Both the position numbers and the translations under genes were made by a program. From positions 641 through 24,640 of the forward strand of contig NZ_JBLWEO010000022.1 of the NCBI RefSeq assembly GCF_048287395.1: 24,000 nt of DNA. Reading direction: 5' to 3'. Each line of letters starts with the position of its first letter. Within the stretch, counting starts at the first letter, position 1. Origin of the DNA: Candidatus Electronema sp. PJ (GTDB taxonomy: Bacteria; Desulfobacterota; Desulfobulbia; Desulfobulbales; Desulfobulbaceae). Below the pieces are notes generated by a model. It saw only the letters and a list, made by a program, of their open reading frames with translations. It had not been told where the DNA came from and made no database searches. Below, piece after piece: positions 1-24,000 of this stretch.

Positions 1-91
1 CCTCATCTTCAACCGTTTCGACAAACTTGACCACATGTTTATGGGGTTCGTCGTTCTTGCTTTGATCGTGACAGCACTCAAACAGTGTTAA
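1..91 (+). CDS. 3' end of an unidentified, probably membrane, protein (partial; starts outside the window)
   Basis: The frame starting at nt 2 is open from the window edge. It reads LIFNRFDKLDHMFMGFVVLALIVTALKQC, then TAA at 89-91. The tail is hydrophobic. It is too short to name. Confidence 0.3.
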   Translation, partial: LIFNRFDKLDHMFMGFVVLALIVTALKQC

Positions 92-165
92 CAGGCCCTA
101 GCAGACTCTAACACCTATGTTTACCCTGCCGGAGCAAAAATCAAACACAGCTGTTTTTTCCTGCG

Positions 166-936
166 CTAGCTCTCAAGCGAAAGGAATTCCCGCAAAGTTG
201 CGCCCTGCTCTGCACTACGCATCAGGCTTTCCCCAATGAGGGCTGCCTTGACCCCAGCTGCTTTGAGGCGCAGCAAATCAGCCTTACTGGTAATGCCCGA
301 TTCGCTCACCACAGGTATCTCAGTTGGAATGAGCTGCTTCAGGCGAAAGGTGGTTGCCAAATCAAGGCTGAAATCCTTTAGATTACGATTGTTAATCCCC
401 ACCAGGTTTGCTCCGGCAGCCAGAGTGTGCTCAAGTTCTGCCTCATCATGCACCTCGATCAGCACATCAAGGCCGTGCTCCTCTGCCTGGAGCCTGAATT
501 CCTGCATCTGGCTTGTGGTCAGCAACGCAGCGATGAGCAGGATTGCATCCGCACCATAGATGGCGGCCTCCTCAATCTGGATCGGATCAAGAATGAAGTC
601 TTTGCGCAAGACAGGCAAGGCAACCGTGTTCCGCACTAAGGGGATATAGTGCAGAGCACCTTGAAAAAAGTCCACATCCGTCAATACGGACAGGGCATGA
701 GCACCACCCTCCTGGTAATTACGCGCAATTTGGCAGGGATCAAAGTTCGCGCAGAGCAAACCTTTTGAGGGCGAGGCCTTCTTGGCTTCCGCGATGATCG
801 CCACGCCTTCTGCCTGGAGCAAAGCCTGCCTGAAACCACGCGGCGGCGGCACAAGGAGGTCTGGATGACGAATGCCCTGTTGCTTCAGGGCAGCTATTTC
901 TTCCCGCTTACGCGCGGCGATAGTGTCAAGAATCAT
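166..936 (-). CDS. trpC: Indole-3-glycerol-phosphate synthase
   Basis: The 256-aa ORF resembles TrpC TIM-barrel proteins over its full length (IIAEAKKASPSKG, LRKDFILDPIQI, LIEVHDEAEL, GINNRNL, SESGI). ATG is at 936 and TAG at 166-168. Confidence 0.9.
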   Translation of the reverse strand: MILDTIAARKREEIAALKQQGIRHPDLLVPPPRGFRQALLQAEGVAIIAEAKKASPSKGLLCANFDPCQIARNYQEGGAHALSVLTDVDFFQGALHYIPLVRNTVALPVLRKDFILDPIQIEEAAIYGADAILLIAALLTTSQMQEFRLQAEEHGLDVLIEVHDEAELEHTLAAGANLVGINNRNLKDFSLDLATTFRLKQLIPTEIPVVSESGITSKADLLRLKAAGVKAALIGESLMRSAEQGATLREFLSLES

Positions 937-1184
937 GATGTTGGGCTTTTTTGCTCATTTTTCATCAAAACAAAGGGCAGACGCAGCATACCATGCGCCA
1001 TCTTTGACGGCAATCAGAAGACGCAGCCCTGCTCGGCTCAATTTTGCTTCAGCTTCAGCGCAAAGAAAAGAGAGAGCACCTCTTGCTTGAGGTGCGGCGG
1101 ATGTAATCACGTGCTCTTTGGTATCTTGCACAGTTTGCGGAAGTTCTCTGTAACTCTACCAGGGAAGAGGATTACTCGTTGACC

Positions 1185-1415
1185 AAGGAGTTTAGCTCGG
1201 CCAGAAAGGAGTTGTACTCAGTAAAAGAGGAGTTTTGCTTGGCCAAACTGCTTTCCTGTTAAGCCACAAAGGAGTTTGGCTCAGCCGTAAAGGAATCTTG
1301 CCGACTTGCAAAGGAGTTGGAGTCGGCCAAACTCCTTTTCTGCCGAGTAAGATTCCTTTCCAAGTCGGCAGAACTCCTCTTTTGCCGAGCCAAACTCCTT
1401 TGCCAGCTACCTTGC
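1185..1415. repeat. Family A 21-nt tandem repeat array, locus 1 (11 units)
   Basis: GGAG recurs at 1187, 1208, 1229, 1271, 1292(GGAA) and 1313, always in steps of 21 or 42 nt. The complementary ACTCC/ATTCC then recurs at 1331, 1352, 1373 and 1394 in the same register. The forward unit is about AAGGAGTTTGGCTCGGCCARA. The unit polarity order is F F F R F F F R R R R. Confidence 0.85.
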
Positions 1416-1443
1416 TCGCAGCCAGGAAGGATGATGCTTTGGG

Positions 1444-2583
1444 CTAATCAAGATGCTGCTGAAGCCAAGGGCGTAAGGCTGCTTCGATGCGGGCATGAGT
1501 GTTACTGGTGGGATGTCCGTCGCCCTTAATGATAAGTTCGGCTACCTTTTTCTCCTTAAAAGCCTGATGCATCATTGGTAAGAGCGAAAAGAAGGGTAAC
1601 TTTTTTTCTTTTGCCCATCTGGAAGCATGATGATCAACACTGTTGGCATAATTAAGGGCAGAGAGACCGCTCTTTGGTTGCACAGAGTGTACACTTAGAT
1701 GAGTTATGAGCAGTTTTACCTTGCGTTGTTGTAAATATGTCGCAAAGTAATTCAGATATTCTTGACTCATCTGCCAATATCTGTCAACTAAGGCCGAAGG
1801 AAGCGCAAATGGCCCTTTACCGACAGCGGCTTGAAATTCATTCGTCTGCTTGAGGGCTTTCTGATGATCGGCAATCAGCTGTTCCAAAGGGGAACGCAGG
1901 AGATTGCGCCGTAAACGAGTCAAACCCGCATAGAAATACGAAAGAGGTCTTCTGCTTTCAGCTGTAGGATAGAGAATTCGATCTGCATCATCAAGAGATG
2001 GAAAATGAAAATAGGCTAATTCCCTCTCACGATCTTCCCATAAATCATTTTCGTAAAGCATGAGAAGCACAGCATCGGGTTCTAAAGCGGCATAGCGTTC
2101 TGCATTGGCTGCATAGTAAACAGGACTTGCTCCTTGTACGCCTGCATTGACAACCTCCCAGTCAGCACGGCCAAGATGCGCACCTAAGAGATGGGTAAAT
2201 GTGTTGCTGAATTCGCTACCATGCCCTTCAACAATCGAATCCCCTACAACGAGAAGTCGTTTAACTGTTACTGGCTTGGGAAGGATGATTTCTGGGCCGC
2301 GAAATCCTCGGGAATTGATAACATACTGCACACGATAAGCTGATCGAGCCTGGATGTACGCTGCTTTTGGAATATGAAAATAAAAATACGGCTTTGTTTG
2401 AACGATATAGGGGTTGAATTGATACGGATCAATCGTCCGTGGCAGCGGAGGAGGAGGAATGAAGCGCGGAGTTACCAGGAAACGCATCACAATCTCCCCG
2501 GAAACGAGGAAGAATAGGAAGGGAATTATAACGGCTCCGGCAGAAAAGATCAGTTTTTCATGCCAGCACTTCCTGTTGCTCAT
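1444..2583 (-). CDS. Membrane-anchored SGNH/GDSL-family hydrolase
   Basis: Block I is VVGDSIVEGHGS and the C-terminal block V is GDGHPT (DxxH). An N-terminal TM helix is present (LIFSAGAVIIPFLFFLV). The ORF track starts at a TTG at 2622; I prefer the first ATG at 2583. Neither has a clear SD, so the start is uncertain. Confidence 0.7.
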   Translation of the reverse strand: MSNRKCWHEKLIFSAGAVIIPFLFFLVSGEIVMRFLVTPRFIPPPPLPRTIDPYQFNPYIVQTKPYFYFHIPKAAYIQARSAYRVQYVINSRGFRGPEIILPKPVTVKRLLVVGDSIVEGHGSEFSNTFTHLLGAHLGRADWEVVNAGVQGASPVYYAANAERYAALEPDAVLLMLYENDLWEDRERELAYFHFPSLDDADRILYPTAESRRPLSYFYAGLTRLRRNLLRSPLEQLIADHQKALKQTNEFQAAVGKGPFALPSALVDRYWQMSQEYLNYFATYLQQRKVKLLITHLSVHSVQPKSGLSALNYANSVDHHASRWAKEKKLPFFSLLPMMHQAFKEKKVAELIIKGDGHPTSNTHARIEAALRPWLQQHLD

Positions 2584-2631
2584 CTTGGGCGAATCAGTTG
2601 GGTTGATTGAAGCCGTTAGCAAGGCAACCAG

Positions 2632-2664
2632 AAAAGGAGAGCGGAACGCATCTGCTCTCCTTTT
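2632..2664 (-). terminator. Symmetric stem-loop downstream of the DUF2283 gene (likely intrinsic terminator)
   Basis: AAAAGGAGAGC (2632-2642) pairs perfectly with GCTCTCCTTTT (2654-2664) around an 11-nt loop. The A/T runs give a U-tract on either strand. Confidence 0.55.
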
Positions 2665-2686
2665 GCCTATCTGTCATGTCAGTCAT

Positions 2687-2899
2687 TTACGCCGCCATCG
2701 CCTCAAAGGCCACCTGCACCCGTTCTGACTCGGCAGTCTTGAAGTTCAGCTTCTCGAAGCCGATGACCCGTCCTTCCCGATCTTTCATCAGGATCACTTC
2801 ATCGCCCGTTTCTTCAGCAATGTATTCTTTCTGCGGGTCATCAAGCCAAACGGTCAGCGTGTTGCCGATCTTGTCAAAGTACACTTTCACTTGGGCCAT
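2687..2899 (-). CDS. DUF2283-family small protein (putative antitoxin-like partner)
   Basis: The 70-aa ORF MAQVKVYFDKIGNTLTVWLDD...GRVIGFEKLNF matches my memory of DUF2283. A strong SD (AAGGAAGGAG) lies 7 nt upstream of the ATG at 2899. Its first 13 nt overlap the upstream gene. Confidence 0.75.
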   Translation of the reverse strand: MAQVKVYFDKIGNTLTVWLDDPQKEYIAEETGDEVILMKDREGRVIGFEKLNFKTAESERVQVAFEAMAA

Positions 2900-3204
2900 A
2901 TCTTTACTCCTTCCTTGATTGCATCGGTCGGATACGTGGTGATGAGAAAGCCTTCCTCGTCAAGCTGTCTGGCTACGGCACAGACCCAGCGTCTTGCCTG
3001 CTTGGATTTATAAAACAGATACACATCGGAGTCGCTGCGGCTAACGCGAACCTCATCCGGGGATTCAAGCGTCTCTTGGACATCCTGCTCGCAGCCCGCC
3101 ATTACCGGGTGCTTGATGCTGACGATATACTCCCAATACGAGCGCGTGACTCGAACGGAGAAATTCAGCGGCGTGAGAACCTGAAACAGCAGTTCATCTG
3201 ACAT
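2887..3204 (-). CDS. Small conserved protein paired with DUF2283 (putative toxin-like, possibly DUF4258-like)
   Basis: The ORF-track ORF (151 aa) is trimmed to the internal ATG at 3204 (MSDELLFQVL...), giving 105 aa. The C-terminal FLITTYPTDAIKEGVKIWPK resembles small proteins I recall upstream of DUF2283 genes. The family assignment is from memory only. Confidence 0.55.
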   Translation of the reverse strand: MSDELLFQVLTPLNFSVRVTRSYWEYIVSIKHPVMAGCEQDVQETLESPDEVRVSRSDSDVYLFYKSKQARRWVCAVARQLDEEGFLITTYPTDAIKEGVKIWPK

Positions 3205-3294
3205 GGAAGACAGTTTCTTTATGAATGAAACAGCATAGTGCGCAAGAATCAGTATATCAGCAGCTCCTTCTCCTCGCAAGCAGGCAGGTTCGGA

Positions 3295-3330
3295 AATAGC
3301 AAAAGGGAGGGCAGATTTCCTGCCCTCCCC
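3295..3330 (-). terminator. Rho-independent terminator of dnaK
   Basis: On the minus strand, GGGAGGGCAG-GAAAT-CTGCCCTCCC is followed by TTTTGCTATTT. A second 7-bp hairpin (CACTGCA/TGCAGTG, 3340-3357) precedes it, directly after the dnaK stop. Confidence 0.75.
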
Positions 3331-3362
3331 CTTGTTCATCACTGCACAGTTGCAGTGAACGC

Positions 3363-5267
3363 CTACTTCACTTCCTCAAAATCCGCATCCACCACATCGT
3401 CATCATCCTTGCCCTTCTTGCCGCCAGCCGCACCTGCGTCAGCACCGGGCGCACCGCCCTGAGAAGCCTGCGCGTACATCAGCTCGGCCAGCTTGTGGGA
3501 AGCCTGGGTCAGCGACTCCGTGGCAGCCTTGATCGCCTCCGCGTCCTCGCTCTCCATCGCCTTCTTCACCTTGCTGATCTCGTTTTCCACATTGCCCTTG
3601 GTCGAGGCATCCACCTTGTCGCCCAAATCCTTCAGGCTCTTTTCGGCCATGTGGACCATCGAATCCGCATGATTGCGGGCCTCGATCACGGCCTTGCGCT
3701 TCTTGTCCTCGTCCGCGTGCAGCTCCGCGTCCTTCTTCATCTTCTCAATCTCCGCCTCGGTCAGGCCGGAAGAGGCGGTGATGCGAATAGACTGCTCCTT
3801 GTTCGTACCCAAGTCTTTGGCGGACACATGCAGAATGCCGTTCGCATCAAGGTCAAAGGTGACTTCGATCTGCGGCACACCGCGCGGCGCAGGCGGAATG
3901 TCATTCAGCTCAAAACGACCAATGGTCTTGTTGTTGGCAGCCATCTCCCGCTCGCCCTGAAGCACGTGGATGGACACGGCAGGCTGGCTGTCAGCGGCAG
4001 TGGACAAGACCTGGCTCTTCTTGGTCGGGACGGTGGTGTTCTTCTCGATCAGCTTGGTCATCACGCCGCCAAGGGTCTCGATGCCCAAGGACAGCGGGGT
4101 GACATCGAGCAGCAGCACGTCCTTCACATCGCCCTTGAGCACGCCGCCCTGAATCGCCGCGCCGACCGCAACCACCTCGTCCGGGTTCACGCCCTTGTGC
4201 GGCTCTTTGCCAAAGATCGCCTTCACCTTCTCCTGCACTTTCGGCATCCGGGTCATGCCGCCGACCAGAATCACTTCGTCAATCTTGGACGGATCGAGTC
4301 CGGCATCCTTGAGCGCGGTGCGGCAAGGGCCTTCGCAACGGTCGATCAGATCAGCGACCAAGGCTTCCAGCTTTGCGCGGGACATCTTGATGTTGAGATG
4401 CTTGGGGCCGGTTGCATCAGCAGTGATGAAGGGTAGGTTGATGTCGGTCTCCAAAGAGGAGGACAGCTCTTTCTTGGCCTTTTCCGCCTCTTCCTTCAGC
4501 CGCTGCAAGGCCATCTTGTCCGTGCGCAGGTCAATGCCGTTGTCGCGCTTGAACTCGTCAGCCAGCCAGTTGACAATACGCATGTCAAAGTCTTCACCGC
4601 CAAGGAAGGTGTCGCCGTTGGTGGATTTGACCTCGAACACGCCGTCGCCGATCTCCAGAATGGACACGTCAAAAGTGCCGCCGCCGAGGTCGAAGACTGC
4701 TACTGTCTCTTCGCCCTTTTTGTCCAAGCCATAAGCGAGGGCGGCGGCGGTCGGCTCGTTGATAATCCGCTGCACGTTGAGGCCAGCAATCTTGCCTGCG
4801 TCCTTGGTCGCTTGGCGCTGGGCATCGTTGAAGTAGGCTGGCACGGTTACGACCGCTTCGGTCACAGGCTCGCCCAGATATTCCTCAGCAGTCTTCTTCA
4901 TCTTGCCAAGAATCATCGCGGAAATCTCAGCCGCCGAGTAGTTCTTGCCTTCGACATTGACCATCGCGTCGCCGTTCGGGCCTTCAACAATGGCGAAGGG
5001 ACTGAGCTGGATGGACTTCTTCACCTCAGGATCAGAGAACTTGCGCCCGATCAGGCGCTTGATCGCAAACAAGGTGCGGGTGGGGTTGGTGACGGCCTGA
5101 CGCTTGGCGATCTGGCCGACCAGCCGCTCGCCGCTGTCGGGAAAAGCGACGATGGACGGGGTGGTGCGGTTACCTTCGCTGTTCTCGATCACCTTGGGGT
5201 CGCCGCCTTCCATGATCGCCACGCAGGAGTTGGTGGTTCCGAGGTCAATGCCGATGATTTTAGCCAT
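3363..5267 (-). CDS. dnaK: Molecular chaperone DnaK (Hsp70)
   Basis: The 634-aa ORF carries the canonical Hsp70 signatures ([28 protein letters not shown]). SD AAGGAGATATAT lies before the ATG at 5267. Confidence 0.98.
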
Positions 5268-5390
5268 GATATATCTCCTTCAATATGTTGTCGTCTGAAC
5301 GGTTCAAAGCTGCCTGCCGCTCTCTACAATGTGCATGAAAATACCGCTGTCAAGGGGACTTGTTCAGCGGCAGCAAGAATTCTGGGCAGG

Positions 5391-6032
5391 CTATTCTGCT
5401 TTCGCCGGGCCGCTGGACACCACCACCTGCGCATGGCGCAGCACCTTGTCCTTGAAGGCGTAACCCTTGGCAAACTCCTTCACCACGTGGTTGGCCGGGA
5501 GTTCCTCGCTGGCTTCCATGGTCAAGGCATCCATCTGATCGGGATTAAACGGCTGGCCGACCGAAGACACCGGGGTTACACCGCAGCGTTCCAGCATGGT
5601 GTCGAGGCCCTTCTTAGTCAGCTCCACGCCTGCCAAGAGCGCGGCCAGCTTCTGCTCCGCATCGCCGCCCTCAACCTTGCCCTGCTCAATGGCCCGCTCT
5701 AAATTATCCGCTGTGTTAAGCAGTTCACGCAGGATGTTCTCGCCCGCATACTTGAGCAGCTTCTCCTTGTCGCGTTCCATCCGCTTGCGCGAGTTCTCGG
5801 CCTCAGCAGCAAAGCGCGTCACCTGATCGAGCTTGGCGCGGGTGTCTTCCAGCTCCTTGGTTAGGGCAGCAAGATCCGGCCCCTGCGCCTCTTCAGCAGC
5901 AGCCTCTTCCACAAGTTCAGCTGACTCGGCAGGAGCAGCTGCCGCTGCTTTGGCCTCCTGCACCTGCTCGCTAGCAGGCTGGGCCTGACTTTCCTCAGTC
6001 ATCTTATTTTCGTTTTTTTTCTCTTCAGCCAC
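5391..6032 (-). CDS. grpE: Nucleotide exchange factor GrpE
   Basis: The 213-aa ORF has an acidic N-terminal extension and a GrpE core (RFAAEAENSRKRMERDKE...FNPDQMDAL...GYAFKDKVLRHAQV). The start is GTG at 6032, with GGGAG 8 nt upstream. Confidence 0.93.
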   Translation of the reverse strand: MAEEKKNENKMTEESQAQPASEQVQEAKAAAAAPAESAELVEEAAAEEAQGPDLAALTKELEDTRAKLDQVTRFAAEAENSRKRMERDKEKLLKYAGENILRELLNTADNLERAIEQGKVEGGDAEQKLAALLAGVELTKKGLDTMLERCGVTPVSSVGQPFNPDQMDALTMEASEELPANHVVKEFAKGYAFKDKVLRHAQVVVSSGPAKAE

Positions 6033-6087
6033 GTATGTTCTCCCTCTCTTGAGCGATGTTCGTCATTGATGCAGCAAATCTGCGGCA

Positions 6088-6116
6088 ACGGTAAGCACAG
6101 GGGAGGGGTGTGTCAA
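6088..6116 (-). promoter_or_regulatory. Candidate sigma70-type promoter for grpE-dnaK
   Basis: On the minus strand, TTGACA (6116-6111) is followed by a 17-nt spacer and TACCGT (6093-6088), about 50 nt upstream of the grpE start. This is a pattern match only. Confidence 0.3.
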
Positions 6117-6182
6117 GGGAAGAACCTGCCAGCGAGAGATTACGGTTTTCAAGAGGAGCGGAAAAACCGATTGGCCAGCCAA

Positions 6183-7202
6183 TCAATTTTTCCTTTTCTG
6201 ATAGACGGACACTGCCCGATTATGCTCCTCTAAGGTGCGGGAGAATTGGTGGCTGCCATCGTTCTTAGAAACAAAGTACAGATAAGGCACTTCCGCCGGA
6301 TGCAGCACTGCCTCTAAAGCTGCTTTGCCGGGATTGCAGATTGGCCCGATAGGCAGGCCGCTGATCACATAGGTATTGTAGGGAGTTTCGGCTAATAGGT
6401 CAGCCTTAGTCAGATTACCGTTGAAATCCTTGATGCCATAGATGGTGGTTGGATCAGATTGTAGGCGCATTCCAATGCGAAGGCGGTTATAAAACACCCC
6501 GGCAATGGTCTTGCGCTCGCTGGCTGCGCCGGTCTCTTTTTCGACTATGGAGGCCAGGATAAGCAGCTGCTGGGGACTATATTTTGCCTCTTGTGCGCTG
6601 AGTTCGGTTGGGTTCAACTCTTTCCAGACCGCGAAAAAACGCCGGACCATGCTGGTAATCAGGATTTGCTCGTCTGTTTCGCCGCGCACCAGGCTGTAGG
6701 TTTCCGGGAAAAGATAGCCTTCGAGCGAGTCTGCTCGCACGCCCAGTTTGTTCAGGAACTTTTTGTCCTGGCAAAGCTGAAGAAACACGGCCCGATCCGC
6801 CCAACCCTGCTTGGCAAAGATGTCGGCAACCTGGGCCATCGTCAGCCCTTCAGGAATTGTCACCCGATACTGAACCGGTTTGGCGGTGTGCAGAAAGCGG
6901 ATCACCTGGAGCGGGGTTAGGCCGAGCGGGACGTGAAATTCACCTGCCCGCAACTTGGGCGGATTATCCCGTTCGATCTCCCGCAGCAGCCGCACTAAGG
7001 CCAAAAAGCGGAGGTCATCTTTGATCACCCCTTTTTCACCGAGCAGGGCCATGATTTGGCGGCTGCCTGCGCCTTTGGGCAGCACAACAAGCACCTCGCC
7101 GTGGCCGGGCAGGGGCTTGAAGACGTAATACGCCAACCAACCTGCGGCGAGCAAGCTGCTGCTCAGAAATAGTACGAAAAGGATGCGGAGAAGCGAACGC
7201 AT
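6183..7202 (-). CDS. mltG: Endolytic murein transglycosylase MltG (YceG-like)
   Basis: The 339-aa ORF has an N-terminal TM anchor and the YceG core (LASIVEKET, VFYNRL..GM.LQSDPT, YNTY...GLP.GPI.NPG). Confidence 0.9.
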   Translation of the reverse strand: MRSLLRILFVLFLSSSLLAAGWLAYYVFKPLPGHGEVLVVLPKGAGSRQIMALLGEKGVIKDDLRFLALVRLLREIERDNPPKLRAGEFHVPLGLTPLQVIRFLHTAKPVQYRVTIPEGLTMAQVADIFAKQGWADRAVFLQLCQDKKFLNKLGVRADSLEGYLFPETYSLVRGETDEQILITSMVRRFFAVWKELNPTELSAQEAKYSPQQLLILASIVEKETGAASERKTIAGVFYNRLRIGMRLQSDPTTIYGIKDFNGNLTKADLLAETPYNTYVISGLPIGPICNPGKAALEAVLHPAEVPYLYFVSKNDGSHQFSRTLEEHNRAVSVYQKRKN

Positions 7203-7289
7203 GAAGAGAACTCTGGCCTAAGTTGCAGTCAATAAACAGGGTTACGGTTTATAGTACAGCAAGCGGTCAGCCAGTTGAAGCGAAAAACG

Positions 7290-7646
7290 AATCTTCCGTA
7301 GTTGTTGGAAGAGCTTGGCAAGGAAGTAAGGCAGGAGTACAGCTCGTTTACAGAGGAGTTTTGCTTGGTAAGAAAGGAGTTGTACTCGGCAGAAGAGGAG
7401 TTTGGCCAAGCCGAACTCCTTTCCTAGTAAGCAACAAAGGAGTTTTGCCGACTCAAACTCCTTTCTGAGTCGGCAAAACTCCTCTGCGGCTTGGCCAAAC
7501 TGCTTTGGTAGTCGGCCAGACTCCTTTTCTGCCGAGCAAGATTCCTTTGCAAGTCGGCAAAACTCCTTTGCGGCCAAGCAGCAAAGAAGTCTTGCCGACT
7601 TCAACTCCTTGGCCAGCGAGTAAGAAAGGAGTCTGGAACGTACCCT
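7290..7646. repeat. Family A 21-nt tandem repeat array, locus 2 (about 17 units)
   Basis: The register is perfectly maintained. GGAG starts at 7334, 7355, 7376, 7397 and 7439. CTCC-type units start at 7416, 7458, 7479, 7521, 7563 and 7605. The array contains an 18-bp perfect hairpin (7438-7455 pairs with 7466-7483; the loop is AACTCCTTTC). Confidence 0.85.
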
Positions 7647-7664
7647 TTCTTGTTGACCGATCTT

Positions 7665-9398
7665 TTACCGATGTTGCTCCCGCTCTCTGCGGAATTTTCT
7701 CGCATTATCCACCCGGTCAGCCCGGAAGGTCGGCTTTTCCTGCACCACTTTGACATCTACTGGCTTGCCATTCACTTTGACTTGCTGAAAAGCGTGGAGT
7801 ATTTGCGGGATAAAACGGCTTTCTCCCTCCAGCATGGCGGTGTTGCGCAGGATTTCGATCTTGCCAACTTTAATCCGCCCGCCGCCAGGTACCTCGTTAA
7901 TGGTGCTGATCAGGTTTTCCGGCAGAATACCGTTGCGGCGACCGACGTTCAAGTGAAATTGGGCGAATTCTTTGCCGATAGACTCGCTGCGCGGGTTGGG
8001 CTTTCGCTCTTCGCCTCGGTTGCTCCGCACACCAAGGCTGGGATGACTGCTGCTGAGTCGCCGCTCAGAAGGTTTGGGGTTGATGTCAGGCGCATTCCGG
8101 TAGTATTCCATGAATCTACCGAATTCGAGCGCGATGATTTTCTTGATCAACTGCTCTTTATCCAGATGCTCAAGCTGGCCAGCGATTTCGCTGTAAAGTG
8201 GCTCGATCTGCTCCTGATCCACGGCTGCGCTGCTCAGGCGCTCAATCAGACTGAAAAGCTGTTTACGGCAGATTTCCTGGCCATTGGGAATCGTGCATTG
8301 CCGGAACTGTCGCTTGAGGCGGCTTTCAATCTGCTTGATCTTATACATATCCCGCGCATCAACCAGAGCCACGGAGATGCCAGTCCGGCCAGCGCGTCCG
8401 GTACGTCCGCTCCGGTGGGTGTAACCGGCAGTATCGTCCGGCAAACTGTAGTTGATCACGTGGGTCAGATCGCTGACGTCCAAACCACGGGCTGCAACAT
8501 CTGTGGCAACCAGGAGCTGGAGATTCCTGCTGTGGAATTTCTTCATCACCAGGTCGCGCTGGGATTGCGTCAGGTCGCCATGTAACGAATCAGCCTTGTA
8601 ACCATCCTGAATCAGTTTGTCGGCAATCTCCTGGGTGTCCATGCGGGTCCGGCAGAAGACGATAGCGTAGATTTCAGGGCAGCTATCCAAGATTCTCTTC
8701 AGAGCTGCATAGCGGTCTCTGGGGTTAATCACATAGTATTCGTGACTGACGTTTTCCGAACCGGCATTGCGCGCCCCGACGGTGATCTCCACCGGGTTGC
8801 TCATATACTTGCTGGCAATGTCCGCAACTTCCCGCGACATTGTTGCGGAAAAAAGCAGGGTGTTTTTCTCGGCTGGGGTCTCACTCAGAATTGCGTTCAG
8901 CTCTTCCTGGAAGCCCATGTTCAGCATCTCGTCAGCCTCATCCAGCACAACAAAGCGAACCGCCGTGATGTCAGCCATTTTCCGCCGGAGCATGTCGCGC
9001 AGTCGCCCTGGGGTCGCGACAATGATCTGCGCACCTCGGCGGAGTTCCCGCATCTGCTGCTCAATGCTCGCGCCACCGTAAATCGCGACAATATTAATCC
9101 CCGGAATATGCCGGGCAAAGGATGCCAAATCTCTGGACACCTGCATACACAGCTCTCTGGTCGGACAAAGCACCAACCCCTGCGTCTGCCTGCTCTTCGG
9201 ATCGATGAGCTGTACCAGCGGGAGGCCGAAGGCTGCGGTCTTGCCGGTTCCGGTCTGGGCCAGACTGACTATGTCCGCATGGTTTTTCAAAATTAACGGA
9301 ATAGCCTGCGCCTGGATGGGGGTAGGCTCGGTGAAGCCCAGATCAGAAAGCGCGGAGATGATTTCGCTGCTGATGCCGAGATCTGCAAATGTGCTCAT
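7665..9398 (-). CDS. deaD: DEAD-box ATP-dependent RNA helicase with C-terminal DbpA-type RNA-binding domain and basic tail
   Basis: Motifs present: Q-motif/GFTEPTPIQ, AQTGTGKT, PTRELC, VLDEADEM (DEAD), SAT, HGDL, YTHRSGRTGRAG. The C-terminal FHLNVGRRNGILPENLI...KVGKIEIL is DbpA-like. The track start (9428) is a TTG; the ATG at 9398 (MSTFADLGIS) is preferred. Confidence 0.9.
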   Translation of the reverse strand: MSTFADLGISSEIISALSDLGFTEPTPIQAQAIPLILKNHADIVSLAQTGTGKTAAFGLPLVQLIDPKSRQTQGLVLCPTRELCMQVSRDLASFARHIPGINIVAIYGGASIEQQMRELRRGAQIIVATPGRLRDMLRRKMADITAVRFVVLDEADEMLNMGFQEELNAILSETPAEKNTLLFSATMSREVADIASKYMSNPVEITVGARNAGSENVSHEYYVINPRDRYAALKRILDSCPEIYAIVFCRTRMDTQEIADKLIQDGYKADSLHGDLTQSQRDLVMKKFHSRNLQLLVATDVAARGLDVSDLTHVINYSLPDDTAGYTHRSGRTGRAGRTGISVALVDARDMYKIKQIESRLKRQFRQCTIPNGQEICRKQLFSLIERLSSAAVDQEQIEPLYSEIAGQLEHLDKEQLIKKIIALEFGRFMEYYRNAPDINPKPSERRLSSSHPSLGVRSNRGEERKPNPRSESIGKEFAQFHLNVGRRNGILPENLISTINEVPGGGRIKVGKIEILRNTAMLEGESRFIPQILHAFQQVKVNGKPVDVKVVQEKPTFRADRVDNARKFRREREQHR

Positions 9399-9620
9399 AA
9401 GGGGTGTTCCTGTTTCAACTGAAGGCAATTAATAGAAAAAAAGCAGCCATGCTGCGAGGCTTGCTGTAATGCGCGGGTTGTGCGGAAAGGGTGACAGGAT
9501 GGACTATGGATGAAGATTTGCTAAGATACCCTGTATCGAGTCAGAAAACAAACTTTTTTTCTTTTGCACGGATTTTTTTCACTCAAGGAAGAGGATACCA
9601 TCGAGGTAAACGAGACCGCT

Positions 9621-9662
9621 CATCAATTTTCCTTGGCCACAAAGGAGTTTGGCCGAGCAACT
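9621..9662. repeat. Family A repeat, isolated copy (1-2 units)
   Basis: AAGGAGTTTGGCCGAGCAACT at 9642-9662 matches the family A forward unit and is preceded by TTCCTTGGCCACA. It lies in the long helicase upstream region. Confidence 0.5.
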
Positions 9663-9680
9663 TATCTTGCTCTGTTACGC

Positions 9681-10322
9681 CTAAAATTGATACAAGTTAA
9701 CGTAAAGAATGATCCCCAGGAAAACTGCGAGTACCAAACAGCTGATCAGCAAACTGCCTCCTCGCAGTACGGTATTCCAGCCAGGATGATTGATTCCTAC
9801 ACTTTGCAAGAGCGACCAAAAGCCGTGGCTGATGTGCAAAACCAGAGCCATAATGCCGACGGCATAGAGTGGGGCCAACAGAGGATTGGTCAATACCCTG
9901 CTTACTCTCTCTGCCACGGGAATGGCCTGATCGGTAAAACGCACTGTGGCCAGATGCAGCAGAAGAAAAGCGAGATTGAGCAGTCCGGTGTAGGGCATCG
10001 TGCGCACAGCCCAAGTTTGCGCAAGGGCGGACTTGCTGCCTGCATATCTGCCAGATTTCGCTTGGCGGTTACGGAGAAATAAACTGATCCCGGTGACGAT
10101 GTGCAGGAGAAAGACCGCCAGTAAGAAAAGTCCGGCAGTTGGTAGAAGAGGCCCAAGTGAACGCAGGTGTTCGGCATAGGCAGTGAATACTTCTCGACCT
10201 TGAAAAATCAAGCTATTGCCTGCGGCGTGAAAGACAAGGAAGCTGCCTAGGAGCAGGCCAGTCAGGGCCATGATGTATTTTCTGCCGAGCGAGGAAGTGC
10301 AGATCTGAACAAAGAGAGACAT
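9681..10322 (-). CDS. Succinate dehydrogenase/fumarate reductase-type dihaem cytochrome b membrane subunit (b558-like), orphan
   Basis: Five predicted TM helices, with His in four of them (LVFHAAGN, FLLHIVTG, LLLHLATV, LVLHISHGFW). The N-terminal SSLGRKYIMALTGLLLGSFLVFH resembles type-B SdhC/FrdC. The start is uncertain; I chose the ATG at 10322 (213 aa), while the track gives 10403. Confidence 0.65.
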   Translation of the reverse strand: MSLFVQICTSSLGRKYIMALTGLLLGSFLVFHAAGNSLIFQGREVFTAYAEHLRSLGPLLPTAGLFLLAVFLLHIVTGISLFLRNRQAKSGRYAGSKSALAQTWAVRTMPYTGLLNLAFLLLHLATVRFTDQAIPVAERVSRVLTNPLLAPLYAVGIMALVLHISHGFWSLLQSVGINHPGWNTVLRGGSLLISCLVLAVFLGIILYVNLYQF

Positions 10323-10440
10323 ACCTTGGCGAATGGCGGTTGAAGATAAAGGCGCAGCGAAAAACAGCCTTCCCATTTTAACCGGGAAACAGATATGCTG
10401 CAATTACCGCCTTTGTTTAGCCAGCCGTAGCTTTTTTATC

Positions 10441-10469
10441 TTGCCAGATTGCTGAAGAGTCTATATACA
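10441..10469 (+). promoter_or_regulatory. Candidate sigma70-type promoter of Cys-repeat gene 1
   Basis: TTGCCA (10441-10446), a 17-nt spacer, then TATACA (10464-10469), preceded by a T-run. The same block CTTGCCAGATTGC..N..TATA recurs upstream of the paralogue. Confidence 0.45.
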
Positions 10470-10531
10470 ATGAATATCCAACATCGTCTGTTTGCCGGAA
10501 AACTTGAGTCGAACAAGAGAGGAAAGCCGAA

Positions 10532-11836
10532 ATGAGACTGAATGCACTGCTGCACGCTGCAATGCTGTTGATTTTATCGGCAGGGGCTGGCCAAGCTGCA
10601 AGCACTATCACCACGCTGGGACGGCATCCTTTTCATCAACCGCCCTTGCAGTCTGCGGATGATCTCAAGGCAATGATGCGAGAGCATCAGGATGAGATCA
10701 AAGAGGGGCTTGATAAGACAGGAAGCAAGAGTGCGCAGCTGTATAATCTCCTGGAAAAGCAGTTTCCCTTGGCCGAAATCAAGGAAATGCAGTACAAGCC
10801 GGGTGCTACCTTCCTCTGGATGTTCTTCAAGCGCAATGGTAAGGGTAATGTGAAGGTGGTCCGTGATCTTACCTGGGGTGGCAAAGAACCATTTGATGGC
10901 TACGAATTTCTCCTCACCGATAAGGAAAAATGCCAGAGCTATACAGTTACCGTGCCCAAGATATGCGGCAACGTAGCCTTACTGAAAACAGAGCAGCTCA
11001 AAGATTGTTCCAGCGGAGTCTGCGCTGATTGCCCGAAAGAATGCCCAGCAGAGTGTAGGTTAGATCCTCATGATTCGGAGAAGTGTCCGGTGGAATGTAA
11101 AAACTGCCGGGTGGAATGTTTGCCAGAGTTCACCTGTTATGATTTCCCTTTGGATTGCCCAGCAGTATGTCTCGATGATTTGGAAAAGTGCCCGGCAGAA
11201 TGTAAAGGTGTGCCTGAAGCGTGCATTACTGCCTGCCCGGACAGCGACTGTCCGCCAGTCACCTGCGCAGACTGCCCGCCTGACTGTGCTCTTCATCCTG
11301 ATTACTGTCCCGACGAGTGCAAGCTGCTTGACTGCCCAGTCTCTCCTGTTGTCAAAGAGCCGGTAAAAGAGCCATCCTTACCAGTACACTTTGTCGCTGA
11401 TCTCGGCTACTTTAAGCAGACGGATCCAGCCGATTACGTCTTTGGCCGAATTGGTGTGGAGTACAGTCCCTTTGCCTCAGACAGTGACTTTGAGAATATC
11501 TCCTTCCTCGGCATGATCGGTGTTGCGCCGCAAGTCAAAGGCGATGACGGCGACGACGTTCTGCTGTTGGATATGTTTGCCAACTACAACTGGACAGCAG
11601 GGGATATGAAGGGTTGGATCGGTTTAGGAGTAGGCGGTTGGATTACCTCTGGCGATGTGGATGATGACTCAGGAGATACAGATATCGATATCATGGCCAA
11701 TGTCGGTGCCCGGGTATATGGCGACCCTTCAGCCTTTAATGTCTCTGCCTTCTTGGAGATACGGAGTGCGGTTGACGAGTTCGATGGTCTTGCTGAGTAC
11801 GGACGTTTTGGCGTAGGGCTGCGTTGCCGGTTTTAA
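10532..11836 (+). CDS. Secreted cysteine-repeat protein 1 with C-terminal OMP-like beta-barrel domain
   Basis: SD GAGAGGAAAG lies before the ATG. Sec-type signal peptide is MRLNALLHAAMLLILSAGAGQA. A unique domain of about 130 aa comes first. It is followed by 23 Cys between aa 159 and 268, mostly as C-P-x-x-C (nt 11006-11335). The last ~150 aa have alternating hydrophobic residues and end in GLRCRF, i.e. a terminal Phe typical of outer-membrane barrels. Confidence 0.85.
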   Translation: MRLNALLHAAMLLILSAGAGQAASTITTLGRHPFHQPPLQSADDLKAMMREHQDEIKEGLDKTGSKSAQLYNLLEKQFPLAEIKEMQYKPGATFLWMFFKRNGKGNVKVVRDLTWGGKEPFDGYEFLLTDKEKCQSYTVTVPKICGNVALLKTEQLKDCSSGVCADCPKECPAECRLDPHDSEKCPVECKNCRVECLPEFTCYDFPLDCPAVCLDDLEKCPAECKGVPEACITACPDSDCPPVTCADCPPDCALHPDYCPDECKLLDCPVSPVVKEPVKEPSLPVHFVADLGYFKQTDPADYVFGRIGVEYSPFASDSDFENISFLGMIGVAPQVKGDDGDDVLLLDMFANYNWTAGDMKGWIGLGVGGWITSGDVDDDSGDTDIDIMANVGARVYGDPSAFNVSAFLEIRSAVDEFDGLAEYGRFGVGLRCRF

Positions 11837-11927
11837 GCAAAGGGCGGCCTGCGCTTTCTGGTAACATCCTGCTGTTTTTTCTTGCCGCTGTTCGGTATGG
11901 CGAAGCAAAATAGCCTGCTTTTTTGCC

Positions 11928-11956
11928 TTGCCAGATTGCGGCAGAAATTATATAAC
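11928..11956 (+). promoter_or_regulatory. Candidate sigma70-type promoter of Cys-repeat gene 2
   Basis: TTGCCA (11928-11933), a 17-nt spacer, then TATAAC (11951-11956). The surrounding sequence is conserved with 10425-10470. Confidence 0.45.
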
Positions 11957-12059
11957 AAACCAATAATAGCTGACCGCTCATTTCGCTTGATTTTTTTCGG
12001 AGATGCCCGGAAATCAGGCGGCAGGGATGGAAAAATTAACAGAAACGGAGAGTTGGAAG

Positions 12060-13115
12060 ATGAAGACAAAGATGTTGCTACAGACTGCGGCACTGTTGCT
12101 GCTGTCCGCAGGTGTTGTTCATGCTGGAGGAAAGTTCGGCAAAAAGCATTGGACCTGCGATGATTGCTCGCCAGAGTGCCTGCAAAATCCCTATGCGAAA
12201 GGCTGCCCTGATATCTGTAAATCTCCTGAATGTCAGACCTCCTGCGAAAAATGCCCGGCAACCTGCAAGCAGCATCCTGGCGCACCAGGCTGCCCGGAGA
12301 TCTGCAAAGACGTGCAATGCCAATCCTGTAGTGACTGCACTCCTGAATGCAAAAAGACTCCTGCTGATCCAACATGCCCGGATATCTGTAAGGACATTAA
12401 GTGCTTCTCCTGTGACGATTGCTCAGTGGACTGCATCATTAACCCGCAGGGCAAAGACTGCCCAGCAGTGTGCGCAGATCTCAATTGCAATGTCTGCGAT
12501 AAGTTCCCCAAAGACTGCCCAGCAACCTGCAAGGACAACCCGAACGATCCTGACAAATGCCGTCCTGAGTGCAAGGATGTTCCTGAAAAATGCCTGATGG
12601 CACCAGTTGATCCTACGCAACAAGACCCTACCCAACAAGAGCCTCCTTCTGAAGCAGGCCCCCTGCGCTTTGTTGGCGATCTTGGCTACTTTAAGCAGAC
12701 TGATCCCGCTGATTACGTCTTTGGCCGGATTGGTGTGGAGTACAGCCCCTTTGCCCCTGGCAGCCGCTTTGAAAACGTTTCCTTCCTGGGTATGATCGGT
12801 GTTGCCCCGCAAGTCAAAGGCGATGACGGCGATGACGCTCTGCTGTTGGATGTATTTGCCAACTACAACTGGACAGCAGGCGATGTCAATGGCTGGGTCG
12901 GTTTAGGTGTAGGCGGCTGGATTACCTCTGGCGATGTGGATGACGATTCAGGGGATACTGACATTGATGTTATGGTCAATGCAGGTGCTCGGATCTATGG
13001 CGATCCATCAGCCTTCAACGTTTCTGCTTTCTTGGAGATCCGCAGCGCAGTTGATGAGTTCGATGGTCTTGCTGAGTACGGACGCTTCGGTGGTGGTCTG
13101 CGCTTCAAGTTCTAA
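12060..13115 (+). CDS. Secreted cysteine-repeat protein 2 (five 28-aa six-Cys modules) with C-terminal OMP-like beta-barrel domain
   Basis: The ATG at 12060 has GGAG 9 nt upstream, and the track start at 12003 is less likely. Signal peptide is MKTKMLLQTAALLLLSAGVVHA. There are 30 Cys in about 146 aa (nt 12156-12593). A PTQQDPTQQEPP linker follows. The C-terminal 150 aa are about 88% identical to protein 1 and end in GLRFKF. Confidence 0.85.
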   Translation: MKTKMLLQTAALLLLSAGVVHAGGKFGKKHWTCDDCSPECLQNPYAKGCPDICKSPECQTSCEKCPATCKQHPGAPGCPEICKDVQCQSCSDCTPECKKTPADPTCPDICKDIKCFSCDDCSVDCIINPQGKDCPAVCADLNCNVCDKFPKDCPATCKDNPNDPDKCRPECKDVPEKCLMAPVDPTQQDPTQQEPPSEAGPLRFVGDLGYFKQTDPADYVFGRIGVEYSPFAPGSRFENVSFLGMIGVAPQVKGDDGDDALLLDVFANYNWTAGDVNGWVGLGVGGWITSGDVDDDSGDTDIDVMVNAGARIYGDPSAFNVSAFLEIRSAVDEFDGLAEYGRFGGGLRFKF

Positions 13116-13164
13116 ATAGCAGCGGACAGACGACGATCTGCCTGCGGGCAGACCTGATCAGATC

Positions 13165-13196
13165 AAGGCACGGGGTGAGAATCCTGTGCCTTTTTG
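13165..13196 (+). terminator. Rho-independent terminator of Cys-repeat gene 2
   Basis: AAGGCAC (13165-13171) pairs with GTGCCTT (13186-13192) around a 14-nt loop, followed by a T-run to 13195. Confidence 0.65.
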
Positions 13197-13220
13197 CTTG
13201 CCCAACGATTCTATGGGATC

Positions 13221-13258
13221 AAAAAAGCAAAGGGCAGGCATTATGCCTACCCTTTTGC
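13221..13258 (-). terminator. Rho-independent terminator of the cytochrome c gene
   Basis: On the minus strand, GCAAAAGGGTAGGCAT-A-ATGCCTGCCCTTTGC forms a stem with one mismatch/bulge and is followed by TTTTTTGATCCC. Confidence 0.6.
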
Positions 13259-13289
13259 TGTCTGTGCGGGACTAACGGTAAGAAGCTAC

Positions 13290-13613
13290 TTACTTCTTTT
13301 CCTCAGCCGCCAAAGACAGAATCCAGGTGGCAATCGCCTTGGCATCAGCCTCGCTCACATTGGCCATCGGAGCCATCATCTTGCCGGGACCTGTTGCATC
13401 CTTGCTGCCCTTTTGGATCACGGTCACAATTTTTTGCTCGCCCTCTTTGTCAGCTGCAAACTTCTTGCTGATATCCTTCATGCTGGGTCCCATGCCTGCT
13501 TTGTCCAGCTGATGGCAGACCATGCAGTTCTTCTTTGCCAATTCCTCGCTGGCAAATGCAGAGCCAGAAACCAACAGACAGGCAACGGCACAACCAAGTA
13601 ATGCGTACTTCAT
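13290..13613 (-). CDS. Periplasmic class I cytochrome c, c551/c8-like
   Basis: Signal peptide MKYALLGCAVACLLVSGSAFA. There is a single CMVCH haem site and a distal Met region KMMAPMANVSEADAKAIATWILSL, which parallels Pseudomonas c551 (PMPPNAVSDDEAQTLAKWVLS). AAGGAG lies 7 nt before the ATG. Confidence 0.88.
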   Translation of the reverse strand: MKYALLGCAVACLLVSGSAFASEELAKKNCMVCHQLDKAGMGPSMKDISKKFAADKEGEQKIVTVIQKGSKDATGPGKMMAPMANVSEADAKAIATWILSLAAEEKK

Positions 13614-13743
13614 GTTGTTTCTCCTTTGTGAGTTAAGTGGAATACTGCGTGTAAGTAAGATACGGCAAAGCTCACTCTCCTGCTATCCTAAGCCTACAAC
13701 TGCGCTGATCGCGCAGGAGATAAATCCATCGTGAATGGAGCAT

Positions 13744-13772
13744 AACATATATATCCGCACGCAGGATGTCAA
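13744..13772 (-). promoter_or_regulatory. Candidate sigma70 promoter of the cytochrome c gene
   Basis: On the minus strand, TTGACA (13772-13767) is followed by a 17-nt spacer and TATGTT (13749-13744). This implies a leader of about 120 nt. Confidence 0.45.
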
Positions 13773-13880
13773 GAAAAAAGATCAATACAGAACCGACCAA
13801 CATTACAGCAAGAATTCGGCTCTCAGTCGGTTAAGCAGGGACAGCCGCAGCCTTATCCCTGCCTGCGCAAGACCGCCGAA

Positions 13881-15167
13881 TCAATACCGGTAGTAATCCG
13901 GCTTGTATGGCCCATCAACATTTACGCCAATATAGGTTGCTTGCTCTTTGCTCAGAGTGGTCAACCGGGCATTGATCTTCTGGAGATGGAGCCTGGCCAC
14001 CATCTCGTCGAGCTTCTTCGGCAGGAAATAAACCTGCTTCTCGTAGAGATTGGAGTTGTTCCACAGCTCCATCTGCGCCAGAACTTGGTTGGTAAAGGAG
14101 TTACTCATCACAAAGCTCGGATGCCCTGTGGCACAGCCGAGGTTCACCAGTCTGCCCTCAGCCAGGACAATGATGCGCTTGCCATTCGGAAAGATCACAT
14201 GATCGACCTGGGGTTTAATGTTCTCCCAAGGCAGCTCACGGATACTGGCGATATCTATTTCCGAGTCAAAATGACCGATGTTGCAAACGATGGCCTGGTC
14301 TTTCATCACGTCCATGTGCAATCTGGTGATGACGCGCACATTGCCTGTACAGGTTACAAAGATGTCGCCAATGGGTGCAGCTTCCTCCATAGTCATTACC
14401 CGGTAGCCTTCCATGGCCGCTTGCAGGGCGCAGATCGGGTCGATCTCCGTTACACAGACCACTGCACCCATGCTGCGCAGTGCCTGGGCACAGCCTTTGC
14501 CCACATCCCCATAACCAGCGACCACCGCCACTTTCCCGGCAATCATCACATCCGTGGCTCGCTTGATGCCATCAATCAACGACTCTCGACACCCATAGAG
14601 ATTATCGAACTTCGACTTTGTCACCGAGTCATTGACATTGATCGCCGGAGCCAGCAGCTTGCCTGCCTTGGCCATTTCATTCAGCCGATGCACACCTGTG
14701 GTGGTTTCCTCGGAGATGCCGCGAATCTCCTGCATCAGCTCTGGGTACTTCTCGTGCATGATCTGGGTAAGGTCGCCACCATCATCGAGGATCATGTTTG
14801 GCTTCCAACCATTCGGCCCAAAGATCGTCTGCTCGATGCACCACCAGAACTCCTCCTCAGTTTCTCCCTTCCAAGCGAAAGTCGGGATGCCAGCCTTCGC
14901 CATAGCTGCTGCCGCATGGTCTTGGGTAGAGAAAATATTGCAGGACGACCAGCGCAGCTCCGCACCCAGCTCAACCAGGGTCTCCATCAGCACAGCAGTC
15001 TGGATTGTCATGTGGAGGCAGCCCGCTATGCGCGCACCTTTGAGGGGCTTATCATGGCCGTACTCCGTGCGCAACGTCATCAGGCCCGGCATCTCAGTTT
15101 CAGCAATCGCGACTTCCTTGCGGCCCCATTCAGCCAAACTCATATCTGCTACTTTATAATCATTCAT
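13881..15167 (-). CDS. ahcY: Adenosylhomocysteinase (S-adenosyl-L-homocysteine hydrolase)
   Basis: Typical SahH sequence ([33 protein letters not shown] site, [15 protein letters not shown]-terminus). The track start (15212) is a TTG. The ATG at 15167 has TAGGAGCAACCCG immediately upstream. Confidence 0.95.
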
Positions 15168-15476
15168 CGGGTTGCTCCTATCGTTGGTTATTGATTGCAA
15201 GATTTCAGGCAAGGCTCATTGAGCTTCCTGAGTATTACCATACTTACTGCGCAAAAAGCACGTATATTACCATGCCAAGCCAGGGTTCACAGCATATCTC
15301 GCAACCTCAAATCGCTTTCAGGATAACCAAGAAGGCCTTCAGCTTACCCGCGTATGCTTCCTGAGCTGGCTGAGGAGTCTCCTGCTAACTCAAGACAAAC
15401 TCGTCAGCTGCCGCCATTGCTGCCAGGACAACCGGGAATCCTACGAATTTTCAGCAGTGGTCATGCAGAACAACCA

Positions 15477-15875
15477 AGTTGGTCTGCATTCAGAAGCACT
15501 TTTGCATCTTCCGAAGTAGCATTCACTCGTTTGAAAGCTGGCAACAGACGTGTGGATACTCTATTCAGACATATAAACAGAGCATTTACTCGTTTGTTTG
15601 GAGCATTCAGATGTATGAAATGAGCTTTTGCATGTTCAAAAGCAGCATTCACTCGTTTGAAAGATGGCAACGGACGTGTGAACAGAGCTTTTGGATGTCC
15701 AGAAACAGTGCTCACTCGTTTGTTAAGAGGATTTGGATATCTAAAAGCTCTATTTAGACATATAAATGGAGTGTTCATACGTTTGAATGCAGCATTTACT
15801 CGTCTGTTTGCTCATAACAAACGAGTGAATACTCCAAGCACTCGTTGAAAAACTGTTTGCACACGAGCAAAAACC
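15477..15875. repeat. Family B 21-nt tandem repeat array with 63-nt higher-order period (about 19 units)
   Basis: The unit is about GCATTCACTCGTTTGAAAGNN. Best-conserved copies start at 15519, 15582, 15645, 15708 and 15771 (63-nt steps), then 15792. Weaker units fill every 21-nt slot. An inverted unit (CAAACGAGTGAAT, 15818-15830) lies near the right end. All six frames are largely free of stop codons, as expected for a repeat. Confidence 0.85.
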
Positions 15876-15888
15876 GGGCCGAAACCTG

Positions 15889-16005
15889 CTAAACCACCTT
15901 CCCTTGCTGCCCTGCCAGCTTTTCCTTCAGCGTGGCGTGGTTTTTCTGAACAAGATCAATATTTGGATGGCCGCCGGGGAATTTATTGTTCATGATGGCA
16001 ATGAT
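15889..16005 (-). pseudogene. Relic 2 of a TPR-protein C-terminus
   Basis: The minus-strand frame reads IIAIMNNKFPGGHPNIDLVQKNHATLKEKLAGQQGKVV*. This aligns with the C-terminus of the 16932-18179 protein (ILQAKLPAGHSRISGCQKDYDEMKEKMAGL). An in-frame stop lies immediately upstream. Confidence 0.45.
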
Positions 16006-16012
16006 TCATTCC

Positions 16013-16075
16013 GTAGGGGCAAGCCCCTGTGCTTGCCCTAAGACATTCCGGGCAGGCACAGGGGCCTGCCCCTAC
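16013..16075. repeat. GTAGGGGC...GCCCCTAC palindromic (REP-like) element
   Basis: GTAGGGGCAAGCCCCTGTGCTTGCCC (16013-16038) and GGGCAGGCACAGGGGCCTGCCCCTAC (16050-16075) are inverted repeats with 2 mismatches and an 11-nt loop. The right arm overlaps the stop codon of relic 1. Confidence 0.75.
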
Positions 16076-16206
16076 ACCCCCGCCATCTTCTCCTTCATCT
16101 CATCGCAGTCCTTCTGGCAGCCGATGATGCGCGAATGCCCGGCAGGGAATTTTACCTGCATGATGGCCAAGGCGCGTTGGTGCAGCAGCTCGTCTTTCTC
16201 GTGCAT
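16072..16206 (-). pseudogene. Relic 1 of the TPR-gene 3' end
   Basis: The segment 16066-16180 aligns base-for-base with 16926-17040. There are only 3 mismatches in the first ~75 nt, and it decays after that. It translates as ...LLHQRALAIMQVKFPAGHSRIIGCQKDCDEMKEKMAGV*. An upstream in-frame stop lies at 16255-16257. Confidence 0.65.
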
Positions 16207-16278
16207 CACAGCCTGCGGGCCGTTCCTTGCGCATATTCCTTCCTCGCTTTCCCCTCAGCTTGCTGAAATAGCTCCAAA

Positions 16279-16548
16279 TCACTTTTTGAACAGCTCGGAA
16301 TGTGAACCTGTCCGCTCCAAAAACAGATCATCGCCAACATATCGGTAGATCAGAATCCAGTCCGGTTCAATATGGCAATCACGGTGTCCTTTCCACTTGC
16401 CTGTCAGCTGATGATCCCGATACTTGGGAGGCGGAGCTTCCCCCTGCAACAGCATTTCGACAACCTCTCTGAGTTTGACAATATCTCTGTTCTGTTTCTG
16501 AGCCTTTTTGTAATCCCGTTTGAACTGCCCGGTGTAATGCAGATTCAA
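16279..16548 (-). CDS. yafQ: Type II toxin, YafQ/RelE-family mRNA interferase
   Basis: The 89-aa ORF closely parallels E. coli YafQ (YKDH.L.G.WKG.RD.H.EPDWILIY...ERTG.H..LF). Confidence 0.85.
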   Translation of the reverse strand: MNLHYTGQFKRDYKKAQKQNRDIVKLREVVEMLLQGEAPPPKYRDHQLTGKWKGHRDCHIEPDWILIYRYVGDDLFLERTGSHSELFKK

Positions 16549-16805
16549 TTGTCCAGCTCCTGGAACAGCTCGTCAACAGAGGCAGCCTGCCGGACATCCT
16601 TTCCCTGTTCGGCAGCGGCCAAAGTTTTTGCCGTTACCTTGTTGGGGATTTTGACCTCAAAGGGAATTTTTTGCTGCTGTGCAATTTGGGACAGATAGAG
16701 CGAGATTGCCTCGGCCATAGACATGTTCAGCCTCCTGAGCACTTTCCTGGCATTCTGCTTGATCTCCGGGTCAACGCGGGTATGAACGGCTGCTGTCTTC
16801 AACAT
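16545..16805 (-). CDS. dinJ: Type II antitoxin, DinJ/RelB family
   Basis: The 86-aa ORF has an RHH-type N-terminus (VHTRVDPEIKQNARKVLRRLNMSMAEAISLYL) and IPFEV like DinJ. It has a 4-nt ATGA overlap with yafQ. Confidence 0.85.
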   Translation of the reverse strand: MLKTAAVHTRVDPEIKQNARKVLRRLNMSMAEAISLYLSQIAQQQKIPFEVKIPNKVTAKTLAAAEQGKDVRQAASVDELFQELDN

Positions 16806-16907
16806 AATATACTCCTGATGGGTTGGTTGTGCTTGAACAGGGTGTTCACAAGCAGTCTATCTCTTTCTTTGCAGCGAGACAAGCAGGCGGACGAACGGAT
16901 GCACCCT

Positions 16908-16935
16908 GTAAGGGCGTTTCGCGAAACGCCCCTAC
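16908..16935. repeat. GTAGGGGC-type palindrome at the TPR gene stop
   Basis: On the minus strand, GTAGGGGCGTTTCGCGAAACGCCCTTAC. The TAG stop (16932-16934) is embedded in the left arm, the same arrangement as at 16072-16075. Confidence 0.6.
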
Positions 16936-18179
16936 AACCCCGCCATCTTCTCCTTCATCTCATCGTAGTCCTTCTGGCAGCCGCTGATGCGCGAATGCCC
17001 GGCAGGAAGTTTTGCCTGCAAGATGGACAGGGCGCGTTGGAACAGTGGCTCCGCTTCCTCGTATCGTCCTTGATCGCGGTAGAGATTGGCTAAGGTACGT
17101 AAGGTGGTTGTCACATGCGAATGCTCTTTGCCTAGAGCTTGCTCAAAAATCTCCAGTGAGCGCTTGCACAGCGGCTCGGCTTCGGCATATCTTCCTTGGT
17201 AGCGGTAGAGATTGGCCAGAGTGCGCAGAATAGCGGCCACATGCAAATATTCTATGCCAGTAGCTTGCTCCCAAATCTCCAGTGAACGCTTATACAGCGG
17301 CTCGGCGGCATTGTATCTGCCCTGATACTCATAACACCACGCCAGTTCATGCGCTGCGCGAGCAAAATCAAGTCCGTCTTTGTCCTCCTCTTCCCTTATT
17401 CGCAGCAGCCGTTCCAGCCATTCCTGCGCCTGTGCATGGTTGAATAGCGTCCTAGCCATCTGTCCTGCCGCCAGCAAATAGTCCGGGTTGTCCCTCTCCA
17501 GCAGCACGGCTACCCGGTATAGCTCCATCGCCTCGGCATAGTTCACTTCGCTTTCGGCCAGCTTCCCTTCGTGGTGCGCCGCCAAGGCCGCCGCTTTGCC
17601 CGCCTGCTTGCGCACCTCGGCAAAGGTCTCTTTCGCCGCCTTGGTGTCGCCCTGCCGCAGACTGACCTGCGCCTTTTCGATCCGCGCATCCGGCATCTGG
17701 CATTTCATCTGGTCAAGAGCCTCGTCCGCAGCCTTGCGGCGCAGCTGCTCCTCCTTCCAGCTCTCCCGGATGTCGGTCAAATGCTCCTGCACCCCCTGCA
17801 ACTGCGCTTCAAGAAGCTGCCGCTGCTTGTCGTCGGCCATTGAACCGGAGGCTTGCAGATCAAGAATCTGCTGGCGCAGGGTTTTCAGCTCCTCCTCATA
17901 CTGACGCATCCCGTCGGGCTTGTCCGCTGGCTTCCAGTTCTTGACTTTATCGGCGATAAAAAACAAGAAAGCAAGCATCGCAGGAATCCAAACAGCCTTG
18001 TCATCCTTGCCCAAGAAGATCACAGCGGCCATGACGAAGAGGATAAGGAAGAAAATTAGATGCGGCAGCCGTCCTTTGCGCTCGCCGCATTTGAGCAGCA
18101 GGGCAAAAACAAGCAGGCTGTAGCAAATCAACAGCAGCGGCTGCTGATATTGGGTTATCCAGACGCTCGCATTCTTCAT
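16932..18179 (-). CDS. Membrane-anchored coiled-coil / TPR-repeat protein (kinesin-light-chain-like TPR_10/12 repeats)
   Basis: GGAGG lies 9 nt before the ATG. There are three N-terminal TM helices and a coiled-coil segment of about 100 aa. Tandem 42-aa TPR pairs follow (LANLYRYQGRYAEAEPLCKRSLEIFEQALGKEH...). Confidence 0.85.
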   Translation of the reverse strand: MKNASVWITQYQQPLLLICYSLLVFALLLKCGERKGRLPHLIFFLILFVMAAVIFLGKDDKAVWIPAMLAFLFFIADKVKNWKPADKPDGMRQYEEELKTLRQQILDLQASGSMADDKQRQLLEAQLQGVQEHLTDIRESWKEEQLRRKAADEALDQMKCQMPDARIEKAQVSLRQGDTKAAKETFAEVRKQAGKAAALAAHHEGKLAESEVNYAEAMELYRVAVLLERDNPDYLLAAGQMARTLFNHAQAQEWLERLLRIREEEDKDGLDFARAAHELAWCYEYQGRYNAAEPLYKRSLEIWEQATGIEYLHVAAILRTLANLYRYQGRYAEAEPLCKRSLEIFEQALGKEHSHVTTTLRTLANLYRDQGRYEEAEPLFQRALSILQAKLPAGHSRISGCQKDYDEMKEKMAGL

Positions 18180-18353
18180 GAGGCATTCCTCCAGGTGTGT
18201 TCCGGCACTCTACCAGAATATCTGAAGAAAAGGGAGAAGAGCGCGTTACTGTCAGTCGCTCGCCATGAAAAAAGGCTTGCCTGTCCAGTGCTGCATCTAT
18301 TACTCTTCCTGCATTTTTTCTTTTCCGCCGCTGACCACTGCTAAGATTCCATC

Positions 18354-19160
18354 ATGACACTGCCCCGCATGACCACAGAAACGCTTCCCGACATCCAAAA
18401 CATGGGAGATTCACGAGGGATAGCTATCAACAAGGTGGGGATCAAGAAATTTAGACTGCCGGTCTATGTCCAGGATCAGCAGCACAAGGGTCAGCACACG
18501 GTAGCAGAATGCAGCATGTACGTTAATCTGCCCTGCGATTTCAAGGGCACGCACATGTCGCGCTTTGCTGAGATCCTGAATACCGATGAATTCGCCATTA
18601 CCCTGCAATCGCTGAAAGATACCCTGCTCAAGATGACCCAGCTGCTTGATGCCAGAGATGCCTATCTGGAATTGAGCTTCTGCTATTTTATCAAGAAGAC
18701 TGCGCCGGTTTCCGGTATTGCTAGTATGATGGATTACAAGGTCACGCTGATGGGTGAGCTAGTTGACGGCAGATATGCAGTCTTTGTCAAAACAGTGGTG
18801 CCGGTCACGAGCCTCTGTCCTTGCTCCAAAGAGATCTCGCGATACGGAGCGCACAACCAGCGCTCCTATGTGACCGTGACCGTGGAGCTGAAGAAATTTG
18901 TCTGGATCGAGGAAATCATCCGCATTATTGAGCAGGCAGGCTCTTGCGAGGTCTATGGCATCCTTAAACGGCCTGATGAGAAATATGTAACCGAAAAAGC
19001 CTACGAGAACCCGAAGTTTGTCGAGGATATCGTCCGAGATATCGCGGTGCGCTTGAATGCAGATGAACGGATTATCGCCTATGAAATTGAATCGGAAAAT
19101 GTGGAGTCCATTCACAATCATTCCGCTATTGCCGTAATCACCCGCGACAAGCGGAAATAA
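18354..19160 (+). CDS. folE2: GTP cyclohydrolase FolE2 (GCYH-IB / MptA family)
   Basis: The 268-aa ORF carries COG1469-type signatures ([51 protein letters not shown]). Confidence 0.88.
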
Positions 19161-19166
19161 GCCGTT

Positions 19167-20441
19167 CTATCGCTGCTTCTTTTTCTTTTTGCCGATAAAC
19201 ATCCGCTTGGCTGCCTTTTTGCGGACTACGGGTTTCGTTCTGCCGCCGTTCTTCAGCAACTCCAGCACTTCGCCGCGCTTGTTGGCTGTTTGATTGAGCA
19301 AAATCACGTAGGCCCTGCCGTCATCCAGATAGCCAACATAGTTGTAAATCCCTTTCATGGTGCCAGACTTGCTTGGCACGCCGCCGTGTTTCCGCAGCAG
19401 CCCTGCGTAAGGGCGAAAAGCCCGCAGTACCTCCAGCATAGCCTGGGCAGTTACTTTGTCGCCCCGGTAGAGGCCGGAGCCATCGCGATGGACAATGGCA
19501 GCTGCGGTCTTTGCGCCGAGTTGCCGTTCCAGCTCCTGATGCACGGCCCGATCAGCTTTGCCCCACGTAGCAGGCCAGCCGAATTTCTCTGCCCCAACTG
19601 CCAGATAAACTAAGTTCGAGATGAAATTCGAGGAAAATTTAAGGAAAGAGGCGGTCAGTTCCTGCAAATTTTTGCTGCTGCGATGTTCGTACAGCAAACG
19701 AGCATCAGGCGGTACTTGCTTCAAGCTCAAATGACCTTGGCCAGGAATGCCTGCTTCCTGCTGAAGAGCACGGAAAAGCTGGGCAGTGTAGCGAGCCATT
19801 TCGTGGTTAGCCTTGCAATTGCCCCGGCAGATGTTGATTCGCGTCCAGCTACCGAAAGGGAGATTCTTGGCAAACTCGGTCATGATAGGCAGCACCGGCG
19901 TGCTTTCCTCGCCAGAAAACACCAGGCCGGTTTTCATAACCCGGATGGGCACGCTATTGAAATTAACCGCTGTCGGCCCGACTGGCGCGTCGTAGGGATT
20001 GTCGCTGAACTCGCTGCCGGGCGACTGGTATTCGAGGGCAAACTTGGCTGCGTCAATATAGATGGTGTTGACTTGCCGCAAACCTCTTCGCTTGAGTTCC
20101 GAAAAAATGCCTCGGATCTCCTCAGAGGTGAGCATCGGGTCGCCAAAGCCTTGGACGTAGAGACTCTCGTGCGCGTCCGTGTAGAAACGGGTCTTGAAGC
20201 GGTATTCCGGGCCAAGAACAGATAAGGCAGCCAGCGCAGTCGGCACTTTAAGGATGCTGGCTGGGATGTAAGGGATGTCGAGATTACAGCCCTCGACGAT
20301 GTTTCCTTGCAGATCGCTGATTCCGTAGGCTCCGTTCTGAATCAGCCCAGTGTAAGGCGGTGCACAGACAGAGGCAAGGACAGTTTGGCCAACTGCAAGA
20401 AACAGCAGTACAAGAAAAAGAGAGATTGTATTGGAACGCAT
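19167..20441 (-). CDS. dacB: D-alanyl-D-alanine carboxypeptidase/endopeptidase, PBP4 (peptidase S13) family, with Lys-rich tail
   Basis: Signal peptide is present. The active-site context is PASILKVPTALAAL (SxxK). The general layout is PBP4-like and rather short. The ATG at 20441 is preferred over the TTG at 20453. Confidence 0.75.
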   Translation of the reverse strand: MRSNTISLFLVLLFLAVGQTVLASVCAPPYTGLIQNGAYGISDLQGNIVEGCNLDIPYIPASILKVPTALAALSVLGPEYRFKTRFYTDAHESLYVQGFGDPMLTSEEIRGIFSELKRRGLRQVNTIYIDAAKFALEYQSPGSEFSDNPYDAPVGPTAVNFNSVPIRVMKTGLVFSGEESTPVLPIMTEFAKNLPFGSWTRINICRGNCKANHEMARYTAQLFRALQQEAGIPGQGHLSLKQVPPDARLLYEHRSSKNLQELTASFLKFSSNFISNLVYLAVGAEKFGWPATWGKADRAVHQELERQLGAKTAAAIVHRDGSGLYRGDKVTAQAMLEVLRAFRPYAGLLRKHGGVPSKSGTMKGIYNYVGYLDDGRAYVILLNQTANKRGEVLELLKNGGRTKPVVRKKAAKRMFIGKKKKKQR

Positions 20442-20547
20442 CTTTGCTATCAAGATGAACTTGAGATTGACTGAGTTTTTCTGGTGTTATATCGTACTGG
20501 AGCAATTGATATTCTGACCTACCCTTCTTTTGTCCAGGAACCAATCC

Positions 20548-21096
20548 ATGAGAAACAAAAACAGCTTCCACCGATGGGGAAAAGCATTTTTTCTTCTCCG
20601 TATCTTCTTCTTCGGCATGATTCTGCTTGTCCTGTTGACCATCTGGAAATCCTGGGAGGAGTCGTGGCCAGTCCTCGCGCTTTTCGTTGTCTTGCCTTGG
20701 TTGCTTCCTGTACTCGTTGACCGAGTGGGGCATCTTTTTGGCACCTTCATCATGGAAGGATACAGGCCACGCAACCCGCGTGAGCGGTTTTCAGGAGAGC
20801 TAATCAAAGCGCGGCGCATGAAGGCAGAACGGAACTACACAGATGCCCTTGCAGGTGCAAATTTTGTCCTGAGCAAGATGCCTGATCACCCGGATGCCCT
20901 GTTTCTTAAAGCGCAGATCTTGTGCGAAGGCTTTGAGAGATATGTTGATGCCAAAAGATGCTTGGAGCAAGTTGCGGCGGTCGATAATCCGCCTCCTGAT
21001 GAAACAACAAGCAATTGGGCAGCTCATTTGCTTGAAGAAGTAACGAGGCAGATCGAGAAAAATGGCAAAGGAAGTCATCAAAAGAATTTGAGATAA
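20548..21096 (+). CDS. Hypothetical two-TM membrane protein with TPR-like C-terminal domain
   Basis: The ATG at 20548 has AGGAA 9 nt upstream. TM helices are AFFLLRIFFFGMILLVLLTIW and WPVLALFVVLPWLLPVLV. The C-terminus NYTDALAGANFVLSKMPDHPDALFLKAQIL is TPR-like. Confidence 0.6.
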   Translation: MRNKNSFHRWGKAFFLLRIFFFGMILLVLLTIWKSWEESWPVLALFVVLPWLLPVLVDRVGHLFGTFIMEGYRPRNPRERFSGELIKARRMKAERNYTDALAGANFVLSKMPDHPDALFLKAQILCEGFERYVDAKRCLEQVAAVDNPPPDETTSNWAAHLLEEVTRQIEKNGKGSHQKNLR

Positions 21097-21101
21097 TCTT
21101 C

Positions 21102-21152
21102 TCAAAGCACCTTTGCTTTCACAATCCGCACCAGAGCTGCCAATTTCTCCAT
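21102..21152 (-). pseudogene. Relic of a radical-SAM gene C-terminus
   Basis: The minus strand reads MEKLAALVRIVKAKVL*. Compare the intact gene end ...DEQAELVRIVKMGVREA* at 21839. It contains the 17-nt repeat copy. Confidence 0.4.
21118..21134. repeat. 17-nt direct repeat, left copy (TTCACAATCCGCACCAG)
   Basis: An exact 17/17 match to 21861-21877, read directly from the sequence. Confidence 0.8.
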
Positions 21153-21860
21153 GTTTACCCTTGAAGCCTACGGCAGCAAAGAACCTATGGCACCCATGAT
21201 AGTGCCCGCCGCTATCCACGCAAAACCAACTAGCAGCTGTTTTAACTCTTTTTTATTATCATCCTTGATTCTGTTAATTTCACTTTTGATAATGGATTTC
21301 AAACCTCCTATCGATTCCGCAAGATTTTCTATCCTCCGCTCATGAAGTATGATATACATGTCAAGTGTATTTGTATTTACAAAAAGATTACTAATCCTTT
21401 CATTCGAAGATTTTTTTGGATCATCTTTTATTACACCAGGCCCTCCAGACAAAGAGCCAATAAAGCCAATAGCCGCATCGATATTAGCTTCAACAGCACC
21501 ATTGATATTGCGGGCGGGATATTCTCCGATCCATTTCTTTATAAGTTGATATACTTCTAATAAACCTACCGTTGTCTGCGCCATTCCTCCCAGTTCAAGT
21601 ACACAGCCTAACGCTGTGAATGCCTTGTTATTCCATCCAAGTATCCAACAGATCGCTAAGAAAGCAACAACAACGAAGGCACCTCCAAAAACATCTTTTC
21701 CACTACGAAGCCAAAGCAACACCTCTTTGCTCCAGCTTCGCAGCCGCTTATAATCGAAGGAGGCAATCTTTGTGCAAAGATACTTTGCGATAAAAAGGAA
21801 GGATAGAGCAGCAATGAAATAAATGCACATGGATATATCTAAGCCTCCCTCACCCCCATC
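21135..21860. mobile_element. Putative inserted AT-rich islet (726 bp, one gene, no recombinase)
   Basis: It is bounded by the exact 17-nt direct repeat. Hand counts of six 60-nt lines inside (21241-21600) give 23-47% G+C, against 65% for 21901-21960 in the adjacent gene. Confidence 0.35.
21168..21830 (-). CDS. Hypothetical membrane protein (3 N-terminal TM helices, coiled-coil, C-terminal TM helix), AT-rich
   Basis: The 220-aa ORF starts 8 nt after the radical-SAM stop. TM segments are CIYFIAALSFLFIA, FGGAFVVVAFLAICWILGW and LVGFAWIAAGTIMGAIGSLL. A charged helical stretch reads IENLAESIGGLKSIIKSEINRIKDDNKKELKQL. I recognise no family. Confidence 0.65.
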   Translation of the reverse strand: MCIYFIAALSFLFIAKYLCTKIASFDYKRLRSWSKEVLLWLRSGKDVFGGAFVVVAFLAICWILGWNNKAFTALGCVLELGGMAQTTVGLLEVYQLIKKWIGEYPARNINGAVEANIDAAIGFIGSLSGGPGVIKDDPKKSSNERISNLFVNTNTLDMYIILHERRIENLAESIGGLKSIIKSEINRIKDDNKKELKQLLVGFAWIAAGTIMGAIGSLLP

Positions 21861-24000
21861 TTCACAATCCGCACCAGCTCCGCCTGCTCGTCCTGCAAAC
21901 CAAACACCGCTGCCAGCGTATCCCTTGGCCCGACACCCGCCTCGGCGCAGGGATGATAGAGGTCAAGCAGCAGCCTGCCGCCTTCGCCCAGCTCCAGCTT
22001 CCTGACGAACTCCTTCAGATCAAACTCACGGCTTTTACCCTTGCGGCGGCGTTCCAGCAGGAAGCGTTCCGTGATCTGAAAGGCGGCGATGCTGTCTCTT
22101 GCCTGCTCTGCATCCACACCCTCCGGCAGCAGGCAGTCATAGCTGATGATCTCATTGACCGGGGCTTTTTTCTTGGCCAAAGCAAGGGCAGTGATCGCCA
22201 TGAAGCTCGGCAGCTGGCGGTTCAGCTCGGCCATGACCTCCGCCGGGCGGCGGACAGGTTCAGCCAGATCAACCTCAAAGAACTCCATCTCGCTTTCCAC
22301 GCCCACCGGCAAGGCCGGGCTGAAGGTGACGCGCGGCGTTGGATTGAAGCCCTGCGAGAAGAGCACCGGCAGCCCGGCCCGCTGCAAGGCGCGGAAGACG
22401 AGGTTGAGCAGCTCCAGATGCCCAATGAAGCGGCCGTCGCCAAGGCGTGAGTAATCGGCGCGGTAGCGGAAAATGGTCGGCTGACTGTTCTTGTCCCGCT
22501 CTTGCTTAGGAACCGCAGGCCCGGTGCTTGCTGCTGCCTCCTTTGGCGGATTGACCAGCGGCCTGATGCTCTTGAAATCACAGAGGCCGCAGTTCTGGCA
22601 GCCCTGATTGCGGCAGTCAGGGGTATAAGCGCGCTCCATCGCTCGCTCGTATTCGCGCTCCAAGAAACTGCGGTCAACACCACTGCTGAGGTGATCCCAA
22701 GGCAGGACTTCGCTGCGGTCGCGCTGACGCAGGTAGAATTCGAGATCAATGCCGACGCGCTCCGCCGCCTGCTGCCAGCGGGCGAGCGAGAAATGCTCGT
22801 TCCAGCCGTCGAGCCGCGCTCCGTCCCGCCACGCCTCTTCCAATAAACGAGAAAGCCTGCGGTCGCCGCGCGAGAACACGCCTTCGAGCAGGCATTGCTC
22901 CGGGTCGTGCCACTTGAGCTTGTAGCCCTTGGGCGGCAGCTTCTTCATCAGCCGCTGGATGCGCTCTTTGGACTCATCGAGCGAAATCTGGCTGCACCAC
23001 TGGAACGGCGTGTGCGGCTTCGGCACAAAGGTGGAAACCGAGACGTTGATGTCCGCTTTCTTGCCGCTGGCCTCGCGCCGCGCCCGCGCCGCCAAGTCAA
23101 CTATCGCGTCCACATCCTCCAGCGTCTCGGTGGGCAGGCCAATCATGAAATAAAACTTGAGCACGCTCCAGCCCGCATTGAAGGCATCGCGGCAGCCTGC
23201 GAGCAAGTCGGCCTCGGTGATGCCCTTGTTGATCACCTCGCGCAGCCGGTCAGTGCCTGCTTCCGGCGCGACCGTGAAGCCGGTCTTGCGCACTCGCCTA
23301 ATCTGGGCAATCACCTCTGGGGTGAGGGTGCCAACCCGCATCGAGGGCAGAGAGATCGAGACGCGCTCCTCGGCGAAGCGGTCCATCAGCTTGGTCAGCA
23401 GCTCCGGCAGGCAGGAGTAGTCGCCGGTGGAGAGCGAGAGCAGGGCCAGCTCGCCAAAGCCGGAGTTCTGAATGCCCTGCTCGGCCAGCTGCATCACCTG
23501 CTCAACCGTGCGTTCGCGCACCGGACGGTAGATCATCCCGGCCTGGCAGAAGCGGCAGCCGCGTGTGCAGCCCCGCGCAATCTCCACGCCGAGGCGGTCA
23601 TGCACCGGCTTGACCATCGGCACGAGCGGGCGTTCGAGCAGCTCGGTCGGCGGCAGTTGCGGGACAATACGGCGGCGAATGTGTGTATAGCCCGGCTTGA
23701 GCGGGATGACAGCCTTGAGCTGCTGGCCTTCATACTGCGGCTCAAAGAAGGACGGCACGTACACGCCCGCAATCTCCGCCAGCCGGTGCAGCTTTTCTTG
23801 GCGCGAGAGGCCGTCACGCTTGGCCGCACGCAAGGCAGCCGCAATCTCCAGAATCACCTCCTCGCCGTCACCAAGGACAACAGCATCAAAGAAATCCGCC
23901 AGCGGCTCCGGGTTCATCGAGCAGGAGCCGCCGCCGATGACCAAGGGCGCGTCCTCGCCGCGCTCCGCCGCCCGCAGCGGAATCTGCGCCAGATCAAGGA
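21839..24000 (-). CDS. Radical SAM protein, B12-binding-like N-domain plus fused DUF2344-type C-domain (TIGR03960/TIGR03936-like), 5' partial
   Basis: CTRGCRFCQAG is the CxxxCxxC radical-SAM motif. The C-terminal ~230 aa (IFRYRADYSRLGDGRFIGHLELLNLVFRALQRAGLPV..FSQGFNP) resemble DUF2344. The reading frame stays open to nt 24000, so the track start at 23944 (a TTG) is an artefact. Confidence 0.88.
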   Translation of the reverse strand, partial: LDLAQIPLRAAERGEDAPLVIGGGSCSMNPEPLADFFDAVVLGDGEEVILEIAAALRAAKRDGLSRQEKLHRLAEIAGVYVPSFFEPQYEGQQLKAVIPLKPGYTHIRRRIVPQLPPTELLERPLVPMVKPVHDRLGVEIARGCTRGCRFCQAGMIYRPVRERTVEQVMQLAEQGIQNSGFGELALLSLSTGDYSCLPELLTKLMDRFAEERVSISLPSMRVGTLTPEVIAQIRRVRKTGFTVAPEAGTDRLREVINKGITEADLLAGCRDAFNAGWSVLKFYFMIGLPTETLEDVDAIVDLAARARREASGKKADINVSVSTFVPKPHTPFQWCSQISLDESKERIQRLMKKLPPKGYKLKWHDPEQCLLEGVFSRGDRRLSRLLEEAWRDGARLDGWNEHFSLARWQQAAERVGIDLEFYLRQRDRSEVLPWDHLSSGVDRSFLEREYERAMERAYTPDCRNQGCQNCGLCDFKSIRPLVNPPKEAAASTGPAVPKQERDKNSQPTIFRYRADYSRLGDGRFIGHLELLNLVFRALQRAGLPVLFSQGFNPTPRVTFSPALPVGVESEMEFFEVDLAEPVRRPAEVMAELNRQLPSFMAITALALAKKKAPVNEIISYDCLLPEGVDAEQARDSIAAFQITERFLLERRRKGKSREFDLKEFVRKLELGEGGRLLLDLYHPCAEAGVGPRDTLAAVFGLQDEQAELVRIVKMGVREA
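21861..21877. repeat. 17-nt direct repeat, right copy (inside the radical-SAM 3' end)
   Basis: An exact match to 21118-21134. It encodes LVRIV of the intact protein. Confidence 0.8.

Follow-up and report, generated by a model that had tools for sequence, protein, structure and literature searches.

A probable family of dispersed, modular palindromic repeats on a 21-nt lattice in the cable bacterium Candidatus Electronema sp. PJ

The repeat array that separates a helicase gene from mltG in Candidatus Electronema sp. PJ, an uncultured, multicellular and electrically conductive freshwater cable bacterium, probably belongs to a non-coding, lineage-restricted family of dispersed intergenic repeats, here called family A, whose members are modular palindromes of the BOX/BIME/MITE type and would be selfish or neutral. 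The family comprises at least 14 loci, including those of the window (the whole 24,000-nt stretch of DNA that was analysed), and four of its copies are readable as DNA: elements A and B in the window, and one copy each on the metagenome contigs L133 (JGI) and L134 (ENA). Each element is 260-360 nt long and consists of a variable number of 21-nt modules between inverted termini. The features of the window to which the text refers are listed below.

7331-7634, minus strand: element B (core), delimited by the four-copy alignment, slot tables and RNA fold; its sense strand is the minus strand of the window
7290-7330, minus strand: degenerate extension of element B by two weak slots, with an uncertain boundary and weak similarity
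7603-7623, minus strand: terminal inverted repeat of element B, an exact motif match to TTACTCGYTGRCCAAGGAGTT
7340-7360, plus strand: the other terminal inverted repeat of element B, a degenerate motif match with 3 mismatches
7438-7483, no strand assigned: perfect 18-bp stem with a 10-nt loop, one of the sites at which unit orientation flips
7665-9428, minus strand: gene for a DEAD-box helicase with a DbpA RNA-binding domain, flanking element B, its stop about 30 nt from the element
6183-7202, minus strand: mltG (YceG family), flanking element B; the protein is 100% identical to MltG of Candidatus Electronema sp. PJ
1161-1420, minus strand: element A, the second copy of family A, delimited by alignment with B and by its fold; the left (sense) terminus is degenerate
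1172-1192, plus strand: terminal inverted repeat of element A, an exact motif match to TTACTCGYTGRCCAAGGAGTT
1444-2622, minus strand: gene for a GDSL-like lipase, flanking element A, its stop about 25 nt from the element
166-936, minus strand: trpC (indole-3-glycerol-phosphate synthase), flanking element A
9621-9662, plus strand: two-slot fragment of family A (fragment C), an R-type slot followed by AAGGAGTTTGGCCGAGC

Register and unit of the array

Locus B was read by cutting positions 7269-7667 into 21-nt slots. A sequence-only reading of the same DNA had counted about 17 consecutive slots in exact register; 15 of these (7332-7646) keep it, and the two that begin at 7290 and 7311 are degenerate. 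All 15 slots in 7332-7646 are headed, as that reading had it, by either a RAGGAGT-type box (F units) or a CTCCTTT-type box (R units), and the slots of the locus carry a G+C box at slot positions 11-17. The degenerate extension at 7290-7330 weakly resembles the flank of another PJ copy, P0124 (...FAHLFRDLRK in the former, ...LAKLFQQLRK in the latter). On its sense strand, element B runs from a left terminus through F (AAGGAGT) units to a hairpin tip, and from there through R (ACTCCTT) units to a right terminus.

The register is strict at both large loci. GGAG starts at positions equal to 5 modulo 21 and CTCC at positions equal to 3 in locus B, with values of 11 and 9, respectively, in locus A; over five loci and both strands, 54 of 55 box-1 matches fall in a single register per strand. 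The pattern AGGAGT N15 AGGAGT N15 AGGAGT, with up to 2 mismatches allowed, has 11 matches in the window, all of them in loci A and B (0.00 expected from shuffles). Autocorrelation computed over 126-nt segments, with lags of 18-24, 42 and 63 tried, exceeds 0.5 solely at lags 21, 42 and 63, and does so at three places in the window (1143-1438, 7294-7661 and 15493-15951). When rerun with 105-nt segments and lags of 5-69, the only addition is a lag-9 signal inside dnaK.

A consensus drawn from 55 units reads AAGGAGTTTTGC[T/C]N[G/A]G[C/T]nnnA. Box 1 (AAGGAGT) occupies slot positions 1-7 and is asymmetric. Box 2 (GCYNRGC), at positions 11-17, is quasi-palindromic and centred on slot position 14, where the information content is lowest; it had been written as GCCGA(G/C)T, for which the quasi-palindrome is the better description. 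The 18-bp perfect stem proposed between 7438-7455 and 7466-7483 is exact in the sequence, and on the minus strand the 7438-7483 structure resembles a terminator (20 pairs and the tail TTGTTGCTTA). The segment said to be common to both large loci, TTGGCCAAACTGCTTT, is found at 1240-1255 and at 7491-7506.

The centres of box 1 and box 2 lie 10.5 nt apart, half the 21-nt period, and therefore reflection about either centre maps the lattice onto itself. The F-to-R switches checked in locus B, those at 7408, 7429 and 7461 among them, all have their centre at slot position 14 or on box 1. Given this half-period spacing and a quasi-palindromic box 2, the phase lock can do without a protein bound to one DNA face; it would be a geometric consequence of palindromes or inversions centred on the boxes, for which selection for a helix face is not needed.

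Dispersal and common plan of the elements

The recurrence of the family at a second large locus and in a fragment at 9621-9662 proved correct, with the second locus spanning about 1161-1420. Loci A and B, two copies of a single element of 260-300 nt, are colinear over about 270 nt at 78% identity, and 7603-7623 of element B pairs with 1172-1205 of locus A as an inverted repeat. A search with the longest ORF of the array (7242-7604, minus strand) returned 15 proteins: ten annotated as 'hypothetical protein' of PJ, one each from an ENA and a JGI metagenome, and three that carry no source name. The ten PJ matches lie on contigs of at least eight differing sizes. Rather than being confined to the loci of the window, the motif thus has at least 12 more copies, corresponding to ten annotated PJ proteins and two metagenome contigs. 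The metagenome copies hold the 21-nt register over 12 slots in L134 and 14 slots in L133.

When the four DNA copies are aligned in a common orientation, a shared plan emerges. It starts with the left terminus ACTCCTTTCYTRCTCGCTRGCC, followed by 4-8 F units; the middle consists of the tip AAGGAGTTGAAGTCGGCAAAACTCCTT, one R unit and a conserved F unit, AAGCAGTTTGGCCAAGCC; the element ends with 3-4 R units and the right terminus CTCCTTGGnnAACGAGCCGTAC. The four-copy alignment shows the termini to be conserved; they are inverted repeats of about TTACTCGYTGRCCAAGGAGTT. On either strand, the DNA copies show a run of GGAG units and then a run of CTCC units, with a few opposite units interspersed. The numbers of units in the two arms are unequal and variable (L133 has 9 F-type and 5 R-type units), and all indels among the four copies are exactly 21 nt. 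Variation of unit number between relatives in exact 21-nt steps, a check proposed in the sequence-only reading, was also borne out at the protein level, where a PJ copy and a copy from an ENA metagenome contig, which have the same left flank, differ by two exact gaps of 7 residues (21 nt).

Family A was not found in Electronema aureum (21 kb), strain V4 (21 kb), JC (13 kb), F5 (8.7 kb) or two JGI loci, and a scan of viral contigs gave no match either. A scan of JGI metagenome contigs for the terminal inverted repeat gave 8 matches, all isolated chance matches without an array. The matches listed in a scan of genome contigs with AGGAGT-N15-AGGAGT-N15-AGGAGT were dominated by heptamer tandem repeats (as in L005); many lie on cyanobacterial contigs, and none of those listed is a PJ locus.

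Genomic setting

All family-A copies in the window are intergenic, and all genes adjoining the three loci are on the minus strand. Element B is located between the helicase stop and the mltG start, an interval in which no sigma-70-like promoter was found; after PJ, the next relatives of the MltG protein are 77% identical. Fragment C sits 19 nt downstream of the stop of an unassigned minus-strand ORF (9681-10403). In the four window and JGI copies with a visible flanking gene, the element starts 19-110 nt past a stop codon. The sense of the element relative to its neighbours varies: A and B run with the genes beside them, L133 runs against both of its own, and L134 is antisense to the one flanking gene fragment that is visible.

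Coding potential

Substitutions between elements A and B are spread evenly over the codon positions (14/13/12). Every frame has a stop in A or in B, and no frame is open in both; the frame of the annotated ORFs is open in element B, L133 and L134 and contains stops in element A. The pseudo-ORFs have unrelated N- and C-termini in different copies, starting and ending at different points of the array, and the array ORF has no Pfam match. The consensus unit is free of stops in all six frames, so that long open frames arise at no cost, as BOX elements also illustrate (PMC3049150). A genuinely translated heptad-repeat gene around the arrays, the possibility raised in the sequence-only reading, is contradicted by the flat codon profile, the stops in element A, the unrelated ORF ends and the lack of a Pfam match. 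The PJ annotations P0123, P0124, P0126-P0131, P0134 and P0135 are translations of family-A arrays with unrelated ends, and ten or more of the 'hypothetical proteins' of PJ are probably spurious CDS calls.

RNA folding

Pairing between units of opposite polarity had been anticipated, and in-silico folding gives long, nearly continuous hairpins in all four copies:

Element B, minus strand: -166.5 kcal/mol, z -9.0
Element B, plus strand: -173.0 kcal/mol, z -9.4
Element A, minus strand: -123.2 kcal/mol, z -7.2
L133: -176.1 kcal/mol, z -9.9
L134: -149.7 kcal/mol, z -9.4

No strand asymmetry was found in folding energy or in G-U pairs. At gathering thresholds no Rfam family, CsrB/Rsm included, matches in the window; in E-value mode, the search returned sub-threshold matches to miRNA-precursor hairpins and one weak match to the STnc490 sRNA, and nothing else.

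Proposed origin and behaviour

In the model that we propose for the family, the formation of a palindrome, or an inversion, centred on a box would flip AAGGAGT to ACTCCTT while keeping the register, and this would be the origin of the phase lock. Slippage or unequal recombination would then change the number of units within an element in exact 21-nt steps. Spread to new intergenic sites would occur by a process of the transposition or recombination type. The mobility of family A is suggested by its dispersal alone: the four DNA copies revealed neither a target-site duplication nor an empty site or a cognate transposase, no direct repeat is shared beside the termini, whose ends are not defined to the base, and no transposase-like Pfam match occurs among the window ORFs that were scanned. 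When the flanking operon is transcribed, either strand could fold into a long, nearly continuous hairpin, which may incidentally be a substrate for RNase III, a barrier to 3'-exonucleases or a weak terminator.

Other periodic arrays in Electronema

Family A is not the only array of this kind. Upstream of ahcY (13881-15212, minus strand), the window contains a second, unrelated array in strict 21-nt register (15484-15860), built on a 63-nt super-unit with the core GCATTCACTCGTTTG and with one inverted copy near its right end (RNA fold z -7.1). Its pseudo-ORF has 8 weak matches among 1.8 billion representatives, including the short repeat ORFs P0137 and P0140; matches of the family-B pseudo-ORF to large heptad-repeat proteins of the ANxAF type were dismissed as low-complexity resemblance.

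Orthologous 21-nt arrays lie directly upstream of mltG in Electronema sp. V4 (L003 9640-9915) and Desulfobulbus sp. F5 (L136 1216-1490), with a unit that differs from that of family A (GGAAYNTT plus GCYNGGC). The two arrays differ by one exact 21-nt indel and are roughly 75% identical (about 54 differences in 212 compared positions), and their upstream flank is nearly identical. One frame is open in both, with substitutions distributed 26/13/15 by codon position; the V4 pseudo-ORF, used as a query, yielded no relatives. When family A was compared with the V4 and F5 arrays by BLAST, the E-values were only about 0.06-0.5, at which common ancestry is not shown. A further 21-nt lattice, with units of about TGAGGCGGATGCGGGCCGACA in both orientations, is found in the JGI metagenome 3300037310 (L137 18581-18832) on an Electronema-like contig, where it separates an exonuclease I gene from a Fer4/CCG gene. 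In Electronema aureum (L001 15706-15890), the formate-tetrahydrofolate ligase gene is preceded by an intergenic array whose palindromic box is of the CTCGCTCGA type and whose period is 23 nt; periodic arrays in the genus are therefore not always 21 nt. Altogether, the non-coding periodic arrays in about 124 kb of Electronema DNA have a period of 21 nt (four unit sequences) or 23 nt (one), and no other.

The gene neighbours of mltG differ in nearly every Electronema-type genome examined (L001, L003, L135, L136, L137 and L138), which indicates extensive local rearrangement. In E. aureum, the region upstream of mltG holds an LRR gene fragment and, of the V4-type array, no more than a 2-unit remnant. 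An array upstream of mltG was considered as a conserved regulatory leader, an idea that was rejected: none is present there in JC and two JGI lineages, E. aureum has at most the remnant, and the gene neighbours differ in every genome.

Alternative explanations

Taken at face value, the NCBI annotation of PJ would make family A a set of small proteins with heptad repeats (KEFxxLx / KLLxxxx). The period does correspond to 7 codons, at least ten copies carry annotated ORFs of 67-192 aa, and a frame is open in element B, L133 and L134; we nevertheless find this scarcely credible, given the flat substitutions (14/13/12) and the stops in element A, the open frames that a consensus free of stops in six frames supplies at no cost, the unrelated starts and ends of the ORFs at different points of the array, the units in both orientations, the missing Pfam match and the Cys-rich, low-complexity character of the peptides. 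At the RNA level, the elements could instead be selected as hairpins in operon transcripts, serving as an RNase III site, a 3'-end protector or an attenuator/terminator that uncouples neighbouring genes; roles in processing, protection and attenuation are established for some REP, ERIC and Correia elements. The folds are indeed very stable, minus-strand gene stops lie about 19-30 nt ahead of A, B and fragment C, a start 19-110 nt past stops would suit a 3'-end function under selection, on the gene strand the central stem of B is terminator-like, and the interval between helicase and mltG yielded no sigma-70-like promoter. This explanation appears unlikely, however, in view of strands that fold equally well with no G-U excess on the transcribed one, a mixed orientation relative to genes, and stems that mostly lack a following U-tract; because the unit numbers of the arms are unequal and variable (9 F versus 5 R in L133), no fixed structure is conserved. 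The boxes had also been read as a Shine-Dalgarno (SD)/anti-SD mimic, and a multivalent RNA of that kind, or a CsrA-type sponge, would use AAGGAG motifs about 21 nt apart to titrate ribosomes or a GGA-binding protein. The organism does use AAGGAG as an SD (dnaK and relB are among the genes preceded by it), several copies have more F than R units (9 versus 5 in L133, mostly F in P0127 and P0128), and several AGGAG motifs stay in loops when an F-run is folded by itself. In full elements, however, most GGAG boxes are paired with CTCC boxes, the many copies are dispersed inside operons rather than forming one or two sRNA genes with promoter and terminator, and no Rfam CsrB/Rsm match exists; a further weakness of the mimic is that sister arrays in related species have the 21-nt period but not AAGGAG, that the two strands fold alike and that orientation is not fixed. 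We regard it as highly improbable, and box 1 most likely resembles a Shine-Dalgarno sequence by coincidence.

At the DNA level, boxes 10.5 bp apart on one helix face might form a protein-binding lattice, a platform for a nucleoid-associated or regulatory protein, in which the period is maintained and the sequence is not. The spacing of the box centres (10.5 nt) and the 21-nt period agree with this, as do the other unit sequences that keep the period (window 15484-15860, V4, F5 and L137), and an orientation-independent function would match the mixed orientations. Geometry and unit-wise duplication nonetheless explain the register without selection, the V4 and F5 arrays are less conserved than their flank, a pattern unexpected for conserved binding sites, one E. 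aureum array has a 23-nt period, and no candidate binding protein is known; we judge such a lattice very unlikely. The preferred reading, a selfish or neutral dispersed repeat, has its own difficulty, in that a purely selfish-element model, as far as these sequences go, gives no explanation for a 21-nt period common to unrelated unit sequences. A broader class of intergenic 'two-helical-turn lattices' in Electronema might account for it: periods of 21 nt (one of 23), boxes every 10.5 nt, and units that turn over while the period is kept as a platform for a DNA- or RNA-binding factor, with the AAGGAG version having proliferated in PJ, where it may titrate ribosomes or CsrA. We consider this class quite unlikely.

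Other repeats in the window

Three further repeats were noted in the window. A 135-nt direct repeat (16068-16202 and 16928-17062, 88% identity) brackets a YafQ-toxin/RelB-antitoxin pair (16279-16805, minus strand); the pair adjoins a TPR gene and looks like a cassette insertion that duplicated the 3' end of that gene. A G+C-rich hairpin with 26-nt arms that are 92% complementary (16013-16075) is intergenic and lies downstream of the YafQ toxin gene (16279-16548, minus strand). A 300-nt repeat (11389-11688 and 12668-12967, 87% identity) is found inside the adjacent plus-strand ORFs 10532-11836 and 12003-13115, which have no Pfam match and have short CCCRGCA-type repeats in common.

Significance

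Family A accounts for a group of 'hypothetical proteins' annotated in PJ that are probably spurious. Its unit number could serve as a marker for strain typing because it changes in 21-nt steps, and its copies flag likely contig breaks or rearrangement points in assemblies of cable bacteria. Among bacterial intergenic repeats, its architecture, a palindrome of modules on a strict lattice, is a new one. If the recurrence of 21 nt is a real genome-wide bias, a common generating mechanism or binding factor would be implied in a cable bacterium about whose gene regulation next to nothing is known.

Comparison with known repeats and RNAs

The strict 21-nt tandem organisation had been called undescribed, and no description of it was found in the papers searched for cable-bacterium repeats. 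By analogy of architecture, the closest known system is the pneumococcal BOX element, with REP/BIME mosaics and hairpin MITEs next. BOX elements carry terminal inverted repeats and tandem boxB modules in varying number; they fold into stem-loops and contain ORFs on both strands (PMC3049150). Like boxA-(boxB)n-boxC of Streptococcus pneumoniae, family A is dispersed and intergenic, has inverted terminal modules around variable tandem internal modules, uses a module length that is a multiple of 3, varies in module number between strains, folds into stem-loops, is co-transcribed with operons and bears ORFs on both strands that are annotated as hypothetical CDS (PMC3049150). The comparison is one of architecture as given in PMC3049150 and implies no membership: the sequences are unrelated and the hosts belong to different phyla. 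The family-A module is 21 nt and bipartite, whereas the BOX module is 45 nt; family-A modules occupy one grid in both orientations, so that the module array itself forms the hairpin arms; and neither a target-site duplication (TSD) nor a related IS is shown for family A.

The assignment to REP/BIME-type mosaics made in the sequence-only reading holds in part. Family A is dispersed, with at least 12 copies outside the window and both orientations within each copy, and it is non-coding, intergenic and able to form long hairpins; yet it does not fit the definition of a REP unit, and BOX is closer. As in the mosaics of Enterobacteria and Pseudomonas, short alternating units in variable number occupy intergenic regions, often between co-directional genes, and paired units form hairpins. 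REP units are 20-40-nt imperfect palindromes with a GTAG or CGTC head, defined linkers and a link to RAYT (TnpA-REP) transposases (PMC3733652, PMC3333891). The family-A unit, AAGGAGTTTTGCYNRGCnnnA, lacks overall self-complementarity; single units are not palindromes, have no GTAG/CGTC head, are not separated by linkers and keep a strict 21-nt period. With MITEs such as Correia/NEMIS, ERIC and RUP, the family shares a length of 100-400 nt, intergenic dispersal, a whole-element hairpin and terminal inverted repeats, which take the form of TTACTCGYTGRCCAAGGAGTT at 1172-1192 (plus strand) and 7603-7623 (minus strand) and a degenerate version at 7340-7360 (plus strand). MITE interiors, in contrast, are unique sequence and their target-site duplications are defined, whereas family A consists almost wholly of tandem 21-nt modules and no TSD is seen.

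Small RNAs of the CsrB/RsmZ type resemble family A in their many A(N)GGA motifs at roughly 20-nt spacing. They are, however, single dedicated genes with a promoter and terminator and expose their GGA motifs in loops, whereas family A has many copies, its motifs are largely paired with their complements and no Rfam match exists. In a related bacterial group, the multicopy nucleotide sequences of Geobacter metallireducens are lineage-specific and intergenic, with short tandem repeats and sometimes paired sites on opposite strands (PMC2700814). Family A likewise consists of intergenic multicopy sequences with short tandem repeats. The Geobacter families have units of 7-9 nt in 3-5 copies, with variable spacing between paired sites (PMC2700814), whereas family A is a 21-nt lattice that forms a continuous palindrome.

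Follow-up and report, generated by a model that had tools for sequence, protein, structure and literature searches.

The window analysed here, a 24,000-nucleotide stretch of the genome of the freshwater cable bacterium Candidatus Electronema sp. PJ, encodes two poly-thiol proteins, CysA and CysB, which by their modelled structures are anchored in the outer membrane (OM) and hold their cysteines in the periplasm; the type has been found only in cable bacteria. Proteins of this type are candidate partners for the sulfur-ligated nickel wires of these organisms. The two genes lie between one for a membrane cytochrome b and one for a periplasmic cytochrome c (Table 1), and all four ORFs were found in the window at the coordinates and on the strands given by an earlier, sequence-only reading. 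That reading had described the central pair as paralogues with 23–30 densely packed cysteines and chains ending in Phe, and our analyses bore this out: BLASTP aligned the two proteins at E 6e-73 with ~87% identity in the final 150 aa, the cysteine counts of the two regions are 23 and 30, and the C-terminal ends are ...GLRCRF in CysA and ...GLRFKF in CysB.

Table 1. Features of the cysteine-protein locus (positions are those of the window).
Feature	Residues	Nucleotides	Strand	Details and basis
Cytochrome b (SdhC/FrdC-type, b558 family, dihaem)		9681..10322	-	213 aa; TIGR02046, PDB 9lay_C
CysA promoter element TTGCCAGATTGCTGAAGAGTCTATATA, T-run just before		10441..10467	+	regex motif scan
CysA		10532..11836	+	434 aa; ORF, AF2, Foldseek
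CysA signal peptide	1-22			
CysA N-domain	23-156	10598-10999		
CysA cysteine-rich region	159-268	11006-11335		23 Cys
CysA eight-stranded barrel	284-434	11381-11833		
CysB promoter element TTGCCAGATTGCGGCAGAAATTATATA		11928..11954	+	alignment of 11 upstream regions and motif scan
CysB		12060..13115	+	351 aa; ORF, AF2, Foldseek, orthologue conservation
CysB signal peptide	1-22			
CysB five 6-Cys modules	33-178	12156-12593		30 Cys
CysB linker				between Cys modules and barrel
CysB eight-stranded barrel	199-351	12654-13112		
Terminator-like hairpin 3' of CysB		13165..13192	+	12-bp stem, then T-run
Terminator-like hairpin 3' of cytochrome c gene		13229..13255	-	12-bp stem, then T-run
Cytochrome c (periplasmic monohaem class I, c551/c552-like)		13290..13613	-	PF00034, PDB 1a56
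Promoter-like site of cytochrome c gene		13772-13744	-	

Both proteins begin with Sec-type signal peptides, read by eye as MKTKMLLQTAALLLLSAGVVHA followed by GG in CysB and MRLNALLHAAMLLILSAGAGQA followed by AS in CysA, and neither signal peptide carries a twin arginine. The start of CysB was placed at the ATG at 12060 rather than at 12003, because a Shine-Dalgarno sequence is found there and the database protein is likewise 351 aa long. CysA contains 26 cysteines in total, 23 of which fall in its cysteine-rich region, and seven C-P-x-x-C motifs; six such motifs occur among the 30 cysteines of CysB. In either protein the cysteine region is ~20% Cys, with almost no His. The CysB array consists of five copies of a 28-residue module with the consensus CDDCSxECxxNPYxxGCPxICxDxxC and the spacing C-x2-C-x3-C-x8-C-x3-C-x4-C, which is symmetric (2,3 / 8 / 3,4) and gives each module six Cys, an even count. 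The modules are rich in Asp and Glu, which flank nearly every cysteine. Alignment of 26 orthologues from two genera showed every one of the 30 CysB cysteines to be invariant or conserved at 90% or more, and many of the residues flanking them are also conserved across Electronema and Electrothrix. Since the cysteines are retained despite an overall identity to the window protein of just 48–86% (n = 26), chance can be ruled out and the CysB cysteines are, judged from this alignment, under strong selection. Of 25 orthologues in the alignment with the window protein, seven contain 30 Cys, 13 contain 36 and the other five 34, 37, 44 or 49, a pattern consistent with the gain and loss of whole 6-Cys modules.

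The AF2 model of CysB has a mean pLDDT of 79.7, with values of 80–88 in the Cys region, which is predicted as a confident compact helical repeat, and >90 in the barrel. For CysA, pLDDT is around 90 in the N-domain and the barrel and low in the Cys region. In the predicted models of both proteins the barrel domain comprises eight antiparallel strands in ~150 residues (pLDDT >90), and its best PDB matches in Foldseek are OmpX, NspA, OprF-N, OmpA and PagL (probability 1.0, TM-score 0.5–0.68 on the target), in agreement with the envelope location and small C-terminal barrel proposed earlier. Pfam and NCBIfam gave no match to the barrel, even with E-values as high as 10 allowed. The domain resembles OmpX, NspA, OmpA-N and PagL in its eight strands and ~150 residues at the C-terminus, in the Sec-type signal peptide and in an alternating hydrophobic last strand that ends in Phe. 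Unlike these proteins, the barrel of CysA and CysB sits behind a large periplasmic domain and matches no curated barrel model, and in several orthologues the last residue is His, Gln, Arg or Leu instead of an aromatic one. In OmpX/OmpA-like eight-stranded barrels the N- and C-terminal chain ends are both on the periplasmic side, so the Cys array would hang directly beneath the outer membrane, in the zone that the conductive fibres occupy.

To define the distribution of the family, species representatives of 185,579 species were scanned. Versions with 30–49 Cys were found in cable-bacterial genomes only and were present in all cable bacteria examined, while the members of the barrel family from Desulfofustis, Desulforhopalus, Desulfotalea and Desulfopila have just 1–6 Cys each. 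The named homologues of the Cys region all come from Electronema, Electrothrix or single-filament genomes clustering with them, and among 1.84 billion proteins the cysteine domain alone gave two representative clusters, both of CysB type. This domain has no sequence match in Pfam, NCBIfam or PDB, and we found no paper describing the CysA/CysB family, which agrees with the earlier statement that no described family has such an architecture. The sequence-only reading had also raised a link to the nickel of cable bacteria; the host proved to be a cable bacterium, CysA being 100% identical to a protein of Ca. Electronema sp. PJ, and the Cys-rich subfamily was found in this group only, whereas the nickel part is one that we infer. 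In the ancestral-type family an N-domain is joined to the barrel by a linker that is Pro-rich, PKD-like or made of VPGPERIVE repeats, and the Cys region occupies the linker position of the low-cysteine relatives in non-cable Desulfobulbales. CysA and CysB would be derived from this Desulfobulbales-wide family, the linker having been replaced by cysteine modules in cable bacteria, and their domain arrangement suggests periplasmic tethers.

Judging from the upstream regions, CysA and CysB are each driven by their own conserved promoter. In an alignment of 11 regions upstream of CysB from the two genera, TTGCC and TTATAT blocks are invariant, and the promoter TTGCCAGA-N12-TTATATA is kept in Electronema and Electrothrix although the flanking genes differ. 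A regex scan of both strands of 663 kb gave 24 matches to the motif, all of them directly upstream of CysA or CysB. The position of the promoter element implies a CysB 5' UTR of ~95 nt, followed by a AAGGAGAG-type ribosome-binding site.

The flanking cytochromes were identified much as had been read from the sequence. Cytochrome b scores 136 bits against TIGR02046 (sdhC_b558_fam, cut-off 96), aligns at E 3e-21 with 9lay_C, an SdhC chain in which His32, His74, His123 and His163 all find a His counterpart, and is 50–65% identical to Desulfobulbaceae SdhC. A score above the cut-off and four haem-ligand His are thus shared with the SdhC/FrdC b558 family, from which the protein differs in having no adjacent sdhA or sdhB at three cable-bacterial loci: neither gene was found in the window, at the E. 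aureum locus L055 or at the Electrothrix YB6 locus L056. In a non-cable MAG relative (locus L057) the orthologue lies inside an sdhC-sdhA-sdhB operon. The gene adjoins CysB in 7/8 Electronema genomes examined, E. aureum GS being the exception; the flanks of the Electrothrix CysB loci examined contain no cytochrome b homologue, and in YB6 the cytochrome b gene is unlinked from CysB. The cytochrome c matches PF00034 (E 1.4e-12; 49 bits vs. a 21-bit cut-off), has the haem motif C30-x-x-C33-H34 and the signal peptide required of class I cytochromes c, and its closest solved structures are c552/c551 proteins (E 1e-14 to 1e-11; PDB 1a56 at E 1.9e-14). It is also equipped with a terminator-like hairpin and promoter-like site of its own, as claimed before. 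At the other CysB loci examined (>20) the flanks contain no homologue of it, and the cytochrome c is a bystander. A single conserved redox module made up of all four genes was not supported: cytochrome c adjoins the Cys genes in the window only, cytochrome b is an ordinary SdhC with patchy adjacency, and the order of cytochrome b, Cys proteins and cytochrome c, when checked, breaks down outside the window, E. aureum GS and Electrothrix being cases in point. Both cytochromes are neighbours, not demonstrably part of the device.

In Electrothrix, CysB lies within ~1 kb of nikM-nikL-nikK-nikQ at 9/9 loci with readable downstream sequence, including YB6, whose upstream flank differs, and E. gigas, in which nikM and nikQ have moved away. 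The adjacency is limited to this genus and is non-operonic, with an opposite-strand ferredoxin gene in between. A NikR-like box was found upstream of nikM and none upstream of CysB, and in E. aureum GS CysB adjoins neither nik nor cytochrome b. We regard the adjacency as circumstantial support for a putative nickel link. A drawing in Hiralal 2024 has a 'hyp.' gene, possibly CysB, in the nikMLKQ neighbourhood (PMC11247825), and two papers describe an unusually high nickel demand and expanded nickel transport genes in cable bacteria (PMC11247825; PMC13534509). In published descriptions the fibre conductor consists of Ni(ett) oligomers with terminal sulfurs that may form S-S links to cysteines, and fibre models assume an S-rich protein, none having been identified so far (PMC13534509; bioRxiv 10.1101/2025.10.10.681601). 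No candidate for a periplasmic nickel protein emerged in Digel 2025 (PMC11976967). A cell contains ~18 million Ni atoms (PMC13534509), far beyond the capacity of a 30-Cys OM protein, and a role of CysA/CysB as bulk nickel ligand is therefore excluded by stoichiometry.

The explanation that we favour, tentatively and with less than even confidence, is that CysA and CysB, with their many thiols, serve in the periplasm to anchor the Ni/S conductive structure or to assemble it. The Sec-type signal peptide, as read from the sequence, brings the proteins to the periplasm, where the CysB module may fold into an antiparallel hairpin whose cysteines form three 'rungs', as suggested by the mirror-symmetric spacing and the short predicted helices at each C-x3-C. 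The rungs could bind soft metal ions as thiolates or be S-S linked to the terminal sulfurs of nickel bis(dithiolene) ribbons, and the protein would nucleate, cap or tether the Ni/S conductor to the outer-membrane ridge; a Cu/S conductor at the cell junctions is a possible alternative target. The restriction to cable bacteria, the strong selection, the density of thiols, the modelled OM location, the nik context and the open protein gap all speak, circumstantially, for an anchor or assembly factor. Against it stand the lack of His abundance in the array, the usually oxidised state of periplasmic Cys, and the symmetric 6-Cys module itself, which could be satisfied by three internal disulfides, like many purely structural mini-domains; metal or dithiolene binding is what we infer, and the nik adjacency is non-operonic and found in one genus, with CysB of E. 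aureum GS away from nik. Most nickel-binding proteins use His. The fibres survive SDS/EDTA extraction, which strips membranes, so an OM anchor is unnecessary for fibre integrity. A more far-reaching version, in which CysB, joined by CysA in genomes that have it, supplies the missing protein partner to the nickel-organic framework and the orphan cytochrome b next door offers electrons a quinol-linked entry or exit in 7/8 of the Electronema genomes examined, seems rather unlikely. If true, the cysteine hairpin arrays would serve Ni(ett) nanoribbons under the OM ridges as nucleation sites, as caps attached by Cys-S-S-dithiolene links or Ni-thiolate bonds, and as tethers.

A disulfide-stapled structural stalk, doubtful in its own right, is a close second, nearly as likely as the Ni/S anchor. 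Hairpins with three disulfides would form a rigid acidic stalk or cross-linkable lattice under the OM, and such an inert protein would shape or stiffen the ridged envelope or set the periplasmic spacing, a role like that of the chlamydial Cys-rich OM complex proteins, and would play no part in handling metals or electrons. The ancestral N-domain/linker/barrel arrangement looks like a spacer or tether, in which the Cys region has taken the place of the linker, and the symmetric spacing, the even number of six Cys per module, the compact helical repeat in the AF2 model and Sec export into an oxidising compartment all agree with it. Yet a stalk leaves unexplained the confinement to cable bacteria, the universality among those examined and the Asp/Glu flanking of the cysteines. 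Sulfidic sediment surrounds a large part of each filament, and exposed disulfides would be unlikely to last there. A periplasmic metal buffer or chaperone, metallothionein- or Csp-like, is quite unlikely in our estimation. It would store Ni(II), Cu(I) or other soft metals reversibly under the OM, and supply fibre or junction assembly or protect from metal toxicity in sulfidic, metal-rich pore water. The 20% Cys content, the acidic surface and the numerous C-x3-C pairs that the model places on short helices fit a buffer, as do the nickel ECF importer next to CysB in Electrothrix and the nickel demand and transport gene expansion cited above; however, none of the metallothionein or Csp models matched, no NikR-like site is shared, the nik adjacency occurs in one genus only, and barrel anchoring of a buffer to the OM would be unusual.

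The neighbouring genes lend themselves to another reading, a redox chain from the inner membrane through the periplasm to the outer membrane, in which cytochrome b passes quinol electrons to the thiol/disulfide or sulfur-carrying cysteines of CysA and CysB and to cytochrome c. The divergent cytochrome b-CysB pair is kept in seven Electronema genomes while the outer flanks vary, and cytochrome b is orphaned from sdhAB at the three cable-bacterial loci vs. the sdhCAB operon of the non-cable relative. Such a chain is nevertheless very unlikely given the adjacency of cytochrome c in the window alone, the unlinked cytochrome b in E. aureum GS and Electrothrix YB6, and a promoter or terminator for every gene; moreover, the SdhC-type anchor of known enzymes docks its partners on the cytoplasmic side. 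Least probable of all is a surface-exposed passenger, with the barrel exporting the Cys array autotransporter-like to contact minerals or neighbouring cells. An N-terminal 'passenger' before a C-terminal barrel is the order seen in type Va autotransporters, and weak Foldseek matches to the NalP, Hbp and EspP barrels were obtained. Known autotransporter translocator barrels, however, have 12 strands and ~250–300 aa with the linker in the lumen, and a barrel of only eight strands leaves no such space inside. We rejected a type Va assignment on the eight strands in ~150 aa and the TM-scores of ~0.2–0.3 to autotransporters, as opposed to 0.5–0.68 for OmpX/OmpA.

Comparison with known cysteine-rich systems yielded partial likenesses. 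A 4Fe-4S ferredoxin domain was rejected: C-x2-C-x2-C-x3-C is present (Cys87-97, Cys115-125), but without the following Pro, a Fer4 match or a twin arginine. Membership of the metallothioneins or Csp proteins by sequence model was likewise dismissed, no Pfam, NCBIfam or PDB sequence match being found. The cysteine domain resembles these proteins in its 20% Cys, its C-x-x-C and C-x3-C motifs and its few aromatic or His residues, and differs in being acidic rather than Lys- or Ser-rich, in its membrane anchoring and in a predicted elongated repeat instead of a cluster-wrapping domain or four-helix bundle. Chlamydial OmcA and OmcB are Cys-rich proteins at the periplasmic face of the OM that can form a detergent-resistant, disulfide-cross-linked layer. 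CysA and CysB would be held at the same face, a functional analogy only; in contrast to them, OmcA and OmcB have a lipid or association anchor, a lower Cys density and no regular 6-Cys module, and share no sequence or domain kinship with them. In the twin CX3C (small Tim) and CHCH proteins the motif can bind metal when reduced or form paired disulfides when oxidised. Sequence searches of the cysteine domain detected no homology to these proteins, with which the CysB module has in common two C-x3-C on short helices facing across a loop. The CysB loop, however, has 8 residues, a third Cys pair flanks the hairpin, and the unit is repeated five or six times in tandem in a bacterial periplasmic protein.

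The four envelope ORFs claimed in the sequence-only reading were all found at the positions listed in the table. The two cysteine-packed proteins, CysA and CysB, share ~87% identity across their final 150 residues, in line with the paralogy proposed for them, and their cysteine regions are each 20% Cys, acidic and Pro-rich. AF2 models, computed from input alignments of 26 and 24 relatives, predicted eight strands (pLDDT >90) in the last ~150 residues, where a small C-terminal barrel had been suggested. Foldseek comparison of the modelled barrel with the PDB returned OmpX, NspA, the OprF and OmpA barrels and PagL (probability 1.0, target TM-score 0.5–0.68), while twelve-stranded autotransporter barrels fitted poorly. 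In barrels of the OmpX/OmpA type the N- and C-terminus are both periplasmic, so the N-terminal parts of the two proteins should also be periplasmic and held below the outer membrane, which would place the cysteine array beneath that membrane, on its periplasmic side.

Positions of features in the window and in comparison loci from other genomes (L numbers)
Feature	Position	Strand	Length	Details
Cytochrome b gene, SdhC-type	9681-10322	-	213 aa	
Promoter-like element of CysA	10441-10467			TTGCCAGA-N12-TTATATA
CysA	10532-11836	+	434 aa	26 Cys, 23 within residues 159-268
Promoter-like element of CysB	11928-11954			TTGCCAGA-N12-TTATATA
CysB 5′ leader	11960-12059			short hairpin TTTCGG...CCGGAAA (alignment A5 columns 100-190)
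CysB	12060-13115	+	351 aa	30 Cys within residues 33-178
Cytochrome c gene	13290-13613	-		
Degenerate repeat array	15484-15830		~350 bp	21/42/63-nt period
nikM-upstream element, Electrothrix	L002 ~10066; L004 ~10342; L013-L016; L047			GTGTTAC-N13-ATATTAC
Membrane protein gene, Electrothrix	L002 7076-7690; L004; L013-L016		204 aa	
MoCF_biosynth gene, E. aureum GS	L058 6326-7351			
Giant ORF, Electrothrix YB6	L056 1-5992		>2,081 aa	

The cysteine region of CysB was modelled (pLDDT 80–88) as a chain of helices of 4–5 residues, one per C-x3-C. Its cysteines follow the spacing (2,3,8,3,4,2-3) in five repeats, and 110 modules from 26 orthologues gave the consensus CDDCSxECxxNPYxxGCPxICxDxxC. Since this spacing is mirror-symmetric about the NPY..G turn, the sequence suggests that each module folds into an antiparallel hairpin with three Cys-Cys rungs. 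An Fe-S polyferredoxin was rejected: there was no Fer4 match, the fourth Cys is not followed by Pro, and the signal peptide is of the Sec and not the Tat type. CysA carries in addition an N-domain (residues 30–155), confidently modelled by AF2 as three helices and six strands, for which no relatives were found in Pfam or the PDB.

Using CysB as the query against 5.8 billion proteins, we obtained 76 relatives. Those with a name all belong to Electronema or Electrothrix, or to a single-filament genome labelled ‘Desulfobulbus sp.’ whose protein groups with theirs at 90% identity or more. With the cysteine domain alone, 1.84 billion representative proteins gave two clusters, both of CysB type. Each cable-bacterial genome examined had the family, and between the two genera every one of the 30 CysB cysteines is either invariant or conserved to 90% or more. 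Among 25 orthologues aligned with the window CysB, 20 have 30 (n = 7) or 36 (n = 13) cysteines and the other five have 34, 37, 44 or 49, a variation consistent with gain or loss of entire 6-Cys modules.

Four layouts can be told apart. The CysB type consists of signal peptide, cysteine modules and barrel; the CysA type inserts the N-domain behind the signal peptide; a short type has only N-domain and barrel; and a repeat type, labelled ‘IMCp domain’ by some sources, joins the N-domain to 3–19 tandem VPGPERIVE-like repeats, a conserved CCPxC and the barrel. Repeat-type proteins (P0041, P0051, P0057, P0071) were found in Electrothrix and E. halotolerans loci (L034, L037, L040, L043, L045, L046, L052), and the copy number of the repeat varies widely among species, as expected for a periplasmic ruler or fibril protein. 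Because the last CysA module resembles the sixth module of 36-Cys CysB orthologues and its barrel is CysB-like, CysA looks like a CysB duplicate that gained the N-domain.

We also scanned one genome per species (185,579 species) with a barrel profile, which returned 48 loci; the method relies on patterns, and it overlooked the orthologue of E. aureum GS (CDV28_11333 / A0A521G1W0, TAA75005.1), so that absences are to be read with caution. Proteins built of N-domain, linker and barrel occurred in Desulfofustis glycolicus, Desulforhopalus singaporensis, Desulfotalea and Desulfopila. In these non-cable Desulfobulbales the linkers are Pro-rich or PKD-like and the proteins have 1–6 Cys; versions with 30–49 Cys were confined to cable-bacterial genomes. 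At five loci of Desulfofustis, Desulforhopalus and Desulfotalea (L021, L022, L028, L029, L036) a four-Cys PKD/Ig-like segment follows a Pro-rich linker and precedes the barrel. Within the limits of this pattern-based scan, the barrel family was found in Desulfocapsaceae-type genera and not in Desulfobulbus, Desulfolithobacter or Desulfurivibrio. This spread is reminiscent of the nik operon of cable bacteria, which has been reported to be Desulfocapsaceae-like. What is new is the cysteine module, which has no detectable relatives, and what is known is the membrane-anchor fold that carries it.

The sequence-only reading had joined cytochrome b, CysA, CysB and cytochrome c into one redox or metal-handling module. 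Comparison of neighbours across 20-odd CysB loci shows that the four genes do not form a conserved unit, and the module proposal is largely rejected. In seven Electronema genomes (PJ, V4, JC, KV, E. halotolerans, TJ, S01.Bin068) cytochrome b lies upstream of CysB in divergent orientation, with varying outer flanks, and CysA stands between the two in only three of them. Elsewhere cytochrome b is unlinked: in E. aureum GS, CysB stands amid unrelated genes and cytochrome b is found at another place. No cytochrome c homologue was seen in the flanks of any other CysB locus compared. In Electrothrix, a small ferredoxin gene on the other strand comes directly after CysB, and nikM-nikL-nikK-nikQ come next, at all nine loci with a readable downstream region; this adjacency is kept in YB6 despite a different upstream flank, and only nikL-nikK remain beside CysB in E. 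gigas. A figure of Hiralal et al. 2024 draws, uncommented there, a ‘hyp.’ gene in the nik neighbourhood (PMC11247825), which may be CysB. In Electrothrix the gene that diverges from CysB on its upstream side encodes a conserved membrane protein. It has some four hydrophobic segments and matched no family, and it is not a cytochrome b, bearing no similarity to the one in the window. A gene of the molybdopterin pathway (MoCF_biosynth) is the divergent neighbour on the upstream side of CysB in E. aureum GS. The known biological dithiolene is molybdopterin; the link was dismissed, as none of the other loci has this adjacency, which is probably coincidental.

The assignments of the two cytochromes held. 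Cytochrome b, a membrane protein, scored 136 bits against TIGR02046 (curated cut-off 96) and aligned with SdhC 9lay_C (E 3e-21), with His32, His74, His123 and His163 all matched to His, as expected of the SdhC/FrdC type claimed for it. It is 50–65% identical to Desulfobulbaceae SdhC, and a relative in a non-cable Desulfobulbaceae MAG (L057) sits inside an sdhC-sdhA-sdhB operon. Neither sdhA nor sdhB was found within the 24-kb window, whose flanking genes are housekeeping ones (trpC, dnaK, grpE, a DEAD-box helicase, AdoHcy hydrolase, folE2, a PBP4-type peptidase), and sdhA and sdhB do not adjoin cytochrome b at any of three cable loci (the window, L055 of E. aureum, L056 of Electrothrix YB6). 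This orphan quinone-linked dihaem protein may have acquired a new role. In YB6 a giant ORF with no Pfam domain lies directly upstream of it. The cytochrome c, described as c551-like, is a class I monohaem protein whose nearest solved relatives are c552/c551. Terminator-like hairpins follow both CysB and cytochrome c.

The upstream regions of CysB can be aligned between the two genera although the neighbours differ. They share a candidate promoter composed of a T-run, TTGCCAGA, 12 nt and TTATATA, followed by a leader of ~95 nt (its position inferred from the element) and a AAGGAGAG ribosome-binding site. A regex for the element matched 24 times on both strands of 663 kb, each time directly upstream of CysA or CysB (outside the window, in 22 related loci: L001-L015, L017, L020, L030, L058, L059), and never upstream of low-cysteine paralogues in the same scan. 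This shows that the element is private to CysA and CysB and that each gene forms a transcription unit of its own, travelling with its control region. The near-consensus form of the elements suggests strong expression of both genes, and a dedicated regulator may act at the element as well. The hairpin in the CysB leader recurs with different sequences in V4, JC and GS, so the stem may be conserved; it matched no Rfam family, and a search of the CysA and CysB leaders and the Electrothrix CysB-nik interval for riboswitches and known RNAs gave nothing near gathering score. A sigma-54 promoter was rejected, TGG-N9-TGC being absent upstream of every CysB. Electrothrix has a further conserved element ~30–40 nt upstream of nikM, presumably a NikR-like box and candidate NikR operator. 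Shared nickel regulation was rejected, since neither the region upstream of CysB nor the intergenic regions of the window contain this box. Locus tags and accessions of the family did not appear in the papers or the supplement searched for expression evidence. Short contigs with CysB alone (L061-L065) are no sign of transcription: the look-up favours complete ORFs, and two of these contigs reach further upstream than the predicted start.

In cable bacteria, electric current travels over centimetres along fibres in the periplasm. Their conductor has been described as stacked oligomers of Ni(ett), a nickel bis(dithiolene), whose terminal sulfurs may form S-S bonds with cysteines; composition models of the fibre assume an S-rich protein, and a separate Cu/S entity is reported at the cartwheel junctions (PMC13534509; bioRxiv 10.1101/2025.10.10.681601). 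A screen by known nickel-binding domains gave no periplasmic candidate (PMC11976967), and our literature search found no mention of the CysA/CysB family, its accessions or any cysteine-rich cable-bacterial protein. The speculative link to cable bacteria made in the sequence-only reading was confirmed and sharpened. CysA is 100% identical to a protein of Candidatus Electronema sp. PJ, and the 90%-identity cluster to which CysB belongs includes a 351-aa protein of that organism, so the source is a freshwater cable bacterium or a very close relative of one; the cysteine-rich proteins are restricted to this group.

CysA and CysB are a strongly conserved, independently transcribed gene pair confined to cable bacteria, with a Sec-type signal peptide, extreme cysteine density and a predicted OmpX-like barrel. 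An attractive reading is that the thiols of the array contact the Ni/S (or Cu/S) conductive material, which the proteins would anchor, cap or nucleate or supply with metal; current models of the conductor lack just such a thiol-rich protein in the periplasm. A role as bulk Ni ligand was rejected, as ~18 million Ni atoms per cell (PMC13534509) exceed the capacity of any outer-membrane protein. Nearly as likely as thiol contact, and its main rival, is an inert disulfide-stapled stalk: the suggested Cys-Cys rungs would suit it, and the array would stand in place of the ancestral Pro-rich linker. A metallothionein-like buffer, to which the cysteine density is also suited, ranks third. The cytochrome-linked redox chain draws weak support from the Electronema cytochrome b neighbour and suffers from the inconstant neighbourhood; a surface-exposed passenger is unlikely, given the poor autotransporter fit of the barrel.

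Being cable-only and present in every genome examined, strongly conserved, held under the outer membrane by our models and one-fifth Cys in its array, the family offers a concrete candidate for a protein that would build, cap or anchor the Ni framework. The protein is short and can be expressed alone, making the question of which protein touches the Ni/S wire testable. If purely structural, the family would still be an envelope component specific to the lineage, and would mark the point at which the cable-bacterial cell plan arose.

The window also contains a degenerate repeat array in the low-GC gap from the AdoHcy hydrolase gene to a TPR gene. Its copies are 61–89% identical, and the overlapping ORFs on both of its strands look spurious.

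Follow-up and report, generated by a model that had tools for sequence, protein, structure and literature searches.

A cable-bacteria protein family with a six-cysteine module array, a candidate periplasmic rod on a predicted outer-membrane barrel

A stretch of 24,000 nucleotides from Candidatus Electronema sp. PJ (contig NZ_JBLWEO010000022.1; referred to as the window) contains a gene, here called P2, whose product carries tandem modules of six cysteines each. An initial annotation, made from the sequence and its open reading frames, had left three readings for these cysteines side by side, namely a disulfide-knotted stalk, metallothionein-like metal clusters and a dithiol relay. The locus thus raises the question of what kind of protein P2 is, where it would reside in the cell, and what its cysteines would do there.

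The P2 gene and its cysteine modules

P2 is a real gene: its exact 351-aa product is present in RefSeq (WP_417909007.1, “hypothetical protein”, Ca. Electronema sp. PJ) and its cysteines are conserved across 26 orthologs. Translation begins at position 12060 (ATG; MKTKML) and not at the upstream ATG at 12003; MK(T/L)K is the start of all P2 orthologs, a conserved GGAGAG Shine-Dalgarno sequence is located 8–9 nt 5′ of the P2 start, and the 370-aa version beginning at 12003 was absent from the sequence collection searched. No sigma-54 promoter was found upstream of P2. The signal peptide had been described as Sec-type rather than twin-arginine, and correctly so, as it has no RR motif; a lipobox Cys was not seen on inspection of the sequence either. 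AlphaFold2 (AF2) predicted a helix at aa 4–16 of the signal peptide with a pLDDT below 50. All features are listed in Table 1.

Table 1. Coordinates of P2, its parts and its paralog P1 in the window
Feature	Residues (aa)	Nucleotides	Strand	Remarks
P2 gene	351 aa + stop	12060..13115	+	ORF; WP_417909007.1
Signal peptide, Sec-type	1-22	12060..12125	+	MKTKMLLQTAALLLLSAGVVHA/GG; read from sequence
Module 1	33-58	12156..12233	+	CDDCSPECLQNPYAKGCPDICKSPEC; Cys invariant or ≥90% conserved
Module 2	62-87	12243..12320	+	CEKCPATCKQHPGAPGCPEICKDVQC; Cys invariant or ≥90% conserved
Module 3	90-115	12327..12404	+	CSDCTPECKKTPADPTCPDICKDIKC; Cys invariant or ≥90% conserved
Module 4	118-143	12411..12488	+	CDDCSVDCIINPQGKDCPAVCADLNC; Cys invariant or ≥90% conserved
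Module 5, expanded	146-178	12495..12593	+	CDKFPKDCPATCKDNPNDPDKCRPECKDVPEKC; spacing 6-3-9-3-6
Flexible Pro/Gln/Glu linker, 22 aa	179-200	12594..12659	+	AF2 pLDDT <50 at aa 184-198
Predicted 8-stranded outer-membrane β-barrel	201-351	12660..13112	+	AF2, Foldseek; C-terminus GLRFKF
Terminator-like hairpin		13165..13192	+	12 bp stem + T tract; 3′ of P2 stop
Paralog P1	434 aa	10532..11836	+	WP_417909006.1; signal peptide, N-domain, linker, barrel
P1 CPxxC-rich linker	159-268	11006..11335	+	23 Cys; degenerate

The translation of 12060–13112 (+) was scanned for the motif C..C...C.{8}CP..C.{4}C, which matches exactly four times. The scan thereby reproduces the four 28-aa modules of identical cysteine spacing, here called canonical, that had been read by eye, and the fifth, looser copy is likewise a genuine six-Cys unit (C-x6-C-x3-C-x9-C-x3-C-x6-C). 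Position 12156 is the first Cys codon of the array and 12593 the end of the last. The earlier estimate of 30 Cys, or about 20%, agrees with the count of 30 in 152 residues (19.7%), and the positions in between are rich in Pro, Asp, Glu and Lys as described (P 20, D 19, K 16, E 7). When the mature N-terminal region was shuffled 200,000 times with its composition preserved, the motif was absent from 199,514 shuffles, occurred once in 484 and twice in 2; three or more matches were never obtained, compared with four in P2. The modules share 46–62% identity at the DNA and 32–50% at the protein level, and Tandem Repeats Finder (TRF) detected no 84-bp array in the module region. Thus, the duplications are old and do not stem from recent slippage.

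All 30 Cys of P2 are invariant or at least 90% conserved among the 26 orthologs, which have 48–86% identity. Among the other positions, D3 (90%), E7 (71%), N11 (73%), P12 (98%), Y13 (56%), P18 (98%) and I/V20 (85%) are conserved in 110 canonical modules. Module 3 is the most conserved of all, with an invariant CPDIC-x-D. Module 5 keeps six Cys and the twin CX3C core, C2-x3-C3-x8-C4-x3-C5, which is common to all five modules (x9 in module 5); its spacing is the same in nearly all orthologs, two of which have x8 instead of x9. Only gaps of 2, 3, 4, 6, 8 and 9 residues separate the Cys of P2, and neither CC nor CxC occurs. Outside the core the spacing is less uniform: the gap C1–C2 is x2 in canonical modules and x6 in module 5, C4–C5 is x3 but x5 in two orthologs, and the junction C6–C1′ is x2, x3, x4 or x6 among modules and orthologs. 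The number of Cys in the rod part of P2-type orthologs is always even (30, 34, 36, 44 or 48) if a single stray Cys each is disregarded in two of them. Gain and loss of modules proceed in units of six or four Cys, and in one ortholog two extra Cys arrived together. That the array is older than the split of Electronema and Electrothrix, with each module keeping its own identity, is strongly supported.

Databases were searched for relatives of P2. According to the initial annotation, its proposal would be refuted if the module matched a disulfide-rich repeat family already known for a structural role; no such match was found in Pfam, NCBIfam, PDB, BFVD or 1.84 billion representative proteins. P2 has no match at all in Pfam and NCBIfam at E-values up to 1, and this includes EGF, LDL-A, TNFR, furin-like and TSP3 repeats as well as the Myxococcus Cys-rich repeat TIGR02232. 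A profile search of PDB returned only a chance match to STE50 (E 0.22), and Foldseek with the model of the Cys rod gave no match in PDB and BFVD at E up to 10. When the 1.84 billion representatives were searched with an HMM of the 152-aa region, only two clusters were retrieved, both of them family members; a single 28-aa module is too short to reach significance in this search. Matches to the barrel profile were limited to cable bacteria or nameless metagenome proteins. All named matches (among 76 homologs, 19 genome loci and 30 barrel-profile matches) belong to Electronema, Electrothrix or early cable-bacterium assemblies and MAGs, the latter deposited as “Desulfobulbus sp.” or “Desulfobulbaceae bacterium”, and no Electronema or Electrothrix species genome returned by the scan lacks the family. 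Our literature search found no relevant paper joining cable bacteria with “cysteine-rich” or “metallothionein”, and nothing on Dsb systems in cable bacteria. We conclude that P2 is a real protein that has not been described before and that occurs only in the electricity-conducting cable bacteria.

Membrane anchor, paralog and genomic neighbourhood

The C-terminal barrel of P2 is absent from the earlier finding on the Cys modules. Structure prediction strongly supports that the last 150 residues form an OmpX/OmpA-type 8-stranded barrel in the outer membrane. AF2, run on the alignment of 26 orthologs, placed strands at residues 202–213, 217–228, 240–254, 260–273, 276–289, 301–314, 320–330 and 342–350, with a pLDDT mostly above 90 across them. 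The best PDB matches of this model in Foldseek were OmpX, NspA, the N-terminal domain of OprF and the transmembrane domain of OmpA (E 7e-5 to 3e-4, TM-score (target) 0.53–0.68, probability 1.00). P2 ends with a β-signal, G-x-x-F-x-F (GLRFKF), the final residue of which varies in orthologs (F, Y, H, M, Q, L or R). None of the curated outer-membrane protein families in Pfam and NCBIfam (OmpA_membrane, OMP_b-brl, Ail_Lom and others) matched P2 at E up to 1. Autotransporters are characterized by a 12-stranded barrel with a pore-spanning helix, whereas the P2 barrel has 8 strands in about 150 aa, and the translocators of NalP and Hbp matched it weakly (E ≥0.01, TM about 0.2). In 8-stranded barrels of the OmpA/OmpX type both termini are periplasmic and there is no pore for a passenger domain. 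With both barrel ends facing the periplasm, the Cys rod would therefore stay in the periplasm.

Barrel and Cys region are joined by the linker, in which a 15-bp tandem repeat (12612–12644; TRF) encodes DPTQQ twice. Linker length ranges from ~20 to ~90 aa among P2 orthologs, and linkers are 50–65 aa longer in the Electrothrix gigas-type orthologs. In the paralog P1, a signal peptide is followed by an orphan N-domain (about 135 aa), a CPxxC-rich linker of degenerate pattern and a barrel that is 87% identical to that of P2. Mature P1 has 25 Cys here and 23 in three orthologs. Its linker region is Cys-rich in Electronema and consists of VPGPERIVEK repeats instead in Electrothrix. A search with the P1 N-domain gave one match, in another cable bacterium, and no functional lead.

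All nine Electrothrix species whose flanking sequence was long enough show the gene order P2, ferredoxin, nikM-nikL-nikK-nikQ, and the linkage persists in YB6, where the upstream region is rearranged, and in E. gigas, where the locus has lost nikMQ. The nikMLKQ genes are named as the nickel importer in PMC11247825, and the “hyp.” gene that the legend of its Fig. 2C lists at this place is probably the P2-family gene. None of the nine Electronema genomes, this window included, has the nik linkage. Genes flanking the locus in Electronema encode an orphan dihaem cytochrome b and a monohaem cytochrome c, and these cytochrome neighbours are Electronema-specific. Other genes of the window are trpC, dnaK, grpE, mltG (YceG), a DEAD-box helicase, ahcY and folE2, together with a D-Ala-D-Ala carboxypeptidase and a radical SAM protein; as most are housekeeping genes, the neighbours were dropped as a functional clue. 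Co-regulation of P2 with nik was considered and rejected: a NikR-type box was not found, none of the k-mers conserved ahead of nikM was seen again ahead of P2, and a riboswitch was detected neither in the Electrothrix locus nor anywhere in the window.

State of the cysteines and role of the rod

Modelled alone, the Cys region of P2 was predicted by AF2 as an ordered array of short helices (pLDDT 86.3, pTM 0.61), which cover both CX3C motifs in every module. The conserved N-P-Y turns and Ile/Leu positions likewise point to a folded domain. However, AF2 also yields ordered holo-like shapes for structural metal sites, so that a high pLDDT leaves metal possible. Since the Cys of P2 are invariant, they give no covariation signal on pairing. 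Of the three readings offered initially, the disulfide stalk fits best, owing to the barrel anchor, the ordered AF2 array, the conserved turns and the even Cys counts, whereas the metallothionein reading fails on the features tested.

Our tentative preference, held at slightly less than even confidence, is that P2 is an outer-membrane-anchored periplasmic rod exclusive to cable bacteria, with modules cross-linked most likely by disulfides and a role as a scaffold. It is strongly supported that the Sec signal exports P2, that the barrel lies in the outer membrane and so keeps the N-terminal part periplasmic, and that the disordered 22-aa Pro/Gln linker connects the barrel with the 150-aa module array. 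Each 28-aa module may fold into a short helix-loop-helix hairpin on its twin CX3C, in the order C2-x3-C3, N-P-Y turn, C4-P-x2-C5, and would be held by three nested cross-links (C3–C4, C2–C5, C1–C6), most likely disulfides, a pairing derived only from the motif and the predicted secondary structure. As no more than 2–3 residues lie between modules, the array would act as one stiff, acidic rod, with the linker as its flexible leash. Such a rod would not be an enzyme; it would serve as an envelope scaffold or tether, reaching from the outer membrane into the conductive-fibre compartment and binding a partner there, be it fibre, sheath or peptidoglycan. The even Cys numbers and the gain or loss of modules in units support disulfides, and the swapped P1 linker and the longer E. 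gigas-type linkers support a role as spacer or tether. Many cells of cable bacteria live in sulfidic sediment, where disulfides are less secure. Moreover, the mature part of P1 has an odd number of Cys, so intramolecular disulfides cannot account for every Cys across the wider family. Also, the nickel importer locus adjoining P2 in every Electrothrix genome examined is left unexplained by a purely structural role.

A rival reading is a metal-thiolate array, in which the six Cys of a module, e.g., its two pairs of CX3C, would serve as ligands of Ni(II) or Cu/Zn, and the rod tethered to the outer membrane would either buffer or pass on nickel of the periplasm or be linked directly, by metal-sulfur or S-S bonds, to the nickel-dithiolene nanoribbons of the conductive fibres. 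We consider this unlikely on balance. The family is confined to organisms with about 18 million Ni atoms per cell in periplasmic fibres, and the study that reports this explicitly models Ni(ett) oligomers whose ends are capped through S-S bonds with Cys (PMC13534509). The odd Cys counts of P1 and a Cys content of 20% with CxxC and CxxxC spacings also fit, and the nik locus beside P2, which outlasts both changes described above, lends metal binding circumstantial backing. Against it weigh the absence of that linkage from all nine Electronema genomes, the lack of a regulatory motif common to the upstream regions of P2 and nikM, and the negative search for a NikR box. Further, a metal chelate needs fixed spacing, and the varying C1–C2, C4–C5 and C6–C1′ gaps in modules and orthologs speak against one; the conserved acidic residues beside Cys would disfavour anionic tetrathiolate sites, the ordered prediction with conserved turns is unlike metallothioneins, and in published spectroscopy the ligands of Ni have been assigned as dithiolenes rather than Cys (PMC13534509). 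Much less probable is a redox carrier, with the Cys shuttling electrons by dithiol-disulfide exchange or carrying sulfur as persulfide or polysulfide in the periplasm while sulfide is oxidised. The host does oxidise sulfide electrogenically, there are CxxC motifs at module junctions, and two cytochromes flank the Electronema locus; yet these cytochromes are Electronema-specific, the junction CxxC is not conserved (x2, x3, x4 or x6), no thioredoxin-like or rhodanese-like fold or family matched, and relays of haem or metal are fast in comparison with an exchange between thiols and disulfides along a rod.

Junctions 2/3 and 3/4 read C6-x2-C1-x2-C2-x3-C3 with a CP 8 residues further on, so that a chain of [4Fe-4S] clusters in ferredoxin-like CxxCxxCxxxC sites was considered as well. 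It was rejected and is in our view barely conceivable: the motif is broken at junctions 1/2 and 4/5 and in orthologs, no Fer4 family matched in Pfam even at E up to 1, the P2 sequence is highly polar, and the Sec route exports an unfolded chain, with no Tat signal to provide a cofactor-compatible path. We know of no route for periplasmic Fe-S insertion after such export. Raman spectroscopy did not find Fe-S in the fibres of cable bacteria. Finally, the rod might be displayed outside the cell, as an adhesin or as anchor of the surface layer that has been proposed to lie beyond the outer membrane of cable bacteria (PMC11976967). Acidic stalks rich in Cys and Pro are a typical feature of surface proteins. 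This placement is nevertheless highly improbable, given a barrel of the OmpA/OmpX type, for which two periplasmic termini and the lack of a passenger pore are established, and given the weak similarity to autotransporter translocators (E about 0.01, TM about 0.2).

The periplasmic rod is of interest for the centimetre-long nickel-sulfur wires of these organisms. A 2026 structural paper gives the cofactor of the wires and names no protein, and in 2025 a search for periplasmic nickel proteins that relied on annotation yielded nothing but a NikA-like binding protein. Among proteins that might help to build, hold or load the wires, the P2 family is a concrete candidate for a part of the wire compartment, because it is confined to cable bacteria, occurs in all Electronema and Electrothrix species genomes returned, would be located in that compartment, contains 20% Cys at invariant spacing in its rod and neighbours a nickel importer in Electrothrix. 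It is conceivable, if rather doubtful, that the nickel-dithiolene wires have their protein partner in the Cys rod, with its thiols capping, templating or anchoring Ni(ett) nanoribbons by S-S or Ni-S bonds, or delivering periplasmic nickel. If so, the P2 family together with P1 would be the first proteins to be identified as part of the conduction machinery of cable bacteria. Even if P2 is only a disulfide-locked envelope strut, the 28-aa module represents an orphan fold family with no relative in PDB or among 1.84 billion representatives, and would be a compact, rigid building block.

Comparison with known systems

Metallothioneins resemble P2 in being high in Cys and polar, with no hydrophobic core to speak of, and the host of P2 handles exceptional amounts of nickel. 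In contrast to them, P2 is exported and membrane-anchored, contains no CC or CxC, and has conserved aromatic, Pro and Asn turn residues besides a confident ordered prediction; no metallothionein profile of Pfam or NCBIfam matched it. A twin C-x3-C on short helices, as predicted for the P2 modules, is also found in small Tim proteins and plant α-hairpinin peptides, where two nested disulfides clamp the hairpin. The P2 module differs by a loop of 8 residues, helices of 4–5 residues, an additional Cys pair (C1, C6) and the tandem arrangement of units, and homology to zf-Tim10_DDP or α-hairpinins was not detected with Pfam, PDB sequences or Foldseek at E up to 10.

For the barrel (aa 201–351), the closest structures are OmpX (E 7e-5) and NspA (E 1.2e-4), at 14–15% sequence identity. 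Both are without an N-terminal extension, and P2 has short, poly-acidic external loops. The overall layout is like that of OmpA/OprF-type tethers, which consist of an 8-stranded barrel, a flexible Pro-rich hinge and a periplasmic layer-binding part, and OmpA-family proteins with thrombospondin-type-3 repeat linkers share with P2 an acidic, repeat-containing periplasmic segment. However, the domain order is reversed in P2, with the barrel C-terminal; there is no Pfam match to the peptidoglycan-binding domain OmpA_C, to TSP_3 or to OmpA_membrane, and the periplasmic part is instead the orphan Cys module array. Chlamydial OmcB and OmcA are, like P2, Cys-rich, periplasm-facing and associated with the outer membrane. 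OmcB has neither fixed six-Cys modules nor a barrel anchor, and is related to P2 neither in sequence nor by Pfam. Disulfide cross-links of OmcB and OmcA give the chlamydial envelope its resistance to detergent, to which the SDS-resistant fibre skeleton of cable bacteria is analogous.

Cysteine modules, their age and their relatives

Translated from the ATG at 12060, the reading frame of P2, the gene for a Cys-module rod joined by a linker to a barrel (+ strand, window 12003-13115), shows four perfect matches to C-x2-C-x3-C-x8-C-P-x2-C-x4-C, as the initial annotation had described, followed by the fifth, looser copy which it had also seen. The first and last Cys codons of these modules delimit window 12156-12593. 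In 200,000 composition-preserving shuffles, the pattern matched at most twice per shuffle, versus four times in P2. The 152-residue Cys region holds 30 Cys (19.7%, agreeing with the earlier count and the estimate of about 20%), and its reported richness in Pro, Asp, Glu and Lys corresponds to 20, 19, 7 and 16 residues, respectively. Across 26 aligned orthologs, conservation of each of the 30 Cys is complete or no lower than 90%, and 110 canonical modules yield the consensus C-[DE]-D-C-[ST]-x-E-C-x-x-N-P-Y-x-x-G-C-P-x-[IV]-C-[KR]-[DE]-x-x-C. The P2 modules share only 46-62% DNA identity and 32-50% protein identity among themselves, and no 84-bp tandem array was reported there by Tandem Repeats Finder; the repeats are therefore old. 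Further, each P2 module of the window finds its best match in the module at the same position of the Electrothrix orthologs, so that the array is older than the Electronema/Electrothrix split and its modules have kept their own individuality.

Positions of the P2 modules and of neighbouring features
Feature	Position	Strand	Remark
Module 1	P2 residues 33-58	+	exact spacing match
Module 2	P2 residues 62-87	+	exact spacing match
Module 3	P2 residues 90-115	+	exact spacing match
Module 4	P2 residues 118-143	+	exact spacing match
Module 5	P2 residues 146-178	+	six Cys, spacing 6-3-9-3-6
Dihaem cytochrome b, SdhC b558 family	window 9681-10403	-	TIGR02046, 135.8 bits vs cutoff 96
P2-ferredoxin-nik neighbourhood	P2 ortholog locus L001, 9482-13062; also L004, L005, L016-L019, L021, L024, L026		

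A known disulfide-rich repeat family to which the module could belong was searched for and none emerged: P2 had no match in Pfam and NCBIfam (E up to 1), the module array none of meaning among PDB sequences, and the rod model none by Foldseek in PDB and BFVD (E up to 10). A profile of the rod region retrieved just two clusters from 1.84 billion representative proteins, both members of the P2 family. Using phmmer with the whole of P2, 76 proteins were found, whose named sources are Candidatus Electronema, Candidatus Electrothrix or "Desulfobulbus sp." assemblies, which we take to be early cable-bacterium single-filament genomes. Among 185,579 species genomes scanned, 19 loci emerged, all in Electronema, Electrothrix or Desulfobulbaceae MAGs, and a barrel-only profile found no relative from outside cable bacteria among named sources. 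The module is an orphan in both sequence and fold and is confined to cable bacteria; no description of it was found in the literature searched.

The rod varies in whole units. Ahead of the barrel, some P2-type orthologs have between one and three additional six-Cys modules; those of the Electrothrix gigas group have a four-Cys remnant module, one ortholog gained two extra Cys together, and the linkers measure roughly 20 to 90 residues. The even Cys count noted earlier holds for the rods of all P2-type proteins once one stray Cys apiece is discounted in two orthologs. The metagenome ortholog P0016 (400 aa) has two additional Cys, one immediately ahead of module 1 and the other in the linker that follows the rod. 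Its Cys number remains even, but the distance between the two speaks against an obvious bond within one molecule; head-to-tail linkage between molecules is one possibility. The gene directly upstream encodes the paralog P1 (window 10532-11836, +, WP_417909006.1), whose barrel is 87% identical to that of P2, preceded by an N-terminal orphan domain (about 135 aa) and a degenerate CPxxC-rich linker with 23 Cys. In Electronema P1 paralogs, the Cys number of the mature part is odd. Electrothrix P1 orthologs retain N-domain and barrel and have VPGPERIVEK repeats or a short linker in place of the Cys linker; at least in P1, the part between N-domain and barrel acts like a spacer that can be exchanged. 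The repeats carry the NCBI label "IMCp domain" and resemble alveolins.

Export and membrane anchor

The RefSeq record WP_417909007.1 ("hypothetical protein", Candidatus Electronema sp. PJ) is identical to the 351-aa P2, unlike a 370-aa version starting at 12003, which is not on record. Residues 1-22 read as a Sec-type signal peptide without lipobox or twin arginine, the export route originally proposed. The leader (window about 11940-12059; upstream of the orthologs in loci L001-L024) is conserved in both genera, with an AT-rich element TTATATA...AAAAAATTTTAC about 100 nt upstream and a strong Shine-Dalgarno sequence, AAGGAGAG, 8-9 nt before the ATG, which suggests a conserved promoter and efficient translation.

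AlphaFold2 was applied to the alignment of 26 orthologs. In the whole-protein model, the Cys region forms short helices (pLDDT 80-88), residues 184-198 are disordered (pLDDT <50) and residues 202-350 form eight strands (pLDDT mostly >90). Modelled alone (pLDDT 86.3, pTM 0.61), the Cys region shows a short helix at both CX3C motifs in every module, so that the core would be a twin CX3C helix-turn-helix with one further Cys on either side. The C-terminal part matches OmpX, NspA, the OprF N-terminal domain and the OmpA transmembrane domain (Foldseek, PDB; E 7e-5 to 3e-4, TM-score on target 0.53-0.68), and its end, GLRFKF, is a typical barrel-assembly signal; the final residue of the orthologs is not always aromatic. 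In 8-stranded barrels, as established for OmpA and OmpX, both termini are periplasmic and there is no passenger pore. The Cys array should therefore lie in the periplasm, suspended on a flexible Pro/Gln tether anchored in the outer membrane. Between rod and barrel, a 15-bp tandem repeat (2.2 copies, window 12612-12644) encodes DPTQQ-DPTQQ, which suggests that the tether changed in length recently. Two conserved poly-acidic barrel loops, KGDDGDD (aa 253-259, window 12816-12836) and SGDVDDDSGDTDID (aa 290-303, window 12927-12968), would face outward, given a periplasmic N-terminus, and may be divalent-cation sites.

Genomic neighbourhood

In all nine Electrothrix species with enough flank (aestuarii, GW3-4, YB6, laxa, aarhusensis, gigas, marina and two further MAGs), P2 is followed by a small ferredoxin gene on the other strand and by CbiM, HI_1622_C, DUF4198 and CbiQ genes, a cluster described as the nickel importer nikMLKQ (PMC11247825). 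The "hyp." gene named in this neighbourhood in the legend of Fig. 2C there is probably the P2 ortholog. The linkage persists in YB6 despite upstream rearrangement; in E. gigas, P2-fd-nikLK is retained and nikMQ is absent from the locus. No nik genes lie near P2 in nine Electronema genomes including the window. The search for a regulatory link between P2 and nik yielded neither a common motif nor a NikR box or riboswitch. The fd-nikM intergenic region is strongly conserved (L001 9695-10103 and equivalents in six other Electrothrix loci), with a TTGACA-17-TATAGT promoter and a GTGTTAC half-site, to which most species add the palindrome GTCAGTACATGTACTGAC; it has no Rfam match and no motif in common with the P2 upstream region.

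The genes of the window are mostly housekeeping. An orphan sdhC_b558-type dihaem cytochrome b gene lies divergently upstream of P1/P2 in seven of nine Electronema genomes including the window, where neither sdhA nor sdhB adjoins it; its product could be a quinol-linked membrane electron carrier. Convergent with P2 is a gene for a monohaem c-type cytochrome with signal peptide (window 13290-13613, -), separated from it by back-to-back hairpin terminators (13165-13192, +; 13255-13229, -). In Electronema aureum GS (L009 4326-5351, -), the P2 ortholog has as its divergent neighbour a gene for a protein with a molybdopterin-binding MoCF_biosynth domain; proteins of this family handle a dithiolene cofactor. 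The arrangement was seen in a single genome and could be fortuitous.

Function of the rod and comparison with known systems

The initial annotation left a choice between disulfide stalk, metal-thiolate clusters and dithiol relay, and the analysis supports this open reading in part. We tentatively favor the stalk, at a little under an even chance: P2 would be a stiff, outer-membrane-tethered rod serving as scaffold or tether within the periplasm that bears the fibres. Three nested cross-links, predicted to pair C3 with C4, C2 with C5 and C1 with C6 (numbering the six Cys of a module), would hold each hairpin closed and are most likely disulfides. Disulfides are favored by the even parity and the gain and loss of Cys in whole units, by the variable spacing within would-be chelate motifs (C1-C2, C4-C5, and C6 to the first Cys of the next module), by conserved turn and core residues with acidic flanks, and by the confident, ordered prediction of the Cys region. 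However, AlphaFold2 can yield holo-like metal sites too, and a purely structural role leaves the nik neighbourhood unexplained; both points count against disulfides.

A metal-thiolate role, including a rod that bonds to or loads nickel-dithiolene ribbons, is possible but rather unlikely. Capping of Ni(ett) oligomers by Cys S-S bonds was modelled in a Nat Commun 2026 paper and its preprint, in which no protein was identified. Periplasmic nickel proteins were sought in a 2025 EMBO Reports study, which was annotation-based and does not mention the P2 family. We regard a thiol or persulfide relay as improbable and surface display of the rod as about equally so; an Fe-S chain is hardly credible.

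P2 gives researchers on cable bacteria a concrete candidate that can be put to the test and that should reside in the right compartment. Every profile-based test of family membership failed, and P2 is assigned to none of the OmpA-type, small Tim, alpha-hairpinin or chlamydial protein families. P2 combines a rod of Cys repeats with an OmpX-like anchor; the fold of the anchor is known, and the repeat module is an orphan. OmpA-type tethers follow a similar overall logic of barrel, hinge and periplasmic binding part, small Tim proteins and alpha-hairpinins resemble the twin CX3C core in motif only, and the chlamydial Cys-rich envelope proteins provide a functional analogy.

Follow-up and report, generated by a model that had tools for sequence, protein, structure and literature searches.

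The window analyzed here is a stretch of 24,000 nucleotides from Candidatus Electronema sp. PJ, in which a run of short, imperfect repeats, named family B, occupies positions 15477 to 15875. The AhcY and MltG proteins encoded in the window match NCBI entries for this organism at 100% identity. Gene order around this array is ahcY on the minus strand, a spacer of 310 nt, the array, a relic of a TPR gene, a palindrome, another TPR relic, yafQ/relB, a TPR gene, and folE2 on the plus strand. We are highly confident that the region is an untranslated minisatellite in the Ca. Electronema sp. PJ chromosome, composed of about 19 head-to-tail units, each of them an imperfect palindrome of 21 bp, and that it belongs to a low-copy family. 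The features considered are the following:

6183 to 7202, minus strand: mltG
13881 to 15167, minus strand: ahcY (adenosylhomocysteinase), its start lying 310 nt away from the array
15461 to 15778, minus strand: open reading frame of 105 aa with an ATG start, running over the array (FKRVNAx heptads) and lacking an SD sequence; judged a by-product of the repeat and not a gene
15477 to 15875, no strand assigned: family B array, about 18-19 abutting units of 21 bp, with window consensus GCATTCACACGTTTGAAAGCA
15499 to 15624, no strand assigned: 126-bp (six-unit) higher-order repeat, copy 1, its first 56 nt being 89% identical to copy 2
15519 to 15539, plus strand: strong unit GCATTCACTCGTTTGAAAGCT, of the sub-variant with TCGT replacing the consensus ACGT
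15582 to 15602, plus strand: strong unit GCATTTACTCGTTTGTTTGGA
15625 to 15750, no strand assigned: 126-bp higher-order repeat, copy 2 (identity at lag 126, 0.538)
15645 to 15665, plus strand: strong unit GCATTCACTCGTTTGAAAGAT, matching the 15519 unit at 19/19 positions
15708 to 15728, plus strand: strong unit GTGCTCACTCGTTTGTTAAGA
15794 to 15830, no strand assigned: terminal hairpin, in which the unit at 15792 pairs with the inverted one at 15813-15833 (CAAACGAGTGAAT)
15889 to 15993, minus strand: C-terminal relic of a TPR protein, 14 nt off the array
16013 to 16075, no strand assigned: REP-like palindrome with a GTAG head, a repeat of another class outside the array
16072 to 16209, minus strand: second TPR relic
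16279 to 16805, minus strand: yafQ and relB (RelB/YafQ toxin-antitoxin module), 400 nt from the array
16932 to 18179, minus strand: TPR gene

These surroundings bear out the initial annotation, which had placed the array at the edge of an accessory patch: the patch is rearranged, and contains the TPR relics, the REP-like palindrome and the RelB/YafQ module. The array itself is AT-richer than the DNA around it, with a GC content of 0.43-0.47 as compared to roughly 0.5-0.6.

Autocorrelation analysis over 15477-15875 returned identities of 0.479, 0.473, 0.491, 0.438, 0.463 and 0.538 at lags of 21, 42, 63, 84, 105 and 126 nt, respectively, with peaks restricted to multiples of 21 (mean, 0.259; 95th percentile of the shuffle maximum, 0.344) and no sub-period of 7 nt. 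A super-period of 63 nt had been proposed for the array, and TRF does place an array with this period at 15499-15722 (3.6 copies, 65% matches, score 156), but the highest lag peak is the one at 126 nt, and segment 15499-15554 is 89% identical to 15625-15680. The super-period is in fact a block of six units, inside which strong units recur every 63 nt; over their full 126 nt, the two copies of the block are 69.8% identical, with 38 differences. Moreover, it could be reproduced that GCATTCACTCGTTTGAAAG is identical at 19 of 19 positions at 15519 and 15645, and that related units lie at 15582, 15708, 15771 and 15792, all of them in the 21-nt register. Allowing for up to one mismatch, CACTCGTTTG was found five times in the 24-kb window, against 1.42 occurrences expected, and each of the five falls within the array (four on the plus strand and one on the minus strand, at 15818-15827). 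The unique spacers typical of a CRISPR array are not present, as the units are contiguous and each 21-nt slot is a variant of the repeat.

To establish the consensus, every slot in the window array and in the related arrays described below was compared. The family consensus, GCwTTCAnACGTnTGAAwGC followed by one base (A), is a near-perfect palindrome of 20 bp centered on ACGT, and the consensus units of the individual arrays are nearly identical to each other (GCATTCACACGTTTGAAAGCA in the window, GCATTCATACGTTTGAAAGGA in array L013 and GCATACAGACGTCTGTAAGCA in array L038). That the unit is palindromic had been overlooked before, as had the fact that the strong core is just a sub-variant of the family consensus: CACTCGTTTG differs from it by one base (ACGT to TCGT), is local to this array, and has probably spread there via block duplications of 63/126 nt. 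The palindrome also puts two other observations into perspective. The terminal inverted unit does pair with the preceding one, as had been suggested, in a hairpin of 14 bp (-7.0 kcal/mol when folded as DNA, z -2.0), and an inverted unit is indeed present at the array end; nevertheless, the switch of polarity read from it is largely a consequence of the unit being palindromic, since an inverted unit then resembles a direct one. Likewise, good folding on both strands is given automatically by tandem palindromes. Single units range from GCTTTTGCATGTTCAAAAGC, with -5.6 kcal/mol, to the strong units, which are weak hairpins of -0.6 to -1.9 kcal/mol. The possibility that every unit is a stable mini-hairpin was rejected, as only some units fold and pairing is no better than expected from column composition.

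Family B is not confined to this strain, contrary to the alternative that the initial annotation had left open. Array L013 (4775-5083) comes from a Desulfobulbaceae MAG, where it is flanked by genes for an AdoMet decarboxylase and an LRR-Roc-COR protein; blastn aligns 131 nt of it to the window with 73% identity. In L038 (approximately 540-1084), a TPR gene and mazE flank an array of 26 units or more that shows a 42-nt alternation. In L001 (approximately 400-890), the array displays a higher-order repeat of 105 nt and is located upstream of a TPR gene, the 3' part of which, together with relB and yafQ, is 95% identical to the corresponding window sequences. A family HMM trained on the window, L013 and L038 arrays detected the L001 array, on which it had not been trained, with E=2.7e-8. 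No other match was obtained with this HMM in the sequence examined, of which 126 kb came from four other Electronema genomes, and the family therefore appears low-copy and patchy. Its members sit at non-orthologous intergenic sites in assemblies of cable bacteria and other Desulfobulbaceae; all four arrays are flanked by genes in the same orientation, and L013 and L001 have chromosomal genes as neighbors. The region upstream of ahcY lacks the array in three other Electronema genomes, and the array is therefore dispensable for that gene, while comparison of orthologous loci is impossible because the neighbors of ahcY and mltG differ in every Electronema genome examined. In addition, a search of metagenomes with a degenerate two-unit DNA pattern retrieved mostly TG-rich low-complexity repeats, the exceptions being two Trout Bog contigs, L060 and L067. 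Each has a 42-nt array that begins with CCATCCAAACGTTTGGATGG, a unit of the same kind and perfectly palindromic, and both remained below the threshold of the family HMM; within-unit Watson-Crick pairing amounts to 72% (75/104) in the L067 array and to 51% in the window.

The array is not coding. It has a period that is a multiple of three, and open frames of 105, 111 and 148 aa run over the window, L013 and L038 arrays, respectively; in the window, the plus strand offers a frame of AFTRLxx heptads interrupted by one TGA at 15621, and an additional ORF of 92 aa. A heptad-repeat protein, encoded either by the 105-aa minus-strand ORF or by the plus frame via read-through of its single TGA, is nonetheless hardly credible. 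The consensus unit is free of stops in four of its six frames, so that long overlapping ORFs are to be expected, and are what is seen. The 38 differences between the 126-nt copies are spread evenly over codon phases (12/12/14), with synonymous to nonsynonymous ratios of 3:22 in the AFTRL frame and 2:22 in that of the minus ORF; a conserved protein varying synonymously, which had been named as the finding that would overturn a repeat interpretation, would leave a different record. Information per position likewise lacks a 3-nt rhythm, and what would be third positions in the AFTRL frame are among the most conserved. No SD sequence precedes any frame of the array; the earlier remark that no stop-free frame has a convincing start or SD is therefore right in substance, even if several frames are open and the 105-aa one does begin with ATG.

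Homology searches point in the same direction. Translation of the plus frame found no homologue among 5.8 billion proteins, and the minus ORF had eight matches among 1.8 billion representatives. Five of these eight are long tail-fibre-like proteins with heptad repeats (ANxAF), and phmmer gave E=1e-13 for the minus ORF against such heptad-rich proteins, but what they have in common with it is the F-x3-N spacing alone. Two further matches, P0002 and P0005, resemble ORF calls made over similar arrays, and P0002, which had been called as a gene, was confirmed to be the ORF over the L038 array. Finally, a metagenome search for pseudo-proteins of this kind yielded 129 candidates, none of which was confirmed by tblastn. 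Family arrays have been annotated as hypothetical proteins, as in the case of P0002, and a catalogue of the noncoding repeat families of cable bacteria would help to avert false gene calls.

A wider distribution was considered by scanning 185,579 species genomes for pairs of ACTCGTTTG cores at a spacing of 63 nt. This retrieved 25 loci, of which approximately 19 are noncoding arrays of 21, 42 or 63 nt, often with orientation switches, in Acidobacteriota (eight in one MAG), Spartobacteria, Cyanobacteria, Bacteroidota, Kapaibacterium and Kribbella. These matches are probably an ascertainment effect, and the idea that the ACTCGTTTG core is deeply conserved across phyla was rejected. The family consensus has ACGT and not TCGT, meaning that the scan was seeded on a sub-variant specific to the window; the search pattern forces periods that divide 63; approximately nine matches are expected at random; and none of the cross-phylum loci was detected by the family HMM. 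A control on viral contigs gave too few matches to be of use. The arrays from other phyla are probably independent repeat families, and were treated as such.

Evidence for constraint on the array sequence is modest. Conservation profiles correlate between arrays (r=0.48-0.59), and in the pooled profile the two halves mirror each other around the ACGT dyad (r=0.66, permutation p=0.016), with the least conserved positions, 8 and 13, being dyad partners. When arrays are taken one by one, this symmetry is found in L038 (r=0.85, p=0.0016), is borderline in the window (r=0.54, p=0.053), and is not observed in L013. A mirror-symmetric profile offers modest indications of a dimeric DNA-binding protein, for which it would be the expected pattern, rather than of neutral decay or of a hairpin with a free loop. 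Moreover, dyad-symmetric units, their two-turn spacing and their dyad-symmetric conservation make iteron-like protein binding plausible. The most variable positions of the unit, in turn, are often C/T transitions. Purifying selection on such arrays was also considered in a syntenic pair of Acidobacteriota genomes carrying analogous 21-nt arrays, and was not supported: one array differs by 9.0%, as compared to 10-13% for third codon positions in the genes beside it, that is, at approximately the synonymous rate, and a second one gained or lost two units, which is compatible with weak or absent constraint.

Altogether, the explanation that we consider best, and in which we place about as much belief as doubt, is that of a noncoding palindromic minisatellite whose action, if any, probably takes place at the level of DNA. 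Judging from the anatomy of the array, units may have multiplied by slipped-strand events or unequal recombination, after which the ACGT to TCGT variant would have been amplified in blocks of three and six units, generating the strong-weak-weak appearance and the 126-bp higher-order repeat. As to function, we tentatively infer that the array most likely acts as DNA, and not as RNA or protein, in the form of a row of dyad-symmetric sites. Dyad centers would fall two helical turns apart and look toward the same side of the duplex, allowing either cooperative binding by a dimeric DNA-binding protein or the extrusion of hairpins or cruciforms, and any effect would be local, on the region upstream of ahcY or on the neighboring patch of TPR and toxin-antitoxin genes. 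What speaks against function is that the units are very degenerate, with 48% identity at lag 21, that the array is missing before ahcY in the three other Electronema genomes and the family from the 126 kb scanned, that dyad symmetry of conservation is borderline in the window and lacking in L013, that the Acidobacteriota arrays diverge at roughly the synonymous rate, and that single strong units are weak hairpins. A serious rival, possible without being probable in our view, is that the array is a functionless by-product, namely a harmless, slippage-prone palindromic satellite within a rearranged accessory patch, whose conserved positions stem from shared ancestry and mutation bias and not from selection. 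This is in agreement with the degeneracy of the units, the lack of an orthologous copy in other Electronema genomes, the low copy number of the family, the C/T transitions at variable positions, the divergence and unit turnover seen in Acidobacteriota, and the proximity of gene relics and a mobile toxin-antitoxin module. It accounts less well for a palindromic consensus kept in four independent assemblies at different loci, for the correlation of conservation profiles between arrays (r of approximately 0.5-0.6), and for their mirror symmetry (p=0.016), which neutral decay would not be expected to produce.

It is also conceivable, though rather improbable, that the array works as structured RNA, transcribed alone or together with its co-directional neighbors into a multi-hairpin element that would serve as an mRNA stabilizer or insulator, or as an sRNA or protein sponge. 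Folding far beyond that of shuffled sequences (z -6.6 for the plus and -7.6 for the minus strand), the same-orientation genes flanking four out of four family B arrays, and the fact that REP elements, the closest analogue, partly act as RNA would all suit this possibility. Nevertheless, the two-strand folding comes with tandem palindromes anyway, and Rfam 15 covariance models gave no match at gathering score in the window or in 17 related loci, with chance-level miRNA-type matches confined to the palindrome at 16013-16075. Covariation does not exceed composition either (pairing 0.56 versus 0.53), and G-U-type mismatches are not commoner on either strand; this equal frequency of G-T and A-C mismatches, together with pairing close to what composition predicts, leaves no sign of a selected, strand-specific RNA structure. 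At the array there is no intrinsic terminator, and promoter-like and terminator-like matches are at chance level. Less probable still is that an integrated plasmid or phage left the repeats behind as its iterons or centromere, with Rep- or ParR/ParB-type sites beside the toxin-antitoxin module. The length and contiguity of the units do resemble the 22-bp iterons of R6K, the 20-bp repeats of pSK41 and the sopC repeats of F; RelB/YafQ, a module also present in other contexts, is 400 nt away, and a MazE gene adjoins the L038 array. Yet Pfam analysis of 20 window ORFs revealed no rep, par, integrase or phage gene, blastn against 72,556 plasmids and 50,697 phages gave no match, the units are palindromic and not asymmetric direct repeats, and the genes next to the L013 and L001 arrays are chromosomal.

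Cable bacteria have no pure culture and their genomes are heavily rearranged, and family B arrays help to explain assembly breaks and synteny breakpoints; they could also be used as variable-number markers for strain typing. Should a dimeric protein bind the units as phased sites, a lineage-specific nucleoid or regulatory protein would be indicated. A broader and, in our judgment, unlikely proposal is that families A and B (A being the other repeat family of the window, with arrays at 1104-1451 and 7223-7678), together with the analogous 21-nt arrays of Acidobacteriota, Verrucomicrobia, Cyanobacteria and Bacteroidota, form an unrecognized class of bacterial DNA elements. Should this be true, the class would consist of helically phased tandem arrays, often with dyad-symmetric units and orientation switches, which could nucleate cooperative nucleoprotein filaments or cruciforms and serve to insulate domains, to absorb supercoils or to promote recombination. 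Their preferred sites in cable bacteria would then be synteny breakpoints and the neighborhood of TPR, LRR and toxin-antitoxin genes that evolve fast.

The two families of the window share several traits: a period of 21/42 nt, an intergenic location between co-directional genes, both unit orientations, and strong self-complementarity (RNA z of -10.7 for A, and of -6.6/-7.6 for B). They differ in architecture, as family A consists of two long inverted arms with loops carrying CTCC or GGAG, and family B of a row of self-palindromic units. Sequence similarity between them was sought and is not significant (best ungapped match 11/21, shuffle p=0.38), in line with the earlier description of the families as unrelated. 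A mechanism or constraint shared by both had been put forward on the basis of their common period and terminal polarity switch, but found no clear support: period and self-complementarity are indeed common to the two, yet cable bacteria also have two 23-nt arrays. Lag scans of cable-bacterial sequences otherwise showed arrays at 21 and 42 nt, with 19, 20, 22, 25, 40 and 44 nt yielding none, so that 21 nt is favored but not exclusive. In strain V4, a 21-nt array lies upstream of mltG, as one does in PJ; it is diverged and family-A-like.

A literature search returned no published description of these arrays. They were compared to known systems. Small dispersed repeats (SDR) of 21-27 nt and heptameric STRR repeats are found in filamentous cyanobacteria. 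As with family B, these are very short noncoding units in multicellular filamentous bacteria, of about 21 nt and often palindromic. However, SDRs are mostly single insertions dispersed over the genome, while family B is one long contiguous array, and STRR units measure 7 nt, a sub-period that family B does not have. Iterons and centromere repeats are a further term of comparison: the gamma origin of R6K contains seven contiguous iterons of 22 bp, sopC of F is made of 12 repeats of 43 bp with a palindrome in each, and parC of pSK41 of 20-bp repeats. They share with family B the tandem arrangement of units spanning about two helical turns or multiples thereof, and the 21-bp period falls within the 17-22 bp, in helical phase, by which such tandem units are recognized; in these systems protein sites are presented on one face of the DNA, and sopC units bear palindromes, as those of family B do. 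In contrast, family B is chromosomal, occupies non-orthologous sites, has no rep or par genes nearby, comprises about 19 very degenerate units, and shows no similarity to plasmid or phage records.

REP/BIME clusters of gamma-proteobacteria, in which the elements have a GTAG/GTGG head recognized by a RAYT transposase and number tens to hundreds of dispersed copies per genome, are like family B noncoding, hairpin-prone sets of short imperfect extragenic palindromes, clustered in both orientations and tending to lie between co-directional genes. Tandem REP/REPIN clusters are the nearest documented analogue of family B (PMC3116915). Family B nevertheless departs from REP/BIME in that its units abut with a strict period of 21 bp and no linkers, and in that unit ends carry neither GTAG nor GTGG, the REP head. 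Its copy number as seen so far is low, the 24-kb window having a single array and the 126 kb of four other Electronema genomes none; the palindrome at 16013-16075, which does have a GTAG head, is clearly a separate element. Overall, family B resembles REP/BIME clusters, contiguous iterons and centromere repeats while being a member of none of them, and is best described as a lineage-specific relative of the well-known intergenic palindromic repeats, and not as a new principle.

Three of the four family B arrays (noncoding 21-bp palindromic units) have a TPR_12-type gene or relic at most ~100 nt away, while the remaining one adjoins an LRR-Roc-COR gene. The window and the metagenome contig L001 have a homologous module in common, and thus these two are not independent cases in the count. 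The proximity may point to a link between family B arrays and fast-evolving repeat-protein genes. The genes and relics beside the arrays, together with the repeats found around the one in the window, are as follows:

Window 15889-15993, minus strand: relic of a TPR-protein C-terminus, beside the family B array
Window 16013-16075: REP-like palindrome, GTAG-headed, GTAGGGGCAAGCCCCTGTGCTTGCCC...GGGCAGGCACAGGGGCCTGCCCCTAC
Window 16072-16209, minus strand: second relic of a TPR-protein C-terminus, on the other side of the palindrome
Window 17042-17306: 126-nt tandem repeat (2.1 copies, 77% matches) within the TPR gene at 16932-18179
L001 959-2898: TPR gene beside a family B array
L038 1126-1683: TPR gene beside a family B array
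L013 (Desulfobulbaceae MAG) 5172-8000: LRR-Roc-COR gene beside a family B array

The 126-nt repeat probably represents duplicated TPR_12 repeats of 42 aa. The relB-yafQ module and the 3' end of the TPR gene (window 16261-17152) are 95-98% identical to the metagenome contigs L001-L006, where a genX-like tRNA-synt_2 gene comes next. It follows that this module was either relocated or duplicated. Gene order is extensively scrambled in Electronema: the neighbours of ahcY and mltG are not kept between species (L034-L037 and L159-L161 versus the window), even though AhcY identity among them is 94-96%.

Folded as DNA, the palindrome between the two TPR relics reaches -30.1 kcal/mol (z -7.1), and GTAG-headed palindromes of this kind recur at further sites:

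Window ~16928-16935, minus strand
L037 (Electronema) 9905-9975
L014 (Acidobacteriota) 7373-7429
L029 (Acidobacteriota) 5349 and 5612

The metK-ahcY interval of Ca. E. halotolerans holds three copies of GTAGGGGC, the head of the window palindrome. The same head also adjoins 21-nt arrays in Acidobacteriota.

Noncoding tandem arrays of 21, 42 or 63 nt were found in many phyla, frequently with blocks of inverted units. In the Acidobacteriota BP_59 the unit is CTACCCACTCGTTTGAGCCAG, and all reading frames are broken by 20-nt variants. A comparison of two related Acidobacteriota genomes showed that arrays evolve at approximately the synonymous rate, with units gained or lost. In the Trout Bog Lake contigs, two different palindromes alternate, CCATCCAAACGTTTGGATGG and one of the type CCGTTCCC...GGGAATG. 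The loci are:

L008, L011, L014, L021, L022, L024, L029: BP_59, 21/42/63-nt arrays
L010, L017; L019; L015, L016, L018; L023, L020; L028; L007; L027; L012: further 21/42/63-nt arrays
L060 823-1160 and L067 1231-1503: 42-nt arrays, Trout Bog Lake hypolimnion

Among other Electronema genomes, short arrays with a 23-nt period were detected:

L037 12049-12140
L159 15736-15896

Many intergenic repeats of cable bacteria thus have a period of 21 nt, but not all of them do. A further candidate array, L159 11347-11781, was rejected, as its 21/63-nt periodicity belongs to a genuine small secreted protein of Ca. E. aureum, encoded downstream of mltG, which is Ala/Glu/Thr-rich and carries 21-aa repeats and a signal peptide. 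In Electronema sp. V4, a diverged 21-nt array resembling family A (L160 9640-9916) lies immediately upstream of mltG, as in the window, although its other neighbour is not the same.

The family A arrays (window 1104-1451 and 7223-7678), unrelated in sequence to family B, are made up of a pair of long inverted arms and have an RNA fold z of -10.7. On the minus (sense) strand their loops read AAGGAG or AAGGAA, resembling Shine-Dalgarno sequences or CsrA-type GGA motifs.

What the first reader, a model, noticed from the sequence alone, without database searches (positions are those of the whole stretch)
15889..17045. DinJ-YafQ module sandwiched between the TPR gene 3' end and two decayed copies of that 3' end
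The last ~110 nt of the TPR gene, together with the GTAGGGGC palindrome at its stop (16926-17040), are repeated 860 nt downstream at 16066-16180. There are 3 mismatches in the first ~75 nt, and the match then decays. The dinJ-yafQ pair lies exactly between the two copies.

A second, older relic is recognisable only at protein level (KFPGGHPNIDLVQKNHATLKEKLAG, 15889-16005) and lies a further 183 nt downstream.

This implies repeated insertion or replacement events at one point, the 3' end of this gene, with the TA module as the most recent cargo.
Basis: seen in the sequence. Interest (0 to 1): 0.6.

Follow-up and report, generated by a model that had tools for sequence, protein, structure and literature searches.

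The report
Toxin-antitoxin hotspot behind a TPR gene
In this cable bacterium, the DNA just behind one conserved TPR gene is a dumping ground where toxin-antitoxin cassettes have repeatedly overwritten one another, leaving stacked stumps of earlier occupants; this is a tidy example of recombination-driven turnover, not a new kind of mobile element.

Summary
Window 16068-16202 repeats the last 135 nt of the TPR gene (16928-17062) at 88% identity, 860 nt away, with an intact dinJ-yafQ pair in between.

The window comes from Candidatus Electronema sp. PJ. They carry other cargo at the same place: BrnT/BrnA plus a 67-nt relic (E. aureum GS), PIN/Phd-like plus an ~85-nt relic (sp. TJ), ParDE-like plus fused antitoxin fragments, or nothing.

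Three corrections:
- Relic 2 is not an old copy of this gene's end. It is the 3' end of a paralogous TPR class.
- A 62-nt stump of a ParD-like antitoxin lies between yafQ and relic 1, so there are at least three layers.
- Junction positions differ between lineages and no recombinase gene is nearby, so this is not site-specific insertion.

In the three loci that carry a TPR relic, every remnant keeps its 3' end and lacks its 5' end. The best reading is that incoming DNA recombined homologously inside the TPR gene and joined illegitimately downstream, overwriting earlier occupants from the gene side. The hotspot is well supported; the mechanism is inferred (about 0.5). It is a new variant of known recombination-driven gene-content variation.

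The parts
16932..18179 (-). TPR gene (415 aa): N-terminal hydrophobic segment (a weak TgpA_N match was its only Pfam hit; no transmembrane prediction was run), a coiled-coil-like stretch (weak Filament match) and three TPR_12 units. It is a short, mosaic allele.
   Evidence: ORF. Pfam TPR_12 3.4e-34, TPR_10 2.2e-29. 100% identical to a protein of Ca. Electronema sp. PJ. About 504 nt (4 TPR units) are missing relative to L002. Residues 236-300 are closer to paralogue P0145 (72%) than to orthologues (about 54%).
16928..17062 (-). Last 44 codons plus stop of the TPR gene. This is copy A of the 135-nt repeat.
   Evidence: D3. A 38-nt core, TGCCAGAAGGACTACGATGAGATGAAGGAGAAGATGGC, is unchanged in 9 of the 14 full orthologous gene ends listed (L004 and L005, which are more distant, aside).
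16908..16935 (-). Conserved 12-bp hairpin that starts in the stop codon (GTAGGGGCGTTT-CGCG-AAACGCCCTTAC).
   Evidence: I13. In 11 orthologues 95.5% of cells are paired, 3 pairs show compensatory changes, and 0 of 500 shuffles reach the observed covariation score.
16806..16907 (-). Spacer and presumed promoter/operator of the TA operon. The first ~35 nt are still homologous to the native TPR 3' flank of empty loci.
   Evidence: Read from the flank sequences. 90-98% identical to type B loci. No consensus promoter was found.
16545..16805 (-). dinJ / RelB-family antitoxin (86 aa), intact.
   Evidence: Pfam RelB 6.7e-15. 97-100% nt identity to L009-L014 and L019.
16279..16548 (-). yafQ toxin (89 aa), intact; overlaps dinJ by 4 nt.
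   Evidence: Pfam YafQ_toxin 1.2e-35. E. coli YafQ (4ml2) 4.9e-25, with the DH..., D.H.EPDW and G.H..LF motifs aligned. The identical protein occurs on 7 other contigs.
16264..16278 (-). 15-nt tail of the DinJ-YafQ cassette (TTTGGAGCTATTTCA). The window and type B loci share sequence up to this point and diverge after it.
16206..16267 (-). Remnant of a ParD-like antitoxin gene: its last ~20 codons and stop, with the overlapping GTG of the ParE-like toxin. It is 5'-truncated.
   Evidence: 82.5% over 63 nt to L024 2907-2969, E 2.6e-12; alignment. The L024 partner gene is ParE_like, 4.1e-08.
16068..16202 (-). Relic 1: the last 44 codons plus stop (16072-16074) of a TPR gene of the same class, 5'-truncated and decaying (S->I and Y->C at conserved residues).
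16013..16075 (.). Double hairpin with 26-nt arms, each arm starting GTAGGGGC (REP/REPIN-like). It overlaps the stop of relic 1.
   Evidence: (I4), 92% complementary. One arm is 27/27 identical to L005 7009-7035, away from any TPR gene.
15889..16010 (-). Relic 2: the last ~40 codons of a TPR gene of a different paralogue class (IIAIMNNKFPGGHPNIDLVQKNHATLKEKLAGQQGKVV*), 5'-truncated.
   Evidence: Best matches are C-termini of paralogues P0156, P0158, P0178 and P0145. 76/94 nt to the L027 3' end, about 25 sd above shuffles.
15484..15855 (-). Array with 21-nt / 63-nt periodicity. In other loci it lies upstream of TPR-family genes; here it has no TPR gene after it. Its link to the rest is unexplained.
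   Evidence: D1, D2, D5, D8; period 63, 3.6 copies.

Best explanation
The stretch behind this TPR gene is a recombinational hotspot for toxin-antitoxin cassettes. The relics are stumps of earlier occupants that were overwritten from the gene side.

Proposed mechanism. DNA from another Electronema strain, or from a paralogous locus, carries a TPR gene end plus whatever lies behind it. It pairs by RecA-type homologous recombination inside the conserved TPR gene, which acts as the left anchor. The neighbourhood downstream of the gene differs between lineages, so there is no right-hand homology. The right end therefore joins illegitimately, at short microhomology, somewhere inside the resident sequence. 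Everything between the two joints is replaced. What survives of the previous occupant is its distal part, which is its 3' end.

Three such events in series account for the window:
1. A TPR gene of this class, with a double hairpin at its stop, overwrote a resident TPR gene of the paralogous class. That left relic 2.
2. A TPR end + hairpin + parD(-parE) segment overwrote that gene down to -135 nt. That left relic 1.
3. A TPR end + hairpin + dinJ-yafQ segment, like the one seen next to epmA in other genomes and metagenome contigs, overwrote down to the last 62 nt of parD.

Intact TA pairs may persist because losing them is toxic, while their neighbours decay; this was not tested here.

Shown: the layers, their order and polarity, the alternative cargoes in relatives, and the lack of a fixed junction or nearby recombinase. 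Inferred: the homologous-plus-illegitimate mechanism, the direction of transfer, and DNA uptake as the route.
For: 1. Alternative cargo behind orthologous genes. These are BrnA/BrnT + 67-nt relic (L002), Phd-like + PIN + ~85-nt relic with the native hairpin (L003), DinJ-YafQ abutting epmA (L009-L014, L019), ParD/ParE-like + fragments (L021-L026), and empty (L001, L006-L008, L020).

2. Empty versus occupied in the same neighbourhood (rpsB | TPR | ykgJ-rplQ). L024 has 1132 nt where L020 has ~43 nt. The flanks are 78-90% identical and there is no relic there, as expected when both flanks offer homology.

3. Relics occur only where the downstream neighbourhood is not shared. All five remnants in those loci are 5'-truncated and keep their 3' end, and all but the L003 relic keep the stop codon: the ParD stump, relic 1 and relic 2 in the window, the L002 relic and the L003 relic.

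4. Junctions vary: left at -10 nt, or roughly 25 to 35 nt after the hairpin; right at -67, about -85 and -135 nt.

5. No integrase, transposase or reverse transcriptase was found among the window ORFs scanned against Pfam; four of them had no Pfam hit. There are no tRNA genes.

6. Identity profile of the window against type B loci. It is 97-100% across the TA pair and 95-98% over the gene's last ~100 nt. It falls to about 85% and then 70% upstream of 17094. Shared sequence ends 15 nt after the yafQ stop, where 4 nt (TTCA) overlap with parD.

7. Cassette fragments are shared between loci. L024 carries a fusion of the BrnA 5' half (96.8% to L002) and the L003 antitoxin 3' end (93.7%).

8. The TPR gene lies in a different neighbourhood in each lineage, and synteny with the closest FolE2 relative breaks at 18267.
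Against: - No donor and recipient pair is in hand for any event. Polarity and microhomology (4 nt, one junction only) are circumstantial.
- The DinJ-YafQ cassette ends at the same base in two different contexts. This fits a discrete unit better than random illegitimate joints, unless one context descends from the other.
- The TA pair (97-100%) is only modestly more similar to type B loci than the gene's conserved coiled-coil part is (94.7% to L019). Shared vertical descent of TPR + TA followed by flank rearrangement is therefore not excluded.
- My early idea that the last 44 codons are unusually conserved failed its control. Synonymous identity is 0.85-0.94 there, but 0.82-0.95 in residues 91-235 too.
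- The orphan array after relic 2 is not explained.
- Natural transformation is not documented for cable bacteria, to my knowledge.
Confidence: 0.5

Rival explanations
1. Self-propagating cassette with a portable homology arm. Once a cargo sits between the gene end and a relic, gene end + cargo + relic forms a unit. The unit can loop out as a circle by recombination between the two repeats and re-enter any TPR gene by a single (Campbell-type) crossover. As a linear fragment it can enter by two crossovers, using the relic as the right arm. The duplication is then part of how the cassette moves, not a scar.
For: - L003 has the exact topology of insertion-duplication by an internal fragment. The upstream copy is cut at -10 nt and fused to cargo. 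The downstream copy starts at about -85 nt and runs through the native end and hairpin.
- In L002 the upstream copy has the hairpin and the downstream copy has the native hairpin-less flank. That is expected if the crossover fell inside the shared 67 nt.
- A Logan contig appears to carry the window's yafQ-to-relic spacing behind a BrnA gene instead of the TPR gene.
Against: - Type B and type A loci carry cassettes without relics.
- Relic lengths of 67-135 nt are short for efficient RecA recombination.
- No circular junction has been observed.
- The window's relic 1 differs from the gene end at 16 of 135 positions and carries damaging substitutions, so it is not being kept matched to the gene.
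Confidence: 0.17
2. Decay of tandem TPR paralogues. The locus once held two or three full-length TPR-family genes in a row with TA modules between them, and independent deletions removed all but their 3' ends.
For: - Relic 2 belongs to a different paralogue class.
- The family has several members per genome.
- The array that normally precedes a TPR gene lies after relic 2, as it would between tandem genes.
Against: - None of the 27 loci shows tandem intact genes of this family.
- It needs three or more independent deletions that each spared only a 3' end and left the pieces abutting within a few nucleotides.
- The ParD stump shows the same polarity although it is not a TPR gene.
- L002 and L003 repeat the pattern in unrelated neighbourhoods.
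Confidence: 0.15
3. Site-specific integration. An integrase encoded elsewhere inserts small TA elements into an attachment site in the 3' end of the TPR gene, and each element brings a replacement 3' end, as genomic islands do at tRNA genes.
For: - A gene - cargo - 3'-relic layout is the classic footprint of such elements.
- The conserved hairpin at the stop could be a recognition feature.
- The DinJ-YafQ cassette has the same right end in two contexts.
Against: - Junction positions differ by tens of nucleotides on both sides between lineages.
- No common core sequence appears at left and right junctions.
- No recombinase gene is in the window or in the flanks of the occupied loci.
- Cassettes occur in both orientations.
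- Insertion in type A loci leaves no duplication.
Confidence: 0.08
4. Silent-cassette variation. The 5'-truncated 3' ends are a store of alternative C-termini that are copied into the expressed gene by gene conversion, as pilS copies are into pilE in Neisseria.
For: - The layout of promoterless 3' fragments behind an expressed gene.
- The expressed gene is a mosaic of two classes.
Against: - Only one or two relics are present. They are short, carry changes at otherwise invariant residues, and are absent from most relatives.
- Nothing suggests selection for C-terminal diversity, since the C-terminus is nearly invariant among orthologues.
Confidence: 0.03

Closest known systems
Minimal mobile elements of Neisseria (Saunders & Snyder 2002, as cited in PMC1797815)
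   Same: - Alternative small gene sets occupy the same position next to conserved genes in different strains.
- No mobility genes are present.
- Exchange is attributed to DNA uptake and homologous recombination in the conserved flanks. That attribution is my recollection of the 2002 paper, not something read here.
- PMC1797815 reports 30 small strain-unique gene clusters that correspond to known or candidate such elements, with alternative loci at syntenic positions.
- The type A loci here (TPR | cargo or none | ykgJ) fit this description.
   Different: In the window, L002 and L003 only one flank (the TPR gene) is conserved. The other joint is not homologous and leaves truncated relics. The cargo is almost exclusively TA modules. 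The organism is not known to be transformable.
Homology-facilitated illegitimate recombination (de Vries & Wackernagel 2002, reference found via PMC8116780; the paper itself could not be read here)
   Same: One-sided homologous anchor plus an illegitimate joint at a few bases of microhomology. This is from my knowledge of that work. It predicts the variable right junctions and the loss of the proximal part of the resident sequence seen here.
   Different: It was described experimentally in Acinetobacter and other transformable species. Here it is inferred only from footprints, with one candidate 4-nt microhomology.
Insertion-duplication (Campbell-type) integration by a single crossover on an internal gene fragment
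   Same: It yields an upstream 3'-truncated copy, then the inserted DNA, then a downstream 5'-truncated copy. L003 matches this exactly.
   Different: It is known mainly as a laboratory method with suicide plasmids. A natural circular TA cassette carrying a TPR fragment has not been observed.
Genomic islands that integrate into the 3' end of tRNA, tmRNA or protein genes and restore it
   Same: The target gene stays intact and a displaced 3' fragment lies beyond the insert. Serial insertions stack up.
   Different: Those use an island-encoded integrase and an exact core repeat at both ends. Here there is no integrase, no exact core, variable junctions and inserts of only 0.6-1.1 kb.
TA cassettes in chromosomal integrons (Vibrio superintegrons)
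   Same: Arrays of small TA cassettes with tight boundaries, in a dedicated chromosomal region.
   Different: No IntI integrase and no attI. No attC-like site was seen at the cassette junctions inspected by eye, but no dedicated attC search was run.
E. coli DinJ-YafQ type II toxin-antitoxin system
   Same: Same two families, same order, overlapping genes and aligned catalytic motifs.
   Different: Nothing unusual about the module itself. Only its setting is of interest.

Membership tests
DinJ-YafQ type II toxin-antitoxin module | RelB/DinJ-family antitoxin gene directly upstream of a YafQ-family toxin gene in one operon | tested here: met
   Pfam RelB 6.7e-15 and YafQ_toxin 1.2e-35, same strand, 4-nt overlap.
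DinJ-YafQ type II toxin-antitoxin module | YafQ catalytic histidines and the Asp and C-terminal Phe conserved | tested here: met
   The alignment to E. coli YafQ (4ml2, 4.9e-25) keeps DH, D.H.EPDW and G.H..LF. Which residues are catalytic is from my knowledge of the E. coli work.
DinJ-YafQ type II toxin-antitoxin module | Toxicity neutralised by the antitoxin | not testable with these tools
   Needs expression experiments.
Integrase-mediated integrative element at a gene 3' end | Tyrosine or serine recombinase in or next to the insert | tested here: not met
   None among the window ORFs scanned against Pfam, four of which had no hit, nor among the called genes of occupied loci.
Integrase-mediated integrative element at a gene 3' end | Same crossover core at both junctions and at the same position in independent insertions | tested here: not met
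   Left junctions lie at -10 nt, or roughly 25 to 35 nt after the hairpin. Relic starts lie at -67, about -85 and -135 nt.
Integron cassette array | IntI integrase with attI, and attC sites bounding each cassette | tested here: not met
   No integrase. Junction sequences share no imperfect-palindrome site as far as I could see by eye; no dedicated attC search was run.
Minimal mobile element (Neisseria type) | Different gene content at the same position between conserved flanking genes, without mobility genes | tested here: met
   Type A: L020, L007 and L008 are empty; L021-L026 carry 1.1 kb of TA genes between TPR and ykgJ. For the window itself only the left flank is conserved.
Minimal mobile element (Neisseria type) | Exchange by transformation and homologous recombination | not testable with these tools
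   Inferred only.
Homology-facilitated illegitimate recombination | Homology on one side only, and microhomology of a few bases at the other joint | tested here: inconclusive
   Homology on one side only is shown. One joint has a 4-nt TTCA overlap.
Diversity-generating retroelement | Reverse transcriptase plus a template repeat differing from the variable repeat at adenines | tested here: not met
   No reverse transcriptase. The mismatches visible in the alignments involve all four bases; I did not tabulate them.
REP / REPIN elements | GTAG-headed palindromes, many dispersed copies, and a RAYT transposase in the genome | tested here: inconclusive
   GTAG-headed palindromes occur at 16013-16075 and 16908-16935, and one arm recurs in E. 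halotolerans. Only a handful of copies are in about 250 kb of held sequence, and no RAYT was seen.

The most novel reading that the evidence does not exclude
TA cassettes in Electronema may spread as recombinase-free homing units. Each would carry a copy of the 3' end of a conserved, multi-copy host gene family as a built-in homology arm. Host RecA alone could then insert it behind any TPR gene in any genome. The addictive TA pair would prevent its loss.
Probability: 0.2. Interest if true: 0.7.

Novelty: new variant of a known kind. Interest (0 to 1): 0.45.

Why it matters
TA modules are known to be highly mobile, yet most chromosomal ones show no signature of how they arrived. This locus preserves an ordered stack of footprints, and six comparison states were found in relatives. 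It therefore gives a concrete and testable picture of TA turnover by ordinary recombination anchored on a conserved gene, in a lineage (cable bacteria) that cannot yet be manipulated genetically. If the portable-arm variant holds, it would be a simple and general way for selfish cassettes to target a gene family without encoding any enzyme. It also warns annotators that short ORFs such as 16072-16209 and 15889-15993 are gene stumps, and that the 415-aa TPR allele is a recombinant.

Tried and rejected
1. I first read 16203-16280 as a degraded extension of relic 1 (LELFQQAEGK resembling LEIFEQALGK, D7). From that I inferred that the 15 nt shared with type B loci were TPR-derived. An all-against-all comparison of the cargo regions showed that 16206-16267 is instead the 3' end of a ParD-like gene, so I withdrew the inference.

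2. I suspected that the last 44 codons are unusually conserved at synonymous sites (0.85-0.94). The control on residues 91-235 gave 0.82-0.95. The block is at the gene's baseline and it is the TPR-repeat middle that is hypervariable, so I dropped the claim.

3. I read the 70% identity between the gene's 5' part and L009 as proof of a mosaic. L019, in the same neighbourhood, is 94.7% identical there. The low value is specific to L009.

4. I looked by eye, without a formal motif search, for a Xer/dif-like or other shared motif at cassette boundaries (GGTGCAT after the hairpin). It appears only on the gene side and is not regenerated at right junctions.

5. I looked for the same neighbourhood without the insert. 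FolE2 relatives (96% and 90% aa) have other genes where the TPR block sits. Exact-protein look-ups for the TPR, FolE2 and AhcY ORFs as delimited in the window, and for paralogue P0166, found nothing.

6. Rfam gave only spurious miRNA hits on the double hairpin. Promoter and terminator scans were at background.

7. The Logan contig from run ERR12035942, which may show BrnTA and DinJ-YafQ stacked, has no DNA available.


Full report
**What is in the window**

All the features lie on the minus strand.
- The TPR gene is 16932-18179 (415 aa). Pfam gives three TPR_12 units. The N-terminal hydrophobic and coiled-coil parts are read from the sequence and from weak Pfam matches only.
- dinJ is 16545-16805 (RelB family). 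yafQ is 16279-16548. The two overlap by 4 nt.
- YafQ aligns over 86 residues with E. coli YafQ, and the motifs I know as catalytic are kept. The module looks functional.
- The last 75 nt differ at three positions.
- Both copies end in a stop codon embedded in GTAGGGGC, but the palindromes differ. The gene has a 28-nt hairpin. The relic has a 63-nt double hairpin at 16013-16075.
- The TPR protein is 100% identical to one from Candidatus Electronema sp. PJ. The window is therefore from a freshwater cable bacterium.

**Two corrections to the anatomy**

First, the 62 nt directly after yafQ (16206-16267) are not TPR sequence.
- They match the last ~20 codons and stop of a ParD-like antitoxin gene found behind the orthologous TPR gene in metagenome contigs L021-L026: 82.5% over 63 nt, E 2.6e-12.
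- The match includes the GTG of the overlapping ParE-like toxin.
- Relic 1 begins immediately afterwards, at codon -44.

Second, relic 2 (15889-16010) is not an older copy of this gene's end.
- Its peptide, IAIMNNKFPGGHPNIDLVQKNHATLKEKLAG, matches the C-termini of a paralogous TPR class, for example P0158 '...AIAIMNKKFPGGHPNIDVMQGNYDYMKEKMAER'.
- At DNA level it matches the 3' end of such a paralogue (L027) at 76/94 positions, about 25 standard deviations above shuffles. Against this gene's own end it is at background.

In gene orientation the order is: TPR gene, hairpin, dinJ-yafQ, ParD stump, relic 1, double hairpin, relic 2, a 21/63-nt periodic array, then ahcY. Almost no base in that stretch is unassigned.

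**Relatives**

The orthologous gene was found in five genomes, three metagenome contigs, and further contigs reached through the identical YafQ and through TPR homologues. The states behind the gene are:

| State | Loci | What lies behind the TPR gene |
|---|---|---|
| Empty | L001, L006-L008, L020 | Hairpin, then ~40 nt, then the convergent ykgJ-like gene and rplQ |
| Same neighbourhood, occupied | L021-L026 | 1132 nt replace ~43 nt. Cargo is a ParD-like + ParE-like pair plus two small reverse ORFs. One ORF fuses the BrnA 5' half (96.8% to L002) to the 3' end of the L003 antitoxin (93.7%). No TPR relic. |
| E. aureum GS | L002 | BrnA/BrnT in reverse orientation, then a 67-nt relic ending in the native, hairpin-less flank |
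| Electronema sp. TJ | L003 | The gene is cut 10 nt before its normal end. Then a Phd-like gene and a PIN gene in reverse. Then an ~85-nt relic that carries the native end and hairpin. |
| Type B | L009-L014, L019 | The same hairpin + dinJ-yafQ as in the window (97-100% identical across the TA), abutting the start of epmA, with no relic |
| Window | - | As described above |

A Logan contig without available DNA seems to have BrnA, then DinJ-YafQ, then a gene start at the window's spacing. That hints at stacked cassettes.

**Neighbourhood**

- Outside the TPR gene nothing is shared between the window and any of these loci.
- In the closest FolE2 relative (96% aa) synteny stops at 18267, between folE2 and the TPR start. 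A helicase sits there instead.
- The TPR gene therefore lies in a different neighbourhood in each lineage.
- In one metagenome the orthologue sits at rpsB | ykgJ while the paralogue class sits at relA-smr | epmA, which is the neighbourhood that type B loci use for the orthologue plus DinJ-YafQ.
- No integrase, transposase or reverse transcriptase was found among the window ORFs scanned against Pfam (four had no hit), and the window has no tRNA gene.

**What the pattern says**

- Junctions are not fixed. On the gene side they lie at -10 nt, or roughly 25 to 35 nt after the hairpin. On the far side the relics begin at -67, about -85 and -135 nt. Together with cassettes in both orientations and no recombinase, this argues against site-specific insertion and against an integron.
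- Relics appear only in the three loci whose downstream neighbourhood is not shared with other strains. Where both flanks are conserved (type A), the insertion is clean.
- All five remnants in those three loci lack their 5' part and keep their 3' end. This includes the ParD stump, which is not a TPR gene.
- That polarity is what one expects if each newcomer was anchored by homologous recombination in the TPR gene and its far end joined illegitimately inside the previous occupant.
- For the newest layer the profile fits. Identity to type B loci is 97-100% over the TA and 95-98% over the gene's last ~100 nt. It drops to about 85% and then 70% upstream of 17094. It stops 15 nt after the yafQ stop, where 4 nt (TTCA) overlap with parD.
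- L003 has the textbook topology of a single crossover on an internal fragment. This keeps open a variant in which gene end + cargo + relic moves as a unit by host recombination alone.

**Limits**

- No donor and recipient pair is available. One microhomology is thin evidence.
- The DinJ-YafQ cassette ends at the same base in two contexts. That is not what random joints predict, unless one context descends from the other.
- The TA pair is only a little more similar to type B loci than the conserved coiled-coil part of the gene is (94.7% to L019). Vertical descent of TPR + TA with later flank rearrangement is not excluded.
- Two of my own intermediate ideas failed controls. The supposed TPR extension of relic 1 proved to be the ParD stump. 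The supposed special synonymous conservation of the last 44 codons is matched by residues 91-235.
- The hairpin at the stop is a conserved structure with compensatory changes. Its role (terminator, stability element or REP-like repeat) is open.
- The array at 15484-15855 normally lies upstream of TPR-family genes in 11 other loci. Here it follows relic 2, with no TPR gene after it. This is the best argument for a past tandem arrangement, and I could not explain it.

**Comparison with what is known**

- The closest description is the minimal mobile element of Neisseria: alternative small gene sets at one position next to conserved genes, without mobility genes. Type A loci meet that description.
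- The window, L002 and L003 differ because only one flank is conserved. There the footprints look like homology-facilitated illegitimate recombination or insertion-duplication. The reference for the former was found; the paper itself could not be read, so its details are from my own knowledge.
- A full-text search found no paper describing TA cassettes at this gene in cable bacteria.

**Verdict**

Repeated replacement is right and the TA is the newest layer. It is not one point, and relic 2 is not a copy of this gene's end.
- The hotspot itself is well supported (about 0.85). The anchored-replacement mechanism is the best of the candidates (about 0.5).
- It is a new variant of known recombination-driven gene-content variation, of moderate interest.

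Noticed in passing
window 15484-15855: An array of ~18 units with 21-nt periodicity (63-nt super-period). Homologous arrays lie upstream of TPR-family genes, in the same orientation, in L003, L009, L019, L021-L026 and L027. In the window it sits downstream of relic 2 and upstream of ahcY with no TPR gene after it. There is no Rfam match.
   Followed up: partly
window 16013-16075; L005 7009-7035: A 63-nt double hairpin whose arms start with GTAGGGGC. One arm is 27/27 identical to a site in Ca. Electronema halotolerans that is far from its TPR gene. This suggests a dispersed REP/REPIN-like repeat, though few copies are present in the sequence held.
   Followed up: partly
window 16932-18179: The TPR allele is 415 aa, against 580-690 aa in orthologues. 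About 504 nt (four TPR units) are missing between 17243 and 17383. Residues 236-300 are closer to a paralogue (72%) than to orthologues (about 54%).
   Followed up: partly
window 12003-13115 (+): A 370-aa protein that, read by eye from the translation, has a signal-like start, a long run of Cys-rich C-P-x-x-C-K-like units and a Gly/Asp-rich C-terminal half. It has no Pfam match at 1e-4.
   Followed up: no
L024 3548-3766 (-): A 72-aa ORF that fuses the 5' half of BrnA (96.8% nt to L002 11946-12100) to the 3' end of the Phd-like antitoxin of L003 (93.7% nt to L003 3705-3767). It is a scar of two adjacent cassettes joined by deletion.
   Followed up: yes
L001 5860-5870: In Desulfobulbaceae UBA5173 a 32-nt deletion removes the TPR stop codon and half of the hairpin, so the ORF reads on for ~35 codons.
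   Followed up: no
Logan contig from run ERR12035942 (no DNA available): Gene calls show BrnA (-) at 33-332, DinJ at 699-959 and YafQ at 956-1225, both identical to the window's proteins, then a gene start 71 nt later, as in the window. This may be a stacked BrnTA + DinJ-YafQ array.
   Followed up: no
L015 12926-13594, 15239-15902, 20746-20953 versus window 21841-22507: The 3' part of the window's radical-SAM/DUF2344 gene matches three separate places (90-93% nt) in the closest relative's contig. That points to local duplication of DUF2344 segments there.
   Followed up: no
L005 9258-9826; L003 117-998; L015 4874-5399: Other small two-gene modules sit next to the TPR gene or near folE2 in relatives: DUF4160 + DUF2442 directly upstream of the E. 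halotolerans TPR gene, HepT-like + nucleotidyltransferase upstream of the TJ gene, and YoeB + Phd near folE2 in L015. TA-type pairs seem generally dense around these loci.
   Followed up: no

Follow-up and report, generated by a model that had tools for sequence, protein, structure and literature searches.

The window analysed here is a stretch of 24,000 nucleotides from Candidatus Electronema sp. PJ (contig NZ_JBLWEO010000022.1). Near its right end, an AT-rich gene, hereafter the islet gene, occupies the slot that begins past the stop codon of a radical-SAM gene (rSAM). The locus comprises the following features, in window coordinates.

19167..20453, minus strand: Peptidase_S13 (S13), a D-Ala-D-Ala carboxypeptidase (Pfam), the conserved gene at the far side of the slot
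20530..21096, plus strand: TPR188, a 188-aa membrane-anchored TPR protein, convergent to the islet gene (Pfam TPR_19, E=2e-4)
21087..21108, no strand: AT-rich hairpin of 7 bp, TTTGAGA-AGATTA-TCTCAAA (RNA fold of 21085-21175, z=-1.7)
21102..21152, minus strand: relic, mini-ORF MEKLAALVRIVKAKVL followed by a stop, a putative short displaced copy of the rSAM 3' end that holds the left 17-mer (21118-21134)
21168..21830, minus strand: islet gene, an ORF for a 220-aa membrane and coiled-coil protein (family HMM, E=1e-39)
21240..21589, minus strand: hypervariable central segment of the islet gene (sliding identity; GC 0.36)
21839..21860, minus strand: rSAM tail past the 17-mer, M-G-V-R-E-A-stop, read from the sequence
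21861..21877, no strand: right copy of the 17-mer, encoding L-V-R-I-V-K of the intact rSAM protein
21839..23944, minus strand: rSAM/DUF2344 fusion, B12-binding radical-SAM, 3' part (Pfam), extending past the window end

The rSAM product matches the Pfam families Radical_SAM_N2, Radical_SAM and DUF2344, and its C-terminus is MGVREA. It is encoded by a housekeeping gene, the conserved anchor of the slot, with orthologues at 71-95% identity in the Electronema loci L001-L010. The preliminary description had placed the start of a 220-aa ORF 8 nt after the rSAM stop, and this is indeed where the ATG of the islet gene lies. A scan for promoters and terminators between the two genes found none, and given the 8-nt gap the islet gene is probably co-transcribed with rSAM; a GGGAGG motif in the rSAM tail could serve as its ribosome-binding site. 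The hairpin lies between the relic/islet transcript and the convergent TPR188. By its predicted fold it might act as a weak bidirectional terminator; a stricter terminator scan made no call there.

The islet gene has the lowest GC content (0.406) and GC3 (0.38) among the 19 ORFs compared in the window, to be set against 0.63 and 0.80 in rSAM, 0.54 and 0.62 in S13, and a window mean GC of 0.53. At the rSAM stop the GC content, 0.63 up to there, drops to about 0.45, and the contrast in GC3 with the neighbours (0.54-0.80) amounts to a shift at the codon level. The discontinuity that had been noticed in the sequence is recovered when GC and codon usage are computed, and the gene is compositionally foreign. 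Its AT-richness is partly a family trait, since members have a GC content of 0.32-0.48 in several hosts. The hydropathy profile of the protein shows hydrophobic helices at residues 1-20, 47-67 and 199-220, a weaker one at 70-92, and a charged helical middle; this agrees with the transmembrane (TM) layout proposed earlier, the third N-terminal helix (70-92) only weakly.

The 220-aa protein is 100% identical to a protein of Ca. Electronema sp. PJ. No matches to it were found in Pfam, PADLOC or PHROGs, and searches of family, structure and defence databases (NCBIfam included) gave none for the protein or its family. It nevertheless belongs, as a divergent member, to an uncharacterised but widespread protein family (about 215 aa), with at least 285 clusters at 50% identity (E<=1e-3) and at least 421 proteins, all annotated as hypothetical; Pfam, PADLOC and NCBIfam hold no model for it. 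The AF2 model of a typical member is all-helical (pLDDT 70), with three predicted TM helices and a long helix, to which the Electronema clade appears to add an N-terminal hydrophobic helix. Family neighbourhoods are often rich in defence genes or mobile elements: SIR2-like and DUF87 genes, type I R-M and Fic (L101), a TIR protein and IS elements (L100), HepT/MNT, an integrase and a resolvase (L102), or an IS-rich plasmid region (L103). In Methylophilaceae-type contigs, a member is docked 2 nt past htpX, with a GC content of 0.39 vs 0.51. No conserved partner gene of the family was found, and members occurred in 0 of 50,697 phage records and 1 of 72,556 plasmids.

In Electronema the slot past the rSAM stop is hypervariable, and its content differs between close relatives. 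By the family HMM, an islet-family gene is present in 5 of about 17 Electronema-type loci (the window, L001, L002, L003 and L086), beginning 6-9 nt past the rSAM stop. Elsewhere the slot holds Trypco1 with nSTAND1/WD40 genes (L004, L005 and L008, with a MazE/PIN pair after the nSTAND gene of L004), an NHL protein (L006), a 368-aa gene lacking Pfam matches and then ParE/Phd (L007), small AT-rich secreted-type proteins (L009, L085, L087, L010 and L088) or an MFS gene that overlaps the rSAM stop (L083); in some relatives it has no cargo. Linkage of rSAM to S13 was found in L001, L007, L009, L085, L087 and the Desulfobulbus locus L011, where S13 lies 126 nt past rSAM. Conflict genes of sister genomes stand either in the slot itself (Trypco1 with nSTAND1/WD40) or beyond the first cargo gene (ParE/Phd or MazE/PIN), and the occurrence of Trypco1/nSTAND/WD40 systems in this very slot shows that it recruits such genes. 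On the tree of rSAM 3' ends the gene-bearing loci are scattered, and L001 pairs with L007, whose cargo differs. These results confirm an accessory gene of patchy presence; the opposite outcome that had been envisaged, the same gene in all relatives with native composition, was not observed. The suggestion of a recent singleton has to be abandoned, because homologues at 43-57% identity occupy the identical position in other lineages.

The 17-mer TTCACAATCCGCACCAG occurs twice in the window, as an exact direct repeat with 726 bp between its copies (21118-21134 and 21861-21877). The preliminary description was accurate on this point, as it was in stating that the right copy encodes ...ELVRIVK of rSAM and that the left one lies inside a 16-codon ORF. 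No match of this kind arose by chance in 100 dinucleotide shuffles with up to 2 mismatches tolerated, and ungapped extension of the pair reaches 24 nt at 88% identity. The 14-nt core GTGCGGATTGTGAA has 0-2 mismatches over 16 rSAM alleles and the adjoining codons vary; judged by these alleles, the right copy is the best-conserved stretch of the rSAM 3' end. The relic, conserved in L002 with 1 mismatch, resembles rSAM 3' ends convincingly only over the 17-mer itself, some 10 nt ahead of it and some 12 nt behind it. In register, 9-12 of 20 positions match upstream and 3-7 of 12 downstream, with chance level beyond. To the preliminary description the relic looked like an alternative C-terminus of the same gene family; since the similarity fades to chance, it is a stretch of about 25-35 nt and no long fragment.

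Most simply, the relic would be a displaced rSAM 3' end, with analogues in L002, L005 and L006. The displaced ends found beyond the cargo in these loci and the window, four in all, range from 17-24 nt (window) to 666 nt; they are 5'-truncated, and their 5' boundaries are unequal between loci. The one in L006 consists of two pieces, EQAADSITAL joined to LVRIVK. Its core matches the window's 17-mer at 16/17 positions and its own gene at 14/17, and the rSAM-derived similarity also stops directly after that core. In L005 the displaced copy spans 666 nt and is preceded by a 70-nt 5' fragment of an MFS gene, which looks like a circle-closing joint; the L005 copies are merely 88-97% identical and hence represent two different alleles. 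The core copies differ from each other within L002, L005 and L006.

The islet gene itself is a mosaic among near-identical strains. Its ends are conserved (88-96% over the first 240 nt and the last 70 nt of the gene), and the central segment has 45-58% nucleotide identity to the closest strain, L002, against 93-99% in the flanks. Amino-acid identity is 0.70-0.83 in the N-terminal region, 0.27-0.51 in the middle and 0.80-0.95 in the C-terminal region; the window's middle is nearest to the L086 allele, at 0.42, and the central-domain type is discordant with the flanks. Two in-frame deletions take two nearly invariant family motifs out of the window allele, and the L002 allele has an in-frame stop. 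Loss of the motifs may have changed the function of the window allele or partly inactivated it, and the gene could be decaying in the window/L002 lineage.

With slightly better than even confidence, we explain the islet as one of several alternative cargoes at a recombination hot spot that starts past the rSAM stop in Ca. Electronema. Cargo would enter with the DNA of other Electronema strains, recombination taking hold in the conserved rSAM 3' end either as a single Campbell-type crossover with a circular fragment or as homology-facilitated illegitimate recombination. Both routes would restore an intact rSAM and shove the former 3' end downstream, where it would erode. The relic would formerly have been the end of an rSAM gene abutting the convergent TPR188; an empty site of this form (rSAM ending ...VRIVKAKVL-stop and then directly TPR188) was found in none of the loci examined. 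In all likelihood the 17-mer is the scar of a recombination, a piece of rSAM end that stayed behind, and no proof of an integrase-driven element. Its exactness would follow from its place in the part of the rSAM 3' end that varies least and where the crossover probably occurs, and it need not be a recombinase site. Varied lengths and boundaries and the two alleles of L005, with no integrase seen, fit homology-anchored recombination between strains better than a single att core. Against this explanation, a RecA-type crossover would be inefficient on 17-24 nt of good identity, and a perfect 17-mer with strongly diverged flanks also resembles an att core.

The preliminary description had indeed proposed that a small element integrated site-specifically at the rSAM 3' end and supplied a replacement end, with the 17-mer as attL/attR core and the integrase acting in trans or lost. 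The element would measure 743 bp, and MGVREA-stop would be the end it supplied. We consider this unlikely, although it accounts for an exact repeat between diverged flanks, an intact rSAM with a displaced tail at the far side, the end of the L006 similarity right past the same core, and an rSAM 3' end that was hit repeatedly, in four loci. No integrase was seen among the scanned ORFs of the window or the called genes of L001, an absence that had been noted correctly, and a search for inverted repeats flanking the islet found none. The displaced copies are unequal in length and 5' boundary (17-24 nt, a relic in two pieces, 666 nt with an MFS fragment), and the copy pairs have diverged in three loci. 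L001 has the gene and no second core, so that its copy would have arrived, or been tidied up, differently, and L086 shows none within the 140 nt of available downstream sequence. The homology common to gene-bearing loci does not reach the 17-mer core: it stops at the islet stop codon, 33 nt short of it. As for the replacement end, K-M-G-V-R-E-A-stop is an ordinary rSAM tail, of the type K[MAV]x[VAL]RE[VA]-stop that genomes with and without the islet gene have alike.

It is also quite improbable that the relic is unrelated to the arrival of the islet, having come with, or been left by, a TPR188 block inserted between a resident islet gene and S13. This block would once have adjoined an rSAM gene, and the 17-mers would bracket the islet by adjacency alone. 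In favour of this, relic and TPR188 form one block that co-occurs in the window and L002 only, the two loci to which tblastn matches of TPR188 are confined; L001 lacks the entire 21167-20460 block as an indel, its homology with the window stopping exactly at the islet stop codon and restarting at S13. The islet gene also sits in the slot of the distant lineages L003 and L086 with no relic seen, but the sequence available past the gene is too short there to rule out either a relic or TPR188. No locus was seen with rSAM directly abutting TPR188, and since this account likewise requires an rSAM 3' end to be copied by recombination, it amounts to a variant of our main explanation with the same mechanism. 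An ordinary vertically inherited, fast-evolving membrane-protein gene, whose low GC comes from amino-acid composition and weak expression and whose repeat is a trivial local duplication, seems very unlikely. The constant position in five loci, the conserved gene ends and the AT-richness of the family in several hosts agree with it, whereas the patchy presence by a sensitive HMM, the pairing of L001 with a locus of other cargo, the GC3 shift, the unrelated cargo in sister genomes and the discordant central domain do not. The relic flanks are too diverged beside a perfect 17-mer for a simple recent tandem duplication; a simple local one was what the preliminary description gave as its alternative.

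In our favoured reading the islet gene would be transcribed by read-through from rSAM; its ends are conserved, and its hypervariable central domain would be exchanged between strains by recombination. This pattern and the genomic company of the family suggest a membrane protein that works on its own in conflict, defence or exclusion, in which the variable domain might sense something and the TM helices might act on the membrane. Small membrane effectors of abortive infection or exclusion (2TM/SLATT-like, holin-like, superinfection-exclusion) are likewise single genes for small proteins with TM helices and a helical domain, and the islet gene shares with them its AT-richness, a variable region and a family found in defence- or mobile-element-rich neighbourhoods; it differs in that neither its sequence nor its fold matched any of these, and it has no associated sensor or nucleotide-signalling gene. 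Trypco1 and trypsin/nSTAND/WD40 proteins reportedly form NTP-dependent conflict systems of multicellular bacteria. Such systems occupy the same post-rSAM slot in L004, L005 and L008 and, unlike the 220-aa protein, are multi-domain cytoplasmic NTPases, unrelated in sequence and architecture.

Variable and defence hot spots flanked by core genes are known from the pan-genomes of E. coli and Pseudomonas. The Electronema slot resembles them in its fixed position between conserved housekeeping genes, here rSAM and S13/folE2, and in its low-GC cargo of unrelated accessory or conflict genes in each strain. In contrast to them, it belongs to an uncultured cable bacterium and begins within a few nt of a stop codon, its cargo seems to lack a promoter, and 3'-end copies of the upstream gene stay behind. 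Integrative elements with the 3' end of a gene (tRNA, tmRNA or protein-coding) as their target bring a replacement 3' end and thereby create attL/attR direct repeats. The islet shares with these the direct repeats around foreign DNA, the intact target gene and the displaced end at the far junction; unlike them, it is a single 0.7-kb gene with no integrase or excisionase seen, repeat lengths and boundaries vary by locus, and some gene-bearing loci have no second repeat.

At T6SS effector-immunity, Rhs and CDI loci, new modules enter by recombination at a conserved upstream anchor and orphaned 3' ends remain downstream (Kirchberger et al. 2017, PMC5361080); for homology-facilitated illegitimate recombination, that study refers to de Vries & Wackernagel 2002 and Prudhomme et al. 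2002. Here the anchor is a housekeeping radical-SAM enzyme and no polymorphic toxin, the cargo is not a pair of toxin tip and immunity gene, and the relic of the window is very short. The likeness lies in the displacement itself: new DNA adjoins the conserved anchor gene at its 3' end with no integrase involved, and the former 3' end is a truncated downstream relic, the copies being different alleles (L005).

The 17-mer TTCACAATCCGCACCAG occurs in two exact copies in the window, at 21118-21134 and 21861-21877, which confirms the layout given in the preliminary description. It was matched in none of 100 shuffles of the window, and ungapped extension of the pair yields 24 nt at 88% identity. Read on the minus strand, the right copy specifies L-V-R-I-V-K close to the C-terminus of a conserved radical-SAM protein (hereafter rSAM, with domains Radical_SAM_N2, Radical_SAM, and DUF2344), which ends with M-G-V-R-E-A-stop at 21839. 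The features beyond this stop codon are:

21830..21168, minus strand: islet gene, a 220-aa ORF starting 8 nt past the rSAM stop
21102-21152, minus strand: relic, a mini-ORF of 16 codons (MEKLAALVRIVKAKVL, then a stop) located 15 nt past the islet-gene stop and holding the left 17-mer

Candidatus Electronema sp. PJ is a freshwater cable bacterium, and a protein 100% identical to the 220-aa product is annotated there as hypothetical. The islet gene has the lowest GC (0.406) and the lowest GC3 (0.38) among the 19 ORFs of the window, to be compared with 0.63 and 0.80 for the adjoining rSAM gene, and the GC step at the rSAM stop is abrupt. Hence, the composition supports the initial view of a foreign, accessory gene, as does the patchy distribution of the family among rSAM loci (assessed with an HMM of the family). 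The protein had also been described as a membrane protein with a charged middle, in line with its hydropathy profile: hydrophobic helices at residues 1-20, 47-67, and 199-220, a weak one at 70-92, and a charged helical middle. Our scans for promoters, terminators, and RNA elements around the islet gave nothing significant. Since the 8-nt gap holds no promoter-like site and a GGGAGG lies 13 nt upstream of the islet gene, its expression would probably occur by read-through from rSAM. We also noted an AT-rich 7-bp hairpin (21087-21108), directly beyond the relic, that overlaps the stop codon of a convergent gene encoding a membrane-anchored 188-aa TPR protein (TPR188; 20530-21096, plus strand). 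It may act as a weak terminator in both directions, serving the two transcripts that converge here; a stricter terminator scan was negative. Among all loci examined, TPR188 is found only in the window and in locus L002, each time with the relic.

We gathered rSAM 3'-end loci from GTDB species genomes and from metagenomes, plus contigs encoding close homologues; the scan of metagenomes contributed at least six loci. A gene of the islet family starts 6-9 nt past the rSAM stop in the window and in loci L001, L002, L003, and L086. The family HMM detected no member near rSAM in L004-L010, L083-L085, L087, and L088, so it is not the case that all relatives have the same gene with native composition in the same place. 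Contents other than the family gene found after the rSAM stop are:

L004, L005, and L008: a Trypco1 protein and an nSTAND1/WD40 protein of 1,400-1,500 aa, beyond which L004 has a MazE/PIN pair
L006: a 524-aa NHL-repeat protein
L007: a 368-aa AT-rich protein, then a ParE/Phd pair
L009, L085, and L087: proteins of 138-159 aa, GC about 0.40
L010 and L088: a 194-aa protein, GC about 0.40
L083 and L084: an MFS transporter gene overlapping the rSAM stop (noted as cargo-free for L083)
L011 (a Desulfobulbus genome): the S13 peptidase gene 126 nt on, a cargo-free arrangement

The loci with the family gene are spread over the neighbour-joining tree computed from rSAM 3' regions, L001 forming a pair with L007 and L086 one with L087. 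Given this scatter and the differences in content, we conclude that the interval past the rSAM stop is a hypervariable accessory slot. Neither of the cargo-free arrangements in L083 and L011 has the predicted junction between ...VRIVKAKVL-stop and TPR188.

In four loci (the window, L002, L005, and L006), the rSAM 3' end recurs on the far side of the cargo, while the anchor rSAM gene is intact. The closest relative, L002, has the same relic with one mismatch. The relic of L006 (8552-8610), which follows the NHL-repeat gene, fuses LVRIVK to a piece coding for EQAADSITAL, a stretch found about 100 codons upstream in the rSAM gene. Its core matches that of the window at 16 of 17 positions and that of its own rSAM gene at 14 of 17, a mismatch that points to imported DNA. 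After this relic come a strong hairpin resembling a terminator and then nadA. The copy in L005 (Ca. Electronema sp. JC) is much longer: 666 nt covering the whole DUF2344 part, without a start codon. The order of elements in L005:6950-12420 is the full rSAM gene, Trypco1, the nSTAND1/WD40 protein (1,427 aa), about 70 nt of the 5' end of an MFS gene, the 666-nt rSAM allele, and a 368-aa gene. The MFS fragment is fused to mid-rSAM at ...KQERDK, and the 368-aa gene is the one directly after rSAM in L007. Compared in 60-nt windows, the L005 copies show 88-97% identity, and copy 2 is as near to the L007 and L001 alleles as it is to copy 1; the copies are thus two alleles rather than a self-duplication. 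The 17-mer copies of the window are too short to make this distinction.

A similar fragment was observed elsewhere in the window. At 16075-16203 (minus strand), a stretch matches the C-terminus of a 415-aa TM-plus-TPR protein (TPR415, 16932-18179) with 72% identity in 43 aa, and would be a second displaced 3'-end relic, located beyond an inserted toxin-antitoxin pair. This pair (16279-16805, minus strand) adjoins TPR415 and combines a toxin of the YafQ type (89 aa, Pfam E=1e-35) with a RelB antitoxin of 86 aa; it is a further accessory module of small size, within a few kb of the islet. The AT-rich intergenic region (GC 0.42) between ahcY and the pair contains a degenerate repeat array (15499-15722, wider limits 15480-15830) with a period of about 63 nt, 3.6 copies, 65% match, and the recurring motif ...GCATTCACTCGTTTGAAAG....

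We judge it somewhat probable that DNA from other Electronema strains reshapes the slot by recombination, with the conserved rSAM 3' end as the anchor. This could happen by Campbell-type crossover or by homology-facilitated illegitimate recombination, both of which would leave rSAM intact and shift its earlier 3' end downstream. In the window, the relic (21102-21152) would be such a displaced end and would once have been contiguous with TPR188. This retains the part of the preliminary description that saw in the relic a displaced rSAM C-terminus, but the above-chance similarity of the relic to 16 rSAM alleles aligned in register is confined to the 17-mer with about 10 nt preceding it and about 12 nt following it. 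The structure of L005 seems to be exactly what a Campbell-type crossover would leave: the incoming circle would have carried the cargo together with fragments of an rSAM 3' end and of an MFS gene, and the MFS-rSAM fusion would be the joint that closed the circle. The corresponding joint in the window may lie near 21135-21150.

The preliminary description had instead proposed a discrete 743-bp attL/attR cassette, i.e., site-specific integration at the rSAM 3' end with the 17-mer as att core. An exact direct repeat of 17 nt at both junctions of a foreign segment is what such integration predicts, and a perfect 17-mer beside flanks that are only about 50% identical also has the appearance of an att core, which is why we keep this model as a live rival. 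We nevertheless regard it as unlikely. The flanks also fit naturally the preferred recombination with diverged strains, because a 14-nt core is the best-conserved part of the rSAM 3' end across alleles and a copy from a diverged allele is expected to have a perfect core with diverged flanks. Furthermore, the displaced copies range from 17-24 nt in the window to a two-piece relic in L006 and 666 nt in L005, and their differing lengths, 5' boundaries, and sequences, with no common crossover core, argue against a single recombinase core. The second core is absent from L001, which has the gene, and from the 140 nt of sequence available in L086. The comparison of the window with L001 shows what varies between them: homology ends at the islet-gene stop (21168) and resumes at the S13 D-Ala-D-Ala carboxypeptidase gene (20459), so that the indel is the block 21167-20460, containing the relic and the convergent TPR188. 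These two co-occur in the window and in L002, and both are missing in L001. The tail that the cassette was supposed to have supplied, K-M-G-V-R-E-A-stop, is the ordinary rSAM tail, present also in genomes without the islet gene, and it is the K-A-K-V-L-stop of the relic that is unusual. Finally, the islet consists of a single 220-aa gene without Pfam hit, and we found no tyrosine or serine recombinase among the scanned ORFs of the window or the genes called in L001, although an enzyme acting in trans from elsewhere is possible.

Other classes of elements fit less well. Insertion sequences are characterized by terminal inverted repeats, target-site duplications of 2-14 bp, and, when autonomous, a transposase. 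Here, the repeat has 17 nt, we found no inverted repeats pairing the two junctions, and there is no transposase, leading us to reject an insertion sequence, MITE, or transposon. Integron cassettes have an attC-type imperfect palindrome at their 3' end and a neighbouring intI/attI. Past the islet gene there is no significant structure or inverted repeat (fold z-score of -1.7), and we found no intI in the window. An origin in phages or plasmids was rejected given the presence of the family in 0 of 50,697 phage records and 1 of 72,556 plasmids. A simple local tandem duplication followed by uniform decay is ruled out by the perfect 17-mer next to its diverged flanks.

The islet gene is itself a mosaic. 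Between the window and L002, nucleotide identity is 93-99% in the flanks, 88-93% in the first 240 nt of the gene, and 93-95% in its last 70 nt and the relic, whereas the central 340 nt (about 21240-21589) are only 45-58% identical. The proteins of the five Electronema alleles follow the same trend, with 70-83% identity in the N-terminal third, 27-51% in the middle, and 80-95% in the C-terminal helix. The middle of the window allele is nearest that of L086 (42%), whose rSAM is far more distant, and L001 and L002 share another type (83%). Since the type of the middle does not track the identity of the flanks, the central domain has been exchanged, or has diversified on its own. The pattern is suggestive of a specificity-like domain that alleles swap while the gene ends stay conserved. 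That the AT-rich ORF has remained intact despite this divergence implies selection rather than neutral decay. Compared with L086 and the family, the window allele has lost 9 and 8 residues through two in-frame deletions, which remove the almost invariant motifs R..F..P.L (after TM2) and LE.LH..D (ahead of the last TM helix); this protein is thus a divergent member, possibly an impaired one. In L002, an in-frame TAG (848-850; TGG in the window) directly precedes the C-terminal TM helix, and would be either a pseudogenisation or a sequencing error in this metagenome contig. Function in the sub-lineage of the window and L002 may thus be altered or eroding.

The family of about 215 aa to which the protein belongs has no Pfam or NCBIfam model and was defined by our own alignments A2-A4. 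A profile built from the Electronema sequences alone retrieved at least 285 clusters (representatives at 50% identity) at E<=1e-3, mostly of 205-230 aa and matching end to end, with E-values of about 1e-20 for typical members. Reciprocally, the family HMM matches the window ORF over its full length with E=1e-39. A word-indexed search with typical members gave at least 421 proteins, all annotated as hypothetical and none with a Pfam domain. Members share a basic N-terminus with W..W, two TM helices (G..LQL.G...AI.GL), the motif R..F..P.L.....W...FP.W followed by a variable loop, P.E.R......N at the start of a long helix, and LE.LH..D before a final TM helix. The AlphaFold2 model of a typical member (pLDDT 70) has the same all-helical layout with a disordered loop at 89-125; the one of the window protein, from an alignment of six sequences, was unusable (pLDDT 42.8). 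We found no fold or sequence match of the family to solved or viral structures. Neither the window protein nor typical members gave anything consistent in searches of Pfam, PADLOC, PHROGs, and NCBIfam: in PADLOC-DB v2 the window protein had no hit and 12 typical members gave only scattered single-member noise, and the best E-value of the window protein in PHROGs was 0.1.

The genomic contexts of more distant members are summarized below:

L101 (Oleiphilus): neighbours are Fic, a type I restriction enzyme, and genes of the SIR2-like and DUF87 kinds
L100: a TIR protein and IS elements in the vicinity
L102: adjoins HepT/MNT; an integrase and a resolvase lie close by
L103 (Skermanella): on a plasmid, in a region rich in IS elements
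L089 (7135-8657), L093, L094, and L096 (Methylophilaceae-type contigs): 2 nt past the stop of htpX (Peptidase_M48)

The htpX-docked members (GC of 0.39 against 0.51 for htpX) resemble those of the Electronema slot in their tight docking behind a housekeeping gene, and their downstream neighbours differ among the four contigs. We searched these copies for a duplicated htpX 3' end and found none, so the duplication is a property of the Electronema slot and not of the gene family. We found no conserved partner gene, the downstream genes in L098 and L100-L102 being mutually unrelated.

The neighbourhoods of the slot and of other family members, the low GC, and the mosaicism make the earlier suggestion of a conflict-related gene plausible. 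We tentatively propose, as a possibility of rather modest likelihood, that the islet protein is a stand-alone inner-membrane factor of conflict, defence, or exclusion. The positive-inside rule applied to sequence P0015 and the helix layout of the AlphaFold2 model would place the basic N-terminus and the long helix in the cytoplasm; the shuffled central domain would then give specificity and the TM helices would act on the membrane. A more ambitious scheme seems to us distinctly improbable as a whole. It would make the rSAM/DUF2344 3' end an integrase-free landing pad of cable bacteria, where cargo with its own 3'-end copy excises as circles between two copies and re-enters by Campbell-type crossover, and it would also cast the family as a membrane factor for defence or exclusion, encoded by a single gene, whose central domain is shuffled by recombination and serves as specificity module.

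These results record a concrete hot spot of accessory genes in cable bacteria, which are uncultured and for which few accounts of genome plasticity exist. Import of DNA from sister strains, not a dedicated mobile element, appears to drive change in the slot, and L005 would be an unusually clear natural example of Campbell-like, homology-anchored insertion. The family, widespread and uncharacterised, lacks a curated model; given its recurrence in regions rich in defence genes and mobile elements and its mosaic centre, it is a reasonable candidate for functional screening. Nothing here is surprising in kind, and the value of the analysis lies in the description and in a testable lead. Variable hot spots flanked by a core gene and displaced 3' ends are both known phenomena, here joined with a member of this family. 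Similar logic has been proposed for the orphaned 3' ends of T6SS and Rhs loci (PMC5361080), which share with the rSAM slot an intact conserved anchor whose 3' end recurs, truncated on its 5' side, beyond the incoming DNA.
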